A stretch of DNA of 64,000 nucleotides from Adineta vaga. Taxonomy: Eukaryota; Animalia; Rotifera. The stretch is taken from contig CP075493.1 in NCBI GenBank assembly GCA_021613535.1, positions 2,418,001 through 2,482,000 of the forward strand, in the 5' to 3' direction. The position numbers were made by a program, and so were the translations under genes. The stretch's first letter is position 1; each line of letters begins with the position of its first letter. This document shows positions 1 through 64,000 of the stretch, in pieces. The notes below the pieces were generated by a model. That model was not told the DNA's origin and searched no databases. It saw nothing but the letters and a program-made list of their open reading frames with translations.

Positions 1-788
1 GATGATAGTTTTCAACTATAAGTATTGATGATCTTTAAACTTCTTATCAATTCAGACTATAATTAACGATACTATTTCTGTACTCATTATTCTTGAGAAA
101 CACTTGAAAAAGACTTAATTCTTCCGTTTATTCAACATCATTTAAGAAAAGTATTTACTGATTAGTTTCGTTGAGTGAATAATAAACTATCGTTTGAAAA
201 CTTTTGTTGTAACTCTTATAGACTTATTGGTCACATCAACACATACTTTATCGATGCTTCAAGAACAGGACAAATATAAAAAAAGAAATCTCAGTCGAAA
301 TCCTTAAAGTCATAACTTCAAAAACAATGTATGACAAACAAGCAATTAATATATATATGTTTTTTTTCTAAGCTCTAGATGATAGCAAATAACGAAACAG
401 AATTTCTTCCATCTTTCTTTTCAAAGTATTGTACAGAGAAATCTCAAATATTTAGATCAGCTATTTGCTAATCTGATTGATTTTGAACAGAGAACGGACA
501 TATGCTCAGAATTTCATATGAATTGTTGATAATTCATTCGTATTCATTAATCTCGAAATGACTTTTATTTTTTTTCTTATCGCATATAAATCGTTCTTGA
601 CACTATTAAAGAAAATATCGTCTCTCATGGGAAACGATTGGAAACGAGATAGTTTACGTGAAGATCTTGATTGAATGAAAATTCGAACCATGATATTTCA
701 ATGTTATCATAAGAGAATAGTTTATTCAAAAGGTCATCTATTAATCTGAATAATTGCAAATAAAGATATAATACAAAGGAAGATCTGT

Positions 789-2452
789 TTAATTTTCTTC
801 ATCTTCATCTTCTGTCATATCAGCCATAATATCTTCCGATTGTTGTAATCCAATAAGTGATTGTTGACTTAGTACTGTATAAGTCGTATCTCCAGCATTT
901 GTCGTCATCTAGAAAAACGAAAATACATGGCATCAAAGATTCTACTCAATAACAATTTACTCGTTGTTTTGTATTTGTAGATGACAGATCATCGAGAATA
1001 TCAATATCCTGGTCGAATTGATTTGTCGTTGTTCGCATTGGTGGTGAAACTGGTGCAGGACGTTTCTTTCCTGTTCGATTCATACCCGTTGTATTTATTG
1101 TATATTGTCGATAGGAAACTAAATCATCTTCATCCATTGTTGATATATTACTACAGAAATATTCTATTGCAAATTCAATTGATTTAACATTCACAATCAT
1201 ACTTAGCACTTGCTTGAGTATTTGAAAAAGTTGGATCAGTTTCACCTTCTCGATTAGCAATTGTTGCAAATACAAAAATACCATCAAAATAAAATTCTTC
1301 GGCATCGAAACAAAATATAATCGGTCTACATAGAGATCAATCGTTTTACTTCAAAGAATAGATTTATTTCGTTACCGTCCACGACTATCGAAAAGTATTG
1401 TCATAGGTAAATTAATAAGATCAGCTAGACCTAATAGAAACTAAACAAAAAACAAGATTCGAACAACAAAATACTCACAACTTCATACTTTAAATTCTCG
1501 TAGACAAAATGTAATATCTGAATTATGTTGAATATCATAACTAACAAATTCTCTTGGCTCGCAAACAACTTGAAAGTTCATACTATACACCACGCTATCA
1601 TCTAAATAGGAGATCATTTTCAGACTTGAGGGTGTTTTTTTCCGTTCGATTATACAAACCATCATGAACAATTTCATCACACTTCTTAATAATAAATTGA
1701 TCTTTCGTTGCACGAATAGTGATTTCATCCCATTTCGCTGGAAAATGTGCCGTTAATTCTTGTAAAGTTTTACTCATAATTGAAACATTATTTTTATATG
1801 ATTGTTTATCAAATCGTGCTTGAAGTTTTTCACAATCAATATAAAAACATGAATGAACTTTAACAATATCTATAAATTACAAATGTCAAACACGATTTCA
1901 AACCATTCGTTGAACTTACTATATCGACAATGAAGTACAAATGATAGATTCGATTTTTGATCATCAAAAACTAATTCAAGTCGTGTTAATTTACTGGATA
2001 GAACAGCATGTACAGCAGACATACATCGCTGAAGAAGAAAGAAAAAAACAGTTCAAATATGGAGAAATCTTCTAATCGAAGATTTACTTTCGCAGAAATT
2101 CGACACTTAATCTTCTCCTTTTGTAACTCATCTTGTGGCCATTCTTGAAAAAATTCTCGATTAAATGTAATACATGAATATGATGAGCGTGATTGATTTG
2201 CTGTTCGAAAACTTAACTAAAATCACAAAGGAAAATCATCGATTTCTATGAGAATATCTTCATTCATTTACACCGTTGGTTTTGTTACTTAATTCAATAT
2301 AAATTTCTTCACCAAGTTTTGTCAAAACTTGTAATGTCTTTCCGAAATCTATTCGGAAAAAAAATGATTTATCTTAATTCGATAAATTTATCCATTCTCT
2401 TACGTCGAACATGTTCCGGTGGAATGACAAAATGAAATTTCTTTTCTGTCAT
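789..2452 (-). CDS. RAD9: Cell-cycle checkpoint clamp protein Rad9 (9-1-1 complex), multi-exon
   Basis: Spliced translation MTEKKFHFVIPPEHVR/FGKTLQVLTKLGEEIYIE../LSFRTANQSRSSYSCITFNREFFQEW...ITFCLREFK matches the Rad9 N-terminus and the ITFCLKE motif; acidic C-terminal tail SEDIMADMTEDEDEEN*. Confidence 0.9.
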
Positions 2453-2574
2453 TATTATCTTAAAAGAAAAAATGAACCATCACTTGTTTGGTGCTCGATT
2501 TTATTTTTATACATAATCATCAAGAAAAGAAAAGAAACTAGCAGGTAGCAAAAAGAAAATGAAGATTTGTTCTA

Positions 2575-2932
2575 TTAAGCAAGTGCTGAAGATTCTTGTC
2601 GACGTTTTGCAACATAAATTCGATTATTCGCACATGCAATACAATACACATATTGATCACCAGAAACTAGAAATATGAATATTAGAAAGAAGACATCGTT
2701 TTGAAATGTAGAATAACATGAACTAACTTGTAAATCGTTTAAATGCTAAATGTTTTGTTGGATGAACACTGACTTTTGCAGCACATAGAACGATTTTATA
2801 TAGTTGACTTGCAACTTGTTCATTATTTTGTAAATCACCATGACTATGTTCAATTGAACCATCTGCATTCAGAATTAAATATCCGACACAATCGGGAACA
2901 TTATCAAAGACTTTATTTATCGATGAACTCAT
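2575..2932 (-). CDS. LAMTOR4: Ragulator complex protein LAMTOR4, 2 exons
   Basis: VPDCVGYLILNADGSIEHSHGDLQNNEQVA...FKRFT / SGDQYVYCIACANNRIYVAKRR resembles LAMTOR4 (IPDQLGYLVL..SSGDLENDE..FKRLSV..RVFVVKRQ); ~100 aa. Confidence 0.9.
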
Positions 2933-3000
2933 CTGAAATAAGAAGAAAGAAAAAGATGTAAGAAATTGATTTTGTTGTACTAGAAATTTGATTTAAAAGA

Positions 3001-4181
3001 TTAGTTAAATGTCATCCAATCACGTATATGAGAATCTGAATGAGTCTGACTTGATGTTAACCATTGCTTTCCATAATCAGGATTCATTAAACCAAGTAAC
3101 CCACCTGTATGTAGAAATAGAATGTTTTTTCCATCACATGCAAAACGTTGATGACGTAATTCTTCATATAAACCCCATAAACATTTGCCTGTATAAACAG
3201 GATCAAAAATAATTCCGGTTTCACCAATGATTTGATGAAGAAAATTAATCTGTTCATCAGTCATACGACCATAACCTAAACCAACATGAGAATCATAGAT
3301 ATTAACAAGCTGATTATTATCAATAAGTTTAGTTAAATGATCAAGTTCTAATTGATGTAAAATAGTTTTAAAATGTGTTTTGAAATAAGTTTCATTGTCT
3401 GATACAGCAAATGCATGAATACGTAAACGATTACCAGTAAAATAATTTGCAAGAGCAAGTCCTTCCATAGTACCGCCACTACTCATCGGTACAACAAGAT
3501 GACCGAGATTAAATTTATCAATCAATGGAATTATTTCATTGAGAAAACAATCAAGATATCCAAATATACCAGTTATATCTGATCTAAATGCAATATTGAA
3601 ATTTGGATAGAGTTCTATAGAACGAACACTGACCCTCCAATTGGTATGGAATAACATTTTTCTTTTCCACCTAATTGATCTTCTAAGACTTCTATTCGTG
3701 GTTCGATATCACGTTGAATATTAGCTTTTTTCGGTATAAGATATAATTTTGCACCTAATAAATAATTGAGAAGTACATTACCTTGTAAAATTTGTTCATC
3801 TTCTTTATTTCGATCCGTTCGAAGTAAGATATGTGCTTGTTTTTGAAATCGTGCTGCAAGAATAGCTACTGCTTTACAATGATTACTATGTAATGAACCG
3901 GCTGTTATTATATGTTCACATTTAGGACGTGAGAGAATATCTGCAAAGAGAAATTCAAGTTTTCGTAGTTTATTTCCACTTGAATAACTATCGAGTTGAT
4001 CATCGCGTTTGATAAATATATTCGATGAAGGAAATAATGATGAATGAAATTTTTCAACAGATGTTTCATGATTGATTAATGATAAACGATATTTTGGAAG
4101 AAATTTGGAATTGATACATTGTTGATCGAATGGAAATGTATAAGATTTGAGAAGAGATGATGGAGATAATCGACGATACAT
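3001..4181 (-). CDS. PLP-dependent D-cysteine desulfhydrase / ACC deaminase-family enzyme, one 50 bp intron (3584-3633)
   Basis: Motifs IKRDD..SGNKLRKLEF (PLP lysine), SNHC, IPIGGS, SSGGT, FDPVYTGK, FLHTGG. A GT-AG intron at 3633-3584 joins ORFs 3615-4181 and 3001-3657 in frame (IPIGG/SDITGIFGY). Confidence 0.9.
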
Positions 4182-4303
4182 TTAAAAAGAAAACAAATGA
4201 AAATATCTGAAAGAATTAGTTTATCTTAAATTCTATTCTCAAAGAGAATAATGATTAAGTTTAGCTCAAGACTGAAATTTCGTATTCTATACTATAAAAT
4301 CAA

Positions 4304-6338
4304 TCATGTTCGTCGAATTTTACTCAAATGAAGACGTAATTGTTCTGCTAATTGTTCTCGTGGAATGGCAAACTAAATAAATATATATTGTGTATAAATA
4401 TAAAACTAAGCATCGTTCAAACCTCTTCTCGAGTGTTGACATTACGAATTTTAACTGTACCATTTTCTAATTCTGTACTTCCAATAATAATACACAATTC
4501 AATTTGATGTTTTTCACAATATTGTAATTGATCAAGTAATTTTGGATTATGTCTATAAGCCATTTCAGTCTATAATTAAATAGATGTTGTCTTTTATGAA
4601 AATATCCCATAACATTTATAATCGAACCTGAAAACCATTTTCCCACAAGTAAGCGCATAATTTCATTCGTTCTTCTAAAAAATTCTTTTCTGCAGATGCA
4701 ACATAAATTTCTGTTGGAAGAATCTTCGATTGAGTCTTTGATAACTACGTTTAAATACAAATATACATATGAAGGAAAAATCATTCATTGCTTACTGATA
4801 ATTGATGTTCTTTAATTGCAAATATTCTTTCAACACCAATACTAACACCTACACATGGTACTCGTTTTTGATTGGGATCAAGTTTTTGCACAAGTTCATC
4901 GTATCTTCCTCCACCAGCAATACTTCCAACAGCGATTTGATCATCACCAAGTTCAGGATTGTATTGATATTCACTTAGAATTGCTTCGAATATCACACCA
5001 GTATAATAATCTAATCCACGAGCTAATTTCAAATCAAATACGATCTAAAAAGAATAGATATGTGTCTGATTGCAATCAAAATAAATAGATTAATTTACTT
5101 TATCTGTTACATTGAATAATTTTAAATAGCGAAAGAGTAATTCAAGATCACGTAAAGCTTCATTTGCAAGTTTTTGAGAAGTTAATTGTGAATCAGTTCG
5201 AAGTCGATCAATCAAATCAACATTACCTTTCAATAAACAATAAAAGATATATATTTTAATCAATGCAAACTAACATACCATTTAGTTGTACATAATTCCA
5301 AATTCTATCCGCTGTTTCAGGAGATAAACCTCGTTCATTAATCATTTCATTTCGAGCTACATCCCATGATATCTATAATAATCATAACTAAAATCAATAA
5401 AATTCAAACTTTCTTACTTTATCAAGTTTATCGATTGTTGAACTAAGGGAACGAAAAAGTTTCTCAGGTACACCACATATTGTAAATATTGCATCAAGTA
5501 ATTTTCGATGATTAATCTAATGTATTTCAAAATAGTACACTTATTAAATCTATTTATCTCAACTTACAAAGATTTTATATTGTCCCAATGAAAGTTTATC
5601 AAGAATTTCAATGATAATTTTCACACATTCAGCATCGGGTATCATCGGATCGTAAACACCAGCAATATCAAAATCACATTGATAAAATTCTCGATATCGA
5701 CCACGTGTCATTTTGGGAATATCACGACGATAAACTTTACCAATATGATAACGTTTCATTGTCAATATTTTATTCTGTGATATATAACGTGCAAATGGAA
5801 CTGTCAAATCATAACGTAAAGCTAATGATTCTTCATTTTCATAATCTTTTATTTCATAGATTAGCTTCGAATCTTCACCATATTTTTCTTTTAACAATGT
5901 CTAAAATCGAATATCTAATAAATATAAAGAGAAAATGAGAATCTATAATACAGTTGATTCCATAACGGGTGTATCGATAGTTGTAGCACCATGTTGTTTA
6001 AAACAATTGATAATTGTACGAAAAACATTTTCACGAATTTTCATTTGATTTGCATGATAATCTCGAGTGCCCTAAATTTGATTTTCATAATCGATATTTC
6101 TTTTTTGAATAAATCAAAACTTACTCGAGGTACTCTAAGTATACTCTTTAAATCATCGTCTCTATTCGTTGTTGATTGTTCTTTTTTTGAACTAAGTAAT
6201 TTCGATACAGTATCATTAATCTAAAATTACACCAAACAAACTCCCGATGATTTTCTATTTATTTCTGATTACCTGACGTGGTCGAGCATGATACAAAACT
6301 TTTCGAGTGTATAAATACGTATGGAAAATCAATCTCAT
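4304..6338 (-). CDS. HARS2: Histidyl-tRNA synthetase, probably the mitochondrial form (basic N-terminal presequence, no complete WHEP domain), multi-exon
   Basis: [74 protein letters not shown]; N-terminus [22 protein letters not shown]. HisRS identity is secure; the mitochondrial assignment is inference. Confidence 0.9.
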
Positions 6339-6856
6339 GTTTCTTTTTTTTCAGAAACAATTTTCCAAATCTTATTTGACAGAAAAAAAGAACAAGTAAT
6401 CGTTTTCTTTTTCTCTTTTCTTACTTAACTGTTTGAATGAAATGAGGTCCATATTTTTTTCTCAATGGATAGTAATAACCAATGAAATGTATTCTCAAAA
6501 CGACGCGTGTACAACGCTGGTGAATACAAGAACGAACGAAAAAAAACGCGCATTGCTATGTAATGAAAACGAACAGAAATATGATACAACATTGAGTTAT
6601 GCTTGATTGAGTTATCAAACCGTTATTTGAAATATTTTTTGTATAATATTGAATTATTTTTCATTTTTAGATCTTCTTGTCAGCGTCTTCTATGTTCGTT
6701 TTGTAGTTAGTCATACCAATATCGATTTTGTCCTTGTCTTACCGTTTGTTGCCTATTATATTGTGATATATTGGCTTAGTGAAGTGAATTTATTCTATTC
6801 AAAACGAATATTGAACGTTGTTTTCATGACAATATTGCAAATCTTAAGTTTATACA
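6339..6856. promoter_or_regulatory. Probable bidirectional promoter region between HisRS (minus) and the giant coiled-coil gene (plus)
   Basis: Head-to-head ATGs ~520 bp apart; local cluster of CG-containing words (gacgcgtgtacaacgc ~6500, aacgcgcatt ~6545) in an otherwise CpG-poor background. Confidence 0.5.
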
Positions 6857-9800
6857 ATGACCTATCAACCAGCAAATCCATTGTCTTTCACAACTAGATC
6901 AAGTTCAAGTTCATCAAATTCAAACGATGATACAGAAAATGTATCAGAACATCTTTCGTCATCAATTCCTTTTATTGATGCATCATCATCATTAGACGAT
7001 TCTGATAGTAAAACTCATGGAAGTCATTCTCTTACTAGACAAATTTCTTTATCAGAAACTGATTTACTCGCATCGATACATCGAAATCAATCTGATCATG
7101 AAATACCTGATGATATACTTTTTCTTGATTGGGATAAAGAACGTAATTTATATCAAGATTATATTAGTTCATTACGTAAAGAAATTCGTGTTCTTCTTCA
7201 AGAACGTGCTGAATATCGGACACAAAAAGCATCATTTACCGATGATCAGATGAAAATTGATTTATTACAAAAATCTTTACATGAGAAAAATTTCGTCATT
7301 GAACAGTTACAAACTGATTCGGAATCATTGAAAGAAAAAAATACAAATTTAATTCGAAAAATATCAACTTTAGAATCGGATACAAAATCATCGATAAATA
7401 TAATTGATGAATTAAAACAAAAAATTACTGATTTAACGATTGATCTACAAAATCATATTTTAATTAAACGTCGGTTAGATATTTCAATTCATAATTTAGA
7501 ATCAGATTGTAAAATTATTGATACTGAAAGAATTAAATTAACAAATGAAATGAAAGAAAATCAACATAATAAACAAGATTTAGAAAAATTATTACAAAAA
7601 GCCAATGTACAAATTGCAGAACAAGGTAATCTAATCGAGATTTTTTTGAATGAATGATCAATTCATAATAATTAATTCTCTAAATTAGTATTATTGATAG
7701 TCGAAGATACGCGTGATCTTGTATTTCGTGAATGAATACGTTTTGTTTTCTTTTTTTCAAAAAAAAAATTAGGTTCAACGATTGAAATGCTTCGTTCGGA
7801 AAATGTTCAAGTTCGTTCTCAACTAGCTACAGTTCAACGTCGAATGTTTCAAGAAAAACAACAAATTATGGATTATTTACGTCAAATTGAAGCTGATCTA
7901 ATTGAAAAAGAACAAATAAAGCAACGTGAAGCTTCATTACAACAAGAATATGAACAATTACAAGTTATTAATAAACAAGATCGAAAAGAAATCGAACAAT
8001 TGAAAAATTTCATTAGTCAAGATCAACAAACAATTGAAGATTTAAAACAACAATGTTCATTGTTATTACACAAAGTTCAAAATGAAGAAAATGAAAAACA
8101 TCAATTAAAATCTCATTTAGATACTTATCAATCCGAAATGAAACAATCAAATGCATATTCACATAAGTCTATCGAATCGATCGATCAGTTGATACCGATC
8201 ATAGACGAACAACATCAAACTCAACTGACTTTAACGTCGAACGATGAATATAATAAACTTCGTGAAGATTTTGATAATATAACTGAAGAATATAAGAAAT
8301 TACAGGAAGATAATCAAGCATGGTTACAATATCAACAAAATCAATTATTAGTGTTACGTGATCGATTGAATTTATCTGATAATGATGGTAATATATCGTT
8401 TGATGATCTTTTACAACAAATTGAAGAGCGTTTCAGTAATATTAAAAATGAATGTGATACATTAGCTAATCGAGTCATTGAATTACAAGGTAAGTTTTCT
8501 CAACGCTAAAAATGTGAAAGAAAAATAACCGCATTTCATTTGTTTAGCAGCAAATATAAATAATAATGATAAGCAAAGATCTGATAATAGAAATGAAGAT
8601 GAAATGCAACAGAATCTCGCAATTTTAACATCTCAATGTACTCAGTTGGAAGAAGCAAATCGTGCATGGCAACAATTTCAACAAACTCAACTAGAAAACT
8701 TTCGTGTTAAACTTAAGCATCGATTTCCTTTGGAAGATAAGATCTCTTTTGATGAAATAGCAGAAATCATTGTTAATCATGTCGATCCAATAAATCGAAA
8801 AGATGTAGCACCATTATCCGAAGACGCATCATTGCATAATCTCACACTAGTTCAATCCGCACCTTCTCACGATGGCGAACGTGACGAGGAACTTCGTCAA
8901 CTTCGAGACAATCTTATTTTACTCACTGCTCAATGTGCACAACTCGATGAAGCTAATCGCGCATGGCCAGCCTATCATCAGACACAACTTCAAACTTTAC
9001 AAAATGAACTTCAACCATATATACCTTTATCTAATGAAGTCACATTTGATCAACTTCCTCAACTCATCCGTGATCAGATTGACAAAGAAAAAGAAGATTT
9101 CGATCAACGTATCAAGCATTGCAAAAACTATATGAGGATTTACAACAAGGTAAGACTTCCTCATTCACTTGAACGTGATCATCTCGTGTTTGTGTTTAGA
9201 ATCATCAACGAATCTAGAAACTATCAAACAATCCTACATCAATACTGTCAATGAACTCACTCAAGAACTATCAGCCTTGAAAGAAGAACTCGACAAACGA
9301 CCTGCACATGATCTCACTCAACAACTCACTGGTAACAATCAGTTTATCGATGGCGTTTTAGATCAATCAAAACAAACATCGAACGAGGTATGTACAATAG
9401 TTTGTGTGTGATATATGTATCTATGTGGTTGATGTATGTTTAGAATGGTGATGAGATCAGTGTTGGAAATGATTGGGAAGATGTTGGCATCGATGTGCCA
9501 GTGTCAGAAACACCGTTGGATGTCTTACGAAATGAACTAGGAGATTGTTGTTTGTCAGTTGATTATAGTGGATCATTCGATGATGTTGTGAGAGAAGTTG
9601 TCAATCAGATTAGAAATGAACGAAAGGAACTGAATGAACGATACGATGCGTTGGAAAAGGTGAATCGTGACATTCGATCAGGTAATTTCTATCAAATACT
9701 CATTGATTTCGTTAATGTTTTGTTCTTTGAAGAATCAGAAGCAAATATGGAATCCATTCGACAATCGTATACGAATACTGTCAATGAATTAAATCAAGAA

Positions 9801-12800
9801 TTGATGGCAATGCAAGAGCAATATGAAAAACTAGATGCAGAAAAACAATCTTTGAATGATCAACTTGAAAATCATTCAATCAATGGTAAGTGTTTAGGAG
9901 CATGCATTTTTAATGAATTGTTTATTTTGTATTATATACTTCTTTATCAGATTGGAATTTTGGTAATCAATCAGTTGAAAAGGTTTGTCAAATCATTAAC
10001 TTTCTGTCAAGATAACTTCGTTGTTTTTCAGACTCAACTTCAAACTACTCTCACAGTTCGAAAGAAAGCTTCATTTGAAGAAATACTTACTTCCATTGAT
10101 TCTTTAACAAAAGAAAATATATTATTGAAACAAAATGAAGACATCCTTCGAAAAGATCTTGAAAATGTCCGTGAACAATTAATGAATATCTCGACTAAAT
10201 GTGAACAATTACAGGAAAATAATAAACAATTACTATTAGAAAAACAGACATTGAATAGTATTGCAGTTGATGGTTTGTTAATTGAATATCATCTTTTTGT
10301 CTATTGTCATTGATTCTCATTTTAGATGATCAATGGAAAGCAGACTATGTTACATTACAAAAGCAATGTACAGAATTAGACATTGCTAATCGAGCTTGGC
10401 AATTATTTCATGATAATCAAATGGAACTTTTAAAAAATAAATTTGAAGATTATTTCAATTTTGATCAGAATGAAAATTTTGAACAAATAATTGAAATCGT
10501 TGCAGATAAACTAGATCAACAAAAACAATTGAACCATTCAATTTCATCAGGTATGATTAATATAAAGTGAGGAAAGATTTTTCTAGACAACTCCTACTAT
10601 ACAGAGCGAAGTTCAAGCATATACTCGAGTTTTACTGCTGAAAAACAGTTCATAATAGTTGATTGGGATCTTTTTTTGGTAAATATAGATGTACAAATCA
10701 ATGCAACTAATATTTCGAATACATCCCATCTTGACTCGCATGGAACTGAATCGATTATGAATCTTCAAGAAGAAATTCATTCATTAGAAGAACAACTAAA
10801 GAATAGTCAATTATCTATTGAAATGTTAACTACAAATATACAATTGATTACAGAAGAAAATATGCTCCTTAAACAACAGAGTAGCGAAATCAAATATAAA
10901 AATGATTTCTTAATTGACCATAACACTGATTTGACTAATCAAGTGAATGCATTACAACAACAACAACAACAAAATGGTAAGTGTATAACTTTTCTTTTAT
11001 AATCATCTATAATATAATTAATGTTTAGTTTCTCCATTATCAACAACTACTCGTCAATCATCGATTGAAGAAGTTAGTTTAATATCATTAACAATTTCTT
11101 CCATATCTATCTATCTATGTATCTTTAATCGTTTTAGCATTCCATACATCACATAACTCCAGTTCATTCTGCAAATAACGAACGAGATACCGAAGAAATC
11201 CAACAGTTACAAACTGATCTTGCTCGTTTAACTGCTCAATGTGGCCAACTAGATGAAGCAAATCGTGCTTGGCAACAATTTCATCAAAATCAAATAGATT
11301 TCTTTCGAGACAAATTCCACGATTGGATTCAAGTAGATCCAAACTCAACTGTGGATCAAATAGGTCAACAAATTCTTGGATATCTTAATGAATTAAATTC
11401 TGGTACATCGCCAATCACACAAAGTGACAGACCGTCAGGTATAAAACTATTTGATACAAAGGAAAGTGTTTGATCCATTTCTTTTTATCTAGATTCATCA
11501 GTTCTTCTTGAGTCATTACAAAAACAATTAGCAAATTATCAATACAACGAATCAATGCTTGCACAAAATCTTGAGCAACTTAATCAAAAACTACTTGATG
11601 TTTATAAACAATGTGAAGAATTTCGAGAACTCAATGCACAATTAATTCAATCGAAACAACATGTAGATAAACAATTGGAAGAACGTGAAAAACAAATCCA
11701 TGAACTACAACAATTAATAAATCAAAAACTTGATTCAACATCAGAAATCGATCATTATGTGGGTGAAAAGAAAGAAACGATCCATCAAAATAGTGCGGAT
11801 CATATTGCTCCGACGAGTCAATATTCAGAAACCGTCGAAACTAATCAGGTGCCTTTATTTGATAGCGTGGCATTTGATCAACAATATCAAGCATTGCAAA
11901 AACTATATGAGGATTTACAACAAGGTAAGACTTCCTCATTCACTTGAACGTGATCATCTCGTGTTTGTGTTTAGAATCATCAACGAATCTAGAAACTATC
12001 AAACAATCCTACATCAATACTGTCAATGAACTCACTCAAGAACTATCAGCCTTGAAAGAAGAACTCGACAAACGACCTGCACATGATCTCACTCAACAAC
12101 TCACTGGTAACAATCAGTTTATCGATGGCGTTTTAGATCAGTCAAAACAAACATCGAACGAGGTATGTACAATAGTTTGTATGTGATATATATATATATC
12201 CACGTGGTTGATGTATGTTTAGAATGGTGATGAGATCAGTGTTGGAAATGATTGGGAAGATGTTGGTGTTGATGTGCCAGTGCCAGAAACACCGTTGGAT
12301 ATCTTACGAAATGAACTAGGAGATTGTTATTTGTCAGTTGATTATAGTGGATCATTCGATGATGTTGTGCGAGAAGTTGTCAATCAGATTAGAAATGAAC
12401 GAAAGGAACTGAATGAACGATACGATGCGTTGGAGAAGGTGAATCGTGACATTCGATTAGGTAATTTTTTATTGTATACCTATCTACTAGTTTGATTGAC
12501 GTTTTGTTCTTTGAAGAATCAGAAACTAATATGGAAGCAATTCGAGAATCATGTTTGAACACAATTAAAGATTTGAATGAAGAATTATTAGATGTCAAAG
12601 AACGTTGTACAGAAATAAATAAAAGAAATAAACAACTTCTCATTGAAATTGAAGATTTAAACAATCAATTGAATGATCGATCGATAATAGTTGGCCATTA
12701 TTCCCCATTAGATATAAATTTGCTTGGACAACAAAATTCAATGAAACCGAAAGAAAAGGTTCGCTTGATTTTCTTTTCGTTTCAATCATTCATTTGTACT

Positions 12801-15800
12801 TTTTTAGTTTACTCTACAGCTGACAGGAGTTTCTGATACAGAGAATCTGGAAACTAATTCTCTTCCTAATGAAAATCATTCGTCAACAATTATCACAGTG
12901 GATAAAGAAATTCAAACCGAATCATTGCATCAATTGTGGTCTATGGTAAGTTAGTTCTTTGCTTTTCAAAATAGTTCAAAAACATCGAGAAGATCTAATC
13001 ATCTGGACTCTCTCGATTTCTACTTCGATTAATACTAAATTTTCGTTTTCCATTTGTTAGTTTGACGAAGAAAACTTTCCAAGTGATGCTGCCGAAGATA
13101 ATGATCGCTTAAATGATTATATGATGGAAATCACATCCTTATCATCAACTGAACTTGCTGATCAACTTAATAAAGAATGTCAACAGATCTTATCGAAACA
13201 AAACTTCCAATTTACATCTTCGCTCGATCTCGAACTTAATCAATTATCTCTACTCGCTCTTCACTCTCTTCACAATCAACATTTAACCGATGATGCAAAA
13301 TTATTATACAATGAAACAGTAGTTCGAGCATTAAAACAAGAATATGAATTACTTAATAACGAAAAGAATGATTTGATCGAACAAATTACGAAAAATGAAC
13401 TTGAACATTTAGAAACAAAAGCGAATTTATTAAATTTAATTGAAGAAAATAAACGATTGAAAGATGAGATCATTGAAATGAACAGAAATTCAGAAGAAAT
13501 CAAAGAAAATCGATATGAAATATTAGAAAAAGAATTTCATCAACTAAAACAAGAATTTAATGAATTAGTCAATGAAAATGAATTATTAAAAGATTATAAT
13601 GCACAAATGTATCAAGAAAAATTACAAGAAAAGAAAGATAATGGTAAGATAACTGCAAAATCAAATCTTCTGAAGTAAATTATATATAATCCTATGTTTG
13701 AATTACTTTAGATCTTGTCGAAATCAAATCATCATGTGATATTGACACTCAATGTGATTTAATTGATGCGGCTCAACAGAATAATAGCAAACAATCAGAT
13801 TGGAATAATGAAGCACCACCACGAGAACAACCATCAACTGACGAAGAAATAGTGCGATTGAAAACAATTGTTGAAGAAATTCTACATGAAAATGAACAGT
13901 TAAAAGATTTAAATTCAGAATTATATGGTAAATCAAATTTTCTCTTCTATCCATCATTTTCTTCTTTCTTCATAAATCTATTAGAATCTCTCAATAATCG
14001 ATCGAATTTATCATCAACTGATAATGCCATTCAATGTTCTCTCCAAACAACATTCAACGAGAATCGTTTATCAGAAATACATCTAGTAGAAAACAATGAT
14101 TGGAATGATCAAAGTTCACCCATCGAAGAATCGACTCTCTTTTCCATCACGGAAGGAAATCTAACCAAACAAACGATTGACAATGAAACACAAACAGATG
14201 ATCATCAGCATGATAAACTTGCACAAGTTAACAATAAATTAAAACGTGCTCTTCAAACAATCAAAGACAAAATCAATCGACTTGTTATTGAACAACCCGA
14301 ATTATTTCCTAATTTGACTGATGATACACTTCTACGATTGGATCATTTAATCTCTGCTATTGAACAGTTGAAAGACGAGAAGAATCGATTTGAACAAAGT
14401 CAATTCAGAGACACTGAGTAAGAAAATATTCCATACTGAAAATTGATTGATCTTTATTTTCTTTATAGAGAAATACAAAATTTAAAAACTCAACTGACTG
14501 AACGTAGAGAAGAATCGAAACAGAAATGTGCTGATATTGAAGTAAATAGTGCCGCTTCGGATATAAATGATTATAAAAATCAAATTGAAGAACTTATTCA
14601 AGAACGTGATCAACTACGCACTCGATATGAGGAATTATCTCGAACAAGTGAAATGATTGATAATGAAACACAAACAGATGAACAACAAAAAGATAAACTT
14701 GTTCAAGTTAATAATAAGTTAAAACGAGCATTACAAAATGTTAAAGATAAAATCCAACGAATTATAAATGAAAATCCAGAATTATTTCCTGATTCCAGTG
14801 AAGATACGATGGAACGATTGGATCAATTAGCTACCGCTGTTGAAAATCAAACAGTTCAAATTCAATTCTTGCAAACAGAACGTGATCAAGCTCAACAGAT
14901 GATTGCGGAACTTCAAAATACAAATCAGCAATCACATAATGATGAATATTCATTACAAACAAAACAAAGTTCTTCGGAAGATCTTCCAGTCGACGATTAT
15001 CAGAAAGAAATCGAACAACTTCGACGAAATCTTTCCGAGAAAGATGAAGAACGAAGTTTACTACGAGAACATCTAAACGAAATTGAAATTGAACTTCGAA
15101 AAACATTGGACCAACAAACAGTTTTCGAACAAGAACGCCATGCACAAGCAAAAGAAAAGTAAGCATTCTTTGAGAGTCTTAATTTAGAATTTTTCATATA
15201 TTTTCATCTAGTCAACATGATATCGAACTGTTGCAACAAGAAATAGACCAGCAAAATGAAGAACTACAGAACTTGTCTGAAAAGTATCTTATACAGAGTG
15301 AATTGCAAAATGAATTGAATCAACAAAAGTAATACATTTCAGCGTTCATCGATTTTTTGATTTTATCATTCTGTTTGATATTCTAGAGAAGAAATGCAAG
15401 AACGTTTTGCAGAACAAGAAAAACAGATAAGTAGTTTCATCGAGGAACGCACTAGACTCTTGCTGGAAGTAGAAAAGAATACGTCAGCACCTGCGGAAAC
15501 AGCAGACGCTGAAGTTCAAACTGATGATCGTCAGTAGAAAAACTAACTCAAATAAACAACAAATTGAAACGTGCATTACAAGGATTTAAAGATAAGATTG
15601 CTCGATTTGTCTCGGAACGACCAGAACTTTTTGATGGAATTGGAGAAGAAACAAGTGAACGGTTCGATCATTTGATTGCAACTGTAGAAAATCAAGCAAC
15701 ACAAGTTGATATATTACAAGCTAATGTGAATGAACTGCAAAGGTATAACATTTACATTCTTCTTTTGATATTCATTACTATTCTCATGAATTCATTACTT

Positions 15801-18800
15801 CTTTGGAAACATTTCAAAACGAGCAAACCGTTGTTACAGATCTAGCAACTTCCGTACAAGAAGAGCATCAACGACTAATTGAACAATTACAACAAACCCT
15901 TTTGCAAAAAGATGAAGAACGAAGTGCGATACAAGAACGTTTGAATGAAGTCGAAGCAGAACTTCAAAAAGCATTAGATTATCATGCATCAACAACAGAT
16001 AAATATGATTCACTTGAAAACGAACGAATTACGTTTGTTGACGAAAGGTATTCAGTTTTTTTCTAAATCTTTCCTATCCTACTATGAGAATCGTGTTTTA
16101 TAGCCCAGACGAGATTGCACAATTGAAAAAATCATCTGAAAATCAACATCAAGATATTCAAACTGACGAAGAGTGAGTTATTTCTTGAAAAATAATGTTT
16201 TCTTTTTCTCTAATTATATTTTACATATAGTATTCATATATTGGATGAATTGATTGCCCAGCAATCTCAAGAAATACAAGATCTAAAAGCGACAAATGCC
16301 ACACTCTTATCTCAGTTGGAATCTCAAGTTGAAAAGGCGTCTTCCATCCAAACTATAGAAAATGAAACTCAAACAGATGATCGTCAACATGAAAAACTAA
16401 TTCAAGTAAACAACAAAATGAAACGTGCACTTCAAGGAATCAAAGATAAGATTCATCGTCTTGTTTCGGAGAGACCTGATCTATTCGATGGAGTTGCTGA
16501 AGAAACAAGTGAACGGCTCGATCATTTGATTGTAACCGTTGATAATCAAGCTACAGAAATTGACATTTTGCGAGCTCAACATGAACAACTTCAAAATGAT
16601 ATGAAGGAAATGCAAAAGTATGCGACACCTTAATAATCATTTCTGCTCATGCAAATATTATTTTTTTAGCTTCACGGAAACATCGGAGAAAGAGCAAATT
16701 CTTTCTTCAGCTTCCTTGTCTTCATCATTAGATGATTATCAAAGACGAATTGATCGACTTCAAGATTCTCTTTCACAAAAAGATGACGAACGAAGTGTGT
16801 TACATGAACGTCTGAACGAAGTCCAAGAAGAACTCCGAAAAGCATTAGATGATCATGCATCATTATCAGCGACATATGAGTCATTCGTTGAACAACAAGC
16901 AATCGACTCAGAAGAAAAGTATATTGGTTGATAGTTTTTGAATAACTCTAGTATCTGAATGTTTAGACAAAATGAAATTGAACAACTAAGAGATGAATTA
17001 GCTCAACAAAAACAAATTCAAAGAGACGAACAGTAAGTACAATAGAAAAATCTATGCTTTTCTTTATTCTAAACTGATTCTTAACACAGTGTCAGAGAAA
17101 TGATCGAACAACAAAATCAAGAGTTAAACGATCTGAAGGAGATCAATTCCAGTCTCCCATCTCAATTAGAATCTCAAACTGTAGAGAGTGAAACACAAAC
17201 AGATGATCGTCAACATGAAAAACTAACTCAGGTGAACAACAAATTGAAACGTGCACTACAAGGATTCAAAGATAAGATTCATCGTCTTGTTTCGGAGAGA
17301 CCTGATCTATTTGATGGAGTTGCGGAAGAAACAAATGAGCGGCTCGATCATTTGATTGCAACTGTGGACAATCAAGCCACTCAAATCGATATACTGCGTA
17401 CTGAGCATGAACAAGTTAATGAAAATTATCACGATCGAATCAAAGTACTTGAAAGGTGAGCAGGAATATGCAGTCCTTTCCAAAATAAGTAAAAACCTGA
17501 TTTATGAATATTCTAGTGAGTTACAAGCGCGTCAAGATGAAGTTGACAATGAGCTTCGACAGAAAATGGAAGATTCAGTTACTGCTGTTCCAATAACTTC
17601 CTTATCAATTGACGATAATAGGTATAAGAAAATTCAATTATTTCACGAAGTTTCACATTTTAGATCGATTGTTCTTTTTAGTGCTTCCCTTCTCGAAGAT
17701 CATCAGAAACAAATCGAGCAACTTCGACGAAATCTATCGGAGAAAGATGAAGAAAGAAGTTTATTACGAGAGCATTTGAATGAAATAGAAATTGAACTGC
17801 GAAAAAGCTTGAATGATTATGCAACTTTAGAACAAGAACGAGAGACACTTCTAGAAAAACAAAAACGCCATTCAGAAGAAAGGTAAAACTAACTGAATTG
17901 TTTCGATGATCGTTTTGAATCTGAAAATATTTAGTGAAAATGCAATTCAACAATTGAGAAATGAATTAGCTCAATTGAAACAATTACCAGATATGGAAAA
18001 TGTACAAATTCAAACCGATGAAGAGTAAGTATCAAACGATTATTTATCTGTTTATGTGTCATTGAAATTCCTTTAGTATGAAAACACGGAATGAACTTAT
18101 CGAACAACAATCTGAGCAAATGGAGGCGTTACGCGAAGAAAATAAAATTCTTTCATCTCACCTAGAATCTCAAGTGGAGACAACTGATAAACAACGGTAA
18201 TAGTTTGAAAAGAGTTTGATACTTGATGATATCATCTTCAAATTAATCATTTAGAAAAGAGACAGAAGAGCGTATGCATAATTATAAAAAACAAATACAT
18301 GATCTTACGGAAGAACGTGAAAAACTTCTAGAAGATATAGAAAATAAAATGTCATCAGCGAGAGAAATGACACATGCTGAAGTTCAAACAGATGATCGCC
18401 AGCATGAAAAACTAGCTCAAATGAACAATAAATTGAAACGTGCATTACAAGGATTCAAAGATAAGATTGCTCGATTTGTTTCGGAACAACCAGAACTTTT
18501 TGATGGAATTGGAGAAGAAACAAGTGAACGACTCGATCATTTGATTGCAACTGTGGAACATCAAGCAACACAAATCAATTTAATGCAAACCGAACATACT
18601 GATACCGAAGAGCAATTACGAAATAATATGAAAGATCTTCAAAGGTAAAATCATTTGATATTCATCTCCCGTATGATACAATTATATTGATGGAAATATT
18701 TAGTTCTTTGGAAACATCTCAGAACGAACTTGATTATGAACGTCAAACTCGTGTACAACAACTGTCTCATTCGGCTCCGCCAGATAACAACAGGTTAGCC

Positions 18801-21800
18801 TATTATCTAGATGACATTCATTTGAAATCCACGATCATTTTTAGTTCTTCGATGCTTGATGATTATCAAAGACGAATTGATCGACTTCAAGATTCTCTTT
18901 CACAAAAAGATAACGAACGAAGTGTGTTACATGAACGTTTGAACGAAGTCCAAGAAGAACTCCGAAAAGCAGTAGATGATCATGCATCATTATCAGCGAC
19001 ATATGAGTCATTCGTTGAACAACAAGCACTCGACTCGGAAGAAAAGTATATTGGCTTACATTTTTTGAATAACTCTAGTATCTGAATGTTTAGACAAAAT
19101 GAAATTGAACAACTAAGAGAACAACTAGCTCAACAAAAACAAACTCAAAGAGACGAACAGTAAGTACAATAGAAACATCTATGTTTTTCTTTATTCTAAG
19201 CTGATTCTTAACATAGTGTCAGAGAACTGCAAGAACTGATCGAACAACAATGTCAAGAGTTGAATGATCTGAAGGAGATCAATTCCAGTCTCTCATCTCA
19301 ATTGGAATCTCAAGTTGAATTAACCAATGAAAAGTAATATTTAATCAATTGTTTGTGATAAAAATTAAAAATATCTTTTTGTATTATCAAGGAAGAAAAT
19401 TGAAAATCAACTCCATGAACGTAACAATCAGATCGAAAATCTCATACAAGAACGTTCAAAACTCTTGGAAGAGATGGAAAGTCAACGTTCGGGATCTGCT
19501 GAAACCATCGACAATGACACTCAGACAGATGAACAACTCATAGAAAAACCAACTCAGACGAATAATAAACTGAAACGTGCATTACAAGGATTCAGAGATA
19601 AACTCAATCATCTTGCATCAGATAGACCTGATCTTTTTGATGGAGTTGGCGAAGAAATTAGTGAACGATTTGATCATTTAATTTCAACTCTAGGAAGCCA
19701 AGCTTCCAGATTGATGCTTTACAAACTAAACATAATCTACTTGATGAACAGCTACGAGAAACTTTAAAAGAGCTGCGAACTCAAGGAGACCAACTGCTCG
19801 CATCTGCATCTGATGCTGCTAGGTTGCCTAATCTCTTTAATTATAATCATTCTTATTCTCCTCCGTCTATATTATATTTTAGTTCGCCAAACATTGAAGA
19901 ATATCAGAAACAAATTGATCAACTTCAACAAACCTTAATTGAAAAAGATGATGAACACTCGTCACTTGTTAAACGCATTGATGAAACTGAAATCGAATTG
20001 AGGAAAATCACTGAAGATGTCGAATCCATCAAAAATTCGTACGAAGAACAAATACAATCTTTTATAGAAGAACGAAATACATTGCTCGAACATCAAGCAC
20101 GACGTTTTGCTGAATGGTATAACCTTCTATATGTCATTCATATATCATTCTGTAAATAATTGATTTCTAGTGAACATGAAATCGTAGAATTGAAGGCAAA
20201 TAATGATCAACTTCATGAAGAATTAGCTGAAGCACATCATACTCCAATTCTGCACATGTAGAAATTCAAACAGTTGAAAAGTAAAGAAAATTTCATTCGT
20301 TATAGATATATATATATATATGATCTAATTCATTTTAATTTAGTATAACTGAATTGTACGATTTGATTGAACAACAGGCTGGTGAATTGAAATCTCTAGA
20401 AGAAAAATGTCATACTTTATCTTCTCAAATTGATTCCAATGCAATATTACAATTCGAAGCAGAGAATTATCGGTAAACGTTCATTTGTATTCTTTCTCTC
20501 TTTTGTTTGTTTAATCAATCTAAGCTTTCTCTTCAGAAATACATTAGAACAAGATTTAAATAATTATAAAGAACAAGCAAAAACTCTGTCAGAAGAAATT
20601 GAAAAGAATCGATTATCATCTGTTCAAACAATAGATAATGAAAGTCAAACAACTGATGATCAACATGAAAAGCTAACTAAAGGACATAAGAAATTAAAAC
20701 GTACATTCGATGTGTTTCAAGATAAAATTCAACAAATTGTTTCGAAACGACCAGATTTATTCGAAGGCATTAATGAAGAAAGTAATGAACGTCTTGATCA
20801 ACTAATCTCCATCGTAGAAAATCAAACAATACAAATCAATGATTTACAAACTGAACGTGATCAACTCATCTCTTCATCGCCTAGGTAGAATAGATTCAAT
20901 TAATCATTGTTTCTTAATCTCATTTTCATTTTTAGTCCATCTATCATTGAGGATTATCAAAGGAAATATGATCAACTTCAACAATTATTGATTGAAAACG
21001 ATGCCGAACGAACATTGCTTCAGGAGCGTCTAGATGAACTGAGCAAAACATTAACTAAATATGAATCAATGCTTGAACAACAAACACTTCAATCAAGCTC
21101 AAGGTATAATGATCTAAACTAGTTCAATGTTGCTTTTTAATCTATAAATATTTAGTGACTATGAAAATCAACCATTAAAACAATCACCGGAATATCAACA
21201 TGTTCAAGTTCAAACACTCGAAGAGTACGTTAATAAAAAGAGAAGACAACAATCGTTGTTTATTGTTTACATTTTGTATATAGTATTGAAATGATTGATA
21301 GTGAAATTCAAACAGATGATTATCAATTTGAAAAAATGAAAGAAGTTTTATCTAAATTTGAAGAAAAAATTCTTAGTGTAGTTGAACAACGTCAAGATTT
21401 ATTTAATGGTATCAGTGATGAAACAAATGAACGTCTTGATCAATTAATATCAACATTAGACAATCAAGCGATGTATATTGATTTGTTACAAATAGAAAGT
21501 AAACAAATTGAAGAACAATTACGAAATGAAATCAAAGAACTTCAAAAGTATGAAGAGAATTCATTCAATACATTGTTGATCTTTTTGTCTGTATAGTTCT
21601 CTTAACGCTTGTCAGTATGAACTAAACAATGAACGACGAATTAAAGTAGAACAATTGGTATCTGCATCGCCTGTGGAAGATACTAGGTTATTTAAATCAG
21701 AAGAGAAAAAGAAAAAAAACTTAAACCAATGTTTTTTGGTATATTTAGTTCATCGCTTATCGAAGATTATCAAAAACAGATCAATCAATTACAAGAAAAT

Positions 21801-24800
21801 CTTCGAGAAAAAGATCAAGAACGAAGTTTGTTACAAGAACGTTTACATGAAGTTGAAATTGAACTTCGAAAAACATTGGATGATCATACATCATTACTGA
21901 CAAAATATCAAACCATCGAACAAGAACGAGATGAACTATCAGATCAAAAGTAATCATTTGTTTAATATCATTTTAATTTGACATACAAAATCATATACTT
22001 TTAGTCAACATGAAATTACACAATTGAAAGAAGAATTGAATGAACTAAGAAAAGTACCTGAATGTCAACATGTCGATATACAAACTGATCAAGAGTGAGT
22101 AGAAATGAATGTAACATCGATCTTAACTTTTTCTCTATTTATCTATGAATAGTATGAAAGCATTAAATCTAAATGATTGAAGAATTTAAAGATCTAAATG
22201 AAAGAAATACTATTCTCTTATCTGAACTTGATAATCAAAAGTAATACATTGTCTAAAACTTTCTAAATTTGATTATCATTGACATATGAATATTTTTTTT
22301 AGACAAATAATAGAAGAACAACAAAAAGAACAGGAAAGACTTGTTGAAGAACTAGAAAAATATACTTCACGATCAATAACAACAATTCATAATGAAGTAC
22401 AAACGGATGATGATCATCATCAACAATTACTTGAATTGAATACTAAATTAAAATCTATGATTGATCAGTTTGTTAGTGCAAGAGCTGATCATCTATTCAG
22501 TAATCTTGGAAATGAACTTAACGATCGTCTTGATAGTATACTATCTTTTGTCGATAATCAAACTACACAACTAGCAGACAGTAATCAAATGAATGAAAAA
22601 TATCAACGTGAAATGAATGATTTACAAAAGTAAAGATTTCTTATGAATGAATCATTTTAAATAAATCCATATGTTTTAGTTCATTTGATAATTATCGACA
22701 ACAAATTGATGAAGAATCTCGTCAAAAATTTGACGAACAATTAAATAAGAAAACAACAGATGCGAATGAAAATGATGATTGGTTTGATGCATCACCTTTG
22801 ATTAAAACAAGTCAACATGTTGAAAATCTTTCTCTTATATCATCGAATGATCATTCAACTTCAACTGAGATCGATATCGAAGGAGTTAAAAACAAAATTC
22901 TACAAATGATTGAAAATCATCTAACATTATTTTCAACATCAAATGAAAATATCTGCGAAGATCTTCGTCAAATATTTTCTGTTATTACAGACCTTCAAAC
23001 AAGAGTAAAAGAATTACAAAGGTAAACTTAACAATCAACAACAAAAAGATACCAATGATAAGATAAGAAATGATTTAAGAAACATATTTGAAATTTTTTT
23101 ATTTTTCCTCTGGTTAAATGATATTTCATTTATTCTTTTGTTATTAGAAACAGGAGTGATCTAAACTAGTAGTATTTTGTCATTGATTACAGACAGTTTG
23201 TTTATATTTCGTCACACATGATGATAAATACCTTGTAATAGACCATGACAGACAGAGGTACTTTCAAAGATGAAAATTATTGTTTAGATTAATAATTTAA
23301 TAAAAGAAGAAAGAAAAAAAATCTTAGTAATTAGTTTAAAACAAGGTTTTTTCTGTCGTACTCTCTGTCTTTAGTGGAAAACTTGTACCTATGTTCTTCT
23401 TTTGTTTAGTTCATTTAATACGTATCGAAATGAAACTGAAAATACACGTCCAATGAAAATGAATCACACAAATGATGTCAATACTCAGACGTTAGGGTAA
23501 AAATTCTGAAAAAGTATCTTTCTCTTCATTTGTTTGATTTGTTAGGTTATCAATTATCGAAGAACATCAAAAACAAATTGACAAACTTCAGGAAAATGAA
23601 TCAGTTTATCAAAATGAAATCCAACGTTTAATTGAAGAACGAGATCAAGCACGTGATCTATTATCTCAATGGAAAAAACGTAAGAATCGTAAAACAAATG
23701 TAGAAGAAACATCATCTGGAATACAAAGTGGACAACGAGATTCTCAAGAGAAAATTGTTGAATATCAAACTCAAATAACTAATCTAGAACATGAACGTTC
23801 ATCGTTACTAAAACAAATCGAACAATTAACATCTCAACCTTCAAAAGTCGATATTGAAAATCAAACAATCACAAACCGAGATTTGTAATACGTCTTTGTT
23901 TATTTTTTCATTGATTCTTACTCTCTCTCTCTTTCTCTCTTCCTTTTTTTCTTCCCGTCAAGGTCATCATCATCAGTGGATCAAAGTATTTCACGGCATA
24001 TATTTGAACAAGAAATGTTAGCTTGGTCGAATGAAAGCGAAGAATTGAAACGTTTAGTTAAACAAATTCAAATTGAAAACAAGAAATTAAAAGGTATTAT
24101 TTTAAAATTTGAAAAAATGGTACTCGATTATGTTCATGAAAATGAAAGACTTAAACAAGAAAATCACAATCTATCATTACATGCAATACATAATCATGAT
24201 AATACAAACAATTCGACACACTCCGACAAAGATATCTGTTATTTAACATTAAAATGGTTGACATATGAAGTGGCACAACGAACAACAAATTCAAAAACTG
24301 AACCATTGTTTATATTAACAACGGATGAATCTGAAAAGCATTTGGATGACAATGAACAACAACTGAAGAATCTTAGTAATCAAAATGAACGATTAAAAAA
24401 TCAATTAGAATCTTATGCTATTCAATTTAAACATCTTCAACATGATATGACTATTAAAGTACAAGAAATATCAAATTTGAAAGATGAAATGGAAAGGTAA
24501 GAAGATAGTGAAACATTTGTTATTTCATGGTTTCTTCTTTGTCTAACAATTGCCTTCAAAAGATATTCAAACACACCTTAGGAGTATTTCATTAGAATTC
24601 CATCTTGAGAGATTTTAAAATAAATACAAAGACGGTAAATGTCAATTCTTCGTACTTTGTATTGCGGATAGACAAAATAAAACACATGTGAAAGGATTTA
24701 GTCAGAGTATTCATTGTTGTCATAGTACATCTTATTGTTTTCAGATTGCGTACCAATGAAATACAATATCGTTTGGAAGCTGATCGTCTCAAATCTGAAC

Positions 24801-26280
24801 TTCAAGATGATCAAATCAAAATTCAACAACTTGAACGTGATCTATCAGATTTAAAATTCAAAGAATCACGTAAAGACATTGATTCAATAGAAGTAAGTTT
24901 CTCAGTTTTCTTTTAACTTACAAAGATCCATCTTGCTTTTCTTTTATTTTCTAGAATCTTCGTGAATTACTTGAATTAAAAGAACGTGAATTAAATGCTT
25001 TAAAAGACAAATTAGATTATACGAAACAAACTCATCAAATTGAATTACAAGAAGCCATGAAAGCCAATCAGGTAGGCAACGTCGACACTGACAATCATCA
25101 GGCTTCTTCCTCATTCTACTAATATACAATCACAAAATCACATGGCATGCTTGCTGAATGTCGCTACACACATGCTGCTTGTTTGTTCGTTTTTGTGTGA
25201 CTGATTTTAAGATGAGATCTTTCTCCATTCATGTATATAGTTTTTATTTTTTATTTTCTGAGTTTTATTTTCTCATGAATGCAACGAAAAAACACAATAA
25301 CAAGTATTTTATTCAGTTTATTTCTTCGGTGATATGGATCTATATACTCTTGTGTGATACTAGTGTGTCTCTATCTTTGCGCTATTTTGTTTTAACTTGA
25401 TTGCTGCTAGTAAATAGATAAAAAAGAAGACGCACCTAAACAAGCTAATAAACATAGTGTAGAGTGGGTGTTTGTTTTTTCTTTGTTAGTGATTGATTGA
25501 TTTATTTATTTTGTTTGTCTATTTATTTTTCAGTTTTCACTTGATAATGTTAAACATTATGAACAAACCAATTTTCGACATAAAGAAAAACAACGAGAAT
25601 TAGAAGCAAGATTAGCAAAATTCTGTACAATTACAAGACCATTACTTGATAATTCACGTTTGTTTGTACAGGTAAATGGATAAGGATTTAAAAGAAAATA
25701 TATAATCTCTTCATTTTCTTTGGAAATAGAATCCAATTATTAATATTGATGAACTACGCAAATTAATTGGTGAAGCAGATACAGAAGAAAAAGTTTCGAG
25801 GTAAGTCGTTTTTTCTAAAAACGAAAATATGAATTCAATTGTCTTTTTCGAACTATTGATGAGAAAAAATTTCTTTTTGTTTCTCATTTAGTTCTCTCAA
25901 TCCAATTCGTGATTGTTTAAGTTTATTAGAAGCTCAAATGCGAGATCTTCATCATGGTATCATAGAAAATCATGCTCGTCGTTCGAAACGATGGAAATAT
26001 AAATTAGGATTTGAATGTCTTTCATGTGAAAGTCGATGGTAAGAAATTTACAAAATGATTTGATTGAATGAATATTGAAATATTGTATAGGGAAGTAACT
26101 CATGATATTCGTGATTTACAAGAAGCATGTCTAGATCCGAACCGATTTCTTGAATCGTCCATTGTTGAACCTATGGCTGGATGTTCATGTCCAATAATGA
26201 TTGATTTTGTTGAAAGTGATGTTCGTCTCTGTGTCGATGACATTGTAGATGATGTGATAATGAGAACAACAGTGAAATAA
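6857..26280 (+). CDS. Giant (several thousand aa) multi-exon coiled-coil repeat protein of unknown function; the assembled reading frame has ~4 single-base breaks
   Basis: Continuous chain of E/Q/K/L-rich heptad ORFs separated by short GT-AG introns; internal repeated modules (LDEANRAW x5; ETQTDD..HEKL..NNKLKRALQ..PELF..ERLDHLI x~10); Cys-containing C-terminal domain (FECLSCESRW..GCSCP). Could be more than one gene. Confidence 0.75.
9100..9690 (+). repeat. Near-identical ~590 bp duplication (exons plus introns), copy 1; copy 2 at ~11875-12470
   Basis: Identical peptides ESSTNLETIKQSYINTVNELTQEL...SKQTSNE in ORFs 9169 and 11944; intron sequences also nearly identical. Confidence 0.9.
11875..12470 (+). 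repeat. Near-identical ~590 bp duplication, copy 2 of 9100-9690
   Basis: Direct sequence comparison. Confidence 0.9.
16728..17180 (+). repeat. Near-identical ~450 bp duplication including introns, copy 1; copy 2 at ~18857-19315
   Basis: LDDYQRRIDRLQDSLSQKD.ERSVLHERLNEVQEELRKA exon and the following introns/exons are repeated with few substitutions. Confidence 0.9.
18857..19315 (+). repeat. Near-identical ~450 bp duplication, copy 2 of 16728-17180
   Basis: Direct sequence comparison. Confidence 0.9.
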
Positions 26281-26739
26281 ACGTTTTGTTCTTTGTACAC
26301 CTGTATTCAATTTGTTGCTTTTTTTTTCTCGTGTGCTTGCGTATAGTTCTTTTTTTCCGTTTTTTTTTCTTCTGGCTTATTTAAAATCTATTGTTGGTTT
26401 TGAGAGATTATCTCTCTATTTATTTATTTTGTTGGTTAATAAACAAAACATTTAAGATAATATCTAGGAAAATTATACTAAAAACTTAATGTTGCCATAA
26501 GTAGATCTACGATCAGAATCATCCGTCAAATATCCATCTTCACTCTGTTTCTAGAATATAATTCATAAAAAAGAATCTTCAGAGTCTGCAAACTATAATG
26601 ATTAATTTACTAATATGGACAGAAAAGTCATGATAGTCATCGTATACATATTTATCAAGACTCTAGTAAAATGAGATACGAATAGACTAATGCTATATTT
26701 TGATTGCTCACTTATTTTAAGAGTAGGCTCTTTATTATA

Positions 26740-27412
26740 TAACTCCCCCCCCCAGAATAAAAGCCCACTGGGCTTCTAATATGTCCGGAAAAATATAAGT
26801 CTAAAGGTGGGCAATATATTAAGGTACCATTTTTTCGGTTCTCTACAACAATCTGCAAGGAAGAAAAAGCGGATCCTGGATCCTCGGATTCTTACAGATC
26901 CTCATAGATCCTAAGATTCGAAAAAAAGTGGATCTTAACGAATCCTACGAGCTATGAGAATCCATAAGGGTCCATCAATATTCGAAAACTTTATGTGATT
27001 CATACTTTGGTTTTCTCTCCCTTGAATTTATTAGATAAAATAGCTAAATATAGTGAAATTCGTTCAGTTTTCATCAACTTCCTTTTACTTTGTATTTATC
27101 ACCGATAATTCTATGGTTAATTCAATTATTTAGTTGAAAAACAAAGTTCGAGTGAGTTGTCTCTTTATAGATCCTGATGAATCCTCACAGATCATTGTAG
27201 ATCCTACTGGATCCTAGGATCTATGAGGATCCGCCTTTCTCCCGTTGTCTTTACTATTACTACATAGAAAAAACTTGAACACAATTTTGTAAAAATGATA
27301 TAAACATTTTTTACAATTTCTGATTAGGTGGGCTTCTGTTATAGCTGGAAAATTATAACATAGATAGTGGACTTCTATTTGGGGTGGGCTTTTAATCTGG
27401 GGGGGTGGGTTA
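26740..27412. mobile_element. Non-autonomous DNA transposon (MITE-like) with ~29 bp imperfect terminal inverted repeats
   Basis: Left end taactcccccccccagaataaaagcccac (26740-26768) matches the reverse complement of the right end gtgggcttttaatctgggggggtgggtta (27384-27412); no transposase ORF. Confidence 0.75.
26860..27240. mobile_element. Inner inverted-repeat element with GATCCT-based ~10 bp subrepeats, nested in the MITE
   Basis: agaaaaagcggatcct...gatcctcatagatccta (26862-26913) versus taggatctatgaggatccgcctttct (27215-27240, reverse complement agaaaggcggatcctcatagatccta). Confidence 0.6.
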
Positions 27413-27496
27413 CAAAATATCAAAAGTAAATCGAAAACATACATCAGTTTAATATAGTTTTATTCATTCTTCACATGAGACAAGTTATAGATTCTT

Positions 27497-28495
27497 CTAT
27501 AGCAATTGAAACGATGCTGCAATCATTAAATGATCCGATGGATGTGTCTCATCAGGATAAGATTCACTTGTAGGTTGATCGGGCAATTCAAGTACTTTTT
27601 CGACTTCTAGACTGCCATTGAAAAAGATATAGTCTAATGTAGCTTGAAACTTAGATGCCGAAATTGTATCGACATGATTTGTGTAAATAGGTTCCGTTCC
27701 ATTCTTTTCTCGATAAGCACTCTTCAATACCTGTTCTGTATTAGGACGATAGAACACGTCATAGTTGTCAGATGCTGGAAAGTCATTACCAACATAACCT
27801 TTCCTTGTTATTGCTCGATAAGACACTTCAGATGGTTTTGTATTGAAATCACCTGCTAAAATCAAATTCTGGCCAGCTGCTAATTTAAACATCAAATCTT
27901 TCACAACAGAAGAATGTATCATCATAACATCTTGAATTTTAAAAACACATGGCATATGATACGTTCCAATGCATAAAGGCTTATTTTTAATTGTCACTTG
28001 TAGACAGATCAGAGTATTATTTCTGTCAATTGAAATTTTCCAAGGATCTACAATCGGTTTTGTGAATCTACTCCATACAAATTGCCACCATAGATTTTGT
28101 ACCCATGTAACAAGATTTGATTGTGTTTCACGTAGTTTCGTGACCGAACGTAGATAATCGCCAACTTTAATATAAGAAATTGAATTGAGTTGCATTGAAG
28201 TTGGAATTGCTATACCTACACCCATGTAATCATTATGTCGATTACCATAGAGATCACTATATAAGACATAATTTTGTTGATGAAAAAACAATTGAAGTTT
28301 AGGCAATATAGTCAATGAGATTTCTTGTAAACAAATAATAGTATTATCATGATGAGTTATTTCTCGTATGAATTCATTTTGTATCAAATTCCATCGATAG
28401 TCCGTATCAAGAAATTGTGGTTGACATTTGAAATAAGATTCTGAAGTTGCATAGATTGGTACAAGTAAATTAAAGGATACGACGCGCACTGCCAT
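27497..28495 (-). CDS. Intronless endonuclease/exonuclease/phosphatase (EEP) protein, CCR4/nocturnin/angel-like
   Basis: Single 332 aa ORF with the EEP catalytic motifs: SFNLL, IICLQE, TYHMPC, AGDFNT, LDYIFF, PSDHL. Confidence 0.9.
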   Translation of the reverse strand: MAVRVVSFNLLVPIYATSESYFKCQPQFLDTDYRWNLIQNEFIREITHHDNTIICLQEISLTILPKLQLFFHQQNYVLYSDLYGNRHNDYMGVGIAIPTSMQLNSISYIKVGDYLRSVTKLRETQSNLVTWVQNLWWQFVWSRFTKPIVDPWKISIDRNNTLICLQVTIKNKPLCIGTYHMPCVFKIQDVMMIHSSVVKDLMFKLAAGQNLILAGDFNTKPSEVSYRAITRKGYVGNDFPASDNYDVFYRPNTEQVLKSAYREKNGTEPIYTNHVDTISASKFQATLDYIFFNGSLEVEKVLELPDQPTSESYPDETHPSDHLMIAASFQLL

Positions 28496-28745
28496 AATGT
28501 TACTAACAATAAAAAAGAAATATTCTTTATAGACATGTTTTTATAGGAAAGTAGGAAGCGATAAAAAAACAACAACACGAGTCAGTAGTTGTTGGCCAAG
28601 AACGAGAAGAGATTTCAACATAAAGAGAAAAGCATCACGAATGAAACTGCAACGGCTATGGCTTTAAAATAATAATAGGAATTTGAGATAACATTTAATT
28701 GTATTCAAAATGTGATAAAGTTTTTTTTGATTCTCTCAACTAAGG

Positions 28746-28851
28746 TCGAAAGAAAAAACGTCGAAAGCAAAAAAGATCGAAAGAAAAATGTCGAAATATA
28801 AAACTATCGAAGTGTAAAAATATCGAAGAAAAAGAGTCGAATTATCGAAAT
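28746..28851 (+). repeat. Degenerate ~15 bp tandem repeat built on (g/a)tcgaa cores, ~8 units
   Basis: gtcgaaagaaaaaac gtcgaaagcaaaaaag atcgaaagaaaaat gtcgaaatataaaact atcgaagtgtaaaaat atcgaagaaaaaga gtcgaatt atcgaaat. Confidence 0.7.
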
Positions 28852-29169
28852 ATTGAGGAGTCATCAAGATTTATTTATTTGCGATTTATTTTTTGTGTAG
28901 CGTATATTAAGAATTATTTATTTCATATAATTGATTAATTCCCAGGCTCCCACCTACACCATCACCCTCAAGATTTCATTGCAGAACAGGGAAGTATTAT
29001 TTTCGAAAAAAAACCATTTAGGTATTAATATTATTGTTCGAAAGTAAGGCCTAAACAAATGATCATTGTTATCAATTTCAAAGTTATGATTCAAAATTTT
29101 CTATGCAATTCAATTGCTCTCCTTCACTACTTTCATGACTGTTTGAACAAAAGAAATGATAATCAGCAG

Positions 29170-29551
29170 ATATTTGCTTACCACGAGTAGTACTTGCCAT
29201 TTAAAGAGAGAGAAGACGTTGTTAAGGTATTAATAGTACAGCTAATTCTTGCGCGACTATTCCACCTAAACTTACACCTGAAACATGAACTACAGTTTGA
29301 TCAGTCCATACATGATTAATCAACTTTGGAGCATCTCAATGATCATAGGTCAATATTTCTATCGGTGATTTAAAATGTTCAATAAGATAATCACCATCTT
29401 CATCATAAAGTCGTAATGTTGCGTATGCATCCATAATCATTATTAATTTTGTTGCCGTATTTGATGATGATGATGAACATCGAAGTTCATAATATATTTC
29501 CAAGTCGGATGTTATTGAAAAATAATCTTTCTTTAAAGATTTGTCACTCAT
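29170..29551 (-). pseudogene. Alpha/beta-hydrolase pseudogene fragment
   Basis: One frame reads ..LEIYYE..KLIMIMDAYAT..EILTYDH*DAPKLINHVWTDQTVVHVSGVSLGGIVAQELAVLLIP*QRLLSL*. The nucleophile elbow GxSxG is present; there are in-frame stops, and the segment after YDH(R)G is missing. Confidence 0.7.
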
Positions 29552-30420
29552 ATTTTATATGGATTAATAAATAAAAACTATTTCGACAAAAATAAGAAGA
29601 AAATATATCTATTAGATCACGATGATATGAGAGATGAATAAATATCATATGTGTTGCATTCAGGTTTTGACTTCTAATATATGACTAAAGAAAATATTTT
29701 TTATTTCGTGCATTTTTAACATCAAATTTTACATGAAGAAAGAGCAATGGCGATGAGAGTTCACTGAGTCATCATCTTTTTCTTTTCCGTCTCTTCTGAT
29801 GATCAGAAATTGAGTAAATCTATATAAATAAATGTACGATAATCAAACGATCGATAGAACCAATCATAGAATTGCTTATCTATAGTTCAATTATCACATT
29901 AACATCAACAATGAAGTCAATCATTCATAAGAATATGCGAGTATATTGTTCTTTTTCTCCTATCTGTTTTATTAACTAGCAGAGTTCAAGGATGTTTTGC
30001 AACAGAAAAACAACAGCAAAATCGAAATGATAAATTATGTCGGAAATACATCGAACATATTTGTTATGTATATTATTGAATTCATCTATAAAAATCTTAT
30101 CTACTTGTCATATTCCATGAACGGAACATAAGTTCGATAAGATAATGAACAATATAGTTGCTTAATCTTTTATTTGTTACGTTATACCATCGTTCTTCCA
30201 TGACATTTCTCTCTATTTCTATTACTAACTACTTTTTTGTATTCATTTGATTGTTTATCTGTATATCCATTTATAGATACGTTTCATACGTTGTTGATAG
30301 ATTGTTTTGATATTCTTTTTCTTCTTTTCTGATCTATCCATTGAGTAAATAACTATTGATAATTTTGTTTATATATGTATTTTTAGTATTGAAGATAAAA
30401 TATCTCAATTATTGATTAAG

Positions 30421-32418
30421 ATGTTTGTTTATCGTAAAGAAATCGATGGTTTACGATCATTAGCTGTCATTCCAGTCATACTCTATCATGCTGGTTTTAC
30501 AAAATTCTTCGCTGGTGGTTACATTGGTGTTGATATCTTTTTCGTTATTAGTGGTTATTTAATAACTTCCGTTATAGAACATGAATGCGATGAAGAACGA
30601 TTTTCTATTATCAATTTTTATGAACGTCGATGTCGTCGTATTCTTCCTGCATTATTTTTCATTATATTTCTTAGTAGTATATTTGCTTATTATATTATGT
30701 TACCTGAACAACTAAAAGAATATGGTGAAACACTAATTTCAATCTTATGTCTTAGTTCAAATATTTATTTTTGGTATAGAAATGATGGATATTTTAGTGA
30801 ATTAAATGAATTAAATCCATTAGTTCATACATGGAGTTTAGCTGTTGAAGAACAATTTTATTTCATATTTCCGATATTATGTTATTTATTACGAAAGAAA
30901 AAACAATGTTTAATAATTGTTTTGATTTTTTCTGCTTCAATCAGTTTCATTCTTTGTCAATGGGGTGGAAATTTTCATTTCATATTCAAACATAAATTTC
31001 GAATGTTTTCTCAATCTCATTATGCATCATTTTATTTACCAATAGGACGTTTTTGGGAATTATTAATCGGTGCTTTTATTGCATTCTTTCTACGAAAATA
31101 TGATTTAACAAAGTAAATGTCGTTTTCTTATCATATCGATCTAAATAACTTCTGATTTTTCTATTGTAGACAATCGTTACGTATCATCAATGAAATCTTG
31201 TCGATAACTGGTCTTCTATTAATTATTATTTCTGTTGTATTTTTAGACAATCATCATATTCCTTCTTTTCCAAATTGTTATACATTACTGCCAACAATTG
31301 GAGCTGCATTAATAATTCTCTGTGGACAGAAAAATACATCAGTTGGATATCTACTAAGTACACGTCTATTGCGTTGGATCGGTCTGATCTCTTACAGTAT
31401 ATATCTTTGGCATCAACCATTACTTGCATTTCTTCGTTTACAAACACATCAAACACCCGGAATCTTAACAATAAGTCTACTGCTTTGTTTAGTATTTCTA
31501 TTGAGTATATTTAGTTATTTTTCTATTGAACAACCATTTCGAAATAAAACACATTTTACTCGAAAACAAATATTTTATATGTCTGCATTTGGTTCAGTAT
31601 TTATTCTTATTGTGGCATTGATTTTGATTCAAACAGCAAATACTCAAGCAACACATGTAGCAAAAGATGGAGATAGTTATTTATCCGATTTGAGAAAATA
31701 TGGAAATTGGCAATATGTTATACGAGATTTTAATAATTTAGCAAAGAAGAAAACATTTTCTAATCAATCAATAACATTCAATAAAAGATTAGCATTGATT
31801 GGTGATAGTTTTGCTCAAGATTTTTATAATATAATCAATGAAGGTCATTATTTATCTTCGCATGAAATTCGTGTTCATTATATTTATTCACGTTGTCAAA
31901 TTTATCTTGGTGGCGAAGATCGAAAACAATTTATTGATGCTCAACATCATCAAACATGTACGAATGGAAATGATATTAAATTAGCTTTACCATTAATTCG
32001 ACAAGCGAATATTATTTTATTAGTTAATAATTGGTATGAATGGAGTGCACAACGATTACCTACAACAATTAAATTACTAAATTTAACAAAACAACAACAA
32101 TTATTCATTGTTGGACCAAAACATTTTGGTAAAGTCAATCCAAAATTATATATTAATAAAACAATGGAATATCGAATTAAACAATATCAGTATCCGAAAA
32201 ATGAAAGTATTAAGGTCAATAATTTATTACAGAAAATTATTGATCCATCAATTTATGTGAATATTTTACCAATGATTTGTAATGGTTATAATCAAACATG
32301 TCCACTTTTTACTCAACAAGGAAAATTAATCTCACATGATGGAGCACATTTAACAAAATATGGAGCAATCTATGTTGGAAATCTTATTTTTCAAAATAAA
32401 CCATTTAAGAGATTATAA
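30421..32418 (+). CDS. Acyltransferase-3 plus SGNH-domain O-acetyltransferase (OafA/OatA-like architecture), one 57 bp intron (31113-31169)
   Basis: YRKEIDGLRSLAV..YH, GGYIGVDIFFVISGYLI, FYERRCRRILPA, HTWSLAVEEQFY, IGLISYSIYLWHQP; C-terminal LIGDSFA and DGAHL catalytic motifs. Confidence 0.92.
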
Positions 32419-32691
32419 ACAAACAAATCTGCTCTTATACTTTTAGTTTAGTTCTTTGATATACGAAATATTTCAACTTATTATCAGTTAAACAAAAAAA
32501 AATCAAAAAGACGATTGTGCATATCATTCTTATTTACAGACAACAATAATTCATATTTTCATCCGTAATAGGAAATTAAAACGTTAACAATCATAGAGAT
32601 ATATATATATATATATAAAGAAAAAGAAGAAGCTGAAAAGCACCGTAGAAAATGGTGAATGTAAAGAGATGATTTGAAATAGACAATGTTG

Positions 32692-35595
<2,904 letters not shown>

Positions 35596-38484
35596 GATCG
35601 TATTCTGAATGAAGTTAAGATAGAGCTCGATATACAAATGTCTAAAATGAAAAGAAAAATAAAGATCATTTATGAACTGATGTAAAACGTATCTCCTGTA
35701 AATGCTCGTTTTCATATCCAAGTAAAAATAGACGTGCATAAAAGTAGATTATATATAGTCTTAACTCATACTGAGTTTTTCTATTCGACATCAGTTGGAT
35801 TCCAGACTTTTCTATGATATACACCTCGCTCATTAAAAGCAAATCATTGAAGATTTATTCTTAATTATTGTCAATATCATAGTGTTCTTTTCTCAAGAGA
35901 TTTTCTTCTTCTTCTTACCTGATTTTGTTTTATAATTCTTCGAAATACTCTTGAAAGGATTTAAACTGACACTTATTTATGATCAAGAAAATGACGATAG
36001 ATGCAAGTTAACGAAGCCATTGTCATCTTTTATTATTATAAGTTTCAACCAAGGACTTTAAAATTACTGTATGACACTAATGTATTCGAAATGATTGAGA
36101 AAGAAAAAACAGTGAATTGATCGACTTCTCACATGTGAATAAACAAAGAAAATCACAAATACAAGTAGTCACGGTTATAATCAACTATTCATTTGTATTT
36201 TCTTCCATTTCTCGTCTTTCAATTTCATTATGTTCATGGTGAATTGAATTCTTATTAAGATCAAAGAAAAGAACTAATGAAGCATTGATTTCAACGAATA
36301 TACTTCATTTTAATTAAAAATAAAGATCTACATTTTTGCCCTGAACACTCACCTTAAATCTCGTTGCTAATATTGAGAAAGAAACTTAGTTATCAAAACT
36401 TTAACTGCACATTCACATGTAAACATACTCACAATGTTTTGCTTTCTCAAGGTATTGGCGTTTGTTTATTTGTCTCTTGTTTTCTATCTTGTTTTAAGCT
36501 CAAATAAGAATAAAATTCTTTCTTTCATTCTTTTCTCGAAATTCCTTCTGTTTTCTTTCTTTCTTTCATTTATTTTACATTATATTCCAACAGAAAACGC
36601 AGTTTAGAAGTGTTTTAGAAATAACAATGAATCTATTGATTTGAAGAACATCATTAATTACCTCTTTCAAAAGACCAATAATGTTTTTGTCAAGACAAAA
36701 ATATTTGTAACTAACACAATAACATTTCGTTGTTGCTCGTTCTCTTTCAACGAAATGAACAAACAAACGTGCATGCGCAACATATTATTTCGTATCTACT
36801 TTAAGTACTATTCAAGGAAATAATCTCCTTCACATCAGCTACTATATAAATAATATAATCACTCTTTTTTCGTTCTATTGACACGATAGATAATTGATCA
36901 TTGTGTGAATAGACTAAATCAATAGACTGATTAATGATAGAAGAAAGAACTTGTTGATTTTAATGAATGTTATTTGATGAAGATGACAAATATGTGATAT
37001 ATTCCTTCGATCAAAATAAACGAATGCACGTTCTCTCTTTCTCTACTATAATGCTGTCTCAGCTCATATGTCTACTTTTACAGACATCTACGATTGTATT
37101 TCAATTGAATTGTACTGAAAAAAATTATGCAATTTAACTTTCAAAACACTTCTGGATATGCTCCAGGATTTGTGACCTTTGTTGAGTACGCTCTTCGTCG
37201 AGAATAAGTCTGTCTTTTGAAAACATCTGTTCGTCACTTAAATGAAAAGCATTTATAAGAAACAATGAACATGAATGTTTATGAGATGATATCGAAGAAG
37301 AATTTCTTTGATTTAATTCTTGACAAATAACGAAACATTCGGATGTTACCATGTGATTGTTATATGATTCAATGTAGTAAAAAATCCCTTTGTATGTCCA
37401 GTTAATGAAAATCTTGAGAACAAATTACATTTGCTGTTGGGTGCTTTCTAGTTTTCATCAAGTAGAACTTCATTTCGAACGATTATTATTGTCATTACTG
37501 AATAAGATTAAGAACTTCAGAGAAAAAAAAAGTTATTGATGACGTCGGTTTATTCTCTTCAAAATCACTTTGATGTTTATGAAAAAATAACAAAATAGTG
37601 AAAAATCATATTGTTTTGCACGTGCATTGATAAACAAAATATTTCTTGACAGTTTTCTTTTTCTCCACTCATCTAAAGTATAAAACAACAACATACGATT
37701 GTTTTCTTCTTACTCCAAGCAAAAACGAACTTTCGTATTCGCTGTTTGCTTTCCTGTCATAGATTTAATATTTATTGTATAATTTAACATAATAATCTTC
37801 GATATACTCTATTTCTGTTTTGATTTTTCATCGAAATGAAGATTAATGTGTTAAGAATAATAACATCATATTAACTTATCATTTGCCGATTGCATCCATC
37901 AGTCATGTGTTTCCATGAATATTTTTATACTCTCATCTTCTATTTAAAGTTCTAAGATTGTCAAATGAGATATTATGTTTTGTTCTGAGCAAAATTTCTC
38001 GAAATAAAAACTAATAATGTTAACCATGAAATTATTTCTTTGAATATCAGAACTAATTATCATTAGGAACGTGTCAATATGATAAAGCGGTAAATTTAAC
38101 ATCATTGTCATTTCGATGATTATGTACTATGAATACGATGTTCTATTCAAAAGTCAACCTTGTATATTATTAATCATGATGAAGTTCAATTTTGAATATA
38201 AAAAGGTGACGAGTTTTGAATATTGTACATGATATATTATTGTGTAAATGATTGATAGAATATGTGGCAGGTAAACGAATCATGATACAGTTATACGTAG
38301 AAAGGAGATACATACTTATTTCAGTTATAATCATGATAAACATTTTATGTCTTTTTTTCTATATTATCGTTTAGATATACCACTGATGCGTGTCAAAGGA
38401 AAATGAGAGTGACAGAAATGAAAAGAAAAATCTGTTTTATTTCGTTTCGTTGGTCTATCAAACACGTGTAGTAAAAAACGTATT

Positions 38485-39564
38485 ATGCTGTTAAAAGTTA
38501 ATGATCGAAGTGACAATGCGACAGGAGTATTTTTTCGTTTTAATTATTTTTTATGCGACATATTTGTTGAAATATTCTATCAGATAATCGAATATATCCA
38601 TCCAACTTCGCATTTAATTCAAAATCAAACAGACGAACGACGACAACGACGTAGATATACGAAACGATTCTACATTGGAATGATGATTTTTTTGATAATA
38701 TGCATATTTTTTGCCATCAATTTGACTGTTTTTTCTCTTCTTTATGAACATTCAATTATTCCTGAAAATAATTTTATTCAAAAAAAATTTTCAAATATTA
38801 TGCCAACTCTTTCTTCTCAAGCAATGCGTCATATCTATATTGATATTGGTTGTTTTAATGGTGAAACAATTGAATATTTTCTTCATTTCATTACCGATAG
38901 TGATACCTATGAAATCTATACATTTGAACCAGATCCAGATAATTATCGTCTCTGTCAAAAACGTTTATCCGACAAGAAATATGCGCAACATAATATAAAT
39001 ATTATACAAAAAGTGGCGTGGATACGTAATGAAAAAGTGTATTATCGAACTGAACGTGGACGACAAAGTCGAATTAGTCTGAACATGACAGGCATGTAAT
39101 TCAATAAGAAGAAATGAAGATATTTATTTTTGATTTATTTAGTAGACGATGGTGATTCGATTCAAGCCGATGCTATTGATTTTTCTGAATGGTTTGCTCG
39201 TTTAATGAAACGACAAAAAGCAATCGTTCATATTAAAATGAGTATGCCTGGAGCAGAAGTACCTGTTTTAGATAAAATGATTCGTGATGATACATTAGGT
39301 TTAGCAAGTAAATATGAAGTTGAATGGACTGATCGAGAAAATCCTTTAATACGTGCAACACGAATCTACATTCAATTAATGTTTGATTCCTATGGTTTTG
39401 ATTGTGTTTATTATACACGTTTACAAAATATACGACAAACATATCAAATGAAAGGATCATTCGATGATATAACGAAATATTATGATTGGAGTAAAATTAG
39501 TGAATCCGATACATTCGCTCATTATGTTCAACGACCTGATACATCGATTCAACAAGACATATGA
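38485..39564 (+). CDS. Type II membrane FkbM/Methyltransf_21-like SAM-dependent methyltransferase
   Basis: RRQRRR plus TM helix (FYIGMMIFLIICIFFAINLTVFSLL), then IYIDIGCFNGETI, IYTFEPDPDN, AIDFSEWF, HIKMSMPGAE; the second intron needs a GC donor at 39092. Confidence 0.75.
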
Positions 39565-39702
39565 AATAGATTAAAGTAAGCAATTCAATTAGAGAATCTT
39601 GTTTTCTATTGTTATCTTAATAATAATAATAATAAAAATTCAATAAACAATGATAAATAGGACGAAATTATACAAATGATAACACAGATCTATTGGCAAA
39701 TT

Positions 39703-40585
39703 TTAAACAGATAATGTTGTTGTCACAGTTTTTGTTGCAAATGTATAGAATAATTTGGAAAAAAACTTCAAACCATGTGCACCACCAGGAATATATGAAA
39801 TCATGTACCTGAAAATGGAAAGATAGGTTCGATCGATAAGTTTAATGTAAATAAATTACCAAATAAGAGTACCCATTTGAAACAGAACGAAAATAATTGT
39901 AAAAAAATAACTTTGTACCTTGAAATAATTATGAAAAATAGAAAAATAGGTGTGAATATCGAGAAAATAGTCACCCATATGGAATAATAAATTGTTCCAA
40001 GTAAAGTGACGAAATATGTGATAGTAAAAGGTAAGCGATCGATATTTATCAAATGTTTCAAATGATTCATTGGACCCCAAAGCATTGCAAAGCTGAAATA
40101 TGTAAAAATCAGTAAGAAAATTCATTCAGAACAAAAGTATTTCTACCTCGATAGAAAGAATACACTACCAAATGAGAAAAGTATTGCAAACTTTCTTGCT
40201 TTGATTACTATTACAGGAATATAGAGTGTTGCCAATGCCATACATAGTATTCCCATTGTTAAACATATCATAAAGCCAAGAATTCGTTGTTTACGAGTCT
40301 AAATAAAAGTCTCAATCATTTAGTCATAAAAAAATTGATTCATACTAATGCTGGTAAAATTGGATCATTATCTCCTTTTTGTAATAATCCTTGAATATCA
40401 TCTGTACTCGATGATGTTCTATCATTGATTGAATTCGAATGTTTTTGAAAATATTTTTGTAAACGATCGATATTGCTTTGAAATATACTACGTGGCCATG
40501 ATCGTTCATTCTCATCTTTATCATTTGTATGATCAGGGTTCGATTGAATAGCATAGTTTTGTAAACGAGAATATTTACTATCCAT
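39703..40585 (-). CDS. SFT2: Vesicle transport protein SFT2/Got1 family (SFT2D3-like), multi-exon
   Basis: L/TRKQRILGF, KARKFAILFSFGS, LWGPMNHLKHL...RLPFT..YF.TL.GT.Y, WYMISYIPGG. Confidence 0.85.
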
Positions 40586-41325
40586 CTAAACAAGTAGATT
40601 GTTAAAAGAACAAATAGTCGATGTCTTTGTCGATCTCACTTCATAGAATGTCGCTTGTGGTATACGGAAATTGAGAAACATGAAGATTTTTCTTTATACT
40701 ATCATCTAAAATAGTTGTTTGTGTTGAATGATAAAAACTTCTTGTTTTTCTTTTATTATTGAAAATATGGGTTTGAGAAAAAGAAAAAAAACGAAGGAAT
40801 TTGTCGACAAATACAAACAATATTAATCGTAAAAATATACACAACTGCATTCCACACACGTACATAAAAGAAAAATATCTCATTTAAAAAGTTCGCTCGT
40901 GAAAAAAAGAAAATAAAGGAATGCAAGATTTTCACATTTGATAGATTGCGTTTGTCTTTACTTTCAATTTGAAAATCTTATCAAATGAGATCGTTTTTTC
41001 AATGGTAGACTAGAAGAAACAATTGAGATCAGATGGAGTTTTGACTGTTATTATGACTATTTTGGTTTTTGATATCTCACAATTGTGGTTTAAAAATTCA
41101 TACTACATAAAATACAGAAATAAATAGAGATTTATAAGCGTTTACATCGAAGCACACTGTTCAGAATAAGAAGATCAAATGACAACATCGAAGAGAGAGA
41201 GAGAGAGACAGACAGAAACGAATCACCGAAAAGGAAAAAGAAAACAACAACATTGTACAAACAAAAGAAGATCTATCAGTGAAAGATAGTAGAAAACAAA
41301 ACGAAGAATATTATTATGATTATCA

Positions 41326-44300
41326 TCAAACAGATGATGAAGGTAATTGTGATATTTGCATTTCATCTTGATAATTGACACTAGATTCAAGCATCTAAAA
41401 ATACGAGTTAGATATGCCATCAAATAGATCTCATACGAAAGAGAGTTAGGAGGAGTTCTTACCTTATCGATTTCTGCTAGAAGTGTTGTTTTTTGTGTTT
41501 CATGTGATTTAACTAGATTTTCTTTTTCTCGTTCATGTTTCATAATTTGTCTTTTACGTTCTTCGAGAAATTTTTTTGTATTATTCGATTTTAATTCTCG
41601 AACACGACGTTCAAGATCGGCTTTTGTTCGGATATTTTTCTCTGAACCAAGGCGTTTACTATCTTCAATATTTTGTCGTACTTGACTTAATTCCAAATCT
41701 TTCTTTTCTCTAAGAAAAAACAAAACAAAACGAAATGAAAATTTCATTGAATCGATTTTGTTTTCTTACCTTGTATGTCTATCAGTGATATCTTTTATTT
41801 GAGTTTTTTGTGTTTCATCAAGTAAAAGACGTAATACATCACATTGTTCTTTCGTATGTTGTCGTCGTAATATATTCATTTCAGTTAAATGTCGTTGAAC
41901 AAGTGAAGACCATTCAACATTCTGTTCATTAATAAGATCCATTAACTATATTTGAAGAAAAAAATGACGAAAAAAATAGTTTTGATATTGAAAGAAAGAT
42001 AAGTTCATACTTTAGATTCATTCTTAGAATTTCCAAGATTACTAAAATAAGCAAAACAAGAGTTTGATGTAGAAAACAAGTCGATCAAAATTTACTTTAA
42101 GTCTTTTCGTTGATTAGCATTTTGTATCATAGGTGATCGTGCTAATTTTTCGGACTCATTCTTTGCTTTATTCAATATTTTGGATTGTTGTTCACCAAGT
42201 ATACTTTGTTCTTTAGCATGTTTCTTTTTCATCGATATCGAGTCTTTTTCTTGTTTATGTTGTAATTTTGCAAAACTCTTTTGTTCACGTAAATATTCTA
42301 ATGTTATGGGAATAATTATTTCTATGGATGTTTTCGATTTTGTCAATAATGATGAAGCAGAATTACTACTATCATTTGTTGTTATCGTACTAATTGAACT
42401 ACTACTTGCACCAGAGATTGTCAGAGTTAATCTATTGTCTAGGGATGGACTTGGTGCTGATGCTGTATCAGTTAACAGACGATTTCGTCGAAGAGATGAT
42501 GTACTTGATGTCAGACTTATATCGAAATTATTGATTGATGAACTGAATACTTCTTCGGATTTTTTCATAAGTAAAGGTTTATTCAATTGATCAACAAATT
42601 CGGTTAAACCATCAGGTACATATGATTTAAGAATAATTTCACAAAATATAGTTGGTAAAGATAAAGGAAAATTTCCTTCTGTTCGTAATGATATATGTCG
42701 ATAGCCTGCTTGTAAACCATCTAATGGTAAAACCCGTTGTCCAATTAATTTACCTGTTTCTTCATAAACAGCAATACGTAAAATAGCTAAATCAGGAAGA
42801 ACAATCTAAAGAAAAATCAATACTTATTTTCCACAAAAAACAACCACATTACAATATCTTTTTACTTTTCGAAATTCAAAAACACTTTCATCATATCTTG
42901 GATTTAGTCCATTTGCTGGTATTGTTTTCGTACGATATTCTTTTCTTATTGTATCAGCTGGTAATCCATACATATCAACTTCAACATAGGTACCAATTTT
43001 TTTATCAGATAAAAATTGACCTGATATAACACGAACACTACAAAATGCAGCTATGACACCATCGACAGGACTTTCAGCATAGGGATCAAATGTACGATCA
43101 GGTCGTCGCATAAAATCAGGTTTTAACAAATAACTAAAACATATATCAACATTATTAATTCCTTTCAATCATTGTATATTATCGGTATCTATCGCCATCT
43201 TTCTCATAATTAATAGAATAAATATGTCAATTGTATAATAAAATTGATCAATCATTTTTCTTTCATTAGATTTTTTAAAGCATTCTGATTACTTATCACA
43301 AATTTCATTTCCTATGCAAATCAAAACAATTCTGTTAGATTTTCTTTTTTTTTCCTACTTCAGTCAAGTATTAATCAAAGGAGAGAAGAAAAAAAATCAT
43401 TATCTTGATCAGATATCTTTCGAACGAATAATGTTCGACACATTCTAGTCTATTTTTACAAAATCAAGGAATATTTACTAAAAATTCAATAGATATTGAT
43501 CTTATTAGAAACGTTTTCGCATGTTATTATTATTATATTTCTATATATAAACCGATAAAAAAAGACGATGACATGTCATTAGAATAAGTTAAATATACTT
43601 GATTGAGTTAACATGCAAGGTATTCATGCGATTAACTCTGATATATGATCATTAAATCTAATGAATAGAGAAAGACAACGAAATCTATTGAACTTTTAAT
43701 CTATATTTATGTCTTGGTAAAATGAAATAGTTTTTTTTAGACGTAATAAGAAATGATTTCCCTGATGTTTATGATAAACTAGTTTTCAATTAAGTAAATG
43801 ATCTATTCAAATATTTAAAGCTTTTTTTTTCTTGTTCTTTTATAGCAAACAATTTCCTGTCGAATAAATAGAGAACACTCATCGGAATTAATCTATCTTA
43901 TTTCTTTGCTTTCTATTAAGAATTCTTCTAGTCTTTGATGACAGTTCTTACACAATATTAGACAAGAGAAAGAGAAATGCAATCAACAAGAGATTCTCGT
44001 AATGCCGCTAGCTGTATATGTATGTGTGTGTGTTTTTTGTCTCTTGACAAAGAAATGAGACAGATAGATTAGTAGTTGTCGTCGTCTTTCTTTTTTCTTA
44101 TTAATATGCTAACATATAAACTGTAAATAGAAGCAAGAAAATGTCGAAGATGTCCTTCGCAAAAAGGATCCTCTTCTGTAGATATTCAATATGTAAAAAA
44201 ATACACACACAAACAAATTCATTTCAGTTGACTTACCCACAATTGCCATTGTATTCAAATTTGCCTAAATTTAATTGCATGGGAAGATCAGGTGTTTGAA

Positions 44301-46691
44301 AATTCAATGAAACCATTTGACAACCGGCATTCCAAAAGATTTGTGGCATATAATTTGATGAATCGACACGTCCACCTTTCGGATAGATACGTGATAATTG
44401 TCGCTTATTATAATTCACGAATTCAATTGGATTTTGTTTCAAATGTTGTAGAGCAACATTTTCCGAAAATGATGACATATGATAATGAATATTACGTTCT
44501 TCCGCTTTTGAAAAACCAGGAAATTTTATCGGTTGAGTATAATTAACACGTGATGATAAAAGTGGATGAATATTTGTTGTTGCACCTTTGTATTGGTAAC
44601 CATTCATTAAAGCTTCTTCTTCTTCACGAGATAAAACGGATGAACTTTTTAATTTAAAACCTAATTGACCAAGTAAAGTACGACGATTAGCATCATCATT
44701 TATATCAACATTTAATTCGGGATGAGCTTCATCATCATCATCACGTAATTTCATACTATCAATAAATGCAGGTGGTCCATCTTCACCCTCGACGTTAGCT
44801 GCAGAGTCTAAGTCATTATCGTTATTTCCTTCCGTATCGATACCTTTGAGAAAGAGATCAAGTTGTTCTAGAAACAAAACAAAATAGAAATAAAAATAAA
44901 ATAAAAACAAAAAACCTCAAGAACACATACTCTTTTCAACTTCAGGTTTTAGTCGTTTATTTTTTAGAAGAATTTTTCGTTTTAATGCATTCGGTGAAGG
45001 TAAAGGCACGCCAGGTTCTAACTGCAAGTCAAAGAGAGAGAAAAAAATTGTTTATTAAACCACAGAAAACAGAAACGTCTTACTGGATGTGATTCTAATG
45101 CTTTTGTCAATAGATAATCTCCGAGTATTTCTTCACAATATTTTGCTAATTTAAATTGTTGTGCTTTGGAACAATGATTTTCAAATGAAAGTATAAGCGG
45201 ATAATCACTTGTAACAAAAGCTGTATCTCGTATTGCATGAATAACTTCTTTAAAATTGATATCTGAACACATCGCTTTTCCATGTGTAATTATTGGTTCT
45301 GTATCATTCTTTCCATCCCAACAATCTAATTCAATACAACGACAACCAGCTAATAAAACTTGTCGATACATTTCAACGGATGATCGACCACCGAATTGTC
45401 TTCCTTGTAAATATGTATTATGTGATGAATTAATTAAATAATGACATAAAGGTTGATCCATATCATGATAAACTTCTAATCGATCAAGAAAAACAGGTGC
45501 ATTTTCATCGGACATTAAATATCGGGTTAATCCATCACATGATAAATGTCCACGATCTCGATAATTAGCACGTAGTTCATATCGATCAATAATTCTTAAT
45601 GCACTGTTCGTATCAAAAAATGGAAATAAGATTTCATTTAAACGTGGATCACGTTGAGTTTCATTGAGCCAATCAACAAATTGTTTTGTTGTAATATAAT
45701 CTTTACCACCAGATAATTGATCAAATAAAGCAGCAATATCAGTACGCGGACAAATCTTATGATAGAGATCAGAAAATTTTTCGAAAGTAAAATCCACCGG
45801 ATCAATTTCTTCATTCTAAACAGTTGTATATACATGTATTCAATAATGACTTCGAAAGATATGGATGTTTCACTTACTTTTCCACTTGGTAAACCAAGTT
45901 CTTTCAAAATTTCAAAAATACGTTTTTCCGTTCTACCCGATGCAAATGTTTTACTAATACTAAACAAAAAAACTCATCGAACGTTTGTAAACTCACAAGC
46001 ATTTCATTGTTTTTTCTTTACCTTCGTACAGGAATTTTTTTGTTTACATTTAACATAAATGATAATTTCATCCAACTAAACATAAATAAAAACTACTAAA
46101 AACAAAATTTTACAAAAACAAATCAATTACTGTTTTCGTAGGATAGTCGTTGGGCATATATTATTGGCTTTGTGATTATGTGTTATCTTTCTTAAACCTT
46201 CGATCCATCCCTAAAATGAATTATTTTTAATTAGAAAAATGATTTTGATCAATATAATTTCATACTTTTGCAGTTGCTGGATCGGCGCCTGTTATATTAG
46301 TATGACTTATTTGTACGAAATCAATTCCACTACAGATTGTTACTGTTCGTTCATCGATATTTCCACGACCATAAACTAATGAATTAGCCATAAGATCAGC
46401 ACCGATTTTCGGATCCGATGGAGCTAAAAATTATCTCAATGAAAATGTTCACATATATAAGAAAAATGAATTACCTTTGCCAGGTCGTATATCACTAACT
46501 TGTGATAATTCAATAACTTGTCCATCGCGTCCTTCACTTTGCCAATAGATAAAAAATCCATAACTATCGACACGAAATAGACAATTTTGTTCTAATGAAC
46601 TATTTTCTTCATCCCAACGATCGAAATAATCGCCTTTGAATAGACGAATTGGTACTTCAATTTGCCAATCGAAATTATATGCTTTCGACAT
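41326..46691 (-). CDS. PLCB4: Phosphoinositide phospholipase C beta (PLCB4/NorpA type), multi-exon
   Basis: N-terminus [18 protein letters not shown]; X box [28 protein letters not shown]; Y box [30 protein letters not shown]; C2 domain; coiled-coil CTD; ends ..PSSSV*. Confidence 0.93.
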
Positions 46692-48521
46692 TAATTAGAT
46701 AGTCTTTTAATATGTTTAGATCATCGATTAGTTGCCAATAATAATAATGGATAAATGCCATCAATCATCCTCGTTAACAAATCTGAAAACAAATCAAACC
46801 AGATTCTTAAAAGATAAACAAAAGGAAAACGATAATCGTTCTATGATTCATATTATTAATTTTCAATAGAGACATGCAGACTATCAACGAGTCTTAAGAC
46901 AGACAGACTCGACTCGGCTCGACTTGCGTTCTGCTGTTGTTGATGTTATTTGACGTATTTCTTCAGTTGGTTGCTTCTACCACCATAATTGTTTGTTATT
47001 GGATCAACTAAGAACTGATATATAGTGTCATCTATCATTGAAGAAGAAGAAGAAGAAATGAACGTGTCCATAGAAAGAAAGGGAGAAAAGCTTTCATTGA
47101 AGTTAAAAAAAGATCTATATACTCTAGAAACAAAAGTCATTGAAAACTAAAGAGTCATGAAGAATTACAAATGCAACAAATTCTTTTTAAACATATAAAA
47201 AACGACATGATATTTCATTACCATACAAATTACATTAAAAGGTTTCAAGACATTTAACTGATCAATTTATATTCTTTTTAAAAAAAAATAATGTTCCTTG
47301 TTTCTATAGGAATAACTAAGACGAGATGTATTTGTTTTTCTTCTCAAATCAAAGATATTATTAATCAAGACATAAGGTTATATAACATTACATTGAACAT
47401 TGTCATAATAATTAAGGAAATTTATTTTGTACTTTTAGCTCCTGTAAATCGCCCTTCCCTAGCAGTCACTGTAACATCTGTCGAATGTTAGATGATTGTT
47501 GTTCATTAAGAAAACTATCATTGATCAATGTTCGTGACTTGTCAAACAAAGAAAAGAATGTCGTGAACGGAATCATTTTCTTTTTCTTTTCAAGATTTCC
47601 ATTATACAATCATTTTTCTTCGTTAATAATCTCTTTTCTAAGCTATTTATTTCTGGTTTCACGATATCTATTCAAGTTTCATAAAATATTTATATTAAAA
47701 GTTTAAAATAGTCAAGTTAGTAACGCATCGTTAAAAAGAACCTAACACATGGAAAGAAAAAAAATCAGATGAACTCAGAGAAGAACTTCAAAAAATGCTT
47801 CTAAAAAAAGCTATTATTAGAGCAAAAAGAAAAGGTGGGTTTATCGTGACGATCTTCGTACAAAAATTTACTTAGAGCTATATATTATGGCTCAATTCTC
47901 TTAATATTAATGAGAGTTAATCAAGTAAAAACTAAAAAGAACATTTAGCTAATATTTACATTGTTGGAAATGATTGTCGAAGAAACTAACTACTATTATC
48001 AAATATCTATATTGGTTTCGTTCCTTAAATAGTTTTATTTGACCTTCGTGAGGAAAAAGTACTTTTAAGAAAGAAAATGGAGATGCGTGTGCTCTTTACT
48101 GATGAGTTTCTTTTTATAAACAAGCATCATCTCGGTGTCTGATATCAACACACATATCAAAGCAAGTGAATAAGCGAGAAAATTTCAAAATTACGTATCA
48201 TCTATATTTTGAAAATCAGAATCGAACAGCATTAGTATTGATGAAACGTTGATTTTATGATTTAGAATTCTTCTTTCTACATGATAAGAAAATCTATACG
48301 TTTTATAACTAGATATTTATTATTAAAAAGTAAAAAAAGGAAACAATCTTATTCAAATCAATCTGAAATGCGTTTAACAAATTTTCCTTATATAAAATGA
48401 AATCTATTTCTCTATTTTATTGCTTTTCACAATAAAATAACTAAACATTTCCATACTACGTTAACTAATACAAACGCATCACATGTGAAGAAGGAAAAGA
48501 GGAAAAACAATGAGGTCATTT

Positions 48522-48863
48522 TTAAAAACGAATAATTCCCATAAACGCACCAATAATCAAAGGTATTATGAAATAACAATAATTCTGATGAGCACTATTG
48601 TATACCAGTTTTTCTGTTTGTCGTCCTTCTTTCACGAATCTTACTGGAATTTCAATTGATATATGACTGCTGGTACTTGGTTGAATTGTATGATCGATTG
48701 GATTCTCTCCTGTAGATGCATGAAAATGATTATGATCTACTGCGTTATCAATTGTATCACTTTTAATATGAATATTATCTATTGGTAATTGATGGTCTGT
48801 AACAGATTGTGTTTGACAAAGATAGATAACGAGAAACAAACTGATCAAAGAGAGCCAATGCAT
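48522..48863 (-). CDS. Small orphan protein with signal peptide and hydrophobic C-terminus (GPI-anchor-like)
   Basis: MHWLSLISLFLVIYLCQTQS signal-like start; His/Asp-rich core; ..YNSA..FIIPLIIGAFMGIIRF* terminus. Confidence 0.55.
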   Translation of the reverse strand: MHWLSLISLFLVIYLCQTQSVTDHQLPIDNIHIKSDTIDNAVDHNHFHASTGENPIDHTIQPSTSSHISIEIPVRFVKEGRQTEKLVYNSAHQNYCYFIIPLIIGAFMGIIRF

Positions 48864-50504
48864 TATTATAAAAAATTTCAAATTGAATATATAATCGAAG
48901 AGAAAAAGACTGATTGAATGAATGAATTAAAATTTCGTTCGTTTGCTTCTTTTTAAAGTATCTGAACAATAGACGACAGAAGAGAGAGAGAGAGAGATCA
49001 ACAAAAGTGACCTCCACTATTGTTTTTTTTTCTTTTCCTGGATAAAGAACCATAGTTACTAACAATATATACTTATAAAAATGAAAGAAAGAACATGTCT
49101 ATGTATATCCAATAGTTCATTAATGTGCAACTTACAACTAGCTGGCAGAACCATTATGAATGAAAGAATAATAATTATGTATGAAGTGTACAGAATAAAC
49201 GTAGGAAGCTGTAACAATTACTTGCCAACATAACTATTGAATAGGATAGGCAAATAAATGTGACGGTTAAATAAATACAGGTACGAAATTCTCGTAGAAT
49301 GAAAAAAAACTTCTTTTGTTATTATATAATTCTATTCAATATGAAGTGTTTAATGCTTTCGCTCTTTTTTTGTATAAAAAAAGTCTCACAGAATTCAATT
49401 GAACCTTTGTCAAGACTGTCAACAAAATTACAGATATAGCAAATGAAAAAGATTAAGAAACGGATCTCATCAGAATCAATCGAATTCTTTGCAGACACAT
49501 CAATTCCATTGATCTTTACAAAAGTAACTTCTTTTCATAGAGATCGAATGTATTTCATCTGTGGAATGCAATGAAAACTTGTCTCCAGGTTTCATAATAC
49601 GATTCACTGTGATTAAGATGGATACACAACAAGTTTTTTTTATAAATTAAATTAACTCAATTGTTGCAAATCACGTAGCATAAAGCTTCATCCTAATAAT
49701 ATGCTTTCTAAAAGAGAAAGTCAGCAGTTTTCGATCATCTTCAAATTTATAATTATCACTTCAATGAACGATGCATTCAAGTAGTCACGTAAAACAAATA
49801 GGTGTTCCTAGAACTGAAGAATATCGTATTTAGTGAAGTCTGATGACTGCAGCGTGATATTAATCTGATTGTTATGAACCACGCAATGCATCATTTTGTT
49901 GTTGATTATAATGGTTGTTTGTTTCTAGATTTTGAGTATCTAGACGATGTCGGAATGGATAATATTGGTTTTTCTCTATTTGTTTTTTGAAATCATTGAA
50001 ATAAATCAATCTAAAGAAAATATCACATCTGATTTTTAGCCAAGTTAATAATGGCGAACAATAGTTATATCATTATGTTATTTACATTACTGAGCCAATC
50101 CAGATAATCAGATATCGATCAATACGAGTTCTCGGACATTGAATTTTCTTAGAAATTTATATAGAGAAAGAACAGACACATCAAATGCGTTCTTTTTCAT
50201 TATCTAATTTCTTATCATAAATCACATATAGATTTCAAAAGAAGAAATTTTCAAGATACTGGTTTGAGATATCTTCTAGAATTTTTTTTTGCAATATATT
50301 GAAACAACACATAACACATATACGTTGATCAACAAAACAGGAACAAAGAAAAATAACAAAGTGAAACATGCACAATAGCTGAACTAAAGATAATAATGAA
50401 AAAATGCCATAAGAAAAGAAGACGAAAAAAAAACAGAAACTATTCATAAGCTATCATTGATTCAAGCTTATGATTTCACAAAACGAAATAGTTCGCTTTT
50501 TGAT

Positions 50505-51161
50505 TTAAGTGATGACGGTAAATGAATGTCCCTAGAATAGAAATCGAAAATATAAAATAGTAACTTCAATCGCTTGACTTACCATCCAATGAGCGACAAG
50601 CATAGCAGCAAGAAAACTCAAAAATTGGGCGATGGCCATAAGAGTAAATGAATAACCGGTAGCATGTGCAGCACCAATAGCAGCATAAAGTGATCCAGCA
50701 ATAAGAATACCACTTGAAAAAAGTAATATAACTGAAACAATACCGCAAAGGCGAGCTAAATTATTAGTTGCATCGGATTTATTTCTTGTTAAACCAGTAA
50801 AAGTAGCTAAAACTGTTGCAACAGCCATAGCAATCAAAGCCTTGAATACAAAATTAAAAATATAAGATTATCTTATAACATGAATTCCCATTTCTTACTG
50901 TAATAGCCATGCCAGCTGCTCGTCCACCATCGACTCGCTCACATCCGTCTTTTGTACAATCTTGCCAGAGACCTAATTGTTGGAACAAAATTGAGAGTCG
51001 TATTATTATCCACTATAGACATTGAATTTTAATTTGTATCTACCTTTATGTTTATCTTGGTTTGAAAACCAATAGGTAGTTGATACGGCAATTATTGCTA
51101 ATACAATGGCAGCAACTGTAACAACTGCACCAATAAATGGAAAGACTCGAAGAGCAGTCAT
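50505..51161 (-). CDS. Claudin/PMP22-like tetraspan membrane protein, 4 exons
   Basis: TM1 followed by STTYW..G/LWQDC...C (W-GLW-C-C signature), three further TM helices, GYSF motif before TM4. Confidence 0.8.
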
Positions 51162-51293
51162 GATTTTATTAATTGTTGTAGTGGATGTAGATGAAAATGG
51201 ATGAATGAATCTAGAATAGAAGATGACCGACTCTCAAGGATGATACACGAAAAATGGTTCCATCCTTGCTCTTCCCTTCCCTTCATATAAGAT

Positions 51294-51340
51294 AGAGAGA
51301 AAGAGAGAGAGAGAAAGAGAGAGAAAGAGAAGAAGAGAAA
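51294..51340. repeat. (GA)n-rich microsatellite upstream of the claudin-like gene
   Basis: agagagaaagagagagagagaaagagagagaaagagaagaagagaaaa. Confidence 0.6.
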
Positions 51341-52234
51341 AATATGAATCGTTCCATTTGGATCAACTTATTTTAAAACGTGCAATGAAAGAAACAACAC
51401 TTGTACGCCAATTACATACAAGAGGAAAAAAATAGATATACTCGTTGTCTCTCCTTTGCTCTCATATTGGACAAAGATACAAAATAATACCATATGTGGA
51501 TAGAAAGAAAGAAAGATACCAATGTATTCGCTATCGAAATGAATGCAACCGATATTTGTTTCTGTGCATTCTCTTGAAAGTGGAATATATATCTGTACAT
51601 TCTTTCTCTCTCCCCCTCTCTCCCTCTTTCGATGTTAACATTAATATCTCGTACGTGACAAGATACTAAACAAAATGGTTCGATGGTATGTGCAGTACAA
51701 AAAAAAACATACATTTTTCTCAGTGCGAAAAACAGACTCGATGTATTCGTTTCAGATAGTTCATTAAAAGCTAGAAAAGAGTAACAATTTAAACAAAAAA
51801 ATAACAGAAAAATAGATGATTTACAACCTATGAATACATGTATTGATTATATGAGAAACAAAACACCATCTAACTTATCTTCTCAAATTTTGTAGTTATA
51901 TTTCGTCTTTTGTGTAGAGTAGAGTACTAATTTAATCGCATTTCACTATGAAAGATGAAACTCTCTATAATCGATATTCTCTGATTGTTTTTATCTTCTG
52001 TTTTTAATGCATCATCGTTTCATAGGCCTATCAACATGTTGTCGAATTAAGTAACACTCTCGCACATAACTATAGTAGAAACTTTGATATAAGACTAATT
52101 TATGGATTGTTATTTACTGCTCTTCTTTTTACTTATAATATCTTTTGAATCAATTGTTGATGAATATATCTGCAGTTGGATTATAATTTATTTAATCCAT
52201 TCAAACAAATAACAAAACAAAACAAAAAAACAAT

Positions 52235-53789
52235 CTATTCATCATCATCATTATCATCGCCTTCATCATCTGCATTATCATCAGATGATTCATCCATATC
52301 CTTCTTATTTTGTTCTGCAGATGTTTCTTGTGTTTTCTCTTTCTTCTCTTGTTTTCGTTTGACATTTGCTTCTTGTTCACGTTTACGTTGTTCTTTCAAA
52401 CGTTTCTTTTCTATTGTACGTTGACGTAATTCGGCTACTTCTTCAGGTGTTTTCGATACATGTGTATGATAAAGAACTTCACCATCACATAATCCATCTT
52501 CAATTTTAACTAATTCAAGTGTCATTCGTGGACCAATTTCAGTTAAACGAATAGCACTTTGATTGGATTTTAAATTACCACGACTACGTAATTGTTGAGA
52601 AAGAATAATTTCATTTTCATCATTATTACCCGTACTTTCATCTTCACTTTCCGATGCATTTCCTTCCCTAATACGAACAAAAATTCACTAGAAACTTTGA
52701 AAATTTAATCAATCATAATATACCTGTACATAAAATCACTAATATCATTAAATCGTGATAAATCAGGAACTTTGCCTTGTAATAATTTCTTTGCTGCTCG
52801 ACTAATACCACTTGGTGCAATTTTGATATTACTGAAAAGATAACATAATTACTTTTATATTCATCTATTCTCAACATAAATCATGTGCAGATGAACAATC
52901 TTGAAACTTACTAATGTCGAAATTCGATAAGACCATTAACAGGATCACGAGAAAGTAATACACATCGTTTGATAGTACTTAGATCAACCTAATAAATAGA
53001 GATTAAGATATCTGTGAAAGAAGATCAAAACGAGAACATACATTTGTGACATTAATCGATGGAAACATATTTTGAAACATAGTTGCAATGAGTTTAATGT
53101 GTATTGCATCATCTTGAAATCCATTCATAACAAGTAATGGTGCATGTTCGAATTGTTTTGGAAATGTTTGAGGACGTTTCAATGCTGAAACAATATCTCG
53201 ACTATGTGTAAAACGACGAATACGAAAATTTAATGTTGGACCACGTGGTACACGTATTAAACGTAGATAAGTTGATAATTGAGTTTTGGAAAAAGTCATT
53301 AAATGTGTTACATGAAAATGATTCGATATTGCAATAAAATCTTTTAGTGCATTCTTTCGACTGACCTAAAAAAAACAAGATTCGTCATAAACTAAAGAAT
53401 TTGACTGGTCAATTCATATGCGTATCTTTTAGATTTAAATAGAAATCTTAATCAGACAATTTAAATCACATTCTTGAAAAAAAACTTACTTTTAGATTCG
53501 GTGCTGTGAATGGTTCCATAACTCGACGTGTATCTCTAATCAATTCTTTGACATTATTACCAACTGTAAGAAAAGAATTTCATAGAATAGTTTTATAATA
53601 CTTCTTCGACTTACCAGATATGCCTCGTTTAAAAACTAGTACATGCGGTGCTCGTTTGACTTCATCAGTTTCAAAATTTGGTGGTAATTTTCGGCGTGCA
53701 TTTCGTGCGGCTCGACCCTTGAAAATTAAGATTTGTTGAATCTATAAAATCTATTCTATTCAATAACTTACTCGTTGTTTTCGACCCAT
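52235..53789 (-). CDS. PPAN: Peter Pan / Ssf1 Brix-domain ribosome biogenesis factor
   Basis: MGRK..; APH..VFKRG; RVMEPFTA.NL; RVPRGPTLNF; MFQNMFPSINV; IEFRH; AIRLTEIGPRMTLELVKIEDG. Confidence 0.92.
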
Positions 53790-54248
53790 TGTTTTCTTCT
53801 GGATAGTTTAATCTAAAGACGAAATATGGATTGATTTGATATATTTTCTTATGTCTACAAGTCAATATTTTCCCCTGCGTTTTTTTATTTCTCCTATCAA
53901 ACAAAAGAAAAAAACCTCTCATATGCACAGATAGTTTCTAAAAACTTGGACAAAATATCAAATCAATGCTTAATGTTTTCGTTTTTTTCTTGTTTTGGAT
54001 TTATGTCAAAGAGAAAAAAAGAAAATGGAAGAGAAAGAAAGAAAAGGAAAACACGGAGAGCCATATCTATCATGGCTGTTCTTTAGAAAAAAGAAATGAA
54101 AAAAAAAGAAGCGAAATTTTTTGTTTTTTTATCAACAACAGCACACAAATACAAACACTTAAAAAATAAATCACACACCGGAGTTTTACAAAAGAAAACA
54201 GAACATCAATCAATGTCAACAAATCTTCATGTTAGGTGATCATTGACT

Positions 54249-57200
54249 CTATTGAGTGTCATTTAATTCCATAAATTCACTTGTTGATGCATCATTGTTT
54301 GTTGGTGGTGTCGTTGTTGTTGTTGTTTGTTGAAGAAGAGATTGTGCTTGTTCTAGAGTAAATTGTGCACTACGTGTACGTTGAAATGATCGTGTGTCTG
54401 TATCTTCATTAGAAATGTTTTGTGCTGGTGACCATTGCCATGATGTTTGCATTTGTTGTTTTAACCAATTAATAGCAAATTCCCATTGATTAGCAGTAGA
54501 TGAGAAATATTCTTTACATGCATTACTTCTATATTAAATAGAAAATAAAGTGATTAAATAATCGATCGAAAATTTCTCTTACCTATTCGATAAATTAATC
54601 AGAAATTTAACTGTTTGATAAGCTCGTCGATGTTCCGTTTCAATACTTGTTTGTATTAGTGAATAAAGACCATTGAATAGTTGACAATTATCACCATTAC
54701 CAGATTCATTAATACCTGCAAATGCTAATTGAATTCGTTTTGTTTGTAGAGAATCTTCAATTAATAAAATATGACTAAGAAATTTAAATAATGATTTCAT
54801 ATCATTTGTATGTGCTTGTGCAATTGATTGAACAATAATTCGAATAAGTTGTTCGGAAAAGAATTCATTATTCAATGCTAAACTTTCCATTAATTGTATC
54901 GTACGAATCAATTGTGATGCTGAAACTTCTTGAAACGCATAACAAATTTCTTTCAAATAACGATTGGCCCATTTGCCTTGAAAATATGTTTTCATATGAG
55001 TTTTCAATTGTAATTGTTGTTCATCAAATGTTTCCACAGTTAAATTACATGACAGAACTAATATAGCAATAATTTCATGTATAATACCGAATTCTTTTGC
55101 TTGACCAGAATTCCATCGTCGAGCATCGATATTTTCTCCGAGAAGAAAATTCATTAAACGTGTAAATGTATTCAATTGTAAAAGATAATCAATAGCATTT
55201 TGATTCATTTTAATATACGAATAAATTAATTGAAAGAATGCTTGTGAATGTTTAACTTGTTCAACAACGGATTTATCTAATAAAGATATTAATTGTTCAA
55301 TGAATTGTTTCATTGAGATAGATAAATGATGATCAATATTAATAATTAATGTTTCATGATTATCATTAAGATTTGTTGCTTGTATTTGTGGATTCTTTTC
55401 AATTAAATGTAAATATGTTGCTTGTAAAACTTGTTCACATATTTGTTCAAATATATAACGAATATCTTCAATTGGACAATCGAGTAAATATAATTTCAAA
55501 CCATTTTCTTTTCGTTCAGATAATAATTGATAGAAAATTTCACATGATGAAAGATTTTTATTAAATAAACGTGCTAATAATTGTACCCATTGTTGAAGAG
55601 AATCTTTACGTAAACGCCGATGTGTTCGTAAATGTGTATTGAAAAGAAAATTTAATGCTAATTTTGTACATAAATCATAGGATGTTTCAACATTATCATC
55701 ATCAATAATTTCCATATCAAATGGAATATTAATATCATCAAAACATATATGAGATAATTTGGAAATAAATTGAAAATAATCTTCACAAAATGTATCACGA
55801 TTTTTTAAAAATTCAAGATTTTCATCTTTAACACAAGCCAGAACACGTGATGGTATTAATGGTTTTTCAATTTTGAATAGATCACTATTTTCACTTCGAA
55901 CAACGAGATCAGCCAATTGAGATAATGAATCACGTTGATTAGAATGATGAACACGAACAGCTGAACCAGGTATATGACGTGATGAACGTGTACCACCATT
56001 TGATGATGCAGATACAGGTGTGGGTGGTGGAAGTAATTTCGATGGCTCAATACATTGATAGATAAGCATATATGCGTTCCAGAATCGTGTACGTTCTTCG
56101 GTAGAATTATTATTATCTTTTGGTACACGAAATGTTCCACCAAAACATTCTTCTTCAAGCATTTGTTCAGTTAATTGTATTTCTTCAACAGATGTATCAT
56201 TAAAACGATACCATTGATTGGCATTATTTGAATGACGACGACGAATATCTTTAATAAATGAATAATAATGGCCAGCATTGGCTTGACCCGAATGTATAAC
56301 AATACCAATGAGTTCATAATTAATTGTTGGCATGTTATTAGATGCGTTATTCAGCAAAGAAGTTGAACGTGATGCAGATTTATTATCACCTAAAGAGCAA
56401 AAATTCGATGAAAAGATTTTCATTTTTATTTTGTTTTTACATACCTGAATTTGGTATGGATGAATTAATTAGACTATCATTATGATTGTTAGTTGTTGGA
56501 TCATCATGTTCAACAAAACTTTCACGTTTATTAACACCATCTAATGTATAAGGTTCCATATTGAGTATTAAAGGAAATTTGAAATAATCATCAAATTTTA
56601 ATGCACGATTATTTTCCCAATCGAATCCAAAACGTTTCATTTGAATACACAATAAAGGTGGTAGTTTTTTAATACATAATCGTTTAATTGTTGTACGTTT
56701 TTCTTGACATTTGGCACAAAAATACTAAATATAAAAAGAAGAATTATTTCAATAATCTTCGAAAAGTTCTTTCTTTCTTTTTTTTAACTTACAGCATTAT
56801 TTCCATCTAGTACTTCACCTTTAACGAATTGATTTAATGATTCATTAAGTGAATCAACTTTAACAGCAACATTCAATGCCATAAACTTTTCTTCACCTTC
56901 ATAACGATGTCGACAACCATTTGTACAAATCATTTGATTACAGAAAATACCTTCAAATTGTTTATGAAAGATTTCTTCTCGTTTCATACTTTTTAAATAT
57001 TCATCGATTTGATCAGTCATTGCTGTAAAAAAATCAAAAGCATCTTGTTGTTCACGTATATTAATTTCTTGTCCCCATAAACGAAAGACTTTCCATAGTG
57101 CTTCCGGTGAATAATATTGCATTTTACTTTCCATTAAATGTCCGAAAACTTGTTGAAGTTGATGAAATAGACCAGAATCATTGACTTTTGTCGAATCAGT

Positions 57201-60200
57201 TCCATTTTCTAGATCATCTTGAACACTTAAAATATGTTCAGAGATTTGTGGTAACATATAGAGTTGTTGAAGAATTGAATTCATGTAACATGTTGCACCA
57301 CCTAGATAAAAAATAGGATTTTTACAATCGTCGAGAATCGATCAATTCTTAGATTTTATTGATAGTGACTGAAATTTTCTACATACCATTATAGAGACCA
57401 ACTAATCCACAAGATGCACGTGGATTAACTTGTGGCATAAACTACAAAAGAGAAACGATAAATGAATCATTTGTAAACATTCCATTTTCATACAATTTTA
57501 CCTCCCATTCTGTTTGTTTTTCTAGTATAGGTCTATGATGAAGATTGATTAGATCTTCAATGACTGTTTTCAAATTTGCACGACAATTTCGTACTAATTC
57601 AACAAGAACATCATATGCTGCTAATCGACTTTCACTTGTTGAACATTTTGGTTCAGGTACAACATCATCAAAAGAATCATTTTCATTATTGGATGGTGTA
57701 ATTGTTAATGACATACTTTTCGAAGCAGGAAATAGAAATTGATCAATAAGTAAACGAATAAAATCATTTCCAAATTCTGTTTTATTAATATTTTCACATG
57801 TTAATAATGTACGAATGAATCTTAAATGACCCATGAATAAAATATTATCAATTGCTCGTAATTCATTTGATGTTGATGAAACAGTATAGGTTGATAACCA
57901 ATTAAATTCATTGATTAAAATTTGTTTTGCATCGATATGAAGTAATTTCTGCATTTGTTTGGTTAAATTTTCCGTTAATTGACAACGTAAATCAAAGTAT
58001 TCAATAGATTGTGCTAATAATTTTTGATTTGGACCTCGTGCACCTGCACTTGATGTTGCCCATAATGGTAATCGTGCTTTTAATAAAATTTGATGAATAA
58101 CAGCACGAATATCACATGCTGATGTTTCAATTTTACATAAACGAATGATATTACGTAGAGCAGACTGACGTACTTCACGTGAACTTGTACTGATTAGAAT
58201 TTCCAAAAGAAAATCAGCAAAAAATGGTTGAACAAGAAATGTTGCTAGAAGAAAGAAAAAACAAATGAATAAATATTTCTGAAATTCATCAAATTCTTTT
58301 TGATCTTTCTACTTACCAATAAATTCCGGTCGTTTCTCGAAACAAAACATAATAATTTCAATAATTCTATCTGCTATTTCACTATCTAATGGTAAAATGG
58401 AATCTTTCTTTACACAAATTCCAAATTGTACAGTTTGTTGAACATTAGTATTAATTGATGAATCACTTGATGATGAATTTTTACTATTATTTCTTGAGAA
58501 TATATTGGCATTTATTTGTTGCAAGAGAACATGACGATCTAATTTCACTTGTTCTTTTATTGTTAAACTTTGTTCTTGTAAACGAATATTTCCTGCAGCA
58601 GCTGCCCAACATAAAAATATCAATTGTTTTATTTGTCCAACAAATTCTTCAAATTGTAAATGTTCAACAGTTGCTTGAAAATCAAAATCAATTGTATCCA
58701 TCACACTATCATTCGCTGCTACAGCGACTGGTGATGTTGGTCGAGATAAAGGAATATCTTCAATTTGATTTGTATTATTTCCACATAATAATAATTGAAT
58801 TAATTGTAAAATCAATATAGTCATTTCTTGACATAAAGAATATTGATATTCATCATGTATAAAATGATTTAATGATTGAAGTAATTTAAATAAGAATTCA
58901 ACACCAGATTGTTCGATGAAATCTTGTCGAAATAATTTTGAACTTTGTTTTATTCCAATATTATTTGATAGAGGTGAGATTTTACTCGATAGAATTTCAA
59001 GATTATAAAGAATTTTAATAAGACTACTTTCATCAAAATTAAAAACATGGTCAATTGCTTCTTTTGGATTAATTTGATGATTGGTCATAGTTTCTGTTGA
59101 TTGTCGTCGTTCATTAATACAAACACTTGCAGCACGGCTAGAAATTAAATCAAGTAAATCAACAATACGAATATCCGATGGCATCAAACGAAGAAGATTT
59201 CGTATCCGTTTATGAATATTTTTATTATTTAAATAGGATAATTTGTAAAGAATATCAAAGACTTTAAGATTTTCGGCAATCATATTCGATGGTGTTAAAT
59301 GGTCATTATCAACATTTTGTAATTTATGTGTTAGATAGAGACGAACAGGTTCTGAATTATTCGATTTAATTGATTGATTTGATGAACTACCTAGAATTTT
59401 GACGTAAACAATTGTACCTGGTGTTATATGGAGTTGATATAAGTATTTTGAATTTAATGATGAACCAAGAACAGTATTATTTGTTGACGATGATGATGAT
59501 GATGGTGAATTGTTCGATGATAATGCAATGGCATTATTTATTGGACCCAAATGATCATAAGTTGAAGGTAATGGACGAGTATTTTGTATAGAAATATGAA
59601 TATCATGTGAAGGAACTTTATAATGAAGAGCAAGACGTGCACGTAACATTTCTAATGTATCATTTGTATGAACAATTGCAATATCATATGGACAATTTGT
59701 TTTTCCTAATTCACCAAGAATAATTTTAATTTGATATTCTAATCCATGAAATGATGTAATATGTGCTGTTGGAGAACGTTCATGTTCAACAACATAAATA
59801 TATTCTTCTGTTATCATTAATAATCGTTCAATTTTTTGTAACCATAATGTATGATCAATTTGAATTGATGATTTAATGAAATTATTTGGATGATCAGCGA
59901 CAAGAAAATGTTCACCAGATGCTTTCAAAGATTTATAATATGCTTCAAGATTTGGTGTTAATGAATCGGAAGGTGGAACTGCAGAGCTTAGTAATGAACT
60001 TAAACGAGTATAAACTTCTTTTAGAAAACATTCATGAAGAGTTTGAGCTGTGGGACGACGTGTACGATTAGGTTGTTTTGTATAATATAAATCAAGAAGA
60101 AAACGTGTCGCTTCATTTGCAAGATTATCATCTCCAGCACACAGAATAATATTCCATAATTCATCAATACATTTATATTCTAAAATTTCGTTCTGAAAAA

Positions 60201-63200
60201 AAAACAATTTTCAAGTTGAAATTTATCAAAATAATATTGACTTACATCTACTGATGTCGAAGCATTTGAGTTATAACTAAAATGTCTCGATTGACTCCAT
60301 CGTTCTAAGTTACAACGTTCAAAATATAATTTAAAACAATCATAACCTAAAAGAAAAACGAGATAAATTCAATTCATTATTCTTTCATCTTCTTGCAAAC
60401 CTTTTTGTGTTAAATGAATTGGATCAAGTTTTGAGACACGTTTCTCAAATAAAGCTAATTGTGAATCACGATTAAGATCTTCAGAACATGTGATAAACCA
60501 ATTTAAACCAAGTTCATGATCAAATGAACTCACACGTTCATTAGTTATTAATGTATCCCATAATTCTTCACTACGTTTTAATATTAAATAAAGATTTCCT
60601 TTTTTTAATAAAAATGATAATAAATCTAAATGAGTTTTAATTGATTCTTCATGCGTAAAACGACCATCAACTAATGTATCAATTGTAACATGTCCTTGAG
60701 TTTTATTCCAAACATCTAATTGACATGTTGATAAACTTTGAATTAACGCAGATATTAAATCATGTTTATTAACTAATAATGAAATAAGATCTTGTTCAGA
60801 ACGTTTAAATGTATTAGTTGAATCATGACGTAATAAATCATAGAGATGTTTTATAGCTGGTACAAGCCAACCTTGTTTACGTTGAAGATCAGTCATACAT
60901 TTAAGACAATAATCACGTTTTAATGCATCATAAGGTGATCGACCTTCACTAAATACTCGTAAATGACAATGAAGAAGATGTTCCAGCATTGAACGACTAA
61001 GACGCTCTTCATGTGCCATATCCCATAGAATTTCTAAAACACGAGCAGCAGAATCTTTTTGACATTCACGACCAATAGCACCAAGTAAGTCGATTAATTT
61101 TTCCTGAATAAGAATTGTTTCCGTTTTCCATGACTAAAACAAGCAATATAGTTCATAAAAAATATATTATCAATCAGATTACATTATAAATAAGACCAAT
61201 TAGATGATTGAGTTGTTCAAGATTGAATTTTGCTGCTGCAGAAGCAATCAATGTAAAAAGATGATCAACTGCAACTAAAGAACGACCATGCTAAAATAAA
61301 TCATGTATTTCATAAACAAGACTATCAATTCAAGTTCTTTTTCCTCCACCTGCATTTTCCATATAGTTTCAATATCTTCTTTTAAAATTCTTGGGGCAAT
61401 AAAATCCATTAATGTCCGAACTTTTTCAACATATTGATTTTGATCAATATTTCCTATAGAAGAAAAAAATTCATTTTCCATACAGACTAGATTTGTTTTC
61501 ATTTTCATTTTACCTTCTAATGCTTTGGAAAGTATCGAATGTTCTATTATCCATTCACTAACAGTATCTCGTGGTATGGATGCTTTGGACAAACTTTGAA
61601 TATTTGATGTTGAGTTTTCGATTATTTTTGCAAGCTATGAAGAAGAAAAAGTTATAATGCAAATTCAGTTTGTTCACATGAAATCTTTATGTATACTTCT
61701 TTCAATGAATTCATTTTTGCATTAAAATTAGATAATGCAACCATTTTTAGTAATAAATTAAGATGCAATTCTTCTACGTGTTCCACACGATCCGACCAAA
61801 CAACAGAACAAATTTTTCTTAATGTTGAAAGTAACTCAAAAGTAGAATTTGTTGACTAAAATCAAAGAATTTCTTCAATATAAAATCACAAAATTCAAAT
61901 AATTCAAATACTTTAGCTTTGAAATCTTCTTCTTTTAAATTTTTCACATAATCCAATGCTTGTTCAATATGTTCACTAAATAATTGTCGATATTTATCAA
62001 CAATTAGATAGTCCATACAATTAACAAAAGGTGAAAGTAATGCATTGTATTCCTATGAATAAAAAAAATTAAGAAATTAATTACAAAAAATTAAATTTAT
62101 CTTCTTACCACAGCAGTTAATGGTTGATCAGTTTTAAATTGTTCTTTTAAATTTTTTATTCCATCTTTCGATACGAAATGATTGATTATTTGACACAGCC
62201 ATCCATAAGGTTCATTTCGATTATAAACAGAAAATGTTGTTGATGATGGCGAATTAGCCAAAAGACGTTCACCTAATTGTTTATCATATAATGAACGATC
62301 GTAAGATTTACTTTTATGTTTTCGTTGAAAAACGGAATCATGATCGAAAAGTATAGCTAAAGTTTCAAGTAATTGTACTGGAACAGGGGAATAGGATAGA
62401 CGAGCAGCAATTAAATCAACCAGTAATTCCACCATATCAAAAACACCTAATTGAACTTCAACACCCCAATTATTCACATGATGAGAACATTGTAACTAGT
62501 AAAAAAAAGATCAGATGTATTTAGATACAAAGAATTTACTCTGATTACTTTGCGAAATGCATCAGGAATAAGAATTTCCATAAATTTCTTACAATGTTCA
62601 TCTTGATCAGCTGTACCTACAATGAAGATTCAAAGCAGATTACAATCAGAAGAAGAATTATTAAATTTACCAGCAAGAGCGAGCGTAGTGGCGGATAATA
62701 AACAACGACCAAGAACTTCATCTCCTGTAAAAAAAAGAAATAAAAAGTTCAATCTTAGTTATTGTTTATTCATTAAATTTACGTTTATAAGGAATGGACC
62801 AGTTATCTCCGTAAACTTTTGTTTCCAAATCCAGAAAAGCATTCGTAGTAAATGAATTTGGATTCGTCATTGATAAATCATCTGACGAAATACTTGAATT
62901 ATTATTCGATGAAACCTTAAAACAAAGAATTCAACATGAAAGTAAGTTCAATGATTTGATCGTTTACCGTTTGTTGTTGCTGCTGTTGTTCAACTTGTTC
63001 TTTGGTAAGTGGACCGATGAATGTTGTTGATGTTGGTGGTGGTGGTGGTGGTGATTCATTAGGAATAATAACATCATCATTTGGATAAGTTGGATTAGTA
63101 AGAAAAGTCACAGCTTCACTAATATCATTACCAGCTTTAGTTAATGCTGTACGATTTAAATCACGATTGGGAAAACCCATTGCAATCAATGTTTCCATAT

Positions 63201-63210
63201 TTTCTTCCAT
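54249..63210 (-). CDS. USP24: Ubiquitin carboxyl-terminal hydrolase 24-like (USP9/24 family) with N-terminal UBA domain, multi-exon
   Basis: [29 protein letters not shown]; Cys box [13 protein letters not shown]; EQQDA; KRFGFDWE; His box [30 protein letters not shown]. The start may lie further upstream. Confidence 0.88.
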
Positions 63211-64000
63211 ATTTGATAAATCACTGGATGTTGATGATGAAACAATTGAACATGAAATATTATCAAGAGATGACGAAGATGCAGCCGATGAATTACTTGA
63301 AGAAAGAAGAAAGTATACGTTCGAAAATGAAACTCTTCTAGCAAAAGAATATCCTACCTTGCAACACAATTTTTAGTTTCTTTTTGTGTACAACAACGTT
63401 TCGAAGAATTAGTATTAATAGGTTCGGTTAAAGACGAATTTGCCGTGTGAGCATTGCGTTTCATCACGGCAGTGAATTAACAATCGATGAGTCATAGGTA
63501 GAAAATCCATCTAGAATGTAGGAGAAAGTTTTTTATATATGGGAAATGTTTTTCAGGTATCATTATTTACCAAAAAAGAAACAACGTCCGCATCATCCAA
63601 CAGTCAATACACACAATATGCACGTGACACTAGGGAAAAGACACTTGTTTATAGCTCGTTCTGTTCTGTGTTCTTTTTTTCCTTCGTAAGTTTTCTTGAC
63701 GAAATACAAATGAAGTTGATATGAATGAAGATGAATAACTTCAAGATATAATATGATATGCAAATAGATCTGAAATAAAAAATATATGTATATATATCGA
63801 TAGGATGATTTCATAATCATTAATGCATTCATTTTTGAATATGTTGATATATTTTAATTGAATAAAAAAGTAACCAATCGGATATCGACGGAATGGACAG
63901 ATTGAAGTAAACTATGGAATAGAAGGATATAGTTTTCTATTGGTTACAATCCACGAGATTGTTGATTTAAAGCCTAGATCGATTTGTTTAAGAAGTCCAC

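Follow-up and report, generated by a model that had tools for sequence, protein, structure and literature searches.

Four unrelated housekeeping genes of Adineta vaga lie head to tail on the minus strand of the window (the whole 64,000-nucleotide stretch that was analysed), and we consider it fairly likely that this block is a Ciona-type operon, namely one with "no intercistronic DNA", resolved by spliced-leader (SL) trans-splicing. The original prediction that the genes form one unit resolved at its acceptors draws support from bridging RNA contigs, mRNA ends located at the acceptors, conservation among relatives, SL genes in the host and a conserved element that precedes HisRS; on the opposite side, no spliced leader at 4206, 2932 or 2458 was seen among the loose ends of the RNA contigs listed. 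Contrary to what had been supposed, the block has no nematode-type intercistronic spacer of ~100 bp; the upstream mRNA reaches the acceptor AG, as in Ciona. Likewise, no support was found for the idea of a co-regulated unit serving recovery from dormancy.

Layout and identity of the four genes

The order is HisRS, PALP enzyme, LAMTOR4 and Rad9. The stop-to-ATG gaps are 122 bp (HisRS-PALP), 68 bp (PALP-LAMTOR4) and 122 bp (LAMTOR4-Rad9), so that a shared orientation goes together with short spacing, and all coordinates originally given for the genes and gaps were confirmed. The genes are as follows.

4304..6338, minus strand: gene 1, HisRS, histidyl-tRNA synthetase; ATG at 6338, stop TGA at 4306-4304, ~10 short introns
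3001..4181, minus strand: gene 2, PLP-dependent enzyme (PALP) of the ACC-deaminase / D-cysteine desulfhydrase family; ATG at 4181-4179, stop TAA at 3003-3001
2575..2932, minus strand: gene 3, LAMTOR4 (Ragulator subunit), ~98 aa; ATG at 2932, stop TAA at 2577-2575, one intron at 2667-2727
790..2452, minus strand: gene 4, Rad9 checkpoint-clamp subunit (9-1-1); ATG at 2452-2450, stop at 792-790, 9 introns

The HisRS exons gave single-exon Pfam matches to PF13393 (tRNA-synt_His; 34 and 39 bits) and PF03129 (HGTP_anticodon; 36.5 bits). With both the core and the anticodon-binding domain found, the sequence identifies gene 1 as a class II histidyl-tRNA synthetase. Its basic N-terminus and missing WHEP domain suggest that it is probably the mitochondrial form. 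The A. ricciae orthologue (512 aa) also lacks the WHEP domain, and the ohnologue in that species (550 aa) carries WHEP-TRS. The HisRS introns are absent from the RNA contigs.

The PALP protein has 376 aa, a sole intron at 3584-3633 and a Pfam PALP match, and its exon-2 segment (82% of the query) is 100% identical to the A. vaga protein I4U23_000682. Its top PDB match is D-cysteine desulfhydrase 7ysk (E=1.5e-33). However, it scores 213 bits against the D-cysteine desulfhydrase family model TIGR01275, under the cut-off of 289, and all equivalog models score it far under their cut-offs. Judged from these matches, the fold family is clear, while D-cysteine desulfhydrase is only a putative statement of its substrate. 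LAMTOR4 was identified because the A. ricciae orthologue, to which exon 1 is 93% identical, matches human LAMTOR4 structure chains over residues 2-92 (E=1.4e-11). Three exon pieces of Rad9 match PF04139 at 33.7, 44.5 and 22.7 bits (cut-off 25), and the Rad9 introns are removed in RNA contigs continuing from LAMTOR4 (X1 record 1 and X11 record 4). The PALP and Rad9 genes are each present in one copy in the genome.

Gene boundaries and the RNA across them

A pyrimidine tract and AG occur upstream of each downstream ATG, that is, those of PALP, LAMTOR4 and Rad9; here too the earlier reading of the sequence was correct, including the AATAAA at 2505-2500. The features of the boundaries are as follows.

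4207..4303, minus strand: HisRS 3'UTR, ending at the PALP acceptor AG and without a canonical AATAAA
4208-4207, minus strand: AG of the PALP acceptor, ttctttcAG, read from the sequence
4182..4206, minus strand: predicted PALP 5'UTR, 25 nt, downstream of the trans-splice acceptor
2933..3000, minus strand: PALP-LAMTOR4 gap, 68 bp, ending in cttatttcAG (AG at 2934-2933), with the LAMTOR4 ATG directly adjoining
2459..2574, minus strand: LAMTOR4 3'UTR, with conserved blocks TGCTAGTT and ATGATTAT and AATAAA at 2505-2500, ending at the Rad9 acceptor
2460-2459, minus strand: AG of the Rad9 acceptor, ttttcttttaAG/ataataATG, with the Rad9 ATG 6 nt past the acceptor
710..789, minus strand: Rad9 3'UTR, with a canonical AATAAA at 727-722; end of the transcription unit

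When an acceptor is strictly defined as at least 8 pyrimidines in 10, Y at -3 and AG, such sites occur on the minus strand once per ~525 nt and lie within 30 nt upstream of just 6% of ATGs; a pyrimidine tract with AG/ATG precedes 0.6% of ATGs. Two of the three boundary acceptors satisfy this definition; in that of Rad9, position -3 is an A. The combination of genes, gaps and acceptors in the block is rarer than expected by chance. A canonical AATAAA at 12-17 nt before the mRNA end was found in the last gene, Rad9, alone; that of LAMTOR4 lies 40 nt before its end.

RNA contigs were available from four runs of four studies (X1, X5, X11 and X12), all of which behave as RNA: every joint listed is GT..AG on the minus strand. 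All three boundaries are bridged by intron-free contigs, which come from runs of up to three studies. That between HisRS and PALP is bridged by X11 record 7 (4372-4060), which crosses the PALP acceptor unspliced, that between PALP and LAMTOR4 by X11 record 5 and X12 record 10, and that between LAMTOR4 and Rad9 by X1 record 1 and X11 record 4. No splicing inside any gap was found among the contigs listed. As these contigs are assemblies, a two-gene contig is not proof of one molecule. We infer that a single molecule, begun at the HisRS promoter, crosses the boundaries.

Ends of mRNAs were also found at the acceptors. A loose end in X5 has 11 T before 4206, which represents a minus-strand poly(A) tail of HisRS starting right after the acceptor AG (4207/4206). 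X5 record 13, a contig of 415 nt at depth 152, spans LAMTOR4 from 2935 to 2460 with the intron removed, and both of its ends are 1-3 nt from the predicted acceptors; its 5' end at 2935 is 1 nt beyond the AG common to the genome and the leader. Thus, the upstream mRNA ends at the acceptor of the next gene for HisRS (poly(A) at 4206/4207) and for LAMTOR4 (contig end at 2460). The PALP contig of X1 stops 9 nt after the stop codon, at 2992, and thus does not place the 3' end of this mRNA at the acceptor. Downstream of Rad9, X12 record 8 ends at 710, and none of the four runs shows any RNA depth over 500-699.

The bridging contigs at all three gaps might also be expected if the genes gave stable mRNAs that stay polycistronic, and if ribosomes reached the downstream frames by re-initiation or internal entry. 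We regard this as the least probable of the readings considered, as it is at odds with the discrete ends at the acceptors, the poly(A) at 4206 and the LAMTOR4 contig of its own (415 nt, depth 152), and it would leave the conserved acceptors without a role.

The host possesses SL RNA genes and SL trans-splicing. A leader sequence of 23 nt has been published for bdelloids (PMC3795323, Table 1), and the A. vaga genome contains 42 copies of the rotifer leader exon followed by GT, (T)GCTTATTACAACTTACCAAGAG/GT, while the reversed leader, used as a control, gave 0 copies. Metagenome contigs were scanned for leader-to-gene junctions and none was found; the same contigs contained no spliced LAMTOR4 cDNA, which indicates that the collection lacks such cDNA and that the leader-junction null is uninformative.

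Conservation and the promoter question

The expectation that gene order and spacing would be conserved in relatives was borne out. In A. ricciae the order and strand are kept with gaps of 100, 31 and 120 bp, in Rotaria sordida with gaps of ~685, 93 and 147 bp, and at least four further bdelloid contig sets also keep the gene order. All three acceptors are conserved among A. ricciae, R. sordida and further bdelloids, and the remaining gap sequence diverges. The PALP acceptor, tctttcAG/ATTT at ~25 nt before the ATG, is kept in A. ricciae and R. sordida. At LAMTOR4, a pyrimidine tract with AG/ATGAG was found in all 12 loci examined, both ohnologues included, and the PALP-LAMTOR4 gap outside this acceptor varies from 31 to ~115 nt among them. 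The ohnologous region retains HisRS, LAMTOR4 and DSPc, and lacks PALP and Rad9; therefore, the block is older than the duplication of the bdelloid genome.

These comparisons bear on the caveat, raised from the start, that the acceptors are cis-splice sites, with 5'UTR exons in the gaps or upstream genes and without a leader. GT dinucleotides do occur 45-64 nt upstream of the acceptors and, beyond the joints listed, ~1 of seven further joints matches, by count, no known intron. The candidate GTs, however, are not conserved, and they are absent at the Rad9 gap in two further species (L008 and L015). The 31-bp gap of A. ricciae has no GT and therefore no room for a promoter, a 5' exon and an intron. 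Furthermore, the contigs listed all cross the gaps unspliced, and the poly(A)-tailed HisRS RNA takes in the whole presumed intron. The caveat is thereby weakened, and cis-splicing appears very improbable.

In the case of a single unit, a promoter would be sought upstream of HisRS, where 518 bp separates this gene from a divergent gene on the plus strand (ATG at 6857). The following feature was found there.

6440..6545, minus strand: conserved non-coding element of ~100 bp upstream of HisRS, likely promoter of the unit

The element contains TGTACACGCGTCG (6501-6513), a CCAAT box in reverse orientation (GATTGGTTA), ACCAT and CCTCA, and it aligns in A. vaga, A. ricciae, R. sordida and the L029 species as well as at both ohnologous HisRS loci. 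The 13-mer TGTACACGCGTCG has just two occurrences in the 100.8-Mb genome, each upstream of a HisRS gene. Where the gaps can be aligned, they showed no comparable promoter-like conserved block. The LAMTOR4 3'UTR blocks are conserved in the alignment, and a similar block exists in the 3'UTR of the ohnologue; because no Rad9 follows there, the block between LAMTOR4 and Rad9 does not represent a promoter of Rad9. On sequence grounds, the element is likely the promoter of the whole unit, and the arrangement would be one promoter before gene 1 and none internal.

The main competitor to this arrangement is that the genes are independent and tightly packed, each having its own promoter within the coding sequence or 3' part of the preceding gene; a short outron would be trans-spliced off, and the bridging contigs, which are not proof of single molecules, would be overlapping separate transcripts. 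Leader trans-splicing of short outrons is common on monocistronic genes in trans-splicing animals, and conserved acceptors occur on such genes too, so that an acceptor alone is not proof of an operon. In agreement with independence, the ohnologous LAMTOR4 still has AG/ATG though it lies 430-600 bp from HisRS, and the HisRS-PALP gap of Rotaria (~685 bp) is promoter-sized. Contig depth, though a poor measure, also sets LAMTOR4 apart: in X5 its contigs are ~10 times deeper than those of PALP and Rad9, and in other runs the excess is 2-3 times. Internal promoters are thus possible, and an internal promoter, instead of greater stability, could account for the excess. On the other hand, by the same measure HisRS, PALP and Rad9 are within 2-3 fold of one another in all four runs. 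An upstream mRNA that ends at the AG of the next gene means that upstream transcription must cross every boundary. In their alignable parts the gaps showed no conserved promoter-like block, while gene 1 has one; the A. ricciae gap is just 31 bp, and the order is shared among genera and dates from before the genome duplication. Independent genes therefore seem unlikely to us, though clearly less so than the two preceding alternatives, and the single unit resolved by trans-splicing is preferred.

Proposed processing and comparison with known operons

According to the preferred reading, RNA polymerase II would start beside the conserved element, ~100 nt ahead of the ATG of HisRS, and would produce a single precursor of HisRS, the PLP enzyme, LAMTOR4 and Rad9 ending at the canonical AATAAA site past Rad9 (~710). 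This precursor would be cut at the acceptors (AG at 4208-4207, 2934-2933 and 2460-2459) into four mRNAs. We infer that the 23-nt rotifer leader is joined to each downstream mRNA at its acceptor, and each upstream mRNA would be polyadenylated at, or 1-3 nt from, that shared AG. The chances seem about even for the broader view that bdelloids have true operons without intercistronic DNA, in which the poly(A) tail and the next leader meet at one AG, and that this unit is older than the bdelloid genome duplication and was held together across families while the ohnologue lost two genes. If true, 3'-end formation and trans-splicing would be mechanistically coupled or in competition. We found no published report of this type of operon layout in rotifers.

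Among known systems, the SL2-type operons of C. elegans share several features with the block: co-oriented genes, ~100 bp between coding regions, a precursor resolved by trans-splicing and an enrichment in housekeeping and mitochondrial genes. Unlike them, the rotifer block has no ~100-nt spacer separating poly(A) site and acceptor, and rotifers are not known to have a specialised second leader; one SL form has been reported for them (PMC2481426, Table 4). Since the poly(A) tail begins right at the acceptor and the SL form is single, assignment to the SL2 type was rejected.

The nearest kind is found in the Ciona intestinalis operons without intercistronic DNA (Satou et al. 2006, PMC1488885), together with the minor SL1-type operons of C. 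elegans. As in these, unrelated co-oriented genes are combined, and a single leader serves monocistronic and operon genes. [quoted passage not shown] The block departs from the Ciona pattern in the AATAAA that LAMTOR4 carries 40 nt before its end and in the PALP contig end at 2992. It also differs in its phylum, Rotifera, in its unrelated 23-nt leader and in that leader addition is here only predicted.

Chaetognaths are gnathiferan relatives of rotifers. Their operons are documented by leader-bearing ESTs and Iso-Seq, whereas the rotifer block is known from contigs and conservation. These operons have the poly(A) site 3 nt from the next acceptor, no operon-specific leader and housekeeping genes (Marletaz et al. 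2008, PMC2481426; Nature 2025, PMC12460157), and in these features the rotifer block resembles them.

Gene structures and identities

The minus strand of the window was read from 1 to 7500 and divided into open stretches, which confirmed four co-oriented genes:

ATG 6338, stop 4306-4304, minus strand: HisRS
ATG 4181, stop 3003-3001, minus strand: PLP-dependent enzyme (PALP)
ATG 2932, stop 2577-2575, minus strand: LAMTOR4
ATG 2452, stop 792-790, minus strand: Rad9

The stop-to-ATG distances are 122, 68, and 122 bp in gene order. The original prediction of four same-strand genes with these gaps is thus borne out, and the three acceptor-like sites that it had placed ahead of the downstream genes (AG at 4208-4207 for PALP, 2934-2933 for LAMTOR4, and 2460-2459 for Rad9), together with the AATAAA at 2505-2500, were reproduced on the minus strand.

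For the identification, the exons were searched singly, and the full-length proteins were taken from the search results (P0024 and P0002). Single exons gave Pfam matches to tRNA-synt_His plus HGTP_anticodon, PALP, and Rad9. In its exon-2 segment, the PLP enzyme shares 100% identity with the A. vaga protein I4U23_000682. This enzyme was assigned to the ACC-deaminase / D-cysteine-desulfhydrase family, and its closest solved relative is a D-cysteine desulfhydrase; since its scores lie under every curated cut-off, the substrate assignment is putative. When a foreign origin was considered, its nearest Atlas clusters were both bacterial and echinoderm. LAMTOR4 was identified via its A. ricciae orthologue (93% identical), whose match to human LAMTOR4 structures has E=1.4e-11. 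The HisRS of the cluster carries no WHEP domain and has a basic, acid-free N-terminal peptide; we infer that it is plausibly the mitochondrial enzyme. The four genes belong to no common pathway, a usual situation in animal operons, and no evidence was found for the "recovery-from-dormancy" unit that had been proposed.

RNA contigs at the gene boundaries

The RNA data consist of assembled contigs from four public runs (X1, X5, X11, and X12) of four studies. All four behave as RNA: each joint listed marks a short minus-strand intron of the GT..AG type. RNA across the gaps, for which the original prediction had called, was found at all three boundaries in these contigs, which are assemblies:

HisRS to PALP: X11 record 7, unbroken from 4372 in the last HisRS exon down to 4060 in PALP, without an intron
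PALP to LAMTOR4: X11 record 5, 2819-3584, intron-free
PALP to LAMTOR4: X12 record 10, 2824-3583 plus 3634-4004, intron-free at the boundary
LAMTOR4 to Rad9: X1 record 1 and X11 record 4, across the removed LAMTOR4 intron, the entire 122-bp gap, and the spliced Rad9 exons

Discrete ends were found at acceptors. One is seen in X5 as 11 T before 4206, a poly(A) tail on the minus strand that begins directly after …TTTCAG(A); the HisRS–PALP boundary shows the geometry of Ciona operons, in which no intercistronic DNA is left. Another is seen in the X5 LAMTOR4 contig, an abundant one of 415 nt at depth 152 that spans exactly 2935-2460. It stops 1 nt past the AG|ATG acceptor on one side and, on the other, at the A of the Rad9 acceptor AG, the point where a poly(A) tail would part from the genome. 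The LAMTOR4–Rad9 boundary very probably shares the Ciona-type geometry. This differs from the nematode SL2-type layout with a spacer of ~100 bp, which had been expected; the 122-bp gaps are made up of a 3′UTR and a 5′UTR of 0-25 nt. No AATAAA occurs in the 3′ regions of HisRS and PALP. The Rad9 transcript ends at 710, 12-17 nt downstream of a canonical AATAAA (727-722), and the RNA depth over 500-699 is zero in all four runs.

We consider it probable that the four genes form an operon of the Ciona type that is resolved by the spliced leader (SL). Polycistronic mRNAs that stay unresolved fit the data poorly and are the least likely of the readings considered. The main alternative is that the genes are merely tightly packed, each being transcribed from an internal promoter with its outron trans-spliced. 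The contigs are no proof of single molecules, and those of LAMTOR4 exceed the contigs of the adjacent genes 2-10 fold in depth, both of which would suit internal promoters. However, the observed 3′ ends need upstream transcription across each boundary, and the depths of HisRS, PALP, and Rad9 differ by no more than 2-3 fold in any of the four runs, with the reservation that contig depth is an unreliable measure in both comparisons. On balance, we regard internal promoters as unlikely.

Several other features of the contigs were noted. X11 bears a 5-nt insertion, AAGAA (plus strand), at window 2521 in the LAMTOR4 3′UTR. Many single-base differences recur in several runs (e.g., 3448, 3451, and 4921-4981) and imply that the public RNA data derive from two or more haplotypes or strains. 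A depth spike at 5500-5699 (164 in X1, 351 in X11, and 122 in X12), accompanied by loose ends at 5657 and 5847, probably derives from contigs of a much more highly expressed paralogous WHEP-HisRS on C4 that shares a conserved stretch. A 255-nt loose end at 6332 was considered as an alternative HisRS 5′ exon and rejected, being a chance 21-nt match to C5:8529428.

Conservation of the acceptors, the gaps, and the HisRS upstream element

On the minus strand, there is one strict acceptor motif per ~525 nt; only 6% of the ATGs have it within 30 nt ahead, and 0.6% are preceded by AG|ATG with a pyrimidine tract. The acceptor pattern is therefore improbable by chance, even with conservation set aside. 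Orthologue contigs had been sought as cDNA; all of them were genomic and collinear with the window, including introns and gaps, and were used for conservation only. The gene order and spacing proved to be kept in related genomes, as had been anticipated. HisRS-PALP-LAMTOR4-Rad9 lie on a single strand in A. ricciae, where 100, 31, and 120 bp separate the coding regions, in Rotaria sordida with gaps of ~685, 93, and 147 bp despite far larger introns, and in the same order in several further bdelloid contigs from Logan, JGI, and ENA. The acceptors are kept, while the remainder of the gaps is not: a pyrimidine tract and AG abut ATGAG at 12 of the 12 LAMTOR4 loci examined, tttt(a/g)AAG|ATA…ATG is found at all 8 Rad9 loci, and …tttcAG|ATTT occurs ~25 nt ahead of the ATG at every PALP locus.

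These data bear on cis-spliced 5′UTRs, the caveat attached to the original prediction, which rested on GT dinucleotides near the acceptors. The GTs are not conserved, and the 31-bp gap of A. ricciae holds none, so that a cis intron within that gap is excluded in this species; such splicing fits the data poorly and is very unlikely. The same 31-bp gap speaks against internal promoters. The HisRS–PALP spacer of Rotaria, by comparison, is wide (L005:3866-4753) against 100-122 bp in Adineta, which would favour them, and yet its PALP acceptor is conserved.

A. vaga has one copy each of PALP and Rad9, and a second LAMTOR4 (77% identical) lies on C4. In the ohnologous regions of A. vaga (L028, G000:C4:12043000-12052999) and A. 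ricciae (L013), the order is a WHEP-containing HisRS, 430-600 bp, LAMTOR4, and the phosphatase gene DSPc, with PALP and Rad9 missing; this LAMTOR4 retains its acceptor with the longer spacer, a further point for internal promoters. Rad9 of the cluster is likewise followed by DSPc, after ~1.1 kb in A. vaga and also in a further bdelloid (the L029 species). The order HisRS-PALP-LAMTOR4-Rad9-DSPc is therefore older than the bdelloid genome duplication, one copy having lost two genes. The WHEP-free HisRS of the cluster beside the WHEP-containing one of the ohnologous region suggests that the HisRS duplicates split cytosolic and mitochondrial roles after the duplication.

Upstream of HisRS, 518 bp separate it from a divergent gene (ATG 6857, plus strand) that is conserved in Rotaria. 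Within this space, an element of ~100 bp aligns in Adineta, Rotaria, the L029 species, and both ohnologues (alignment A1):

6440-6545, minus strand: conserved element; counterparts at L028:5217-5360 (A. vaga ohnologous region) and L013:4107-4250 (A. ricciae ohnologous region)

Its invariant 13-mer, TGTACACGCGTCG, occurs twice genome-wide, both times upstream of a HisRS gene, and is followed by a reverse CCAAT box. Judged by its conservation, it is a putative gene-specific regulatory element that predates the genome duplication. By rough contig-depth arithmetic, which gives a weak estimate, the HisRS contigs have their 5′ ends at ~6390-6440, right downstream of it. Where the three gaps could be aligned, no comparable promoter-like block was found, which again disfavours internal promoters. 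The conserved block in the LAMTOR4–Rad9 gap (TGCTAGTT … ATGATTAT … AATAAA) has a counterpart in the ohnologue 3′UTR, where no Rad9 follows, and thus belongs to the LAMTOR4 3′ end, not to a Rad9 promoter. The divergent neighbour itself (window 6857-7657, plus strand) has an ORF of at least 266 aa and takes the same divergent position in Rotaria sordida, where it reaches 323 aa, and in the L029 species, with 343 aa. For A. ricciae, the record has at this point the start of a gene model of ~4,786 aa, which may represent a fusion with the giant coiled-coil gene lying beyond it.

Spliced leader genes and comparison with known operons

SL trans-splicing in rotifers has reportedly been known since 2005. 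The published leader is GGCTTATTACAACTTACCAAGAG (PMC3795323 Table 1), and its 3′ portion (the last 10-12 nt) is …TTACCAAGAG. In the genome of 100.8 Mb (six contigs), where the window occupies C1:2418001-2482000, the leader exon followed by GT was found in 42 copies, and the reversed control in 0:

G000:C1:2551158-2551338 and 40 other places (L018-L023): SL RNA gene copies

Many copies form head-to-head pairs ~156 bp apart. Clusters occur on C5 at 9.88-9.93 Mb and 10.91-10.93 Mb, and the pair closest to the window is ~69 kb away. No leader sequence was found among the loose ends listed for the RNA contigs at the gene boundaries in the four runs. A scan of JGI metagenome contigs for leader-gene junctions (9 nt of SL plus a degenerate LAMTOR4 or Rad9 start) gave 0; it was uninformative because no hit came from the control either, a scan for the spliced LAMTOR4 exon1-exon2 junction, which implies a collection without LAMTOR4 cDNA.

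Operons occur in nematodes, tunicates, chaetognaths, and flatworms, and a documented rotifer operon would extend this short list by one phylum. Rotifers and chaetognaths are related as gnathiferans, so that such an operon would also bear on whether operons originated once or repeatedly. If the operon is real, neighbour genes may share a promoter, and abutting bdelloid genes risk being merged or mis-modelled, so that annotation and expression analysis would be affected. No published rotifer operon was found in the searchable literature: Wenzel et al. 2021 state explicitly that no operons were reported in rotifers (PMC7986045), and rotifer operons were entered as not determined, 'ND' (PMC2481426 Table 4).

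In Ciona operons, the upstream poly(A) tail directly follows the acceptor AG without intercistronic DNA, and upstream cistrons mostly have no AATAAA (Satou et al. 2006, PMC1488885); in the chaetognath, 3 nt separate the poly(A) site from the acceptor (Marletaz et al. 2008, PMC2481426). The rotifer cluster resembles Ciona in the poly(A) tail at the acceptor of the HisRS–PALP boundary and in the AATAAA-free HisRS and PALP. In contrast to the nematode SL2-type operons, no intercistronic DNA is left ahead of the acceptor in the HisRS–PALP gap, and very probably none in the LAMTOR4–Rad9 gap. With the poly(A) site coinciding with the acceptor, the rotifer cluster would offer a second, distant system beside Ciona for asking how one precursor makes both mRNAs.
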